64,000 nt of DNA. It comes from Bugula neritina. Taxonomy: Eukaryota; Animalia; Bryozoa. A program made the position numbers and the translations under genes. The stretch is taken from the NCBI GenBank assembly GCA_964035545.1, contig OZ037767.1, positions 8,628,581 through 8,692,580 of the forward strand. The letters run 5' to 3'. Shown here one piece after another: positions 1-64,000 of the stretch; within the stretch, counting starts at the first letter, position 1, and every line of letters begins with the position of its first letter. The notes below the pieces were generated by a model. The model ran no database searches, had not been told where the DNA came from, and saw only the letters and a program-made list of their open reading frames with translations.

Positions 1-228
1 TTAGTATATGTAGTAGGCTACTGTTAGAACGCACTTTTTATAAACAACGCATCATGTTTTGTTGACTGTAAATGTCTGATTGGTTGCTCACATAATGAAA
101 TGCTCTATATGATAGGTTACTGCTACTAGCGGTGTGTGATATGTGACTGTCTTTAAGAACGTTACATTAATCTCCCTATGTATTCTCTATTTGCTTGGTA
201 TCTTCATGCTATTTTTGCTTGTATTTAG

Positions 229-822
229 AGTTGCAACGACTTCATCAGGATTTGGCCAGTCATCAACCTTTGGTTCTGCAGCTCAGCAAAATATGCCCAC
301 ATTCGGCTCACTTGCCAGCAGCGGGAACATGCCTACTTTTGGCTCTTTAGCTTCAGGAGGTGGTAATCCAACATCACCATTTGGTCAGCAACAATCCACC
401 ACCCCCTTTGGTCAGCCACAATCCACCCCATTTGGTCAGCCGTCTACACCATTTGGCCAGACTTCGAGTCCATTTGGCCAGCAGCCGTCCACTCCTTTTG
501 GGCAGCAGCAGCAGCAGTCAACCCCCTTTGGTTCTCCTGGGTTCGGTGGCTCTTCAGCTTTTGGACAGGCAGCCAGTTCCCCATTTGGGGGAGCAACTTC
601 TCCCGCTAGGTTGGTATACCCACACATAAACAGTATTTTGTTGTTGTTATTGAAAACTATAGTATCTATTCAGTTTGATCTTTTATTTATAACAAATACT
701 ACCTAGTTTGTATTATTTGAGTGAAGTTGCAGTTGTGAACAACAAGTGTTGTGTCTAGCTTTTGGTTTATATTGTTTTTTTTCTGTTACAGTGGATCTTC
801 CTTCAGCTCCTACCGCAGCTAG
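229..822 (+). CDS. NUP214: 3' end (last two exons) of an FG-repeat nucleoporin, NUP214-like; gene starts upstream of the window
   Basis: Exons 229-609 and 792-822 (AG/GT junctions, phase 2 join). Dense FG repeats including TFGSLA x2 and (S/T)PFGQ. C-terminus SGSSFSSYRS* resembles the NUP214 C-terminal ending. AATAAA at 1058-1063. Confidence 0.75.
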
Positions 823-889
823 TCTTCAGTGTATTGGTTTCTGAAGAGATTTGAGACAAGAGAAACCTACGCTATGATTGTCTATATGC

Positions 890-1050
890 TGTATACATCA
901 TATAAATGTACTTACTCTATATTCTATCATACCAATTTACTTACTCTGTATTATGTCATACGTATGTACTTACTTTGTATTATGTCATATAAATGTACTT
1001 GCTCTCTATACATGTCATACGAATGTACTTACTCTGTATACATGTCACAG
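890..1050 (+). repeat. Degenerate ~29-30 bp tandem repeat in the nucleoporin 3' UTR
   Basis: About 5 copies of (a)tgtacttactctgtat(t)atgtcata. Confidence 0.7.
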
Positions 1051-1341
1051 AAGGCTCAATAAATATTTCCTTTAAAATGCAAAAACCTTGTCTTACACAT
1101 AATACAACCCCCTCTCCTCCTCTCACACATTCATACCCATCACATGTGAAACAAATTAGCTGTTAAATTCTATGTAGGATTTATAAATATTTATACTCTG
1201 TATATAGTATGTACTCAGCACAAAAATGCACATAACTCTATATTACAGGCTGTCACAGCAGTATTTATGTTGATATGATGCATGTATGATAATTTAACAC
1301 AAATGCTCCTATTTTACAAGATCTTTAAGTATTCGATAGCA

Positions 1342-4300
1342 TCAGCCTACAGGCTCAGTTAGCTGTTCACTTTCACTCTTTGCCAACTGCCACTTTTTTG
1401 AATTATTTGCCGACGAGTTCCATGACTTTCTGCCATTGCTTGTCCTTTTCATCTTGAGTATTGAGGCATTGTTGTTAGTCAAAGAGCTGTTATTGTTAGT
1501 GCTGCTCTTATGGAGAGAGTAACTCCTACACCCCATCTGGTGCAACACTTTCATATACTGGGCTTTGAATGCTTTTCGGAACTCAGATCTAAATATGCCG
1601 TAGATGAACGGGTTACAGGCACTGGCTGCTAGCTGTACAAATGTCGCCAAGGTGTTCACCCATCCACTTACAGGCACCATTAACACCTGCAAAAAGAAAC
1701 ATTCTTTATTGCTGTGGGTAGTTGGACTAAAAAACTTGGGTAATGAAAATTGTAAAGCTAAATTGTGGGTACTACAAATTCATCATCATATTGCTCAAAA
1801 CTATCTAAGTTTTCAGATGTAAGTTTTTTCAGTGCTAGCGGACAACAAAAAAAGTTATTTCTGGACAAAATTAACACAACAGAAGTCTTTAATTCTGATT
1901 TATAGTTGCTATAAAATTTAGGAATTTTATCGCAATTGTTACTAGAAATATAAAAAAGCTGAGTTTTCCCAGGGTAATAATTATCCATTGTTAAGCCCTA
2001 ACTCTAAAGACAATTCTGCACATTGTATAATGCTTATAATGCTCCATTAGTTGGAACAAAAAACAAAGTTAACAAACTTAAGTAATTTTATTATCCATTT
2101 ACAACATAGTGTACTATCTCCAAACTTCAAAAAACTTTTTCTGTCTTTACATTGCCTTCAGACTGCTCAAGATTAAAGATCCATTTTAGTTGTTAACCAA
2201 GCATTTAGCATAGTTTAATTAGTTTTGTTGTCCTAAATTGAATCAGAATTAGAAGTTTCCAATTGACATAGTTGAGCATGCAACAGTCAATACACTAATT
2301 CTTCAAGTTGATCATTTTTTGACTGGTTTACCTTTGCAAGTTTTGTCACACAGAAAGGGGTCATACATATGAAGAAGACCAGCACAACAACCAACAGACT
2401 TCGAACTATCCTCTGGTGCTGATTGGCGGTGGTTCTCTGGTACTTGCTGGATCTATCAGTTTCAGCAGGTGTGGGTACTGACGTCTGCCTTGTCTTTCCC
2501 AGCAATGACTTCTTGCTAGACAGCCTTCTGGGAGAATAATAAACTATTAAGTTATGAATCTTGAAATAATAAAGATACTCTACGTGTAACATGAGGGCAT
2601 TTAGACCTACTAATAGATACAAGCAGGAGATTTTCTTTGCAGAAAAATATGCATAAGCTGCTTGTTCTAGGCTTGAATAGGATGGTATTTTGCCACCATG
2701 AACGGGGAAAAATCATAAGGTTTAATTTTGAAGTCAGAAGCAATGCATTTTAAGTCGGGATTTTTTGGTTACTAGCTTCCAGGCAGCAAATAAAGTTCTC
2801 TTTTTACAAGGCTGTGATAAAGTATATGTAAAATAATTGCCACCACTGGGAATCGAACCCGAGTCCTCCGGCTTGCAAGCAAGTGTGCTACCATTACACC
2901 ACGGAGGCCACTGGGTGAACTCAACACTACAGTATAGTTGTAGTTGCAAATTGGCAACCTCGTACTTAACATTTAAAAGTTATTCTCAATATTGAAATAA
3001 TAACTTTAAAGCTACAATTGCTCTACTCAGACAGTGTTCGTCTGCTGAATGTTACTAAAGCAGTTGACGTGTAGAAGGTGTGTCATTAGTTTAAAATGTT
3101 TTGTGGGTGCAGAAAAATAAGTTAAATGGTGTGTTGTGTGTTTCGATACTGCAAAACATGCACTTGAGTTGCAAATGTCTTTTGGCATAAAATATAATAA
3201 ACTATGCTGGGCTGGTGAGTCATCTCAGGTCTAATAATTTCTAATAGAACGAATCACGAAGCAGACGTGGATTACAAGCAGACATACTTGTTATACAAGG
3301 GAATGCTGATGATAATAAAACATGTACCAAAAGTGAACTGGTAGTTGATCAAAAGCTGGCAGACATAGAAAAGATGCTTTCAAGACTTTTGGCAACGCAT
3401 AACACAAATAACTACAGAATTACTCACTGAGCCAGGGAAGTCCTAGTGCTGCAATCACCATGAGCTATTCTTGATATACTATTTTTGATTTCCTACAAAG
3501 GGAAGTAAAGGGTAAATCTTGTGTGCTGCTTTTTTATTATTAATACATGCAATCTTATATTATATACATAAACATATTTGGTATACAGATTTTATTACTA
3601 TATATTGTACTTTTTACAAGCTTCCCTTTTAGCTGATTTACTAACTGACTACTATGACCTTAGCCATGTCAGTCAGACTCTCTACTGATGAACTGTCAAA
3701 CCAACTGCTAGTTAGTCAGCTATGTATTGTAAGGCAGCCTTATGTTAACACAATTTCATATCTGGTCATGCAAAAGATATAGTGATGCATTAACATAATG
3801 CTTAGGGACTTAAAAAGCTAATACAGCCTATATCTTTTGTAAAAGATGCCATGCAACGAAATGTGGTTTAGTAATAGATTTAATGTATTCAGATGCTGCC
3901 ACAAACAATTACACCAGCCTACCTCCTCCCTCCTTCCTTTGGAGTTATGACGCATTTTTAGCAAGTAGTAAAACCAAAGCTTTAGATTTAAAACTTTGGC
4001 AAATTTGTGTACCTTTTCTTTTAACAAAGTTTTCAGTTTTATAACTTTGAAAGATTTTTAATTGGATTTTATAACGGTATAACAGTTGCTATGCTAAGAA
4101 ATATATAGCTAGTTGCAGTATGTTTGTGTACATAAGTAATTAAGTTGTATGCTGTAAAACTATTTTTCATGAAACTGATATATACAAGTATCTAAACTCT
4201 AAAGTATTACATAATATAACACCAGCATTGACAGTATTGGCAGTTAATTGATTAGCCAGCCAGTGCTGCGTGAGTACATGTAATCACTTGAAGTTATATG

Positions 4301-6947
4301 ATCACGTGAGAACACTGCTAGTTGTATTCTAGTGTCAGAATTTTGACACTGTCTGTTATTTTATTCTAGTTTAGGATGAAACAAATTTTTGCCTATCATA
4401 AATGATATTTAATACATTCTACGTTTATGTAAAATGTTTTTTATCTTGTATCAAGGGTTGTGCATATTTCTAAATGATGGCAATCACATCACATCTTTAA
4501 ATTGATTTAATTAATATTATGACATTGAATACAGCAGAACTAATTGATGGTGTAATGACATGAAACTTAAGAGAGGTTAATTTTAAGTTGCTAGCATAGC
4601 CCAAGTCAAAAATACCATAAAGTTAGGGCGTGATACATCAAGTCCCATGCTATTACAACTTAAAGGTAACTTACTTTAAATATGATGCTATAGCAGATTA
4701 TCATAGTCAACCCTGGAGCCATGAAACACGTAACAAACGCCACAATGACATAGGTTACAGCATCTCTATACAGCCAGTTGATAGCACACACCACTTCATA
4801 ATAGTCATACTGTATCCAGTTCAAGCACACTGGTGTAAAGCCTGTAAAGCATAGAATGTATCATTGTTTGAGTATTTTTATACATTTTCGTAATAGTATT
4901 ATATTTATGGTCTTTTGTTTAAAGTGTCCATCAGTAAAAACACAAAGTCTCTATAAACCACAATTACATTCAGCTCACAAAGAAAATGTATAACTTCCTG
5001 AATTATATCACTGCTCACCAGTTTTCCCATGAAATAGGGAGTGTATTACATCATACTCTGTTAAAAGGATTTATTGATTAGTAATAATACTGATAGGGTG
5101 AAATTAATTATTTAAAAAAACCTTGGAGCATTTTTCCAAAATGTCAGCCATGGTTGAAATTGTATATTTGCTACTTCAGGTTTAGAAAATTCGATCATTC
5201 TGTAATACTGTAAGTGTCAAACCCACGAATAAACTGCTTCTAATAATGCTGAAAGTAATGAAGCCAGTTGCACCATAGACTGTTCTTAAGTTAAATATAA
5301 GAAGTAACTGTTGTTTGAAGTATTTTTATGGGTAGACAAATTGGTTTAGTCATTTGCTTTAATATGATACTGAGAATATTGTTGGAAGTTATGTTAGTAG
5401 CAGTAAGTGTTGGCAAGTTTAGTTTCTACATGATGTAGCACTACTACAATAGTTGCCTTTATAATTGGCACAGGTTACTTTATGATTTCTTGACATTAGC
5501 CTGTAAATTTATGAGGTTGTGTATTCATTAATCTGTGTTACAGAAGTTGTTAGTTGAAGCAGCAACTGGGACAATAAAGTTACAGAACAACTAAACGTGT
5601 AAGATAGTAATTTTAGGGACTTTTAGTAATCAATCTGCCATTAATTATTATATAATATAATTACTTGATTATGAAAATATAAAAAATTAGCAAATACTGA
5701 ATATTCTTGCTAAAATATTACTTTAACATGTCGACAGCAAACATATTTCTGTCTGCTATACTTTTATAAACCTAGCAACTAGCCTAAAGCAAACACAGGC
5801 TAAATTAAACAGCAGGTGGTTTTATAAGAGTAACTTACTAGAACTAGTCTCACCTATAACAGCACCTTGGATCCATGTCCATGCAATAAGCAGTCTTATT
5901 CTAGACACAGTCATGATATCCACATACCTCAGAGGGTATACAATATGAACGAATCTGTCCACAGATACAAACCCTAGACTCAGCATTGATACCACGATAA
6001 GGCAGTAATTCATAGCACATTGAATAGCACACACTGTCTACAAATTACATGTGATGTATAGCACACTGAATAGTGCACATCACCTACCAATTATATACAA
6101 TGTATAACATACTGAATAGCATACATAATTTACAAATTATATAGGATGTATAGCACATTGATTAGCGCACCCTATCTACAGATTATATATGATATGGGAC
6201 ATTCAAAATAATAGCAAGGCCCGATATTATGTACAAAGCATTGAAAATAGAATAATAATGAAAACACCATACTAAAAAATGTAGAGATAGGTTCTTGCGA
6301 CATTTTGAGCTTCTATTTTAAATAATCCAACAGAGTTTTGACTTTTGATTTTTGACTTTTGATTTTTGACTTTTGATTTTTGACTTTTGATTTTTGACTT
6401 TTTTTTCTTTCAATTCTGTTCATGCCTACCAGTATTTACACTGAATTTTGTAACGTGTTGTCATGTCTGTGATTTGCAATAAATAAATCAATCAATCGAT
6501 CATGATTACTGTCAGAAAATGCTAACCTAAATGGTTGCATTGCTTAATAAAAAAAATTATGAAATGAGTTCTTTCAAGAATTTCCCCATCTCCTTTAAAA
6601 CTAAAAATAAAAAGAATTGTCAGTTGATTGAATTTCCCTCATCATTGTAAGTGCTTCACTGATTATTCAGGACTTACATTTCCAATGGGCAAAGGTTCAT
6701 CTTGCTGCATATCCGTAACCAGCTCCACTAGAGTACAGAACATCACAGAGAAAGCTACACACAGATCTGCGAAGGCTAAATTAACTATAAACATGTTTGA
6801 GTGCTGTTCCTTCAGCTTGTAGTACGTTCTGGCAGCGATTATCACCACCACATTTCCAAATAAGGTCAACAGGATTAGGATTATTAAAAAGAAGGCAGAT
6901 ATTGCAATCTCTGCAGGAGATCTGGATGAGTCATCTGTGATGTTCAT
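1342..6947 (-). CDS. Rhodopsin-like (class A) GPCR, orphan/amine-receptor-like, ~408 aa
   Basis: Exons 6947-6678, 6037-5854, 4841-4675, 3492-3428, 2527-2332, 1686-1342; phases consistent, 1227 nt total. Motifs GN (TM1), LAFAD (TM2), DRF (TM3), W4.50, P5.50, CxxP (TM6), NPFIY (TM7), helix 8 EFRKAF. Confidence 0.92.
2830..2931 (-). mobile_element. tRNA-derived short element / tRNA pseudogene, family 1 copy 1 (GPCR intron)
   Basis: Cloverleaf-like 2908-2838 with A box (TGGTGTAATGG) and B box (GGTTCGATTCC), a poorly paired anticodon arm and a trailing T-run. Shares a 23-bp 5' leader with the copy at 9934. Confidence 0.7.
4331..4370 (+). mobile_element. Possible Helitron-like 3' terminus
   Basis: Hairpin agtgtca-gaattt-tgacact followed ~15 nt later by CTAG|T; no 5' end identified. 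Confidence 0.25.
6013..6195. repeat. 46-bp tandem repeat x4 spanning the GPCR exon 2 acceptor
   Basis: Units start at 6013, 6059, 6105 and 6151 (tagcacattgaatagcacac...ctacaaatta...gatgta). Confidence 0.8.
6336..6402. repeat. 14-bp minisatellite (ttttgacttttgat)n
   Basis: About 4.5 near-perfect copies. Confidence 0.85.
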
Positions 6948-8368
6948 CTTTACCTTTTATGACTTTGTGCGACTCTACCGACCACTGACGTCTGCTTACA
7001 TCAGTTTGCTTCGCCTTCTACATATAGGTCTCCAGATATTAGTGTAATTGTTTTATTTCATGAGAAGGTATAATTTCGATTCTATTCCTGAAAATTTATT
7101 TGAAATTCAATATTTAAGTCAACATTTTTTTTCAACACCAAATTATATTATGTGGTGGTTAATAATAAGGTATATAATAGCTTATGCAATTCTTAGAAAT
7201 GTTCATCCACAAGTAGGAAAATTATCTCAATCCTAGACAAAATCTAGAAGAATTTTTGAGGCAGTTGCAGCTTATTAGAGAAATTTAAAAAGCCGGTGTT
7301 CTAGATAAGAAATGTCAGTATAAAAATGTAGATTTGCACAAAATTGTCAATTTAAACCCTAAACCAAAATTCATATAGAAAACCAATAAACTTACCACTT
7401 AGGTCTTAGATTACCGAAATTTCTAATGCCAACATGATGATATAGAATCAGAAAGACACATAGAATATTATTTATTGTATAAGGAATAACTTTTGTTAAT
7501 CTCACCTAAATAGACCTCCTTTTGCGTTCAGCAACTTGATTGTTTTAGTCTAAACTGATAGATTGTAGAAATCTATCAGCACACAATTATCATGATTATA
7601 GTACGTCTGCACCACAGCTGACTGTTGAAATGTGATGATCCACAGCAAGACTAAACACAATAGCTACAGTATATGCCATTAAATTTTTCAGCTGATATTC
7701 AAACAAGCTGAATCTCTCAGTGAAACTGTTGCTAGTACTAACTATTATCCTTAATGCTAAGGGTGATCTGAGCTGTGCATAGAAAATGTAACTCATAAAG
7801 TAGATGTAAGAGAATCCACTAAACTCAGTAACCTATCAGCAACCAGCATCAACTGTCAGTCATGGGGAGGTTAACAACATTGGAGATGCTAGCCTTTGAT
7901 TTGTTTGTTTGTCTTCAGACAGTCGAGTTATATTGTTTAGTGATGAGAAGTAAGATAATCATTAGCTTGGTGTAACTTAATATAACCATGCAGTTTATAA
8001 ACTGAGTAATGTAAGCTCTGTGAAACTGGAAACGCTTTATTCTGCATCCAATTGTTCCATTTTATTTTATACTGTTATATCAAGAAGGCAAAACTATATA
8101 TATAGATATAATAAAGTGAACAGGAAAAATAAGAATATTGCTTTATATATGCTTGCACGTTTCCTAGAGTTGATTATTATTTTCATTCACCAGCGGCTCT
8201 AGTATGACTCAATTCAGACAAGATGAATTTCAAACTAATGACTCATTGACGGTGTACATAATCTAGCATTGTGATTATTTGTGAGAACTCTCCACACATT
8301 GCGAACATTTATTGTACCAAATAAAATTGAAAATGTAATCCTTAGAGTGAAGTCACCAACTCTCGACT

Positions 8369-8582
8369 ATTCCCATACATGCAGTGATATAGTGAGGGCA
8401 CAACTCCCATACATGCAGTGATATAGTGAGGGCACAACTCCCATACATGCAGTGATATAGTGAAGGCACGACTCCCATTCATGCAGTGACATAGTGAAGG
8501 CACGACTCCCATACATGCAATGACATAGTGAAGGCACGACTCCCATACATGTAGTGATATAGTGGTAGCACAACTCCCATAC
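8369..8582. repeat. 34-bp minisatellite x~6
   Basis: Unit actcccatacatgcagtgatatagtgagggcaca; starts at 8371, 8405, 8439 and onward. Confidence 0.9.
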
Positions 8583-9063
8583 AGCCTGCATTGTCATGGG
8601 GCGTGGTTCCCATACATTTTCTGTTGTATAGGAGATTTTGACACAGACACCTCATACATGTAGAAGTGTGGTAGGAGTGAGGGGTGCTCACTTTTTTAAG
8701 GAAACATCCCGAGCGAGGAAGCACGAGGTGGATATTTGGCTGCACCTGTTTTCGTCATGATCAACCGAAGTGGAGATCTCAATAAAATGCTGGACAATAA
8801 AATGTTACATGTGCAGGACTGGCCGTGACTTGCTGTGGTACATGCATACTATAGTTCCCGAATATTTGGAACACAACATGACACTGCAGTTACTAATGCG
8901 ACTACAATCTGCAACAAATTTTATTCCCACAAAGTTTATATCCGCAATGAGAAATTAGATGCATTATATACTAAATCACATAGTAGTACATAGTAGAGAA
9001 ACAAATAACCAGTGTTACTTTATACACTAAACAACAACTAGTACATGTAACAGGGAAACCATC

Positions 9064-12000
9064 TTATAGGAAAGTGTTAGTAAGAGTTCCTATGTTCTGT
9101 AAGTCAATTGTAACTGTGTCTCCAGATTGTAGATATTTTGGTGGGTTGAAACCCTTTGCGGTGCCCCCTGGTGTCCCAGTCAGTATGATATCTCCAGGTA
9201 ACAGAGTGAAAAACCTGCCAAGTATTAGCAATAGTGATTATTTCTACTGAGCTTCTCGACAAGTGAAATAAAAAAACAACATGATTTTTGCAAAGATATA
9301 ATTTGAAAACTGAGAGCATACAACATCAACATAATGTACCAACTGAAGCAGGTAGAATCGTAAAAACAGCTAATATAGTATTTTATGTCAGAGTTGATTT
9401 CAAAATACACTCAAAAGTGAGCAATAAAGCTGAGAGAGAAGACAACTTACCCTGACAAGAAAGATATTATCTGAGGAATTTTAAATATCATCTGATTAGT
9501 GTTACTTTTCTGTCTCACTTCCCCATTCACTTTAGTAGATATGTTCAGGTTGTGTACATCTTCAATCTCGTCCTGAAATTTCCAAGTATTATAATTATGC
9601 GATTCTAATTGTTTCATTTTCCAGTCAAGTACCTATTATCGCATCAAGAGCTAAGTTACAGTTTGATTAAAACACTGATCATATCATGCTAATTTATGGT
9701 TTAAGCAAAAATAATATGTTAATTTGTAATATTAATTTATGTAACTAAGCGGTAAAAGAACATAAAGTCACTAGAAATAAAATGAACAACTTTATTAATT
9801 ACACACAAGGGAAGCTGCATTTTCAGTTAGTTTTACGTATGTCTTGAACACATCTATACAATAATTAGTGTTATACATATTTTTAAATATTAAGTTCAAT
9901 TATGAAATATGTTAAAGTATTTGTGATCAATGTTGTAGTGATGAGTTTACCCAGTGGTCCCCGTGGCGTAATGGTTAGCAAACTTGCTTGCAAGCCAGAA
10001 GTCTCGGATTCGATTCCCAGTGGGGGCAGTTATTTTTCAAATTTGTGTCTCCAAAGTCACACACTTACATACCTTAGTTACGATGTCACTGGATAAAGGA
10101 CAGAAGTTGTCTAAAGATTTGGACAGCAGAAACTGAGCAGCATTCTTTGTACGGCCCATAAGATCACGAGCTGACACATCATTGGCTGCTATGTACCCAA
10201 ATACGTATTCCATTGCATTCTCTTCCTAAACAAAACACACGACTATCTGTTGATGCGGAATAAAGTTGTTAGCTTTATTTTTGTACTTATGGTGACATTT
10301 ACCTGCCATAATGCGGAGAGTTGCTTTCCCTGGTCACAGGCAATATCTTATAATAAAGTATATATCATATGTCTAATTTTGCAACTTGAAATTTAGGTAA
10401 CTCACAAAATGACAAATTTAAATCTTTTTACATTTCATAAAGCAGTTTTGTAATGCCATATTTCATTATTTAACTTCAATTATTGGCTAGATTATATTAT
10501 ATTAATGGTTTTATCAATTTTAAAGACACTTATGTATTTATTTTAACCTTACTGAGCATGCTATAATAATAGGTACAACAAAAAAAGACACCAGATTTGT
10601 TGGTTTAATGCAGTTATTCGTAATTGCATTTAGTATGTTTGACTGAAAGTGAAACTGATTTCATATAAAATATAGCAGTTTTGTTGCATTAACTGCTGCT
10701 ATAAGTTTATAAGTTTGTCACTTGTACCATACCATGTAGATTTGACATTTTGAAAAACGAATAATTATCAAATATTTGCAAGAAATTTAAGTTAACTATC
10801 GTTTAAATTTCATGTTATTCGTTTCAGCGACACACAACAGAAGCTAAAGATGTCTGGGCATTGTGTGATTGAAGTTTAAAAACTTCAACTATATAGCAGT
10901 TTGAGAAATAATCAAAATTTTAGTTGTAAGAAATATACATAATTAAAATCATAGTTTAATTGATAATTAGATATAAGCAAGCATCTTCTCATGTTGATCA
11001 ATAATCACTTAACTTAGTTACTAAATTGTTACTTGAAGACTTTGCTTAAATCTCCTCCGTGATATCAGTACTTTGTATGGCAAAATCGAAATAAAGTTAT
11101 TATATGAATATATACTGTATAACTATAAGACTGACAGTCTCGGAGCCTCTTCTACTGGCAGAAAGTATATATGAATACCAGCTGTTAGTGTGCGCAATAA
11201 TAAACCAACCAAACAGTGGCCATCCTTCAAAGAACCTCTAGTACAATAGAATAATTAATAAACTCTTTAGTCTACCACTTTCACATTTCTGTATCGCAAT
11301 ATGACGAGTGTTTGTAACAAGAGAACTAGGGCTAAACAGAAGTTGAAGGTACCAGTACCAGTATATAATATATATAACCATGTGTTACCTTCACATTCCT
11401 GGCTTTCTTGGCGACCACAACGGCTAACTCACACTCGTAGTCTAAACACTGAAATGAAACCACTGTTGGTGTATATCTATACTTGGCAATAAACAATAAT
11501 ATAATCAAAACATGTACATGGCAAATTAATATGACTTTTAGAAGCTGTCCTTTTGGTAAAACTATAAAATATTTATAATAATAATGTTGGGGGTAATAGT
11601 GTGTAAATACTAGCTTAAAACTTGACATCTCAGTAGTCTCAAAGATCTGACAAAGTTTGAAAATGATCTTTTGTTGCAAAAAGGAAAGACACTATCTGAC
11701 AAATTAAAAGACTGAACATATATCAGATTGTTCATGAAGAAAATAAGTTTTTATAAATACAGCATTCTTCACATGCAGTTTTCAAACATTTAAGCAAACA
11801 GCAAAACCTTTATCCATATGTTTCAATTCTTAAGCTTCAAATACAAATTAACATATTTTTCTTACAAATAATGAGGCTTTAACTTTTTATACAATAATAT
11901 GTAATGTTTTTTACAGACTCACAACACCGACCTTGGTGGCTGAGGGTATAGGGATCTCTCCGGATGTTGTCACACAAGAGGAGAACTTAGCACACAGTAC

Positions 12001-13751
12001 GACTGGATTTGTAGGTATTTCCTCCTTGACTTCTACACAATGATCTTTGTAATTCAGACCAACGACAATAATCTATAAATATAAGTGCACATCATAGCTT
12101 CTTTATACCTAGTATCTCTTTATGGCATAAAACACATCTTTCTATAATATATCTCTATAGCATGGCCTGTGCTCTTGAGTTAAAACTAATACTCTCTTAA
12201 TTTAAACATAAATATAGAATAGTTAAAAAAATTCATCCAAGAAAAATTGCTTTCACAACCTATAAAAATTACACTGCTAAAATATTGGCCAGCTGTTCCT
12301 GTAAAATTACTCATTGCAAGAATATTATTGATGTTATTTGCGATGCAATACAATGTAGTGTAATCCTTTTCAATGCAATACAATATCCGCAATACAATAA
12401 TACAATTTCGCATAACACAACACACATTCCTGTGATTATGTGAAATAAAGGCAAAGCCTTCATGTCTGATAGACATTCAAGACTGAAAGCAACATGACTA
12501 AACTCATAGCTAGATGCCTAAGACATCAATGTTTAAATTGAAGATATCATGCATTGTCATCCATACAACACAATATAATATACAACCACATGATGCAGCA
12601 GGTTGCTATAGAATGCAATATCACACTTAACATAATATAATATAACACTTAACATAATACAATGTCATTCAATATAATATAATATCACATAATACTTAAT
12701 GTAATATAACACAACATGATACAATAACACAACATTAAACAATATACAGTGTAACACAACATAATATAAAATCAAAAAATACAATAAAACAAAACATAAT
12801 ACAATATCACACAATATAATATACTTGGATGCAACACAACATATTACAATATAATAAAATGCAAAGAAATATTACTCATACTTTGCCAGGTTTAGTGATT
12901 GGTGGAAGGAGAGTAACATCATTTACGGATATCTTTTCTGCTGCAGAATCTAGACATCTACAATACCACCACATTATATGTGCTATTCACCAGTGTTTCA
13001 ACATCAATACAAGCCATCCCTAACCACTAGCTAAGATACTACACATAAAACAAGTTCTAAGTCGTAACCAATTTAGCCAAAGTTTCTGAGAGCATTATAA
13101 ACTAAAAAGGAACAGACTTTTTGTAAACTTTCTAACGTTGTCTTTTGGCTCTAAATTATTATGGATTTCAAGTGTAACAAAATAAACTGTATTAAATGGC
13201 ATCAGGGTAGTAAGTACTGACAACTCCAGAAGTCTGGTCCTTGCTGTTGATGGTCTGCTATATAGTCAGGGGAAAACAAATAGTCAGCTGGGAAATCAAT
13301 TGGCCCAGGAAGTTGACATGTGATCTCTATAAGTTGAAGTCTTTGTGAATTCCCAATGATAATATATTTTAAACTAGACTTTTAAAACAAAAATGGTGAC
13401 TATAACTTAAACTGAATTTTTAAAAATAGAATAGGCCTATTAGAAAGCTCTAAAGTCGGAGTCATGACTCCGAGAATACAAAAAGAGAATATTGAAAAAT
13501 TATAATAGATGAGTCATGACAAACCTAGCAGCCTCGGTCAGCAACTTTTTATGGTCCAAGCACAAAGCAGAGCAGACGTCAGTTGGTAAATCTGGAGAGA
13601 AATCATTCAGGTTTAAAATATTTGAGTTGTCTACTCTCACTCCTATGCTGCGCCTACCGGCCTGACTGAACTGTAGAATATGCATCTTCCTTCTGCACAC
13701 TGAGTACGCACAACTTCTATCAGATAACAGCGAGGTTAGTTTAAATAGCAT
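9064..13751 (-). CDS. FAHD2: Fumarylacetoacetate hydrolase domain-containing protein 2-like, copy A (~309 aa)
   Basis: Exons 13751-13525, 12957-12882, 12072-11932, 11448-11389, 10225-10073, 9572-9451, 9214-9064. Motifs [46 protein letters not shown]. Presequence-like N-terminus MLFKLTSLLSDRSCAYSVCRRK. Confidence 0.92.
9934..10037 (+). mobile_element. tRNA-derived short element / tRNA pseudogene, family 1 copy 2 (FAHD2-A intron 5)
   Basis: tRNA-like 9957-10028 with A and B boxes; same leader tgtagtg-tgagtt-acccagtgg and trailing tatttt as the copy at 2830-2931. Confidence 0.7.
12560..12860. repeat. Degenerate pentamer microsatellite (acaat/ataat)n in FAHD2-A intron 2
   Basis: Repeating aatac/aacac/aatat units. 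Confidence 0.6.
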
Positions 13752-15624
13752 CTAACTACAGGTGCTGGTTGGCAGGTCTTTACTTCTAATTGATAGATGC
13801 AGGAAGACTTGAATTTGCTGGTACTTAATATGCCACATGCATCATAACTTATAAGCCTTTTATTCTAGTTACAAACTTGATGTGGCAAAGAGTGAGTTGT
13901 AAAATGACCAACGGCATTTAGAACATCCAGGATTGTACTATATTCTATGCTATATATGTAGTTACAACAGTTACTATATATATAATCAAATAGTTTACTG
14001 AAGTTTACTGGTAACTGATTAAGTATATGGACTTATATAAAATTGAAATTAGCTTTAAAAATTTCATGAAATTAGTTATAGCGCGTGTGCTGTAAAATTC
14101 TAAGCTTAAAGAAGAAATCTTTTAGACACACAAGCTTATGTCAACAAAAGAAGTGTTTTGAAAATTTTCAAGCAGACCGCCAACAAATATTTAATGTAGA
14201 CAAATGCAAAAAATTATGTTTTTGACATATTAGGATGTACCATCATTTTTATTTACAACAGTATCAAAGTATGGAGATAATTTAACTAGAATGATTTCTA
14301 AATTAACTCAAATAAGTTCTGTGAGTTGTCTACTCAAGACTTAGGAACTGTATTGAGTGCCATTTCTCCTGCTGATTTCATTGGTTGATGAGTTGATTTT
14401 GAAACTCATTAAAGTTCTGAGGCAGGAACCTTGCCAGACTTTTACACAATATTGAAAAAGTTATAAATAGGTGTTGCATACAAATTATTGCTTAACGTAG
14501 AAATTAATCATAATATATAGCCTAAAGTAATCTCAACTAGGATAAGAAAGTATGTCCCACAACTGAACAACAAAATGACTAGAAAATGAGAAGCTATAAC
14601 TTTTAGGGTTTTTCTCAGACAGCATTCTGATTCAACATGCTATACAATGTTTTGTAACTTAGAAGATACTTCCAACTAACTGTGAGAAGAGCTGCTTTGT
14701 ATATAAACTACACCATCACCAGCTATAACACACTGCATATGGTATGAAGTGCTAAAAATAAATAAACTACTAGAATACATTATGCAGACTACTAAGTAGT
14801 GTTATTGTAATTACTATATTTGATTTTAATATGCAACAAGAAAATTCATAACATGAAGACTACTTACAGTAGTGGTTAGTTGTGCTGGGCAGCTGGATAG
14901 CTTTTGTTGATAACTAGACACTTTCTACTGTGACACTGCAGGCAGGGTAATCCTTGGGTCTCCTTAATTATTACATAACCCTTTTCAGTTTACATCTATT
15001 TATTTTCAAAGTTGAATTAACTTTTAAGTTATATTATTTGTATAGTCAACAACTGACACTTTATGGCATGCTTAGTTGGGAGTCTTGCTTATTTAATTCC
15101 GGAAAATGTTAAGAAGCCATAGCATGGTAATTATGTATGTATGTTGCTGTGTGGAAACTAATATTTATACTGTACCTAAATGAACTCCTAAGTTGAAAAG
15201 ATAGAAATAGTACTGTACTTTTTATATTGAACTATTATTGTATCCATGGTACATATTATGTAACTTGTTTGTTTTATAGGAAGATTTATGCCCCTTAGAT
15301 CGCAGGCTAACCACATGCACACAGGAGTTATGCCCACGCTGCTAAGATATTGCTAGCAATACTGTTAGTCTAAATATTAGTTAGCAAGGCTTTGCTATCT
15401 TCCTCCAGCTACATGCTATTTTAATATTATAATGGGAATTTTCAAAAATAACGATCATTTAATTTAAGTTTCAACACTTATTTTATTTTAACACAAATAT
15501 GCATCAAAGTCTAATATGGAATGACATTAATGAGCAAAAACTATTTAATTATTTGACAGCTACTTACACTGTATTGCCGTTGATTATAATTGAAAACCTG
15601 GTTTGAAATAGAGAGAGACAGCAT

Positions 15625-15895
15625 GCATGTGTCAGAGAGTAGCTGCATGTGTCAGATAGTAACTGCATGTGTCAGAGAGTAGCTGCATGTGTCAGAGAGT
15701 AGCTGCATGTGTCAGAGAGTAGCTGCATGTGTCAGAGAGTAGCTGCATGTGTCAGAGAGTAGCTGCATGTGTCAGAGAGTAGCTGCATGTGCCAGAGAGT
15801 AGCTGCATGTGTCAGAGAGTAGCTGCATGTGTCAGAGAGTAGCTGCATGTGTCAGAGAGTAGCTGCATGTGTCAGAGAGTAGCTGCATGTGTCAG
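15625..15895. repeat. 20-bp minisatellite x~13.5
   Basis: Near-perfect unit gcatgtgtcagagagtagct. Confidence 0.95.
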
Positions 15896-16734
15896 GAAAC
15901 TGGTGTGTATGCTAGACTGGTTCTTCATAAAAGTTAAGGTAAATATTTTGGTTCTTTATGTATTTACTTTTTTGACTAGACTCCAACCAACACATAGACA
16001 GTGCTTTTAGTCACAATGTGGACTATTTAGGGATATTGAAAGTCAGTTTAGAATTTCTCTCTATGGCACATAGAAAGATATATAATGTGCATATAATAGC
16101 TATAAAGAACTATATAAACTCATATGTGGTTAGCAGCTAAGGTAAACCATGGAATGACTTCTAGATAATCATTGCACTGATTGAGAGTTTTGTTGGACAG
16201 TTTCTCTACTAGAAAAACTCTTGTTAAACTAACAGCAGCTCATAATACATTAGCCTGATAATTCTGACAGTATTCTAAACATATACAACTTTGAATAAAA
16301 TTTACCATTATTCTTGATCTGCAACTCAAGACATTTAGTATGAATGCAAAAATTAATCAATAGGTTGCTTCACTAATGGAAGCAAAACATACTTGAACCT
16401 GAAGAAATTATTAGTCTAAGAGGGTTGAAAAAATTTTTAAGTTTTTATAAATACACAAGTGTTCGCTTCAAATAGCATTTTACATCTACTTTGGCTGTCA
16501 TTTGCTGAACCAATTCTCAGAACTTTTATAAATTTATAATTATAAAGGTGTCTAAATGCTGGTATTAAACACTAAGCTAAAGTCGAAAGGTATGAGAATA
16601 CAAATACAGTAATATTCTTTATTTAGTTTGAACTAACAAGCTAAAGTAAGACAATGCCATATTGCTATGGGACCTGCACATGCCTTAACTCCACACAGTA
16701 ACTGGTACATATATCAGCGAAACCAGCATGTATC

Positions 16735-19700
16735 TTATAAGAAAGTGTTAGTAAGAGTTCCTATGTTCTGTAAGTCAATTGTAACTGTGTCTCCAGGTTG
16801 TAGATATTTTGGTGGATTGAAACCCATTCCAGTGCCCCCTGGTGTCCCGGTCAGTATGATATCCCCAGGTGACAGAGTAAAAAACCTACCAAGTTAAAAA
16901 AATATGAAGTAGAGAGCAGATAACTCAAGAGAGAAAGGTGACAACAAAATTGTAAATCTTACAGCAAATGGAGTTATTTAGCTGATAAAACAGTAGCATT
17001 ATGAGAGCTTATTCCTGAATATTTCAAGTGTACTAAGGGAAGACAACTTACCCTGACAAGTAAGATATTAGCTGTGGAATTCTAAATACCAGTTGATTAG
17101 TGTTACTGTTCTGTCTAACTTCCCCATTCACTTTAGTGGATATGTTCAGGTTGTGTACATCTTCAATCTCGTCCTGAAATTCATAAACTTATCCATCAAA
17201 ATGATTTTCATTAAATTTTTACTTTAAACATTGCTAAACTGAAAAAACATTAAAAAACTTAGCAATTCTCAAAAATACTGTCATAAAAAATCTATTTTCT
17301 CTTAAACTATAAATCGTCTAAGATCTAAACTGTGTGTGCTCAATTCTCTGTAATCCATAAAATAAAATGAAACTAAAAATATTTACCTTAGTTACAATGT
17401 CACTGAATAAAGGGCAGAAGTTGTCCATAGATTTGGCTAATAGGAACTGACTACCATTTTTAGTAGCACTGAAAATGTCGCCGGCTGTAAGATCATTGGC
17501 TACGGTGTACCCAAACACATGCTCCATAGCATCAACCTCCTGTATTATCAGACAATAAACAGTTTGACTACATGTTGAAACGTTTATTTTATGCATAATA
17601 AAAATGTAAATCTATTAACGATAATTTACCAAATTTTGAAATAAATTTGTGTGTTTTTTTTATAGTATACAAGGTATAGCTTCTAATTTAGAGAGTTTAT
17701 AACCGCAGGTAAACATGATGACTCTGCTTACAAAACTATAAAAAAACTGATGGACTAGAAAGAATTAGCAAAAAGTAAAGTTTTACTTTCAGAAAAAGGA
17801 TTGAAATAAATATAGTCAAGATATAAACATGCTTAAATAAAACAATACCTTTACATTTCTTGCTTCCTTAGATATAACAACTACCAGTTCACACTCATAG
17901 TCTAACCCCTGAAAGTTTACAGAAACTAGACATAGAGTGCTAACAGTGATATTTGATAATACACAAAACTTCACTATATACTGAGTAGCACATGCTCAAC
18001 TTTGCCCTTTCCCACATCTTGTCTAAACAAATAGTAGACACCATGAATAGGTGCACTTGTTAGTTTAAAATTTTCTGCAGTATTAGCCAACAACTTGCAT
18101 ACACAACTCAAATAGTTGAGGTTCTACAATCTACAGCAAAAGATTAAGTGATGAAACAATCCATGACTCTGTGTTATGTTTTAAACTAGAGTTTGAAGTT
18201 GGACTAATATTTTTATAGTAACTTTGATATTCATCAACTTTAATGCATATAAATAAGTCTCATAAGACAAGTTTTGAAACAGTTTCATGGAGATTTCCTC
18301 CTTATTTAGGCGCGAAAAACATGAAACTACAAAAAAAAAAATCAAAATTTGACTCACTATAATTTATAATGCTGGAAATTTGTTTTAACCAATAGAGGGG
18401 TTTCAAACATCCCTCTAGGGGATTTGTATTTTAAAGTTGTCTCCCCCTACAGGGATTGGGGGCAGTCTCGATGATATTTAGAAGGCCCATAAAATAAGTA
18501 GAAATGTAAGGTTTGAGTGAAGACTACTACTAGTATAAGTTTCATTTTTTCTGAGATTAATATTTTGGCATAAGTACACATATGAGCAGTTTCAGAATTT
18601 TTTTAAAAAATTTTGTTAATGATAAATGGCACAAAAACAAAACTTCAAAGCATATTTGTGGTTTTGGTTAGTGAGCAAATCTGAAGCTGGCAGCTGTCAT
18701 TATCATTTGCTTTGCTGACTGTAACCAGTCTGTTTAGAGCTGCTAACCTTTCAACTCTTAGAACAATAATAACATGCTCGTACACAGTATAGCTGCACTA
18801 GTGGGCTCTGTCTTACTGAACTCCAAATGCTCCAAATTATGGGTTGGAACACATGCCTGTACGTTTATGAAGGCACTGGCTCATTTGTATTGACATGTTC
18901 ACGTACTTACACACCTATACTATGAAAATAACTAAGCCACCCTACTATCTAATATTTCTATATATCAAAAAAATTATTATAAATATAAAGATATGTATTA
19001 AAATAGATAGATTAAATTTGTAATTTCAAACAACATCTTATCTAAAAATGCCAAACACTGTATAACTATATATATGTTTTAAAAGCATTTGTTTACATGG
19101 CATGCCTGCAAGTCAACGAAAATATTTAGAGAACAGTAAAAAGAAGCATATAAATTTCAGAATAGTTTCTTTTTTTCTGAGATGAATATTTTGGAAATGT
19201 CCCACAATTCAACATTTAAATAAAGTCTGTAAAAGAATTTTTCACAGTGTATTTTCAATGAAGAATTATTCTTGCAAGCTGGTTTTCGTTTGTTCTGGCA
19301 TGCCATTTTACAGTGGTCTAGTTAACTAGGTCAAAGTTCATTGAGGTGGACATGTTTTATTAACCTCCGTGTGTTGATGAAATACTATCATTGGATTTAG
19401 AGCTTCTCTAAGCAACTTCACAGTCTGATTAAATATCTGCGATACCTGCCTAGTAGACAATCCAAACTTAGAAAATTAATATACTAAATCCTTGTATTAC
19501 ATGTATGGATGAAAAATAATGCAACAAATTGGCTAAAGCATGTTCAAGTAATGTGAAAAACTCGAAATATAAATGAGTCAAACTAGAGCTAGTCAAGTGT
19601 GTGGTGTTTTTGGCCGATTTATATGTGTTGTTTAATCAGCTTATTATGTAGGGATGTAATCCTATATAATGTAAATTAAGTTAGACAGCTAAAGTTGGAC

Positions 19701-22700
19701 AGTTCTCATTGGGCACTTTCTTGAACAAGCAGTTATGTAATATAGAGAGACAGCTACTCAACAGAGAGCTTCAAGCAAGCAAAATTCTTGCAACAAGGTT
19801 GATTGAATACAAAACAGCTGCTGTTATTCTTATAGCAGCATGCATTGTATAAGAGATAGCCTGATGGTTTACATAGTTTACATACAGTGACATACCACTG
19901 AAAATTATTAGAAACCACAGAAAAGATATAAAGGAGAGAATGCTGGCACAAAGGAAGTATAGCAATGTGGTCAAATATATGGCTGAAAACTGACCTAGAG
20001 ATAAATAAGTACAAAATGTACATAATATAGCTAAATCAGCAAAGCCAAATGATTTGATATAAAAGTATTTTCTGGGAATTTAGTGAAACTTTGTAGCATT
20101 ATTTAAAACTCCACCTTTGAGCAAGACCCGTATGAAGTAAAGCCAATCTTAATTTCATTAGTGTCATAAGAATGCAGTCATTATGACATAGTTCGTTCTT
20201 TCTATACTTTACAGCTGGTACTAAATGTACATTTCAACTCTTTTTTAGAAACAAGCCAAGTTGCTTTGGTTGAAAAGTGCTTTTTTTGATGATTTTTTTG
20301 CAATGCAGCAGTATATAATTTACAATGCTCCAAAAATATTTCTGTATTAGGAATGTTGGTATACAAACAGCTTGCAAGAATAATTCTTCATTGAAAATAC
20401 ACTTTGAATTTTTTTTACAGACTTAATTTAAATGTTGAATTGTGGGACCTTTCCAAAATATTCATCTCAGAAAAGAAGAAACTATTCTAAAATTTATATG
20501 CTTCTTTTTACTGTTCTCTAAATATTTTTATTGACTTGCATGCATGCCATGTAAACAAATGCTTTTAAAACATATATATAGTTATACAGTGTCAGACATT
20601 TTTAGATAAGATGTTGTTTGAAATTACAAATTTAATCTATCTATTTTAATACATATCTTTATATTTATAATAATTTTTTTGATATATAGAAATATTAGAT
20701 AGTAGGGTGGCTTAGTTATTTTCATAGTATAGGTGTGTAAGTACGTGAACATGTTAATACAAATGAGCCAGTGCCTTCATAAACGTACAGGCATGTGTTC
20801 CAACCCATAATTTGGAGCATTTGGAGTTCAGTAAGACAGAGCCCACTAGTGCAGCTATACTGTGTACTAGCATGTTATTATTGTCCTAAGAGTTGAAAGG
20901 TTAGCAGCTCTAAACAGACTGGTTACAGTCAGCAAAGCAAATAATAATGACAGCTGCCAGCTTCAGATTTGCTCACTAACCAAAACCACAAATATGCTTT
21001 GAAGTTTTGTTTTTCGTGCTATTTATCATTAACAAAATTTTTTAAAAAAATTCTGAAACTGCTCATATGTGTATTTATGCCAAAATATTAATCTCAGAAA
21101 AAATGAAACTTATACTAGTAGTAGTCTTCACTCAAACCTTACATTTCTACTTATTTTATGGGCCTTCTATATATCATCGAGACTGCCCCCAATCCCTGTA
21201 GGGGGAGACAACTTTAAAATACAAATCCCCTTGAGAGATGTCTGAAAACCCTCTATTATAAAACATAAAAAATACAAGTTAAATGGTGGTACGATCACTT
21301 TTTAAAAAAATCACTTTCTAAGATATTTTCAAGCAACAATGCTTTCTTACCAACTATTTATCTTTTCACATACTTCAATTGCATATTGACACTTTTAAAT
21401 TCCACTAACGATGTATTTCTTTATGTTAAAACTACTTTCTTGATTATCTCTGAAAATAAAGCTGCTTAAAATGATCAAATGAAAATGACCTTCACTAATT
21501 GCTATATATTATGTTTTAAGCTAGTAAACCTCATGTACTTTGGCACAGCACCCACCTTGGTAGCTGAGGGTATCTGAATATCTCCAGAGCCAGTAACACA
21601 GCTGGAAAACTTACTAAAGACGATAGGTTCTGTTGGCAGAGGCTCGCCTAAATCCGCGCAAAGGTCTTTGTAGTTCAAGCCAATTCCTATAATCTAAAAG
21701 TTTCACTCGTTACAGTCTTCAATAGTTAGAAAGATGAACATAGATTTTAGGCTCAGACTAAAACTGACTTTCAGAATGTCACAAAAATATTAAACTAGCA
21801 ATAATCAATATGTTCAGAGTAAAATTATCATAGTGATTGAGTAATACCATATAACAGCAGCAGCACTTTACCTTTCCTGGGTTGGTGATTGGAGGATGCA
21901 GCGTAACATCATCAACAGATATTCTACTGGCTGTGGACTCCAAGCATCTGAAATTTAAGCAATGGCCTGTCATAATCACTACCAAATATATAGTTATATA
22001 GTTATACCAAAATTGTTGTAAAGTCAGACATCAGGAATAGCATGTAGTTATTGTAATGTTAATATATTATATACCAGTATAAACTTTTTCATTACAATTA
22101 CAATACAATTGCCATTGATAAAAGTTATAAGAAATCTGCATCTAGCTACTGGCATATCAAGCTCATCGGCCTAAATCTTGAAAGAAGTACAAACAATAAT
22201 TTCAAAAACAACACCTAATAATATTAGCATTGCATCCAATCTTTAGGTTGAATTTATGCTACTTTACTTGTCAGTTGTCTAGTATTTTGCAAGCTAGTAA
22301 ATTTATCTATTCAATTTAATAATATATTTACAGTTACAAAATATAGATAAAGTCATAAACAGCAATTTTGAATTCCAGCTTGGTTTTACTTTTAGTTTTT
22401 CCACTAATATTTCAAAAACTGATTTTAATTAAATAAATTATTGTTGATTATATTATTATTTATTGGTGATAAAATATTTAATTCATTGTGATTAATTTTA
22501 AGTATTTTATATTTTAAAACTAATACTAATACTAATACTAATAGTAATAGTAATACTAATACTAATAGAACCTGGCAGCCTCGGTCAGCAACTTGTTGTG
22601 GTCTAAACACAAAGCAGAGCAGACGTCAGTTGGTAAATCTGGAGAGAAATCATTCAGATTTATAATATTTGTGTCGTCCACTCTCACTCCTATGCTGTGC

Positions 22701-22732
22701 CTACCAGCCTGACTGAACTGTAGAATATGCAT
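16735..22732 (-). CDS. FAHD2: FAHD2-like copy B (~286 aa from the second Met); presequence lost, catalytic residues altered
   Basis: Exons 22732-22572, 21947-21872, 21693-21556, 17908-17849, 17539-17387, 17173-17052, 16885-16735. No stop or frameshift from MHILQF onward and all splice sites intact. Lid reads NYKDLCAD; NDLTAGD replaces NDLTARD. Confidence 0.8.
18394..21254. mobile_element. Foldback-type non-autonomous DNA transposon, 2861 bp, ~888-bp inverted arms, in FAHD2-B intron 3
   Basis: Arm 18394-19281 is the reverse complement of 20368-21254 with only scattered mismatches; 1086-bp non-coding spacer. Absent from the paralogous intron of copy C (empty site accaattata near 25091-25100). 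Confidence 0.9.
22520..22567. repeat. (taatac/taatag)n microsatellite next to the FAHD2-B exon 1 donor
   Basis: About 8 hexamers; not expanded at the same site in copy C. Confidence 0.8.
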
Positions 22733-23532
22733 CTTCCTTCTTCACACTGAGTGCGCACAACTTCTATCAGATAACAGCGAGGACCACCCTCATAACTATT
22801 TCAGCTAATCATACCATTATAAGTTGTGTGAGTTGTCTCCTCAAGACTCAAGAACTGTATTGAGTGCCATTTCTCCTGCTAATTTCATTAGTTGATGAGT
22901 TGATTTTGAAATTCATTGAAGTGCTGACGCGGGGACCTTGCCAGACTTTTACACATTACAAAACCTCCTTTGAAATACACAGAGAGTGCATGCATGTTGA
23001 ACAGTTTTTCAGCATCAAGAATCTTTTTAAACTGACAGCAGCTCATAACACCATACTGGTCATCCTGATAATGCTGACGATAGTATAAATATACAATTTG
23101 GAATAAAATTTGCCATTGTTTTTGATTTACAACTAAAGGCTTTCAATGTGAATGCAAAAATTACTCAGCAGTTTTCATTATAAATAAAAGCAAAACATAC
23201 TTAAACCTGGTGAAATTATTAGTCTAAGAAAGTTGAAAGAACTCCCTAAGTATTATTAAATACACAAGTGATTGCTTCAAATAGCATTTTACTTCTACTT
23301 TGGCTGTCATTATTTGCTGAGCCAGAGCTTTGTATTATGATTTTAAAGGTTTCTAACTGCTGGTACTAAACGTTAAGCAAAAGTAGAAATATATGAGAAT
23401 ATAAATACAGTAATATTTTTTATTTAATTTGAACTAACAAGCTAAAGTAGGACACATGCTATTATGCTAGAGGACCTGCACATCCTTACTACACACAGCA
23501 ACTATTACATATAGCATAGAAACCAGCATATC

Positions 23533-26500
23533 TTATAAGAAAGTGTTAGTAAGAGTCCCTACATTCTGTAAGTCAATTGTAACTGTGTCTCCAGATTGTA
23601 TGTATTTTGGTGGATTGAAACCCATTCCAGTGCCCCCTGGTGTCCCAGTCAGTATAATATCTCCAGGTGATAGAGTAAACAACCTACCAAGTTAGAAAAC
23701 ATGAAGTAGAAAGCAGATAACGCTAGAGAAAAAAAGACAATAAAGTTGTAAATCTTACAGCAAACGACTTTATTTTGCTGATAAAACAGTAGCAATATAA
23801 AGGAGTTTATTCCTGAACATTTAAGGTTGCTGAGGAAAGACAACTTACCCTGACAAGTAAGATATTAGTTGTGGAATTCTAAATACTAGTTGATCAGTGT
23901 TACTTTTCTGTCTCACTTCCCCATTCACTTTAGTGGATATGTTCAGGTTGTGTACATCTTCAATCTCGTCCTGAAATTCATAAACTTATCCATCAAGTTG
24001 GGTTTTATTAACTTTTCACTTTAAACATTGCTGAACTGAAAACACATTAAAAAAACTTGGTAAATTGCGAAAATTGTGTCAAAAAAGATCTAGTTTTTTC
24101 TGAAACTCTAAGCAGTCTAAGATCTAAACTGTGTGAAATCAAATCTCTGTAATCCCCAAAAGAAACTAAAACTATTTACCTTAGTTACAATGTCGCTGAA
24201 TAAAGGGCAGAATTTGTCCATAGATTTGGCTAATAAGAACTGACCACCATTTTTAGTAGCACTGACCATGTCACGGGCTGTAAGATCATTGGCTACGGTG
24301 TACCCAAACACATGCTCCATAGCATCAACTTCCTGTATTATTAACTTGCAGTTGTGTTATCTCATAGTATACAAGGTATAACTGATAATTCAGAGAGTTC
24401 ATGACTGCAGGTTAAATATTTCCTATCACATGGTTGCTGTGTTTGTAGAGCTATAAAAACTGGCAGACTAGAAGGAGCTTGCAAAAAATGAAGCTTTACT
24501 GCCAAAGAAAAGATTGAAATAAATGTAGTCAAGATATAAACATGCTTAGATAAAACAATACCTTTACATTTCTTCCTTCTTTAGATATAACAACCACCAG
24601 TTCACACTCATAGTCTAACCCCTGAAAGTTTACAGAAACTAGACATAATGTGTCAAAAGTGACATCTGATGATACACAAAACTTCACTATATACTGAGTA
24701 GCACATGCACAACTCTGGTCTTTGCGACATATTGTCTAAACAAACTGTAGACACCATGAACAGGTGCACTTGTTAGTTTAAAATTTTCTGCAGTATTAGC
24801 CAACAACTTGCATACACAACTCAAATAATTGAGGTTCTACAGCTAAAGATTAAGAGATGAAACAATCCATGACTCTGTGCTATGCTTTGAACTAGAGTTT
24901 GAAGTTGGACTAATATTTTTATAGTAACTTTGATATTTATCAACTTTAATGCATATAAATAAGTCTCATAAGACAAGTTTTGAAACAGTTTCATGGAGAT
25001 TTCTTCCTTTTCTTAGGAACGAAAAACATGAAACTATAGAAAAATCAAAATTTGACTCACTATAATTTATAATGCTGGAAATTTGTTTCAACCAATTATA
25101 AAACATAAAAAATACAAGTTAAATGGTGGTATGTTCAATTTTTTTTTTAAAAATCACTTTCTAAGATATTTTCAAGCAACAATGCTTTCTTATCAACTAT
25201 TTATTTTTTCACATACTTCAATTGCATATTGACACTTTTAAATTTCATTAATGATGTGTTTCATTATGTTAAAACTACTTAGTTGATTGTATTTACAGCT
25301 TACAGTACCTTATCTCTGAAAACAAAAGCGACTTTAAATGATCCAATAAAAATAAACATCACTTAAAGTTATCCAATGTGACGCAAGCTAGTAAATCTCA
25401 TGTACTTTGTCACAACACCCACCTTGGTAGCTGACGGTATCTGAATATCTCCAGAGCCAGTAACACAGCTGGAAAACTTACTAAAGACGAGAGGTTCTGT
25501 TGGCAGAGGCTTTCCCACCTCCTCACAATGATCTTTGTAGTTCAAGCCAATTCCTATAATCTAAAATTTTCATACATTACAGTCTCCAGTAGTTGGACAG
25601 ATGAACATAGATTTTAGGCTCAGACTGAAATTGACCTTCAGAATGTCGCAAAAGAATAAAACTAACAATAATTAATATATTAAGAGTAAAATAATCATAG
25701 TGATTGAGTAATACCATATAACATAGGCAGCACTTTACCTTTCCTGGGTTGGTGATTGAAGGATGCAGCGTAACATCATCAACAGATATTCTACTGGCTG
25801 TGGACTGCAAGCATCTGAAATTTAAGCAATGGCCAGTCATAATCACTACTAAATATATAGTTATATGATTATATCATAATTGTTGTGAAGTCAGACATCA
25901 GGAATAGCATGTAGTTATTGTAATGTTAATATATTATATACCAGTATAAACTTTTTCATTTATAATACAATGCAATTGGTAAAAGTTATAAGAAATCTGC
26001 ATCTAGCATATCAAGCTCATCAGCCTAAATCTTGAGCAAGTTACAAAGAACAATTTTAAAAGCAACAACTAATACTATTAGGCTTAGCATTAACTCCAAT
26101 CTTTAGTTCAAATTTATGCTACTTTATTTGTCTAGTATTTTGCAAGCTATTAAATTTAATATTATATTTACAGTTAGAAAACATAGATAAAAAGCAATGT
26201 TGAACTCCAGCTTAGTTTTAGCTTTTTCACTACTACTTTAAAAATTGATTTTAATTAAATGAATTATTATTGATTATATTAGTATTTATTGGTGATAAAA
26301 TATTTAATTCATTGTGATTAACTTCAAGTATTTTATATTTTATAACTAATAGAACCTGGCAGCCTCGGTCAGCAACTTGTTGTGGTCTAAACACAAAGCA
26401 GAGCAGACGTCTGTTGGTAAATCTGGAGAGAAATCATTCAGGTTTATAATATTTGAGTCGTCTACTCTCACTCCTATGCTGTGTCTACCGGCCTGACTGA

Positions 26501-26594
26501 ACTGTAGAATATGCATCTTCCTTCTGCACACTGAGTACGCACAACTGCTATCAGATAACAGCGAGGTTAGTTTAAACAGTAGGACCGCCCTCAT
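23533..26594 (-). CDS. FAHD2: FAHD2-like copy C (~312 aa)
   Basis: Exons 26594-26356, 25814-25739, 25560-25423, 24621-24562, 24332-24180, 23970-23849, 23683-23533. Intact GLNYKDHCEE, DYECEL, NDLTARD, TGTPGG. Presequence-like MRAVLLFKLTSLLSDSSCAYSVCRRK. Confidence 0.93.
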
Positions 26595-26664
26595 AACTAT
26601 TTCAGCTAATCATACCATTATGATTGTGAACTATATATAACTTAGTATATACAATTATTTTTAT

Positions 26665-26815
26665 CTCGTCAGTGAAACTAACACCGTGGCTACTATTTGC
26701 CGTTATCAAAAGGACAAATTTACCCACATGACCGTCACGTGATACGTTACCGCCGACACATCAAGGCGCATGTATTATTAGATCAATCGAACCCACCCAG
26801 CAGCCGCTATAAGAA
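26665..26815. promoter_or_regulatory. Probable promoter of FAHD2-C: locally CpG-rich with adjacent E-boxes
   Basis: CACATGAC (26725-26732) and GTCACGTGAT (26734-26743), about 140 bp upstream of the ATG, in a CpG-enriched patch. Confidence 0.45.
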
Positions 26816-28150
26816 ATCACAATTACCATTTGAAAGCTCATTACTTCTACCTGCACATTTATTTTCTTTGGCATATTATTCTGAGAAATAATGGTAAGCT
26901 GTTACTTTGCAGCTGCTGATATCTATGAGAATGGTCACCAACTACTAGCAAATCAAACCAGTAATACATATTTTTATTAAAATTCGATCACTGTTGAGCA
27001 AATCTACATACACATGGTTAGAAAACACTGGTAGCGTGGTTCAAAACAGATTGATAACTCCATTTATAATGTTAGAAAGTAGTACAATTTATTTGCTCAT
27101 TAATTCTATTCTCAGATTCACTTGCTAGTTTACAAGCAATAGAAAGTTTAGCCACAACTTTCCATTAAAATAGCTGCAATGTAATGTGCTAATCTTTCCC
27201 AGAAATGATGAAAAGTACAAATACCAACATTCATATATAGATTTACCAATGTAAATCTTATGATGAGATGTATGGCTATTGTATTCTCAATACAGTATAA
27301 CTGAACATTATTTTACTGTACCTAACGGCTGAGTATTGTCTACATTTAGTGTAATATTGTACTTATTTCCTATTTATTTCCTATTATTTTTGTTTGGGTG
27401 TTTATTTTCTACTCTTGAGTAAAATATTATAAACCAGTATCTTTGTGATAGAAGTTAAAGGTTGTTTCTTAAGAGTTATCTACAATTTAGATATATTGAT
27501 ATATTATATTGCAGATATATATCATGGCATATCACTGTGATGGTATTTTGTAGATTTTGTATCATTGAAATGTTTTAACCACAGAGTTTACATTCAGTAT
27601 AATCAGAAACATAAATCACAACAACCTATGACTGCTTGTTGCTAAGTAAACACCATAAGAGAAGTATTTCCAGTACAATTATTGATTATTAATAAACAAC
27701 AACAGGTAATATGTAAAAACTTAATGTACAACATTTCTGCAGAGAAATAAGGTCTGATATTAGACATGATGACTGCTATAAGTTGTTAAAAGCTTGAACA
27801 CACACAGAGGATAAAAATATACATAGTGTTGTTATTACATATTTTGTTTCTTCTGATTTCCAACACATAACATTGTATTTCAAGTTTGATGTATGCCAAA
27901 TAGATAAAAATCATCAAATGACTTTAAAAATTGTTCAGTTGCTGAAACCAATTGTGATGGGATAGAGGCTACTGAATACAACTCCCGAACCCTTCAACTT
28001 GCCCATTCTAAAATCCCTCATATAGATATAAATTAAGTACATGAATTTATCAACAGAAATAAAACCATCCATGCTTTGTATCAAACACGGTTTGACAAGG
28101 ATTGTGTGTAGTACAAGATGTGTCAATTGAATGAAAGTTTGTTACAGGAA

Positions 28151-28235
28151 AGTACCAAGTTTACTGCAGGAAATCACAGCTTCTCTGGTTACCATAGCAA
28201 CCATTATATGACTTATTTAGCTTTCCACTAAGGTA
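28151..28235 (+). pseudogene. Short degenerate duplicate of the TM1-coding segment of the nested membrane-protein gene
   Basis: agtaccaagtttactgcaggaaatca.agcttctct.gt.accatagcaaccattatat aligns to 33076-33160; contains a 1-nt deletion. Confidence 0.8.
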
Positions 28236-28722
28236 TAAAAATGCAATACTGATTGTTCTGAGCATCTTAGCAATTAAATACTTTTGGTTGCGACAAGTTG
28301 TTTCTAAAACTTTCCTCTGAAAATTTGCATCATTTTCAAGTGACTTACTTATGTTGCCCTTTAGTCATTGTGTGTCTCAACTGTCAACCAAAGAATGAAA
28401 AAAATCTTTAAGAATTACACAAATTATTGATTCGAAGCTTTTTTGAAAATGACATTTTAATTTTGATTTAGTTTTTATCATTTGCTGGATTGATTTCTTT
28501 ATTTCTTGGAGCTTCTTGTTTAAAAATGCTGGTACTGAGCATCAAACATAAAACATTGCAATTGAAGAATCGAAATGGTAAATAAATATTCATAAAATAT
28601 AAGATGTGACTTTGCATAGATGCACTATGAAACAACTTTCAAGCTAGTGATAACAATGAACAATCTACAAATAACACGTTTGTACATATTTATAGTAGCC
28701 ACCAATCTTAAGTTATTGTACA

Positions 28723-31700
28723 CTAAAAGTGCAAACATCCATAAAGATGGGATAACTCTGAACTATGAGTACTTTCTCCATTATCTGCAGAGTCTTGTTT
28801 ACGAAGTATGTGATTAACAGTCTCTACCAGAGAAAGGTATATGGGACTACTTCTGTCCTTTGGTTTACATATAGTGATGTGGTTGTCTTCCCTTAGCAAA
28901 ATATTCTCACCAACCTCTAGTTCTGAAACAGAAACAGCGCATGTTTGTATAAGATTAAAACACTAGTGAAATATTTTAATACATATTATTTTGAATTACA
29001 CAAGGGTAATGCGCTAAAAATACTCCGCACAAGACAATATTACACTTCTATGTAAATCTACACTGTAAGCAGGAGGTGATGATAACTCCAAACTCTAATG
29101 CAGGAACATTTTTAGTTTGTCATTGCAGTCAGTAACATGCAACATTATTATGCGACATAGATCATGGAATGTTACTAAACAGAAGGATGGATTCAATCTG
29201 TTTGCGTCATAGCTGCTGTTGACAGCGCATGTGGGTGGCACAATGTAAATCAGCAGTGGCTTTTATTTTCTCCATATTGATTATCAACAGTGAGAATAGA
29301 AGAGAATTCGCTGCTATATAATAAGAGCACTTAGGCCAAAGCAAAATATACCGATAATCAAACAATAAGTGCACAAAGGACTCTTGAATTACTTTTAGCA
29401 TTTCCAGATTAATTGAATATTTTAATTGAATGGATAAGTGATAGCAAATGATTAGTCTGAAAGACTGGAGGATATTTGCATTACCTATTGGCTGTCATAA
29501 AAAGTATATGCCCTCTCTAGAGTATTCAAATCAAGTTGTGTTATAAATAGACAGCATATCAACAGAGGAGATAGGTCACCTTAGTCACAGCAGCTCTGCT
29601 TACACTCAAGGGCACTGGCGGCAGCATATTGTAGCAGCGTAACTACAGTTGGCACAACCAAATAATAAAACTAGAACAGACATTGGTAAAGTACCGTTGC
29701 TACCATATTGGTTTGTTGCTACCGTATTACTTTACTGGACAAACTCAAGAGGTTTGAAAAGTGGTAAAAGCCTTTCCAGATTTCCTTCAGGAGACAGATG
29801 TAGTGAGATGGAGAGTAAAACTGCTGGTATGAGCGGAATTCAGAGAGTAAGCAGTAAACCAACCATTCGTAACAACACAAAAGACTCAGCCACTCACAAC
29901 GAGACTCTGTCTCCTACCACCACAGGTGAGTTCCTCCCAGAGTACTGTCACTGGTGTGCTAAATGGAGGCTAATATAATATACAGTACTACCTCCACATC
30001 TCATCAAGCTGTGGGTCACAAAATCTCCATTTGTGACAGTTGAATGTCAAAGTTAAATTTGGCCATTTTGTCCCATACACACATACAAAAGTCACAAAAT
30101 GGGGGCCCAAGCCCTATTCCTGGAGGTAGGTGCAGTAATGGAGAAATTGAGAAAAACTTGTGTTCTAGATTAGAAATGTAGTATAAGAAGTTATGTTCTC
30201 GCGAGAATTTCAACCAGCGCCCCAAACCAAAATTTAATAAAATTAAAGAACTTAGGCTACCCCAATTTCTCTACTATATAACTGCTCCTAAATGTTCTCG
30301 TGATCCATAGAGTTTCTTTCGTGAGGTATGGAGGAAGCACTGTATTTATATTCACTTGACACGGCAGCTTTCCTTTAGTGACTGCTGACTGAAAGAGTGG
30401 GTAGCTGTTACAGAACAATTTCCATTCACAAACTTGTCCAGTCAATCCCTATCAACTCAAAACTTGAGCATTTATATAAAACATGAAATATTTTCAATTT
30501 TTAACTAATTGTATATGTGATATGAAGAATCAAGGTTTAGCTAAATTTAGTAAATTTATAGGAAAGAAGGAGAATGTAGAGAGAAATAAAAAGCAGATAG
30601 ACCGTGCTGTATGGGCCAAAATAATGAGCTTTCTTACAAATATTATGTACATCACGTTAATGTTTTATTGCATATATGAAAATAATTCAACCCTGCTAAT
30701 TTAGGACAATTGCAACATGCACCAACAACCATTATATTCCAGTATTTAATTGGCACTATTAATGAAATATTTTAGTTGAATGGACAGCCAGTAGTCAATT
30801 ATAATTTTCCCAAGTTTAAGATAAAGTGCAGTGAGCCAAAAAGTTATCCAAACATTTCAACTTTAAATTGAATACTAATACACTATGCTGCTATTGCTTA
30901 TAGCTATTGCTCTGTTTGTATAACCAACAGTTTGTTATAAGTTGGGTTGAGATGCAAGGGAAGGACAAATGTGATAGTCCTGGTCAACTAACAAAGCACT
31001 GAGCAGCAGTCGCAACTGCATCATAAATGCATGTTTTACTTCACTATAAGCAATATAAAAACTAGTTGGCATATAGACAGCTGGCTTTGGAAACCAGGAA
31101 AGCATAATTTTGTTTCACAACTAACAGTTTTGATCCCAACTCTGAAAATAAAACTTTATAAGTGTGTGTTACTACCAGTGGTCAAAGTTGGGGGGGGTTT
31201 GAAAGTCCCCAACTATTTTCTCCAAAATTTACCACAGGCTACCATCACATTTCGAAACTCTAACTTGTCTCAGTATAAACAATCATTGTTTGGTTTCTTT
31301 GCATGTTACTCTCAGTTTGCACAAATGCAAATAGATTAGTAAGTACTTGAACTTGAACACTGCTATATACATTACATGCTCATACATTACAACTCTGCAC
31401 AAATCAAGTATCCTCAATTCTATTTGTGTTCATTGGTTTCTATTCGAAGTCAAAAATTGCTACATGAAGCACTCACTTTCTGAATTCTATGCAATAATTA
31501 ATAATTACAAATGAGCAATACCAAAACATATCAGCATTGTTAGTTTACAGTGGTTGAGTTTGACTTCACCAATCAATACGATCTGATTTGTTGAACATAG
31601 AATTAGCCTGAAACAATGGTTTCCTAGAAATATAACTAACCAGAACAAATAGATAATACAAGGGATATTTACTCATGTTATTGGACTTGTAAGGATTAAT

Positions 31701-34700
31701 TAGCCGCGTATATAATAATTGCTAAGCCAAATTATAACAACTAGTAATTAGAATTGCATTTGGGATACTCCTTGCATACACTATGGCCATAAGTTGGGGA
31801 GAAAACAAATTTACTTAAATTGTAATTCAAGTGGACAAAGTACAAAAGATAGTAAGTAAATAATAAATAATAATACACATAGGGAATGTATGCATTTTTT
31901 ATTTCATACTTAAAAAATTTTTCTCAGTATGACTATTGGATATTGGATTAGTTTCATATAGTTGCTGCAAGTGAGTGGGTGGGAGTTATCCCATTCTAGT
32001 TGAGATATGTTGTCATGAGTGACACCTACATGCGAGGGCGACATAGCTTGGAGTGTGTCTTGTTTCATTGTACAAATTTTATCAATATTTTACTTTTAGA
32101 AGTGAAAATCAATAGGAATAAGTTAACTAGACTTGTATAAAGGGTGTCAGATTCCCCTATAGTAGATTTTGACCAATAAAGTTTCTTCACATGTATTTCT
32201 ACTTTATGGCATTTCACCTGTCATAAATAACACTAAAACTTTAAAATATATTGACCTTGTCATCAAAAAAGACACTCATCAGATTATAATTGTTATATAA
32301 TTTGAGAGATGGGAGAGGCATATTAATAACTTTGATGTATGTTGGATGATAAACTCATAAAATTATCATAAACTTCATCAACTAACAAACTATAAATACA
32401 TCTTCAGGTTCATAGTTACAGAAACAAGTAAAAGCAAATGAGACTTCTTAAGATTTATTAAAGTTTATTGCCACAGCTACTTATATATATGTAATATGTA
32501 TAATGAATACATTTGAATAAATTCTAAGATATTCATTGAGTAAAATTAAAATAACACTAAATTTCTGAATAAATAGTTCATTGGCAGAAACTCTAAGCAG
32601 CGTAGGAGGCAGCATCTACTAACTCTTGTAGTGAATCAAGGGGGGGGGGGGGGTTTAGTATCCATTCACTATTTTAGTATGTCAAGTAGTACTAATTCTA
32701 TTATAAAACAGGGGTAGTTACCCATGTAATGTTTAGTCCAGTACCATAATAGAATTATGATGAATATAAACATTAGATACAGTGGAGTAGGTTGTGATTG
32801 TAGGTGGAGAAAAGCGGCAAGAGTACAGCATAGCGCAGATCTACGTACAGAGTGAGGACAGGACAGAGGAAGAGCACAGCGGACATAATAATCCTGAAGA
32901 TCAGGCGTACGATAACCTTGGGCAAGAGTTTTCCATGCAAGAGGAGATAACTAACTCATCTGAAGAACTGAAAAGAGAAATTTCTGAGGATGACTCTATT
33001 AATGATTATGCATACAAGAGTGTTTGCCATTTCTACAGAAAACAACTCTTTGATGACACGACCAGTTGCAACAGAGTACCAAGTTTACTGCAGGAAATCA
33101 TAGCTTCTCTCGTCACCATAGCAACCATTATATTCGCATATTTAGCTTTCCATGAGGTGATATTTGAAGCTACTGGGGTGCAGTATAAAGATTTCCAAAA
33201 GGATGAAGAACAGGATATTAGCTCATTCTCTAACTTGATGAACTATAAAATTATACACATCTACAAAGAGCCTGTCTTTCTAAACTGGAGGAACTTTGCA
33301 TATCTGGGGCTAAGTTTGACAATACTGGAAATTCTTGCACCAGTACTACGGTTCATTGTGGTTATAAACCGAGCCCCAAAAAGGATCAACACACTGCACA
33401 CGCTGGTACAGATCACACAGCTAACTTGTCTTATACTGGAAGATGGTGCCATCTCACTGTGTAAGAACATGCTGTTTGCGGAGGAGTGTGGCATACGTCA
33501 GCCAATGATGTCTCCGATAAGTCAAATATCTGCCTCCCTATCACTAGTAAATACTGTGATTAAGACAGCATTGTTTGTTTGGAGATCGAGTTATAGAACC
33601 CAAAGAGCAATAAGAGATGAAATGGAGGCGTACACAGAGATTCTGATATTAGAAGACTATCAGTGGTATCACTGCATACTCCCTATACTGGCTCACATAA
33701 CTATAGTCTGTATTAGTATTTGGTCATTAGTCATCTCAACCGACCCCAACCTTCTCTGTGACGAGAGCTGACTCAACTCACACTGTACCAACATGACTAA
33801 ATAGTTGACAGTTGAAGATTACAATATTCTGCTGAAATTGTTACAGCAGAAGACAACTACCATTGCTATGAGGTACAACACATTCTATGCTCTTATTCCA
33901 CATTGCCTGGTGCAAAGGTTCAACTGACTGCACACACAGCTTCTGCATAATAACTCTGTATGTTATACTGTATACTGTATTATTACTTTCAGCAACAGGT
34001 GAATATTAACATTATATAATGAATGTTGTAGAGAAACTGGAAAATCTCTACTATATAGTCACTAACTAACCAGTGTATATTGTGTCAATTGCTCTCACTC
34101 GTATTACACTGACACATCAGAATATTTTGTAGATATGCTCTTTTGTAATTTTTGATGACTTTTATTTAAAAAAATTCTGGTACACGCGGCTTAATGTTTG
34201 GTCTCTTTCATAGCAGGCAATGCATATCAGGATTTCATGTCTGAGTAGAAGTTAAACACATCGAATATTTGGTCCGGATACTGAATAAAACATACAATAT
34301 TTAGAACATCACGCTTGGCTATTGGTTTTCTGATAATGCACATTTACACGTTACATTAGTCTACACAAATTATTATATGGTTGAGACAGCGGCCACTGTA
34401 ACTATTACATACCTGAGTTACCATGAGTTGCTGACATGAGTCATCATACATAAGTGTGCTGCCTACTTTAGCATAAACTAAACTAAACAGAAAGACCGTA
34501 ACCGAAAATTGAATAACTAAGAATTAGCCTAGAATTTCTTCATTAATGGTGAAGAAGTTAAGTGTTAATCATATTATTATTGCAAATACTCCTTACAACT
34601 ATCAATTCATTGTTTTGAAGTAATAAGAAGAAATTGAAATAAGGCCTGTGAGCTCACATAATGTGAAGTTAATGGCTGGAACAATTTCACAAATTCAAGA

Positions 34701-37700
34701 GATCTCAGACTAAATTGTTCTCTTTCTACCTGCCTGTTAAATACTCTGATACTAGTAGTTAGTGAGAGAAATTACATGATACCACTCCTGCACTGATGGT
34801 TGCTAGGATACCAGTAAATCTTCAAAGTCTATCCAGAAACAAACCCAACTGATCAAGGTAACACATCAGAAGCATAATGGGAACCCAATGATATGGTAAT
34901 CTCACCGCGCATGTCTACAGCAATGTTTGCCAGGAGAAATTAGCTTTGCCTGCTGAATCTGAGACATGCTTTAGCCTGTGACCCATGGTTCACACTTCAC
35001 ATATCAAGCCGACAGGATCTAGGTCAAACTCGGTAATCAAGGTGAAAGGTTAAAGGCTTTAAGCTGTACTAGTTTCAAAATTTCTGCTTTTCTAACACAA
35101 ACATCTAATGTGAAATCTAAATGCTGAAGTGAAGTGACACTAAAGCAGTTGCTACATCTTTTCGCATGCAGCCATACAAATATACTCATCTTACAGGGTA
35201 CTGCATGGTTAGCCCCAGGTGTCTATCAGCAACAACATATTAACCTGCAGCAACACAATACTTGTTAAATTGAAGTCAACTCCCTAGACAATACCTGCGT
35301 AGTCTGATACAGCACCAATTAACCAGCAACTAATTACTTTCACTTAATTGTAGGTCAGGTTTAATTAGACATTGTTTACATGTTACCATCTTCAATACCA
35401 GCTGCCAGCGTACCATGTACCACAGCATTGATTGGCTGATGCTAAACTAAGTTTGAGGTGAATAGACGAACTGACTCGAGACCAAACTTTAACCTCTATT
35501 TATGTCTCCAACTGACTGCAGTGAACTGAGATTAGTACATGGAAACTGTGTATCTGCGTCATTCACGGGCTTTCCATGTACCGATCTGAGAAATGTACTC
35601 AGATCGATCGTTTTTCCATGAGAGTGTCAGATCGATCTCGCGAAGTTGCCTCCTCTTAAGTGAAGGATACTTAAAAAATATATTTTGTTTACCTAATTGA
35701 GTGATTAAAGCTACTACTGTTGAAAAAAAGATGGTCGTAGTCTAAAATTTAATCCCAGCTATAAAATATACGCAGCAAAGCTTTCAGGGTACACTAATTT
35801 GGCCAATTTAAAATAATTAATTTTAATTTTTTAGCTAGACAGCTTATATAAAATTAATGGCTGTCTTGCAGATTATTAATAAACTTACAGGACTGTTGGG
35901 CTTAAAATTACAAAGAAAATAGCTAATGAAACTAAGTTTTAATAGTCATTTAAATTCAATTTAAATTCTCCCATTTTTTTTGCCTTCTACTGCATATAAT
36001 TGAGTTTTCTTAATCATTGTACTGAAAGTCAAAGTTTTGGCATCTGAAAAGGTGGCTATCATAATTATTTAATACTTTGCTTAGTAATTATCAACAAGTT
36101 ATCATTTTTATTAGCAGACAACATTGTAGCGAGCAGTCTTTTTCTACTTCTCAGATCGATCTGGCGTCTTTCCATGGTCTTATTGACATGAGATCGATCT
36201 GAGTTCGAGCTCCACAGACCGACCAGCTCAGAACGACGGAGATCGATCTTTGGCGTCTTTCCATGGATCGATCTCGCCGAGATCGGTACATGGAAAGCCG
36301 GTGATTGTGTCTATATTGTAAGTTGCTAGAAGAATCATCAAGTTAATGATCACCAAGTGCAGTAGTCCGGTTAGAGTTGGAATTTGGTTTAAAACCCTAA
36401 ACCCTAACTCGTTACGTCAAACTACTGCACTCAGTGACCAACGACCCGGTGCTGCTTCAAGAAAATTTCCTCTATATTCAACTGACAATTGCGTTGAGAG
36501 TCCTACTATATATTAGTGTGGTCACCTATACTGCAACGGCTGCTTCAGAAATTGCAAATGTCAGCTACAATACAATTGGCTGAACTGGTGATGAATGAAC
36601 AGTGTATCCGTGAGTTAGATTGGATGATGAAAATGTATAGTACCTATTACCCTAGCAATGTGGAGTAGCTGTAAGATGGTACAGTAACAGACTAGTAGAA
36701 GAGAAGTTTAGTGAATTCATATTCTGTATACAACAGAACTGTACCAGCACAGTTCAATGTAGAGTTTAGTGAAAGTAACCCTCTCTATGAAACAAATACT
36801 AGAATATATAATAAGATCTACTATCAAGTAGATACTCTGCAGATGGGCAGTGTTTACCCTGAGGGAAACTATCGATTGAATATCACAGAATAAATCAGGA
36901 AACATACAACAATCAAATCTTATCACAATGTCTTCAACATTACATTATATATACCTATACATATAATCTTGTTTTAGTGAAGGTTGCATCTCTGAGGAAT
37001 ACTGCATCAGTTTGTGAGAGTGAAAATTGCTAGAATATAGTGTTTACAGCCTATGCATGCCCATCACGTGTGAAATGTATAAAACATTTACTAAACCCAC
37101 ACATCTCCTGTTAAAAAATTCTACTTTCACTGTTGGCATTGTGTTTACCTCTAAAGCTTTGTGGGAAATCGGGCTTATAATATAAACAGTTTCTGAAAAC
37201 TGCAATTCATAGAGCAGAATTGCATGAAAAGCAAACAACCCTGCTTTATAATTGTTTTTTTAATTGCCTACTCTTGAGTATTGAGCATTCTATAATTGAG
37301 AAATGTTGAGTTATTTTTAACTTTTACAAATATTTGTCTTTCTTTTGTTGAGTGCATGTTAGCTAGATTTCCAATCAACACACACATGTAATATCAAATG
37401 TTGAGGAACATAACTTGGCAGTGTCTTTCAGTCATTAAAAAGTGCTTTCTCCCCCCCACCCCGTTGCAGATTTCTTTGATTTTATCAATACGGCACCCAG
37501 GGTAGGAGTTATGCCCCCACACACATTCACAGATACCACAACTCTTTCAGTAGAAAATGAGTTGTGGTATCCAAGTATAAGATATACAATAGTAAAGTCC
37601 TTCAAGCAACCAAAAACTACTGCTTACTAAGAAAACACTAGGTATGTAAAATATGACAGATTGCATAGAGTTATCTGCCCTCTACACTCACCATACTAAC

Positions 37701-40700
37701 CCACAACTATTACACTCTACTGACCTGCACATTCTGGAGGTACAATATGGATATTTATTTTGGAAGCCAGACGTGTTGGCAATCCTTCTAGAAAATTCTT
37801 AGATGTGACGCTGTATTGAGCGGCTAGTTGAAGGTATTCTTCATTCAATGCATTCAGTTGGTCAGAATCGGCTATCTGCCGCAGATGTAAACTGGGATGA
37901 GCTAAGTAAGAAGTTTTCTTACTGAAACGTGCAGCAGGACACCCCCTAAAGTAAATGTTAGGAGCTTTGGCTATAATAATTATAAATCATGTGATAAGTA
38001 CATGCATGAGTAAGCAAATAACAGTGTTACTCTAGTTTTTACCATCAGAAAGTTAGAAAGTTGCTTAAACTAACACAATGTTCTATGTAATGTAGACTGT
38101 TATTCAGGAATATTGGAATCCTGCTTGTAGAATATTGAAATTTGATTCATAAACGGTTGCAGTTTCAACTAATGACATAAAAATTAAAAGATACAAATCT
38201 TGGGCCAAAGACCACCTTTAACAAGAGCAGACAAATCCTGCATATACAAAGACTTGACACGATTACCACAGAGTTCAAAGCTCACAAAATTTAAATTCAT
38301 GTAACTTCTTTTACATATTTCTATTTTTTTTATTCAAAAACAGGTCACCGACTTACTTTTAACAATGCTAGAAGCAAAATAAATAGATTGATTTGTATCA
38401 TAAGCATTTGAAACTTGGGGCTGAGAGACCATGGTTATTTTCACGCAATGACAACAATTTTGATAGTGCTTGAAAAATTCTATTAAATTAGGTGGTAGTT
38501 GTGTAAAAACATTTACAGCTGTACAGTCTAGAGTCTAGAAAAAAGCATATCGTTTTGCAATAATGTGGTGTACACAAATTAATTTGCGACCTTCTATAAG
38601 ATTTTTAGTAAAAAACCTTTAAACTTTGATCTGTGAACAGTTTTTAAATATATGCTAGATATCCTAGTAGTGAATATTTTCTACGAATTTTGAAGCCTAA
38701 TACTCTACCTATGCTATATTACAATGTACTTGTGCACTTTGACTAGCTGCAGTGCTATTGCGACACAAGATTTTTATTTTTCTATTGGATGCATTTTTCA
38801 CTTAAAACTAAATATAACGGAAACAACAACAAACTTGTGTAGAGAGAACAGACTAACCGGTGTGGCACTGCCAGGAACATCACTCCTTCAGTGTTGTGTA
38901 GTAACTGTCTATACTTTTCATTCTCTTTTGCCAACACTAAAATCTGCTTGACAAGAAGCCCTCCTAGGGAATGGGCCACCCAGAGTACTTTCCTGCTGGG
39001 GTCACCTGCAACACCAACTCAGTATTTCTGTCAAATAGTTAGAAGTTTTTCATCTCGCTAGGTATTTGTTTTAAAAGGTATCACAAAAAATGCTGCTTAA
39101 TATATTTGTTTACATCCGATCACAATAATAACAAAGGAAAGAATCTGGAAGCAAGCTTTTCCACGTGTGTTTACAATGATTACAGTTGTGAGACCAACTA
39201 TGTTAATCAGTATTACAACCAAAAGACTTCACATCCCCACATTTCTAAAGAGAAAGTTGTTCTGATACTATTCAATTTCCGATGCAATGTCCTGATATTT
39301 CTTACCAACAAACAACTCTTACTTTTGTTTTTGATTTTGTTTTAACCCAGTTCACATAGCAACTGTACGCACATGTTTTAGATTCTGCTCAATACTGTGT
39401 ATAAACACAATGTCCTCTAGCATGACATAACAGGTTCTGTGCAGATGTGAATGAACTCATAGCAATCAGCCAATCAATGACTACTTGCTTAATGACTTAG
39501 CAACAAAAAACTCAATTTTTTAAAACTTAAACCAAATTTTAAAATTTACATATTGTTGCAAAATATATGAGATGTTGCAACAATTAAATATCATGTTTTA
39601 CTGCCAAAACTAGAGCTGTTTATAAAACATTACCCACCAGCAGGAATAAGCTCGTATATACTCACCAACTCTACAACTACACAGTGCATCAGCTAACTCC
39701 ACAGCTTGATCATGAATGTTGAGCTGCTGGTTTGTAGCCCGAGATCTCCAGGAGAAAGCACTAGATGTAAAGTCTACGGCTAAAACCCGCATCGCACTAT
39801 CAAACTGCTCACCTAACCAGTCTAGCGGCCAGCACCAACTATAATTTATGTGATCTACATAAAACACATGACACAAAGATTTGCAAACTTTATATTGTGA
39901 CGGGGCTTTAAACTTCAGCATTAGTTTCTTTTAACTAACTAGTAACACTTGAAAAGAAATGTCACACGGTAAATCTCCGTACCTTTAGCTGTATCACTCT
40001 GTCTCCATGTGTGAAAAGCAGACCCATTTATGCCATGTACAAATATAACGTCTAGCTGCCTGTCACCAACTTCTTCATGCAACGGGTGTAGCAGATACAC
40101 CCCGTTTGAATACTGAGATTCTTTAGAGAGATTGGCTAATGCTGTAGAAGCTAAAAAGTATTTACATTATAATTTCACTACATTTTTTATAGTTGTTCAG
40201 CCAGTACAGCCTTTATCCTTGTATAATATAAAGTATACTTAGATGCGTTCCTAAACATGTAATGGAATACATCATAAAAATTATGTTTTGAATAGTTTGT
40301 GATGAAACATAGTCTGTAAAATTGAGAAATAGTCTGTTAAGCTAGCACTCTGACGTAAGTATTAAAGCATATTAATGTTTAATGGGCACTAATCAGGCAA
40401 TAGACTAATAAATGGAATATAAGATTATATTATAGTACTGGAAGTTTTCAATTCCTAAAATTCCTTATTATATGTGGAATATAAGTTTGAAATTAAAGTA
40501 TGGTGTCAGCAGGCACATATTATACAAAAACTCAGAAAACTTTATAGTAATTAATTCTGTGAGAAATCTCTGATGAGAAAAGTTTTTTGAGGCAGACTAA
40601 GAACTTATTCAGATGAGGCACTGGAGAAATTAGGACTGGATGCTATTTCTAATGCCATCAATGACCTTTACTAGGGGTCGAACCCATGACTTCGTGCTTA

Positions 40701-43180
40701 CTAAGTGACCACGACAGGCACATATACAGAGATGTGTAAATACACTACACCAAACATTAATTCAACAAACCTATAACTTTAAGTCGAGTGTTGGAAGACG
40801 CTGCCCAACCAACAAGAAGATGCAAAAAGCCACCACCAACCAATAGCTGGTGATTTACTTCATCCAAGGTAAGATTTCGAACAACATTAGCTAACTTGGC
40901 CATTATTATGTCATCAGAACTAAATTTGAACCATATCTCTGAGAGGAGTTGTAAACCCTTGTAGGTGTAGATAAACTCTTGTCTTTGTTGAGGGATCCTA
41001 AAATATAACAACTTTAATGCAGTTACAGAAATAAAACCATAAAATAATTAATTCAGCCGCAGCTTATAAAATAGAAATATAAACACTATGACGAGCACAA
41101 AATTGAAAAATTGCAATTAAAATACACATAATCATAGGCTAATCACATGACACACTATGAAGTATCCATACTTACCTCGTTAAGTGTGTTATCACGTCAA
41201 GAGTAGAGGATGTGAGACTGGCTAATGTTTGAGGTGGGGGAGACAAATCTACTCTACGAGGAGAGGCATCATCTGCACTGAGCACCATTTCTACCTCCTC
41301 GTCGGGAAACTCTGACTACAGAAGAGGATACCTCAACTACAGTGTGATATGCTATAACTACAGTGTGATATACTATGACTACAGTGTGATGTACTATGAC
41401 TACAGTGTGATATACTATAACTACAGTGTGATATACTTAGAGTACTGAATAGTTTCTTGTCTAATATAACATTAAACAGCCAAGTTACCAGAATAGGGGG
41501 TGTTTTCCCAAGAAGAATGTTAGCATGAGATCTTGTACAGTTGTCAATATTATCGGGTAATGCCATGAGAAACTTATATGACTGAGAGGAGAGGTCTGTA
41601 GAGTTGTAGCTACATCTTTTGGGAGGTAGAAAAAGCCTGATATCTATACCTAACACGAATACAGAACATACAGAACACAGGCTTAGATACTGTGTTACCG
41701 TGGTAACATTCAGCAGTACTAGCTGAAACAAGAATAGTTTTAAGTACTGTGTGTATGCCGAATAGTTCCACTAACTGAGAGAAGAAAAATTGAAATGCTG
41801 CATATATAATAATCAAAAATAAGCATGCAGATATATGCTGCAAATATCTAACAGGTAGTAGACCTGAAACTATACTAACCTTGTCTCTTAGCCAAGTTTA
41901 TGAGAGTCTTATGATCACAGGCTAAAGCAGTTCTGTACAGAACACTATCAGACACACTGTGTGTTTTTGATAAGATCTCCAAAGCTAAGGGTCTGGCAAT
42001 ATGCCGAGAGGCGTTAGCTATTAGGGCCCAATACTATGGAAGAATGTATAATACTTTGTATAAAACATTACAAGTTGACAATGGTAACGGCTATCAACTC
42101 TCGACAAGAAAGATAAGGTGGTATTAGTTGTAGAGCTTAGAGATAAAAACTACATAAAATGTACTATTTTAAAAATTGCCATACTATAAATAACTACTCC
42201 CCAGCATTCTTTAAATGTTGCATAAATAACTTTGTCAAATTTAATTAATAACCAAGAATTGAAATTGTGTAAATGCAATAAAAGTGCAAACTGTGTCTAA
42301 TAGCTTCTATTTTATAGCTGTCAATTTTCTCAAACCTTATCATAAAATAAATCTCATTAAATCTCCAACAAAAAAGAAAACTTGAAAACAGAATCTGAAA
42401 GTGGAGGCAATTCTAGAATGACACCTGAAACATTTCACAGCCACATTAAGTTACCTTTGGTCCTTGTTGGAAGCAAAAGTCTTTCCACCATCTTCTTTCA
42501 ATATAGTTGGAACTAGAAGAAAGACAATCTTGTCTGCCGAGTGAGTAGATGGGAGAATGCTCTAAATACTAAAAATAGATTGAGACATAAACTATTATTG
42601 CATTTAATAATGTAAAATAAAAACATATTTTAGTGAAATTTGCATGTTCAATTTAAACTAATCATTGTAGCAGTTTTAGTTTGCTAAGAACCCGTAATCT
42701 TATGTAGAGGCACAAAAATATTACTGTTGTAGTTATAAGCAGTTTTAGTATTTATTTATAACACATAATTAAACAACATTAAATATGTAATTAAAAACAA
42801 ATATAATGTTAAAATAGTATCAGTATACCATCATTACAGCAAAATTGTTTCGTAACTGTTTGAAGCTAAAATTAGAAGAGCGGTGCAAGCATTTTGACAT
42901 AGAGTAAACTATAAATGTTGATGGGTAATAATCTGTATTGTAATTTCCACTGATGTTAGTATAGATTGGTGAAAGTACATGGTAATAAAATGCATCTTAC
43001 CCATACCTCATCATTTCCAAGTTTCAGCCGTTCCACGTTGATTGTATTAAGATTAAGATTGCTTAAGGTAATTTGCGCAATGTGATAACTGGCAAACAAT
43101 GCACTAGAAGCCGAAAAAACTCCTAAAGCACATATCTTGTCTTTGAGATTTTTCATTGGATTTGGACCTCTAACAATCAT
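28723..43180 (-). CDS. SERAC1: SERAC1 (serine active site-containing 1; phosphatidylglycerol-remodelling alpha/beta hydrolase), ~633 aa
   Basis: Exons 43180-43001, 42568-42455, 42033-41880, 41649-41489, 41315-41176, 40997-40771, 40150-39983, 39854-39666, 39005-38858, 37945-37725, 28922-28723 (1902 nt, in frame). Motifs ACDHKTLINLAK, DIRLFLPP, GVYLLHP, DVIFVHGINGSAFHTWRQ, CWPLDWL, VAHSLGGLLVK, FLAVPHRG, DNHITICKP. Start codon and first donor are uncertain. Confidence 0.9.
29541..29549 (+). promoter_or_regulatory. TATA box of the nested gene
   Basis: TTATAAATA upstream of a putative non-coding exon ending at 29685 (donor G|GTAAAG), with an acceptor at 29790. Confidence 0.45.
29808..33771 (+). 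CDS. Uncharacterised multi-pass (4-5 TM) membrane protein, ~361 aa, nested antisense in the last SERAC1 intron
   Basis: Exons 29808-29925 (donor CAG|GTGAG, phase 1) and 32804-33771. 968-nt open exon; polar/acidic N-terminus followed by five hydrophobic segments; ILEDG motif. Confidence 0.8.
35564..36303. mobile_element. MITE, 740 bp, CAC...GTG termini with 3-bp TSD (CMC superfamily-like)
   Basis: 24-bp TIR cac(g/c)ggctttccatgtaccgatct with 1 mismatch; ATT on both flanks; subterminal agatcgatct and tttccatg repeats. Confidence 0.85.
36351..36436. mobile_element. Small palindromic MITE-like element
   Basis: agtgcagtagt...actactgcact inverted ends enclosing aaccctaaaccctaac. Confidence 0.45.
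40540..40718 (-). mobile_element. tRNA-headed SINE family 2, degenerate copy (SERAC1 intron)
   Basis: Aligns to the copies at 48547 and 52524, with a deletion in the tRNA head. Confidence 0.75.
41316..41437. repeat. 21-bp minisatellite forming an array of AG acceptors before SERAC1 exon 41315
   Basis: Unit actacagtgtgatatactat(a/g) x5 plus one degenerate unit that is the real acceptor. Confidence 0.85.
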
Positions 43181-43664
43181 ACAATGTTAATATGCTTTTC
43201 TTGAAGTTCAAGCAGCTCATGTATTGGTAACTTCAACTTTTCCCAAAACTTGTATTCTAAAATATTACAGAGAATTTAGCCAAATACATGATGATAAATA
43301 ATAATTCCATTGATGAGAAGTTTTCATTAAAAACTATGAATTTTTAAAACAAAGTCTGCCAATGTCCCCGACAATTTCAATTCGCTACATTTTAGCTAAT
43401 TATAAAAGTAAGACTAGCAATTTTCCTAGTGGAACGAAAAATTGTTTCTCACATTAGCATCACTATCTGTCTGCTAGAAACTTTAAAAGTAAACATTATG
43501 ATTATTATTTTGACTATGATTAATGTCATCATTATCACATTCAGCATCATTATGGTTTTTACTGAAAAATAATGCTTGATAACTCATTAGTCTTTTAAAT
43601 ACTAATAAACTCTTACTAATAGTAATACTATTACAATTAAAAAAACTCACGCAATCCACTGGCA

Positions 43665-43730
43665 TTAGTAATACTAATACTAATACTAATACTGTAATAG
43701 TAATACTAATACTAATACTAATAGTAATAG
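43665..43730. repeat. (aatact)n microsatellite
   Basis: About 10 hexamers. Confidence 0.8.
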
Positions 43731-43899
43731 ATTAAATTTAATGATTATGTTTAACTGGTAATTCAGATAAAAAATGTCAACAGAAAAACTAGCGTTGAAT
43801 GATAAAAATTACATTAATCGTTATTAATGCTTATTTATCTGATTTGAAATAGTTATACCTTATAACTATAAGAGCTTTAACGGTAATTTAGTTAAAGCA

Positions 43900-44260
43900 A
43901 TGACGACAGCTGGCTGACAAACTGTTAGTTGACATTTTCATGTTATGGCAAAGTTTTGCAAACTACTTCACAAAAAAATTAAATGTAATTTAGTTACCTA
44001 CAATAGGTAGTAGCATCTTCAGACTACTACATAGAGTGTAGTAATATTTCGTTTTAAAAACAGAGTTGTCTGCTACATATGCAAGGATGACTATATGCAG
44101 ATGCAATGGAACCGTTGTCCGATAACGACATATGGAAACATCGTGTTATCAACTGGGGATTGCCGGCTCCAAATTAGCGGCCATGTGGTACAAAAATTTG
44201 ATTTGGATTTTCCGACTGAGTTTTCGATAGAATTACCCTCAAAACCCGCTGGATAAATGA
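43900..44260. promoter_or_regulatory. Probable bidirectional promoter between SERAC1 (-) and EHD (+)
   Basis: Head-to-head genes; CpG-enriched patch with a YY1-like GCGGCCAT near 44178 and an X-box-like GTTGTCCGATAAC near 44114. Confidence 0.4.
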
Positions 44261-46256
44261 TCCCATGAAGAATTTTGTTTGCAGACTACAACTTGGTCTA
44301 TACAGAATTCACGCATTAAATTCAAAGTTTGCATCAGCAAAAGGATTCCGTTCAGTGTAACTCGAATGTTTTGTTGATTTTAACTTTTTTTTGAAGTATA
44401 AATGTCTCTATGTTTACAAGTATAATTATCTTTATAAGTATAACTATGAGTTATTCATAAAATTATAACTAATACTATACACATGAGGTTAGTTATACTA
44501 TAGTAGAAATAAATATAATAAATAATTTTCAGTTTTGCTTTCACTTTGACTTTCACTGTGACTATTCAATTTTTGCATTCACATTAATTATAGCTCATAA
44601 ATATAAATTAAATATCTTGTTTTTACTTTAATTTTTAAAATTACAAGGTAGAATTAGTTTAAAGAGTTAATTTTCATGTTAATCATAATTATAATAAATA
44701 TGATAATCATAATCATAATGATATTGATAATGATATCAAATTCAATACATAATGATAATAAATGATCATAATGATAATATCAATATAATAATAATGCAGA
44801 ATAATAATAATATAAATAATAATACAGGAAACGATGTGTTACTGTTAATAAATTAAAATATGATATTAAATTTGATTATGAAATTGAAATGTGTTTGGAG
44901 TGATGATGGCTGTCATGACAATTATTATTATTATTATCATTTTGGTTCTGTGATGATGAGATTCAAACGGCACCAAACTCACAGTGAATATGATATATTA
45001 TTATTACCAAAATGTCATAATTGTCACCACTTAATTTTGATGTTATTATTACTTTTGTAGACTTACTTTAATGACCGTAAATCTGTTACTAAAACTGGTT
45101 TTGATAGTGTGTTGTAGTTACTTAAATGTAATAGTATGCTAAACTCAATTCAGTACTACTTATACTTGTAGCAATGATTCAGATTGTAAAGTAATAATAA
45201 ATATACTTATACTTATAGTTGGAGTTGATGTTATACATATGTTTATAGTTATACTTACAAAACAGGTTATAGTTAAACTCAAGTATAATCATAGAAATAA
45301 TAATTTATACTAGTATTTAATGCTCTAATTGAGATTTTTCATATTCATAATGTTTTTGTATTACTTATTCTTTGAGTTTCAATTAATCTTCTGCTCAACC
45401 TGATTATAACAGCTGTGATGATCTTGATGATCACCTGTTGAAGTCTATTATAATCATCACGTTGCAGTTTAAACTAAATGTGAGACTCATGTTGAATAAG
45501 AATAAAATTATTCATTATGAATTATTGAATAAGCATTATTTTTATTGTTTGATTTGATATTGTTATTCATTAACTCAATCTGAAACCATATGAAACTGTA
45601 TACTGATAATTGCCATCTATTTTATGACCAAAAGCTTTTTGTAACAAAGAAAGTATTTTAGTATGCTTCTTGTGGTAAATTTTACTGAAAATCATTCTAT
45701 TTGATTAAATTTTACATAGATGCTTTCTAAATATTTAGTCTTAAAGCATAAAGTTTTATTTACTGTAATATTTTAGTTTGTCGTGTGAGGGTTATGCTAA
45801 ACCTGTAGAATAACTCAAACACAGGCTCAAAGTGTTCGTGAAATCTTCAACTTCAAAGAGACTGATTGCGTATGCAGAGAGTGAAACATACTCCAAACAA
45901 AGGGAATCTCCAAAGGGAGTCATGAAAATGTTAATAATTCACGTTGGTAAACTTTAGTTGATACTTTGAAGTAACATATTCTGAGTTATGATAATTAATG
46001 CAATGTGCTAACCTGTGTGTATCATAATAGTTATCACTCCAGTGTTCACTTTAAGTACGGGGGGGGGGGGGGTGTCTGGTTGCAGTATAGTTGCAAAAAA
46101 TGAACTGGTGATCTTATTCAAGCTTAGAGGCTAATTTCAACTATCGTAACTCTAATTTTATGATTTTTACATAGAGTACAAACACCTAAGTTATTGTATG
46201 CCTATAAATACTACCCATGGTAAAGATTTGTATTTTGTTAAATTATATTTTAATAG

Positions 46257-49200
46257 AATGCCTGCAGGCCTCGCATATTGGGTAAAACTAGTTGGTGGAC
46301 TTGCCAGACGCGGTGTATTTCTTCGTGGATTTCTGGTCTTTTTAAAGTAAGTATTTTTTACATGAAAGCAAATTTCTTTTTTTATTTAACTAGTTTAATA
46401 TCAAGTTTTCATTTTCAATGATTCAATTTTTTTTTAAAAATATAGAAAAGATTATTACGTGTTTTTTATATTTATCTTATTTATTTGTATAACTCAGCAA
46501 GACGAGACAAGATCCTTCAACTCAGTCCGGGATGGGCTGAAATCTATGTACAGTCAGTGCCTGGAGCCACTGGAAACTACTTATTTATTTCACGATTTCC
46601 ATTCACCAAAACTTCGGTCTGCGGATTTTGATTACAAGCCATCAGTAATGCTAATTGGTCAATATTCCACTGGAAAGGTAGTTTCTGTTCATTGTTGTTG
46701 GTGTACATGTGTTTGTTGGTGTATATGTGTTTGTTGGTGTACTTGTGTTTGTTGGTGTACTTGTGTTTGTAGTTGGTGTACATGTGTTTGTTGTTGGTGT
46801 ACATGTGTTTGTTGGTGTACATGTGTTTGACGGTGTATATGTGTTTGTTTATCCCAAGTATAATTTTTTGTTACATATTGCTGGTTTGGCTCACAAACTT
46901 CTAGTATTTTATTATTTATTACATAATTTCTATTTTTCTGGCATATTTCACTCACACTATCATTCTTTTTACAGTTTTTTATATCAATTTTAAATGAAAC
47001 AGATTTAAGAATAATTGAAATTATATATTTATTGTTTTTATTAAGAATTGATCGGTGTTAGGTCTATTCCTTGCTGTATATATAATATTCTACTTCTATA
47101 TAATATACATGTATGAACATTCTAATTTGCACATTCTTGCAGACTACATTTCTGCAACACATAGTTGGTAAAGACTACCCTGGCATGCGTATTGGCCCAG
47201 AGCCCACCACTGACAAGTTCATTGTTATAATGAATGGCAAGGAAGAAAGCATTGTACCAGGTCATACAAATTTCTCTAATCTTTCAAGTTTTTCCAGCTG
47301 TCTGGTTATTTTAATTCACATTGGTAGTCTTTTTTCTCTCATAGTAATATTATATTACATGTTTCCTGTAACTTAAATATGATATACACATGTAAAGATA
47401 ACTCCAAATTTTCGCTTCACAACGCCTGTTTTGCTTTTAAACTTGCATATTTGCGGATTATTGTTTTTATTCAAGATGAGAGCTGTGTTTATTGCTTCTT
47501 GCATTTTAAATTCATTGGAAACAGCTTTTTCGTGCATTAATTTTCCTATTTTGTAAACTATGTGCATTTTAGTATATAAATGTATGCATATATGAGTATA
47601 TGAATGTATGCATATGAGTATATGAATATATGCATATATGAGTATATTAATGTGAGATGATGGAATGCAGGTAACGCCCTCGTCGTTGATGCCAACATGC
47701 CATACGCTCCTCTGTCTAAGTTTGGCAACAAGTTCCTCAACAGATTCCAGGCCTCAGTGACCTCCACACCGGTACTGGAGAACCTCACTCTAATAGACAC
47801 ACCCGGTATTCTGTCGGGAGAGAAACAGTTGATAGACCGGGGCTATGACTTCATACAGGTGTGATGTCACACTAAAGTTGGATGTAGATCTGGTAGTTTA
47901 TGATAAGTTCTTCCTCTAACATAATTAGCATGTGTTTACATAAGACTCGTATGTTCTACAAGGTGGTATAAGACACTCTAAGCTATGCGACAGTTAGGTA
48001 TTTGCTTCTGCACACTAGTGGCTATCAGATTCTACTAAAATGATAAGCAAGGATGCTTTGGAATTATCTTGCCTCTGGAATTAAATTATTCTATGTATCT
48101 GTGGTCATTTAGTCATAAAAGGGAGGTAATTCTTTAAAACTAATTTTCTAATCAATCACAAGCACCTTTTTGCTTCCTATTATGTCAAGAGAATAATGTT
48201 GAGTAGCTGTCTGTGAATTAAACTCTCAGTCATGTAATGGGAAAAACCAGACTGCATGATCTTCAAATTACTCACCTGAAAATGTTCATAAAAACTGCTC
48301 TTCAGTTACTTTTCTAATAGCCAATATTTGTATACAAGAGGAACACCTATGTAATCAAAGATGTCCCTAGTGAATATATCATTGAGTTATAGCCAAGAGC
48401 TACCTAAACATTGAGCGTGTTTCACTGAGAGGGGGAGGGGGTGTCTTGCTAACTAGAAGTTACCACATTTCATATGTAAACTAATTTATTTATATGTTAT
48501 GCCCTACAGTAATTATTTGCTCATGCTCTCTATATAATGTCATATAAACTCACACGCGTTTATAGTTGTCATCCCTGTGAGAACCCATGATGGAAGGGGT
48601 TTTGTTAAAGCAGGCTAAGGACTTATTCAGATGATGCACAGGCCACAGGAGCAATTATGACTGGATGCTCTTCCTAACATCACCAATGGCCTTTACTGGG
48701 GTTCAAACCCATGACTTTCGGTTTACTAAGTCATTGGTCTAACCCCTAGACCACGACTGCTCCTTCTATGTAATGTCATATAGTGATAGTAACATGCTAA
48801 CAGCTAGTCTATTCAACTGCTCTAACAGGTTGTACAGTGGTTTGCCGAGAGAGTAGATCGTGTAATACTGCTGTTTGATGCCCACAAGTTGGATGTGAGT
48901 GACGAGTTCAAGAGGACCATCGAGGTGCTCAACATGTACGAAGACAAGTTGAGGATTGTGCTGAACAAAGCTGACCGAGTGAGTCCGCAGCAGCTGATGA
49001 GAGTGTATGGAGCTCTCATGTGGTCATTGGGTACGGTGCATTAGTTTCCTTGCTGTATACTAGCTACAGCGTAGTAGTATCTCATGTTATACGGCTTACT
49101 GAGTCATGTCTGTTCTTCCCTCACATAATCTCTAAAGTCTGGTATTGGCACTACTAGTATTAAGTTGCGTTTATACCTCTACTGAAAAAAGTTCGGAGTT

Positions 49201-52200
49201 TCAGTTAACAACGCTTGTCCAAGTACCCCTTTGTAGTTAAACTGAAACTGGCTGAAATCATATTGATGTGGAAGCCTACTTTTTAAAAATGAAATCTGAC
49301 TCGCCTAATTGCTATCCGATGCTCTTTGAAAACATCGAGAATTAGTAAAGTTGACAGCATAAAAGTGATGATTAAGAAAGCGTAGGCGATATGATTATTA
49401 ACATATAAGTACGTCATCCAATCGACAAAGTCATAACTAAATAACGATATTTACAAGGAGTTATTACTCCTTTTATTTATTATTCTGAACTCGGCCGATT
49501 AAGTTATCACAGTACAAAAAATTTACGAGTGGCTTTTACAATGCAATGCAACTCGAAAAAATTTCAACTCGGCCAAATTGAATTTCTCACTGAAAATCGT
49601 GAAGGTATAAACGCAACTTTACCCTTATAATTGTGTTGAATAACAAGTAGCCCCAAACTAATATTGGAAATACTCAAGATTTCAAATTAAAATGACCACT
49701 TAGCATTTCATATTCTGGTATTAATTTTTTCAATTTCGGTTTGTATCTTTAGTACTTTGTATTTTGGATGCCATTTATGACTTGTCACCTATTAAATGTG
49801 TTCACTCTACGGGTGGGGGGGGGGGAGGGCTTTGTATACCCTGATGCTGTGTGGCATAGTACCAAATGCACAGGAAAGCACTAAGTATCTTGAATATCAA
49901 TAATTTACATAACAGTACCAGAAACATCCTACCAGCTGTCACAGAACTGACACATACTGAAGACACTAAACACAGATGCTGGAATATCATTACTGAGGAC
50001 ATATACTAATGACTATCACTGCACTGCCACCAGTTCATTATTTGATAAATTACAATTATTTAAAACTAGCCTCATTATTATTAGTTGATTAAATTTTTCT
50101 CTAGTTATTAAAGGAAACTAATTGCTTTAGATATCTACTGTGTCGTCATAAGATTATTCGCACCAGTTCTTACCTATCCTTGCTTTGTCCTGTTCAGGTA
50201 GAGGTCCTTGTGAAACTATTCCTTACTTTAAATTTCTAAACCCTGTATAAATTAGAGTTGCATTCTCTTTTACTCCAACATTTAGTCAAGGTACAACAAT
50301 TCCTAACAATTAACGAATTCTATGTTCTCACTACATTTTGTAGATTTGAGATAGCTTTCTGAAAGTTGTATACTTTCAATGTGTGTAGTTGCATAGTTCC
50401 CTTGGCATCTGTTGCAGGTAAGATAGTCAACACGCCAGAAGTGGTGAGAGTGTACACAGGTTCCTTCTGGAAACAGCCTCTCCAGCACACCGCTAACCGG
50501 CATCTGTTTGAGCTCGAGCACCAGGATCTCTTCAAGGACTTGCAAAGTTTACCAAAACAGAATTCTATTAGAAAGCTCAATGACTTCATTAGGAGAAGTC
50601 GGCTGGCTAAGGTTTGCCTTGTATCTCATTTAATTAGAATGAAGTTGATCTGTTTGCACTGTATCAAGTAGAAAGCTAATTTTTGGTTTTGCAATCTATT
50701 TATGGTCTACTTAGAGTGTCAACATTTGTTATCCTTCCTGAATCTGCAATCCCATCAACTTTGGGTCCTGTTTAGCCATCTCACTCTCAGCCAATGTTTC
50801 TCTCGTCAGTTTGACTAGTTTTACTGCTAGTTTTGATGTGGTGGTCTGGTCAATAAGTGTGATTAATGGAGTGGGGAGACACTAGACCACAGTTATGCAA
50901 CATAAGCATAGGAGTAATATTATATATTTAGTCCTGCAAAGCATGACATATGGTAGATTTAGGAGCCTAATTATAAGTACCAACCATTGTCTGTCAGTGT
51001 ACCTACTGCTGCTTTAATATGGTTCATTACCACCAGCCTAGTAGTCTCACCCTTTCAGTAGTCTCATTAGTTGACTTATTAGGACATAAGCTTTGTGTTT
51101 TCTCTCACTGTTAGTATATAGATATCGTGATCTGTATCTGTGTAATGAGGGTTTCAAGGCGTTGTGTTGATCATCTTCAAAATTGCTTAAATCAAGCTCT
51201 AGAAAGTCTGTTTAAAATATTCCCCAAAAAAAGCTGTTCAGTTTACCAGCTGATAGCAGGTAAAAATTAAGAGAATTCACAAAGTAGGATATAAAATATA
51301 TAAAGTGTCCAAGTTACTTTGTTAAAAAGTTGTACCCCCAATTCCAAACACGAGAACCAAAAACTAATGCACTCAGTCACCACTAACTCGGAGCTGCTTA
51401 TAAAACAATTCAATATAATATTCTTCCTTTCACTCAGTAGCCTCATTCCCTTTAACAGCTTCACCCACCCCTTTGACTTGCATGCATATTCAATGCCCTA
51501 CTAAGGGGGAGTATTTAACTGGCTAGCTAGCTATGAGCACTGAACTGAAACTATATATAGTTCAATGGCTATGAGCTTTCCCACTGCAAGTTTTTACCTA
51601 GCTGACCACGGTATATTCTGTAGATTGTCCCCTCTCTTTGTTGAGCACTTCTGCCTGGAGTTTATCTGTGTTGGGATTTCTCCAGTGTAGCTATTAGGAT
51701 GTTTACTTCACTTTGACAGACTGGCTAATTGCTCCATTACTATCAGCAACTAATCACTGGTCATCAATCATTCTGTCACCAGCTTTAAGGGTGCAACTGA
51801 CTGTATTCACTCAGCTGAACATTGGCAGACCTACCTTATAATATCTGATTGAGAGATATGATGTTTTTTGTATTTTTTGCTGGCGTGTTGTTTTGTCATG
51901 TTTTTATCAGTATAGGAGGTATTGGTGATTTAGTACCTGTAAAGTCCACATGATTCACTAATCTATCACCAGTCTTAGTGAAGAAAAGAAGATTAATAGC
52001 TGACCTAGCACGCTGGGTTTCTTTATGCCGGCATGCTCCAAGCCGTGCTTATGTTCTAATCAGATGAGGTGGTGCCCCATGTAGGCTCTCTACCTGACCT
52101 TTTGCAATCTAACACGTGTCTAAAGTCAGAGGATTATAACATTGTGATCTGGATTGGTGGTGCTTAAAGCTCACTGCTAGTTTAAATCTCTTGAGGAAGG

Positions 52201-55200
52201 GTACAGGTCTCTTCAATAGTACTTTCAATTCAATTAAGTGGAAAACCTTTATTACACCATAACCTCAAACAATGAGTTGACTGCAACTTCCCTTCTGTTA
52301 TGCTACTATTCAGGCCATTACTCATGCTGATGATGGGACTGCATTCTCTATTAACCAAAGTTATTCAATTACAATGCTGCAAGTAATTGTGGCTCAATTT
52401 GGTAATCCTCTTTTGGTGGTATTATTCTTATTCAACAATCTTTCCACTCAAGTAGATGGGTGGATAAGCATAAACAGCTCAATACTGGTGGAAAGATATT
52501 ATAGAATCTCTATTTGGTGAAACAGCCGTGGTCTAGGGGTTAAAGCGTTTGCTTTGTGAACACGAAGTTGTGGGTTCGAACCCCGACAAAGGCTATTGGT
52601 GATGTTAGGAAGAGCATCCAGTCATAATTGCTCCTGTGCCTCATTTAAACAAGTCCTTAGCCCGTTCTAGCAAAAACCCTTACCATCAGGGGTTTCTCAC
52701 AGGGATAGCGACTATAAACTTGCGTGAGTTTTTTTTTGTTTGGTGAAACTTGAAAACATCTAACTGGGGAAAAAGAAGGCTTTTGTCCCTATTTGTTAGC
52801 TGCCAGCTATATGTTTCTTCTCCGTCTATTCCAGTTTAAACATAGGCTTTATTCCAATACATATTTTTCTATATAATGATAATAAATAAGAATAATTCAA
52901 CAGACAGCCCTGTTAGGACCAGCTCACGGTATGATAAAGGTGCTCCTCACCCAACCTAGCAGAGCTACTGTAGTATGATGGTTGGAGACTGTATCCCCTA
53001 TAATGCAAAGATTGAGGTGATTACTAAACAGACAAAGTTCTAGAGGCAATCAACACCAAATCTTGCAGGATTTTCTAGCGCGGATGGTAAAATAATGAAG
53101 TCAGAGGATAATTTCATGATAGACATGGTGGTGCCAAAAGAAGAAAAAAGTGAAAGTTGAGAAATGCCAAGAATTGGCAGGATTGAAGAAAGGCAATGAA
53201 GACATGTGGTAATGTGATACCCATAGTTATGGAGCATAAGGGACAGTTGCTAAAACTGGAGAAGTGGTACATAGGGATGATATATGGGTGAAGTTTGTGG
53301 TTATTACTACTGTCAGCATATGGGAAGGTGTCAGGGTGGGAAGGTCTAAACTCAACACCAGTTTACCATCAGGCTGTGAATGCCATAAAGAATAACAATA
53401 ATAATAACAGGTTTTTAATAATAGTAATAATAATAGTACAAAAAATTCCCACCCCACCCCCCTCCCAGGACTGTCCTTTCTAGGCCTTTGCCAAATTTTG
53501 GTGCTTGGAACCCCTAATAATCTCAATAATTCACTGCAATTGATTTTGTAGTTGTCTTCCTTTACATGTACTGTAAGTCTGCATCGTAATCACTGCATTG
53601 CCATTGCTCCGCATTATGCAGCCATGAATCCATTCGAAGCAATGGATACTCAGTGAATGTACACTGCTTATGTGTCATTCAGCTTTGTTAGATATTAGTG
53701 TTGCCCTTTGTGCTCCTTCAGTGTTCTTCTGTACGGTCTCCTTTTTTCTTATATTCTATTTACTCATATATTGTAATAATTCATCAATCAAAACCAGAAG
53801 CATCATTCAGTAGGTTGTTAATATTTAATTGTTATGTTAATATTTATCTTGGTATAAAATAGGTGCACTAAGGAAACTAGCGTTCACTCAAGGAGAGATT
53901 ATATTAAATATTTTAATCTTAAAACTGGTATTTAATTGCTAGAAGATGTGTTCAAACTTAACACAATTAATGGTCTAATTAAAACCAGGTTGTTGAGTGA
54001 AGTCACTGTAATAAACTCAAACTTTCATACTTACGCAGCTCATGTAATGCACATTTGTAAGAGGCCTACACTTGGATGTTATGGTTGCTGTTTAAACGGA
54101 ATAGGACCTTCATTTAAAAGTAACATTCCCCGGTAATACATACCATTTGGATTTCATCTCCTGTTCAGAAAAGTTATTTTTTAATAAATTGAAACTTTTT
54201 ATGCTCAAAACTGTTTAAGTGTGCACTTTCAGGGTGACTACTGAAATCAGTGAAGCTAAACTTTCTCTAACCATACTAAAATTACAGCTAATACTATTTT
54301 AATTAGGTTCTACCCCCAACCATCCATTAACTGCATAGCTTAATAATATCTTTGGCCACTACCCAATTCTGACACTTGAGCAAACTGTATATTAAGAAAA
54401 TTTAATCCTCTTCAAATAAAATAGCATTTTCTAAGTCTGAGTCTTACCATTGTTGTTTAGTGATGAAGTTGTATTATGCCAAGTGCAGATAATTTGGGGT
54501 TGCTCAGCTCTTTTTTCTCGCCTTTCTCCTTTTCGGGTTGCCAACGTCCACATGAGGTTTATTAGAGACTGCTTTATACTGTAGGTAAATAATCAAGTAG
54601 TCATACAACTTTTGCCTGTATATACATCAAGTAGCCACACAACTGTTACCTGTATACTTCAACAGGTACATGCATACATAATATCTGAGCTAAAGAATGA
54701 AATGCCGAGATTGTTTGGAAGGGAAGCGGCTAAGCAGAGACTTATTGACCAGTTAGACACGGTGTACAGACGGATACAGAGTAGGTACGGAGTGAGTGCC
54801 GGAGATTTCCCTGATATCAATCAAATGAGAAGAAAACTCAAGGTGAGGATCAGAGGTCACTTTCGAATTTTTCACCAACATGATGATATTGTAGTTTTTC
54901 CCTTTTAAGTAAAACTTGCTCTACTTAACCTCGACATAAAGGCTATTCACATGGCAATTAAGCATACTAATGTTTAAAAAACAAGTTATTTTATTGGTTC
55001 TGAGAGAAATTTCCTTAGAGATAAAATCAAATATTTGTTTCTGAATCATGGGAGTAATCACGAAGCATTTTTACTAAAAATATTTATATTCTTATTTAAA
55101 AGTAAAAAAGTTTTGGTTTTCATGTGTCAATGCTTTTGGGTTCTAAACTGGGTTCTGTTAAGACTCAATGCTTGCAAGTAACATCTCTGAGATGAACAGC

Positions 55201-58200
55201 TGTCTGTTTGGAGCTAGCTGTTTACTTCCTGAGATGAAGAACTTAGGCTATAGTCAGCTTGTTAGTGGGTGAAATACCAGGTTCCAAAATTAGTACCATG
55301 TTACAATCATCAACTGTATTGTACATACAGTAATTTCGATCATTATGATTCTGCCCAAGTAATGGTGTAATTTAGTACATTGTGCAGTATTCCACGCAAT
55401 CACCTGCCTCTTAGAATTCTAGACTAACTCTTGATGGAATTGTGGCTTGTATTTACTGTCCAGGAGACAATATCTGCAAAATCCTATTTGAAATTATTAT
55501 CACTTTTGCAATGCAATGTTACAGCTATGAAAAAGCGACTGTTATTAAATATGAATATCCTATACATTGTTAGACAGATTGTTATCCTCATCTATCTCTC
55601 CCTTGTTATGGATATAAGCTGCGCCACCTTGCTAACCAAAAGCTTTTTTATAAGGAAAGCTTAACTATTGTGACATTCACATATTAAATGCTAGGAAATT
55701 GACATAGCCTTGCTGTAGCCAATGTGGAGATGCGAGCTTTTCTACCAAAAACACACCAGAAAGAGTAGAAATGTTTGCCCATAGTTTTCTTTGTCACCTT
55801 AGAGCTCACTGTAAGAGGGGCAATTCCCGTGCCACATAATATGTACTTGGTTCCCAGCCAAACACCCTGGGCCAGTTTTTATATCTTCGTTTTAATTAAA
55901 GTGACTCAGCTAAGCTGACCTCTAATCCATATATAAATTTTTAAAATCTTTATTCACAATTTATGACTTTAATTCTCCTATAAATACGGACAAGTCAAAT
56001 AAATAGCCCATTAGCATGGTAAAATTAGAAAGTCTTGGCTGACATTTGCAGCCTTACTTGAAAAAAAAGTTATAAATCATAGAATATTAGAAATCTACTG
56101 ATGTAACCACTATTATTAATTTGGAATTACTCTCTTTGACTGCACAAAGATGGCTAGCAAACCTCACACTTTGATTAAATCTTAAAAATACTGATTCATT
56201 TATTATTTTCTGGTTTGGTGAACACACTTGGTCTTGTTGATTAAAAACTAGATTCTTTTTTCTGGTGCTGCAATGTTTTCTGGGAAGAAGCAGTGTAGTT
56301 GGCACGCTAACTCAAAAGGAAGGCATTATAATTAATTTTTCTAATCTCTAATAAAGAATCACTTTAACAAAAACAATTGTTGAGCAAATGCTAATTTATT
56401 GCCCTTGTTGGGGGGATTACTTTATTACAGTATAGGCATATCCCACAGTTTAAAGTGGCAAGTAAGTTATAAGTAATAGGCGAATTTGATCACCTTTCAG
56501 CACTAGCTACGCCATCAGGGGTTGGTTATATACAATCTACATAACATAGCATTTATTTCAAACAGGCTGCACAATTAGATGCAAGTTTAAAAAGTAAATG
56601 CAAGCTTATGATTACTCTTAATAAATATATTTCTATCTGCAAGCTGTAAACTAAAGTGACTTATTTCTTAGCTGATGGATCTGTTTTATATGTTGATGAG
56701 TTTTTTTCTAGGATTATGATTTTACTAAATTCAAAGTACTGGACAACTCACTGATAGATGCCTTAGATGACATGCTCAATAAAAAGATACCACCTTTGAT
56801 GTCTATGTTGCCGAATGAGAACTTGCAACTGAACACTGAAGATGTCAGTGGGGGAGTCTTTGATTTGATGGAAAACAATCCCTTTCAATCTGGTGCTACT
56901 GAAGGTGGTTATACTTTCTTTCTCTACCAGAGTTGATTATTACATGCAGTCTAATTTATCCTTTATTCATGCCTGTGTGGAAAGGCTAATGCCATGTAAT
57001 CATTTAAATTTTGTAATAAAACAATCTTTGTTTAGTTTTTTAGTTCTGCAGTAGATACAGAGCATTTATGTAGTTGTATTTCAGTTGGTAAACTTTCATT
57101 GTTTCTTCTTTTCTCTCATCTGTGTGTACCACATCTGGAATTACACACGAGTTTGGAAATTGTATAATTTTAGGAGTTAATGAAGGGAAATATGATGGCA
57201 GTGAAACATGGATTGTGGCAAAACATATGGCAGAATATGAAAAGAGCTTTCAAAGAATTTCTGAAGGAAACAAGAAAGTATCTGGTGCAGCAGTTAGAGA
57301 AGAACTGGTGTGTGCCAATATATGAGTCAGCATATTTGTTAATATTTTCTGACGTCAAACAAGTAACTTTTACCTATATGAGATTTTACTATGTGGTGAT
57401 AGTCTATCATCACTTCTACACTCATGTTTATATTTGTATCCAGAAGAGATGACAGAACCTACTAAACTGTTCAAAACATAACAGTTTTCTGTTCAAAGGT
57501 TACTAAAGCTTCTAGTTGAGTTCTTGAGTTCAGCTGCTTTTACTCTTAGGGGGTCTCCAGGAGCCCCTCAGCCTGTCATAGCAGATTCTGATAATCTGAA
57601 CAAGATTTATGACAAAAAATTATAATACAAAAGAATGTTGGTTTTTCAAAATACTAAATTTAAAGCATAATAACTTTAATCTGATATTGAGCTGAATCTA
57701 TTGGCTATTTTTTAATAATTGATATTATGATAAGCTGCATTTAAGCAAGATTAAATCAGGATGATTTCAGGTTTTAAATGTTTTTGGTTGGCTAGCTAGT
57801 CTTTACTAAAACTACCTCTAGAGGGTTTCTTATTTCCCTGTTGATAAAATGTTCCTATTTATGCAAAATGGAAAGGATAAGATTTCAGATAACAACGTTA
57901 TAACAGTTCAATAGGCACAGTTACCACCATGTTAGGTTATTCCTCAGTGTTTTAGGTTTCCAGGGGTGCAGGGTTTCTGTTTTAGTACCTCCCATCTCAG
58001 TTCAACTGTAAACTTGTAGCTTGGCAGTAAAATTACTTCATTTCAATCTTGGGTAGTTGTCTCCTCGTGATGTTGTATAAAATCTAATTTTGGCAAATTT
58101 AGGCTGCTAGCGTCAAAGCTGTAGTCTTAAGATGGAAATAAGTTTTCATATTAAATTATTTACAGTACAGCAACTTATTGTAATGTTATACATGTTTGAT

Positions 58201-59967
58201 TGCATTAAACTATATTATCAATGCAAGGTCTTGATCTGCTAGCTGTTGGGAATGGTAATCTTGACTATTTAGTGCAAATACTACGTAGGTTTTATTTGTG
58301 ACTAGCAATATATTATTTCCTAATTAGTTACAAGTTGCCCTACCTTTTTGTTGCGTGTGCTCCTCAACTCAGATCCATCTCCTACTCAAACTGAGCTTTG
58401 AGTTGAGGGAGAGTGACTGGTCCAAACATGCAGGCTTCCAAGCTGTTTCATCTTCTAAACTGCTTACAGTCCAACTGGGCCACCCTAGTCAACCTAGTTC
58501 TTTTGGCTGTTCATTGGAAACTTCATTAATTGTGTCATTTTCAGGGTGTTGTTAATCATTCTACTCAATTATATTTGAGCTCGGCTGCCCTAAGCCAATT
58601 TTTTTCTTAAAATTTTATATTTCGAAAAATATCTTCTCATTTTGGTGAACATTTATAACAAAAAAATGCCTCCTAGACATTCTTCCAAATTAGAAAGTAG
58701 ACCAGTCCTGGATCTTTAACACTATATTGCAGAACTGGTTTAACATAATGAATTGTTGCTGCTGTATATAGTACCCTATTATTGTATGTACACTGCACTA
58801 TTGTATATACACCTGACGCTACCACTACCCTTCTATTATCTGTTATGAGAGTCCTGTGACTTTCTACCTATAACAGCTTCTGTGCCCTAATTTTCTTAGC
58901 TTTCAACGTTACTTTTTTGCCATAATGATGGCTATCAACATAAGTAACATTCTCGCCAAGCCTATCCAGCAACCTAACTTTGAATAATTATTTTAGGAAA
59001 TGTGGAGGAAATATTATATTCTGTTGCACCCTAACATTAAACTAGGTGTGATAGCTTTTGCTAATACAAATCCAATTTAGCATTAAACGAGCAGTGATTT
59101 TGTGCTTGTGAACTTTTAAGTGCATCCTGCATCTTTCCCATTCCTCAGAAATAATGACCACTCAAATTGAGGAAGCTGAAACAGTTGGAGGAAAAGTAAA
59201 TTAATGGACCCGATGCCATGAAATGTTTGAATTCAGCCAAATAACTTTTCCACTCTCATTCCATGCTTCTTATACCTCACTACTAATGACCCATGGCTGT
59301 TAAATTTTGCGATACACTTTTTGGTTATTACCAATAATTATCGGAATTTACAACTTCTAAACTAAATGCTCTCAGATTAAAAGGTTTGCATATAAACCTC
59401 TCCAATATAATTATTTTGATGCAAACTGGAAGTAAAGTTTTTAGATTACTGACTTGCTATGTCAGGTTGTTAACTTTATGATAGGATACTCTGCTTGGTG
59501 AAATATACGTTGAAGTTTTGCTTTACTAACATACTTATTTAAATCATCATGTATGTTAGAGTATTAGGCATATTTCATTTTACTACTGTAAGCTCATTAT
59601 ATATCTCAATACAATTTACGATTCAGAATATAGCATCACATATCTCACTATATCTCTAAAACTAATCTGAAGCAGATTAAAACTTGTTTCCTATTATTTT
59701 TCTGTGTGAATAAAAGTTCAAGGTAACAGTAGCATCAACAGAGTTGTAAATAAAATACTGTTGTAGATGAAATCTCACCTGCCAAACACAGAACTTGCAT
59801 TGATATGGAGGTTGGCTGACGTTGACAATGATGGCTACTTTGACATGGAACAATGGGCTTTGGCCAACCACCTTTTGAAAATAAGACTGGCTGGACATGA
59901 GTTGCCGCACACACTACCTCGGCACCTTTTACCTCCCAGCTCAAAGAATGTTTCAGATCATAGTTAA
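46257..59967 (+). CDS. EHD: EH domain-containing protein (EHD/RME-1/Past1 family dynamin-like ATPase); 5' end unresolved
   Basis: Exons 46257-46346, 46498-46677, 47143-47260, 47671-47858, 48829-49030, 50418-50611, 54666-54842, 56712-56904, 57174-57307, 59767-59967 (1677 nt in frame). P-loop [32 protein letters not shown]-terminal EH domain [11 protein letters not shown]. Confidence 0.93.
46692..46850. repeat. 18-bp minisatellite (ttggtgtacatgtgtttg)n in an EHD intron
   Basis: About 8 copies; source of several spurious repetitive ORFs. Confidence 0.9.
48547..48764 (-). mobile_element. tRNA-headed SINE family 2, full-length
   Basis: A and B boxes; core ggtgatgttaggaagagcatccagtcataattgctcc; 18-bp TSD tctat(a/g)taatgtcatata at 48529-48546 and 48765-48782. 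Confidence 0.88.
49162..49619. mobile_element. MITE, ~458 bp, perfect 17-bp TIR
   Basis: aagttgcgtttatacct ... aggtataaacgcaactt; T/A-rich (TTAA-like) flanks. Confidence 0.8.
51600..52100 (-). mobile_element. Possible highly decayed LINE (RTE-like) fragment
   Basis: Minus-strand peptide [12 protein letters not shown] resembles the PGxDxIxAEVL motif preceding non-LTR reverse transcriptases; heavily disrupted. Confidence 0.3.
52524..52738 (+). mobile_element. tRNA-headed SINE family 2, full-length, oligo-T tail
   Basis: Head gccgtggtctaggggttaaagcg...ttgtgaa...ggttcgaacccc; T9 tail; perfect 11-bp TSD tttggtgaaac at 52513-52523 and 52739-52749. Confidence 0.9.
52920..53440 (+). mobile_element. 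Decayed 3' end of a restriction-like-endonuclease non-LTR retrotransposon (R4/Dong-like)
   Basis: Frameshifted peptides [37 protein letters not shown] and LEKW occur in the order expected for the RLE domain, followed by a (TAA)n-like tail. Confidence 0.6.
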
Positions 59968-62533
59968 TACTTTTAATTCTGCAAAGAATGACTTTGAATA
60001 GCACAAGGTTGCTGGGTGCTGTTAGAGCTAGTAAAGCTGTGTTTTGACTTGGGATTGTCATCGGCATGAAATTTTCTCAGGCTATGAAATCAGTAACCTT
60101 TCCGGAGAACAGAAATCTTGTAAAAACTGTAGATATCTCTAACATTTTTCACCATTAGATTGCAGATATTCCTAATGCCTACTTTTAGACTATGTAAATT
60201 TATTTGCAATGTTTAATGATTCATGTGTACTACAAATTATTTTGTTTGGGCTACTAATATGATAACAAATACATGCTTTTACAAGCCAAAACTCTTGACA
60301 TCGTGTACAATGTGCACCAGTAGCTAATCTCATACTCCTGTATTACAATTACTATAATTATACGGGTGAAGGTCTAATTTCTCCTCTGAATAAAAATGCT
60401 CTGAAGAAGTGCATCTGTTTAAACTTACATCTGCACTTGGCAGTAAGTCACTGCTGCTCTAAAAAGAAGCTCCTATAACTGCATAGCTGACATTAGTTTT
60501 GTTTTTTTAGTGTGTGAATAAAAACTACATTTCATAAATTTGTCAGGTTAATTATACATACATGCGTGCACTAGTTGCAAGTAATCACATGAGTGAATTG
60601 ATGTTACGCTTGCTATTAAATTTGTTGTAGATCGCATGCTTGCAAATACACCTCACAAGTTAGTAAGGATCGCATAAAAAAACTTGCAATATTCTTCTCT
60701 GTTAATACATACTAGTTGTCTGCAGTTATGCAATAAAATATGTGTCAAGGTCACTGTATTATGGACTTTACTCACCAAATTTTACTGATGAACAGAGTTG
60801 GAATTTCTAGTTAAGCACTTGGATTGATCGCTATTTCTGTGCATTTTCGCTTTTGAAAACAGCTGATGTTGACCAGAAACTTACTAGGTAATTGGGAGTT
60901 ACTTTCTCATCCTTGCGCAGTTTTACAAATAATATACGGTTGTCTCCTCGCGGCCTGGGTGTTTGCGCGGGAAACAAGTGAATCTTGCTAACACGCCTGC
61001 CCATGAAGTAATTTCGTCACTTTAAAAGAGCTTCAACAACATGCACAGCTTCATTTGCTTCTTACTGTCCCACGTGTAAATGAGCAGCCGACAGTCACCA
61101 GCCTAAGGCTATTTTATTGCAACTGTATTTCATGCAATGTGGGATATTTTAAGCATGGAATACTATAACTATAATGAAAGTTTTGGAGAAAATTCAAATC
61201 ACCATCTGTCTTTGATCAAAGTAAGTTTTAGCACCATGATAAAGTGAATTTTCAAATTGCGGGCAGCGGTGTTAAGTTTAACTGTTCGTGCTAGTCTAAA
61301 TAATCCTTCATCTTCAATTGTATATAAATAATAAGGTTTAGTCATAGTGATCCTGATAGTTAATATCATAGTTGTCATCATTATGATTATGATTTATTGA
61401 TCATGTCTCAAATATTAAACTTGAAGTGAATTGAAATCTAGTATTGGAAGTTCAACAACGTAATTTTGCAGCCATTCATTTTCAATAAGATTATTTTATT
61501 TTTTATTAAGTTATTCAATTTCATATTTCTCTAATCAAGTTAAACTATAAGTTTAAGTTTAACTTCAACCACCCTGGCACCGTAATATAACATTAACTGT
61601 AAATCTACCAAGTGTAGTCTTACAAATACTTGTATTGGTAATGATACTTGCTCTTCTTGTACTAATAATTTCAGTTTTATTAGTACTTGATTTAAGTAAT
61701 GGCGGACTTTGAAAATCATTCGAGTGTTCAACAAAGTGAGAGTGAGCACAGAGTAGGACTAGCTGTTTATTGGCGTTGAATATAGGAATACCGAATATAA
61801 ATTTTAATATTTGTGACCCAACTACTATTGGTGAATTTTAAACTATAATTTTTCTTGAGCTGTAGTCCGTAACAAAATGTACCGTATTTCCAATCTGACA
61901 ACACTTGCCCAGTTACAGCGCTAGTACTAGTGGTGGTAGTACTAGTAGTTGTGGTAGTAATACTATTGCATTTCTAGTGGTTATTGACAGAAAATCAAGT
62001 AACTCACCAGCTGTCACTTTGAGTATAATTTACTACGGGTACGTTCACAACGTAAAGGTATTTCTGAACTCGACAGTCGAGTTGTGGTTGTACTTATAAC
62101 TTTCAGCTGGTGTTGATCTAAATTTATTAACCAACAACTTGAATAAACGAAAATTAAAAGTTGAATACTAAATTAAAGGCTAAAGTTATTAGTATTTGCT
62201 AATCAGTAAATATAAACTTTGACTGTAGGAGTGACCCGTCTAAATTTTAATCATAATAATTCAATATTTAAAAATATTCTCAGTTGTGTGCAAAGCACTG
62301 GTTCTCCTAGTTCATTTTTCTCCTGGATAAATTACATGTCTACCAAATAAAACATTAATAAATGTTTGTCAATTATCCTGTTTGTAGTTCAGTAGTTCAA
62401 CCAGACTTAGCAAATTAGTTTATACCCACCTCTTTTCCTAAATTTCAAAAAAATATTCGCTAGCTATTACTCTGATAGCTTTATAACCTGCTTGTAAATC
62501 TCAACGGTTAAATTTTATTTTCAGCAAAGAAGA

Positions 62534-63406
62534 ATGAGTAATCCTGTAGCATACAGAAACCAGGGCCACCTGCCTTGCCACAATGCCTCCCGGAGGTACA
62601 GCATGCAGTGGGATGAAACATCCTATTTTTCCAAATACAACGAAAAGCTAGCAGCTTCTTGGTACCCTAGTCCGTACAAGTCACCCCTCAAAAATGTTCT
62701 TTCTGCTCCAAGTTCCCACTCGTTCAGCAAGCATGGCTGTCCTATGCAACAACCACCACCACCACATGCAATGCCAGGACCGCACAGCTATGCTCAACAA
62801 AATAGTCCTAGAAGTTATGGCTCGCCAGAAATAGCTCAACCCATGGATGCAGCTGTTGAACGATCTCGATACAAAACAGAGCTATGCCGGTCATATGAAG
62901 AGACTGGACAATGCAAGTATAATGCTAAATGCCAGTTTGCTCATGGCGAGGAAGAACTACGTCCTGTAAAACGTCACCCCAAGTATAAAACCGAGAAGTG
63001 CAAACCCTTTCACGCCACAGCCATCTGTAACTACGGTGCAAAGTGCACTTTTATCCATGATGAGAGGGAGCTGTGCGAGTCATCACCCCAGTCTGCTGCC
63101 TCGACACCGGTCAAGCAATCATCATCAATGAAACTGCCCATCACAGCTCCTCTAACCATCACCTCGTCAGGGGAATCACCTGATAGTTCCATCACCAGTG
63201 GCTCACCTTCACAAAATACACCAGTTTTGAGCGAAGACAACTTTGTCGCAAGGCTTTCGCCAACTCCAAGTTTTGGCAGCGATGCTGCTAGTCATGCCAG
63301 CACCTACTCGCCCCCTCCTTCTCCTAAATGCGAACTGCACTTCAATGCCAGCTCTCCTTTAGATATGGGACTCGACGTAACTCTCTTTAGTAAACTTTGT
63401 TTGTAA
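62534..63406 (+). CDS. ZFP36L: ZFP36/TIS11-family tandem CCCH zinc-finger mRNA-decay protein (290 aa; a short upstream exon is possible)
   Basis: RYKTELC-x8-C-x5-C-x3-H and KYKTEKC-x8-C-x5-C-x3-H; Ser/Pro-rich tail ending LFSKL (CNOT1-binding-motif-like); splice acceptor at 62524. Confidence 0.95.
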
Positions 63407-63762
63407 GTCTGTTCAGTATTGTACAGTTACTCCTTGACCGCAATAATTGGCATAAATTGTCAAATCTGCTCAATTTTTTTTAAACTATTAGCAATCCACC
63501 ATTTCACAAATGTGTAATAGCAAGCCATATTCCACAGAATATATTTTTGTAATTTCTCAATATATTATATACTCTTGAAAAAATCTGGGCGCATGCACCA
63601 TTTCTGTTAACATTATCCTTTCATAACTGGTTCCCTACTGTCAGTCCCATGGCTTCAGTTACACAACTACTCTGGAGCAGAAGTTAGTTGCTCCAGCTAT
63701 CTTAAGTTATTGTCCCTACTATTCTACACTCCATACATTCATTATTATAGTACATTTTACTT

Positions 63763-63988
63763 TTATTTATTTCAGTATTTTTGCTGCATTTTGACAATTT
63801 TGCTTATCTGCAATAAAACATTGCATGGTACAGTCGTAGTGTTTTTGTTAGTTTTTGTACTTGCCAAAGAAAAGTCAACTTTGATGGAATTTTTCATTGT
63901 AAATACTTGTTCATAGATTGAACAGCTGTTATACTTTTTATTTATTATATAATTATTTACTGATTTCTTACCATATAGTGTAAATAAA
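63763..63988 (+). promoter_or_regulatory. AU-rich elements and two poly(A) signals in the ZFP36 3' UTR
   Basis: TTATTTATT at 63763-63771 and 63938-63946; AATAAA at 63812 and 63983. Confidence 0.65.
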
Positions 63989-64000
63989 ACAATTACTTCT

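Follow-up and report, generated by a model that had tools for sequence, protein, structure and literature searches.

A tandem FAHD2 paralogue of Bugula whose lid histidine and pocket arginine were lost before three lineages split

In the bryozoan Bugula neritina, the middle one of three tandem FAHD2-like genes, here called B, lacks the lid histidine, the arginine of the pocket and a glycine that is otherwise conserved; the B-type had already lost all three when the Bugula lineages sampled here, three in number, diverged. The explanation that we favour, with somewhat more confidence than doubt, is that B is an old, selectively constrained FAHD2 variant, pseudoenzyme-like, that has stayed distinct despite recurrent gene conversion. 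Little is understood of FAHD2, a family of mitochondrial enzymes; animal FAHD2 and FAHD1 belong to the FAH superfamily (Pfam PF01557), with oxaloacetate decarboxylase/tautomerase and acylpyruvase activities. The lineages compared are this genome, the NCBI B. neritina assembly (N) and JGI metagenome contigs (J), and the A-, B- and C-type genes of the last two are written NA, NB, NC, JB and JC.

The window, which is the whole stretch of 64,000 nucleotides that was analysed, contains three intact tandem genes of seven exons, all on the minus strand, with B between C and A. Gene B (16735..22732) has seven coding exons totalling 861 nt, or 286 codons and a stop: E1 22732-22572, E2 21947-21872, E3 21693-21556, E4 17908-17849, E5 17539-17387, E6 17173-17052 and E7 16885-16735. 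Every junction reads AG/GT, all introns are GT-AG, and 12 of 12 splice sites are intact. The canonical gene C (23533..26594) has exons colinear with those of B over 26516-23533: 26516-26356, 25814-25739, 25560-25423, 24621-24562, 24332-24180, 23970-23849 and 23683-23533. Gene A (9064..13751; 287 codons) is an old canonical paralogue with exons 13685-13525, 12957-12882, 12072-11932, 11448-11389, 10225-10073, 9572-9451 and 9214-9064; its E1, E6 and E7 are homogenised with those of B and C, and its E2-E5 are saturated.

The exons of B were searched singly against the FAA_hydrolase profile (PF01557), and the database proteins P0269, P0003 and P0152 served as full-length stand-ins. Three exons match clearly (E5 38.9 bits, E6 36.1, E7 53.1 bits), E3 falls slightly below the cut-off (22.1 bits for 23.9), and a six-frame search also gave FAA_hydrolase matches at B. 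The orthologue P0269 scores 220 bits (2.8e-65) and is 56% identical to a Watersipora FAHD2. Gene B shares with animal FAHD2 and FAHD1 the full-length two-domain architecture, the Glu-x-Glu...Asp metal ligands, the catalytic Lys and the GTP motif. In alignment A1 the columns E156, E158, D187 and K207 are invariant, and B has them as DYECE, ND and AKS. Everything that the initial annotation had listed as retained is indeed there: metal ligands, the Lys of AKSMD, TGTP, splice sites and reading frame, the last with 286 codons. Its description of B and C as otherwise near-identical was too strong: the proteins are about 92% identical, and the coding sequences differ at 47 of 861 nt, with a dS of 0.147 and a dN of 0.032. 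Intron divergence between B and C is 13%, about the same as dS; the exons of the two genes are no more alike than neutral sequence.

Part of the difference is concentrated in two islands on the minus strand: the lid island of exon 3 (21643..21666), where B has DLCADLGE and C has DHCEEVGK, and the pocket island of exon 5 (17471..17485), AGDIF in B and ARDMV in C. The 11 mismatches in the 138 nt of exon 3 recount exactly as first reported, 9 in the 24 nt of 21643-21666 and 2 in the other 114. Nine differences within 20 nt are improbable under a scan statistic in which the 47 B-C differences are redistributed at random over 858 nt (p ~6e-5). Exon 5 has 9 mismatches in 153 nt, and the reported cluster was also recovered, with 4 of them within 17471-17485; in the same permutation of B versus C, 4 differences in 12 nt do not by themselves reach significance (p 0.26), so that the weight of this cluster rests on the orthologues. 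Synonymous and non-synonymous B-C changes are both about 10 times denser within the islands than elsewhere.

The lid changes in B are His90>Leu, Glu92>Ala, Glu93>Asp at the dyad position, Val94>Leu and Lys96>Glu. In FAHD enzymes the lid His and Glu form a catalytic dyad (PMC8398924, PMC7116474), of which His is the general base, and in FAHD1 the Arg hydrogen-bonds E73 and Q109, holding the pocket (PMC7116474); we take the roles of dyad and Arg in FAHD1 from PMC8398924, PMC7056447 and PMC7116474. This Arg, the one of the motif N-D-x-[ST]-A-R-D (R106 of FAHD1), had first been read as a binder of the substrate carboxylate, where the FAHD1 work describes a residue that scaffolds the pocket (PMC7116474). 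The first reading of the dyad needs a correction: its Glu, at His+3, is the latter of the two glutamates in DHCEE, and is Asp in B only. The E>A change of B, at Glu92, lies in a variable column; NB and JB keep the dyad Glu. Of 43 FAHD2-like proteins, 38 have the lid His, 42 the dyad Glu and 40 the Arg, and in relatives of solved structure His, Glu and Arg align at the altered positions of B. Since A and C retain DHCxE and ARD, and most relatives keep these residues, the state of B is derived.

Both further Bugula lineages have a B-type gene beside a C-type gene. NB is P0269 (B. neritina KAF6031563.1), in the tandem order C-B-A on a single contig, with lid DLCEEVGE and pocket ASDIF; JB, on contig L006, has lid DLCAEVGE and pocket ASDIF. 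The lid is DHCEEVGK in C, NC and JC alike, and the pocket is ARDMV in both C and NC, with exon 5 not covered in JC. Compared with animal FAHD2 and FAHD1, all B-types have Leu90 for the lid His and Gly or Ser for the pocket Arg165 (Gly in B, Ser in NB and JB), and the conserved Gly175, near the pocket island, is replaced by Ser or Asn. Glu96 for Lys, Met167>Ile and Val168>Phe are also common to the three. The His-x-x-Glu dyad is accordingly absent, with Leu and Asp in B, Leu and Glu in NB and JB. Ala92 is found in two of the B-types; Asp93 and Leu94, in B only. Of DLCAD and AGD, whose conservation in relatives had been proposed as a check, the Leu and the loss of Arg are shared, and Asp93 and Gly165 belong to this genome alone. 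In NB, codons 91-94 are C-like, yet the adjacent Leu codon is retained. No B-type of any lineage has a frameshift or a splice loss, the N assembly being one that carries indel errors, and the J contigs, short-read metagenome assemblies in which chimerism across identical stretches is possible. A word search with E3 of B alone found one 45-aa fragment, leading to contig L001, and one with E5 alone found no match; a DNA pattern scan of metagenomes with the E3 flank returned 0 matches although L001 contains the pattern, near-genome records being apparently excluded. Because the related B-types carry the same losses, B is to be seen as an old and still constrained variant, not as the product of random decay.

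These counterparts also bear on the idea that the islands are a recent mutational accident: a multi-nucleotide event, a template switch, or a micro-conversion from another FAH-family gene. Such an event could explain why synonymous and non-synonymous changes are equally enriched in the islands, and two adjacent codons did change on the terminal B branch. However, the core island changes are common to NB and JB, and no source is at hand: the 22-mer of the B lid has no second copy with at most 3 mismatches in the window or in the 216-Mb genome, and within 3 kb of the lid there is no template of at least 10 nt, direct or inverted. Other FAH-family loci, namely a FAHD1-like gene, a true FAH and a degenerate copy, were considered as donors and are too different. 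We regard an accident of this kind as very improbable.

Between NB and NC only 1 of 253 nt differs over E2 and intron 2, then 5 of 60 at the lid (p 0.001); in exon 5, 12 of 153 differ, compared with 18 of 528 across the introns that flank it (p 0.025). JC and JB show 13 substitutions in 1098 nt, of which 9 lie in or adjoining the lid (7 in exon 3) and 0 in the last ~730 nt. In the middle of intron 3, B and C are about 5% different and NB and NC about 19%, a relation that is reversed in introns 4-5, and informative intron sites split 21:21:5 over the three possible groupings. Pairwise distances along the genes thus form a mosaic, for which each lineage must have undergone conversions of its own: the tandem copies overwrite one another time and again. 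Conversion tracts that crossed either of the active-site patches were not retained, and the two patches consequently remain visible as islands, with synonymous differences of old date still in them. The genes show both marks of a selection-protected island under interlocus gene conversion: the paralogues are related as mosaics, and the same B/C differences recur across lineages. Purifying selection on C alone, however, may reject tracts running from B to C, so that the survival of the islands is no proof of selection on the residues of B.

The GOT1 paralogues of Tigriopus californicus (PMC3728101) likewise keep islands of divergence under gene conversion: in both systems tandem paralogues are mosaics in which short exon patches remain distinct and flanks, including introns, are homogenised. 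Unlike those of GOT1 (PMC3728101), the Bugula islands lie at known catalytic positions and the pattern recurs in three lineages, and the state that is protected in B is the loss of catalytic residues.

The rates of substitution tell how the B-type protein evolves. Omega is 0.20 for B-NB, 0.10 for C-NC and 0.12 for A-NA, and the changes unique to B number 7 non-synonymous to 11 synonymous (p 5e-4), those unique to C 5 to 13. Purifying selection is thus found where a dN/dS of about 1 across the gene would have spoken for decay, and the first suggestion, an old divergent active site that survived conversion, is supported by the shared B-types, the mosaic and these ratios. Outside the pocket, where pN/pS is about 0.15 in A-, B- and C-types alike, constraint on the B-type protein equals that on the canonical A and C; inside the pocket, where pN/pS among B-types is 0.52, 0.89 and 0.26, against 0.00 in the C-type and 0.08 in the A-type, it evolves almost freely.

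Pseudoenzymes are catalytically dead paralogues kept by selection. Like them, B has lost a key catalytic residue, the rest of its protein is under purifying selection, and constraint on its active site is relaxed. In contrast to them, its metal site and Lys are intact, which leaves room for residual or new chemistry. One may ask whether the B-type is instead a working enzyme that has acquired another reaction or another substrate (neofunctionalisation); the adaptive part would then be the remodelled lid and pocket, and selection on these residues would exclude conversion from C to B. Fixation of the core changes in three lineages, the preserved metal site and Lys, the Leu codon of NB kept next to C-like codons 91-94, and the joint loss of His and Arg in other animals (in Daphnia, where the altered site is then conserved between two species, and in a beetle FAHD2-like protein) all fit such a change of function. 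It is harder to reconcile with pockets that vary between close lineages (Gly/Ser, Ser/Asn/Tyr, Phe/Tyr/His, Ser/Asn, Glu/Ala, Glu/Asp, Gly/Cys and Leu/Trp), and with a pocket pN/pS of ~0.3-0.9, not above 1, which resembles relaxation and not a settled new site. We consider it possible, at distinctly lower probability than the constrained, pseudoenzyme-like variant.

Gene B also carries features of its own. An N-terminal presequence before M-[RH]-[IL]-[LV]-Q-F is open in C, A, P0269, P0003 and the Watersipora protein P0009, and broken in B: the extension (22742..22793, minus strand) begins with an upstream ATG at 22793, and a 17-nt deletion then yields an 8-codon uORF ending in TGA at 22769-22767, with a further TGC>TGA change at 22744-22742 in the upstream frame. 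The frame upstream of MHILQF is open in C (ATG 26594, adding a 26-residue extension), in A (ATG 13751) and in the B-type and C-type genes of B. neritina. With the presequence lost, a protein that starts at MHILQF would probably not enter mitochondria. Intron 3 of B holds a foldback mobile element (18393..21255) with arms at 18381-19284 and 20365-21265 that are 96.6% identical; the genome has at least 354 candidate copies of the arm, 40 of them scored at 96-99%, and the element is missing from C and from every copy in the related lineages. The lost presequence with its uORF, the change of the dyad Glu to Asp and the transposon of intron 3 are additional lesions of B in this genome, and they count against our best explanation, as does the finding that two RNA-like runs gave no B-type contig.

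It is thus natural to wonder whether B, in this genome, is becoming a pseudogene, silent or untranslated, that looks intact only through recent conversion from C. The destroyed presequence, the new uORF, the youth of the foldback element, and Glu>Asp and Val>Leu, both unique to B, would be expected of such a gene. Transcripts point the same way: two RNA-like runs of a related lineage, compared over 21400-26600 (E1-E3 of B and all of C), gave a spliced C-type contig at a depth of ~380 and A-type fragments, with no contig on exon 3 of B and no B-type contig on exon 3 of C, in a comparison where contigs can miss rare transcripts. On the other hand, the substitutions unique to B, which conversion could not have created, are nearly as conservative in their 7:11 ratio as those of C, the open reading frame and all 12 splice sites are intact, and the B-type is intact in two other lineages. 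Incipient loss of B is in our judgement unlikely.

The history of the constrained variant is then as follows. An old B-type FAHD2 (FAA_hydrolase) lineage, seated between the canonical C-type and A-type genes, lost the lid His, the pocket Arg and the conserved Gly and kept the Glu-x-Glu...Asp metal site and the catalytic Lys. Conversion homogenised the flanks, and tracts over the active-site patches were not retained, leaving islands. By analogy with FAHD1, the B-type may no longer perform the canonical, His-dependent chemistry of the family, and selection may maintain it for a function that depends on its fold, its metal site or its dimer surface, presumably as a pseudoenzyme-like or low-specificity ligand-binding paralogue.

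Bugula is not alone in this respect. Two Daphnia FAHD2-like proteins (P0189 and P0228) and one from a beetle (P0172) show the joint loss of lid His and pocket Arg and, like B here, begin at M-x-x-V-Q-F, without a presequence. Their origins are independent of the Bugula B-type and the replacement residues are others (in Daphnia, Thr/Leu/His). Two Daphnia species conserve the site between them, but the pocket of the Bugula B-type varies. That Daphnia proteins conserve a site without His and Arg hints at functional enzymes, an observation that counts against inactivity.

The independent joint losses suggest that the pattern may be general. A bolder reading, to which we give rather little weight, is that FAHD2 paralogues without lid His and pocket Arg, often without presequence, form a class, so far unnamed, that recurs among invertebrates and is known to date from the Bugula B-type, Daphnia and one beetle. 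Its members would act outside mitochondria, in regulation or through a distinct activity that is not the canonical one, and in Bugula selection against conversion tracts would keep the class separate from the canonical gene next to it. For the family, a natural paralogue, maintained by selection, without His and Arg beside a canonical copy about 92% identical to it is a ready-made swap experiment for the roles of these residues, and active-site islands that survive recurrent conversion in three lineages are useful for teaching and for calibrating methods that detect selection in tandem families.

The window, AT-rich animal DNA from a genome of 216 Mb, contains three FAA_hydrolase genes in tandem on the minus strand, transcribed in the order C, B, A, and their closest database proteins are labelled 'FAHD2A [Bugula neritina]'. 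Exon limits were set by splice sites and by conservation among the paralogues, which gives seven coding exons per gene, all junctions being AG/GT, and an open frame of 286 codons in B and in C and of 287 in A. Searched singly, exons of B match Pfam FAA_hydrolase. The B-A spacer holds a tandem repeat (15612-15895) whose period is about 60 nt, with self-matches of 95-97%. Other FAH-family loci of the genome lie at G000:C1:1182668-1183147, C51:35630-36266 and C3:7448224-7448457; among them are a FAHD1-like gene whose open exon spans 161 aa, a true fumarylacetoacetase and, on a small contig, a degenerate copy interrupted by stop codons.

Of 861 coding positions, 47 are not the same in genes B and C, yielding 21 amino-acid differences. 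The initial annotation took them to be near-identical outside two islands, which does not hold: coding dS is 0.147 (dN 0.032), on par with an intron divergence of 13%. The lid island is real, since 9 of the 11 differences in exon 3 fall in 21643-21666 (DLCADLGE in B, DHCEEVGK in C) and only 2 elsewhere; if the 47 differences are placed at random, finding nine of them in 20 nt has p about 6e-5. In exon 5, four of nine differences fall in 17471-17485 and do turn ARDMV into AGDIF, but this cluster taken alone is not unusual under random placement (p 0.26). In the two islands together, the density of changes is about ten times higher for synonymous (Sd 5/7.8 sites) and non-synonymous ones (Nd 8/31 sites) alike, which speaks for history or mutation rather than selection on amino acids alone.

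Which residues are affected? In the exon-by-exon comparison, the His and Glu of the C-type align with the motif G-L-N-Y-x-D-H-x-x-E of solved FAH-family structures, and its Arg with N-D-x-T-A-R-D. In FAHD1, the catalytic dyad of the lid is H30-E33 (PMC8398924; PMC7116474), within a catalytic centre formed by G24, R25, H30, E33, K47, E71, E73, D102, Q109 and K123 (PMC7056447). The dyad Glu had been misplaced: it is the second E of DHCEE, an Asp in B, and the E>A change of B sits in a variable column. Likewise, the Arg was said to bind substrate carboxylate, whereas the FAHD1 literature describes a scaffold, R106 hydrogen-bonding E73 and Q109 and so holding the pocket together (PMC7116474). We aligned 44 FAHD2-like proteins, the B-type protein P0269 and 43 relatives: among the relatives, the lid His is present in 38 of 43, the Glu three residues on in 42 of 43 and the Arg in 40 of 43; neither the metal ligands nor the Lys vary. 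Since A and C both retain His, Glu and Arg, the state of B is derived. In the columns at positions 193-194 of P0269, all bryozoan FAHD2 seen (Bugula A- and C-types, Watersipora, two further bryozoan proteins) have Met/Leu and Val/Leu/Met, where most animals have Trp-Gln, this Gln being the counterpart of FAHD1 Q109; even the canonical bryozoan pocket is thus unusual.

Single-exon searches gave access to DNA of two related lineages, to be compared with this genome, lineage G. Lineage N stands for B. neritina as assembled at NCBI (GCA_010799875.2). A contig of 168 kb carries in order the 3' end of a C-type gene, the B-type gene NB (protein P0269, KAF6031563.1), the A-type gene NA (protein P0152) and a 7TM gene. 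On a 30-kb contig lies NC (protein P0003), which is of C-type; its upstream flank matches that of C, and it is 99.8% identical to two Logan contigs. Lineage J, which differs from N by 6-7%, consists of JGI metagenome contigs with a B-type gene, JB (L006), spanning E3 to E7, and a C-type gene, JC (L001), spanning E3-E4. The dS between lineages G and N is about 0.17-0.19. The lid reads DLCADLGE in B, DLCAEVGE in JB and DLCEEVGE in NB, with pockets AGDIF, ASDIF and ASDIF; C and NC have DHCEEVGK and ARDMV, and JC has DHCEEVGK, its pocket lying outside the contig. All B-types thus differ from all C-types by His90>Leu, Lys96>Glu, loss of Arg165, Met167>Ile, Val168>Phe and loss of Gly175. These changes are shared with relatives; Glu93>Asp and Val94>Leu occur in this genome alone. 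The same differences in three lineages show that the B-type site is older than their split. An origin of the islands by template switch, or by micro-conversion out of some other gene, was rejected: no donor was found, and the island states shared with orthologues also contradict it.

Two further observations concern these contigs. In NC (L009 12735-13169, VXIV02000129.1), E6 and E7 together lack three single nucleotides that every other copy has, probably through assembly errors, and this explains the shortened 236-aa annotation P0003. In B. neritina (L011 748-18375) about 9 kb separate the C-type from the B-type gene, and the first intron of the B-type is about 8 kb long, against 0.8 and 0.6 kb here; large lineage-specific insertions thus surround the B-type gene.

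Relatedness shifts along the genes. Between NB and NC, 1 of 253 positions differs over E2 and intron 2, then 5 of 60 at the lid (p 0.001); exon 5 has 12/153 differences against 18/528 in the introns on either side (p 0.025). Between JB and JC there are 13 substitutions in 1098 nt, nine of them in or beside the lid (seven in exon 3, two in intron 2 just upstream), and zero over the last ~730 nt (intron 3 and E4). Divergence in mid intron 3 is about 5% for B against C and about 19% for NB against NC, with C clustering with the B-types; in introns 4-5 the pattern is reversed, and NC clusters with the B-types. Informative intron sites support orthology, within-genome and third groupings in the ratio 21:21:5. 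Conversion is thus frequent, independent in each lineage, and not persistent across the two active-site patches. Together with the states shared by NB and JB, this supports the earlier proposal of an old divergent site that survived gene conversion. However, several tracts run from B-type to C-type, and those carrying a dead site would be eliminated even if purifying selection acted solely on the canonical enzyme: survival of the islands is by itself no proof that B's own residues were favoured. Gene A, a deep paralogue, is separated from B and C by a dS of about 0.2 in E1, E6 and E7, and above 2 in E2-E5. Its E1, E6 and E7 (A, 9064-13751) are about 93% identical to B/C while the adjacent introns are unalignable, which suggests conversion confined to exons; E1 of the lineage N A-type is nearer to that of B (95.0%) than to that of A (91.7%). 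Gene A thus behaves as B and C do, over a longer time scale.

Omega is 0.20 for B-NB, 0.25 for B-JB and 0.27 for NB-JB, and 0.10 and 0.12 for the canonical pairs C-NC and A-NA. Substitutions unique to B, which conversion cannot import, are 7 non-synonymous to 11 synonymous (p 5e-4 against neutrality; 5:13 for C). All B-types are free of frameshifts and stops and keep every splice site. The initial claim that B is not decaying at random is supported. In the pocket, defined as 36 codons (83-97 and 163-183), pN/pS is 0.52 for B-NB, 0.89 for B-JB and 0.26 for NB-JB, versus 0.15, 0.19 and 0.29 in the rest of the protein; the values are 0.00 and 0.15 for C-NC, and 0.08 and 0.14 for A-NA. The simplest reading is a protein whose fold is still needed and whose catalytic pocket has been freed from constraint.

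Some points count against a live gene, among them lesions private to this B. An open N-terminal extension precedes the MHILQF start in C, A, NB (P0269) and NC; at that place Watersipora FAHD2 has a presequence, as does human FAHD2 by published prediction (PMC7116474). Compared with 26517-26594 (C) and 13686-13751 (A), the upstream region of B (22742-22793) has a 17-nt deletion and a TGC>TGA change that leave just an 8-codon uORF; what was lost is likely a mitochondrial presequence. Intron 3 of B also carries a 2.9-kb foldback element (18393-21255) of a young high-copy family, with arms of 905 bp (18381-19284 and 20365-21265) that are 96.6% identical. A genome search with the arm gave 354 candidate matches; the 40 that were scored are 96-99% identical, often paired in inverted orientation about 2 kb apart, so that the family looks recently active. 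Reads were compared with 21400-26600, which covers E1-E3 of B and all of C. Here two RNA-like runs from a related lineage yielded a C-type contig that is spliced and has a depth of about 380, and fragments of A-type; no contig fell on B exon 3 and no B-type one on C exon 3, contigs showing presence rather than absence. A DNA run, possibly from the assembly's own source sample, spans B's lid with no variant listed there.

His and Arg are also lost together in two Daphnia FAHD2-like proteins, P0189 and P0228 (lid D-T-C-K-E, pocket T-A-L-D-W-H), and in one from the beetle Exocentrus, P0172. All three start directly at M-x-x-V-Q-F, without presequence, and lack the Gln matching FAHD1 Q109; the co-loss is independent, and in Daphnia the state is conserved across both species. 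Gene B is a variant combining known kinds: an FAH-family paralogue, pseudoenzyme-like relaxation, and conversion-resistant islands. Its function may be pseudoenzyme-like or a new activity, two candidate readings, and the Daphnia and beetle parallel keeps open a functional non-canonical FAHD2-like class that would include the B-type.
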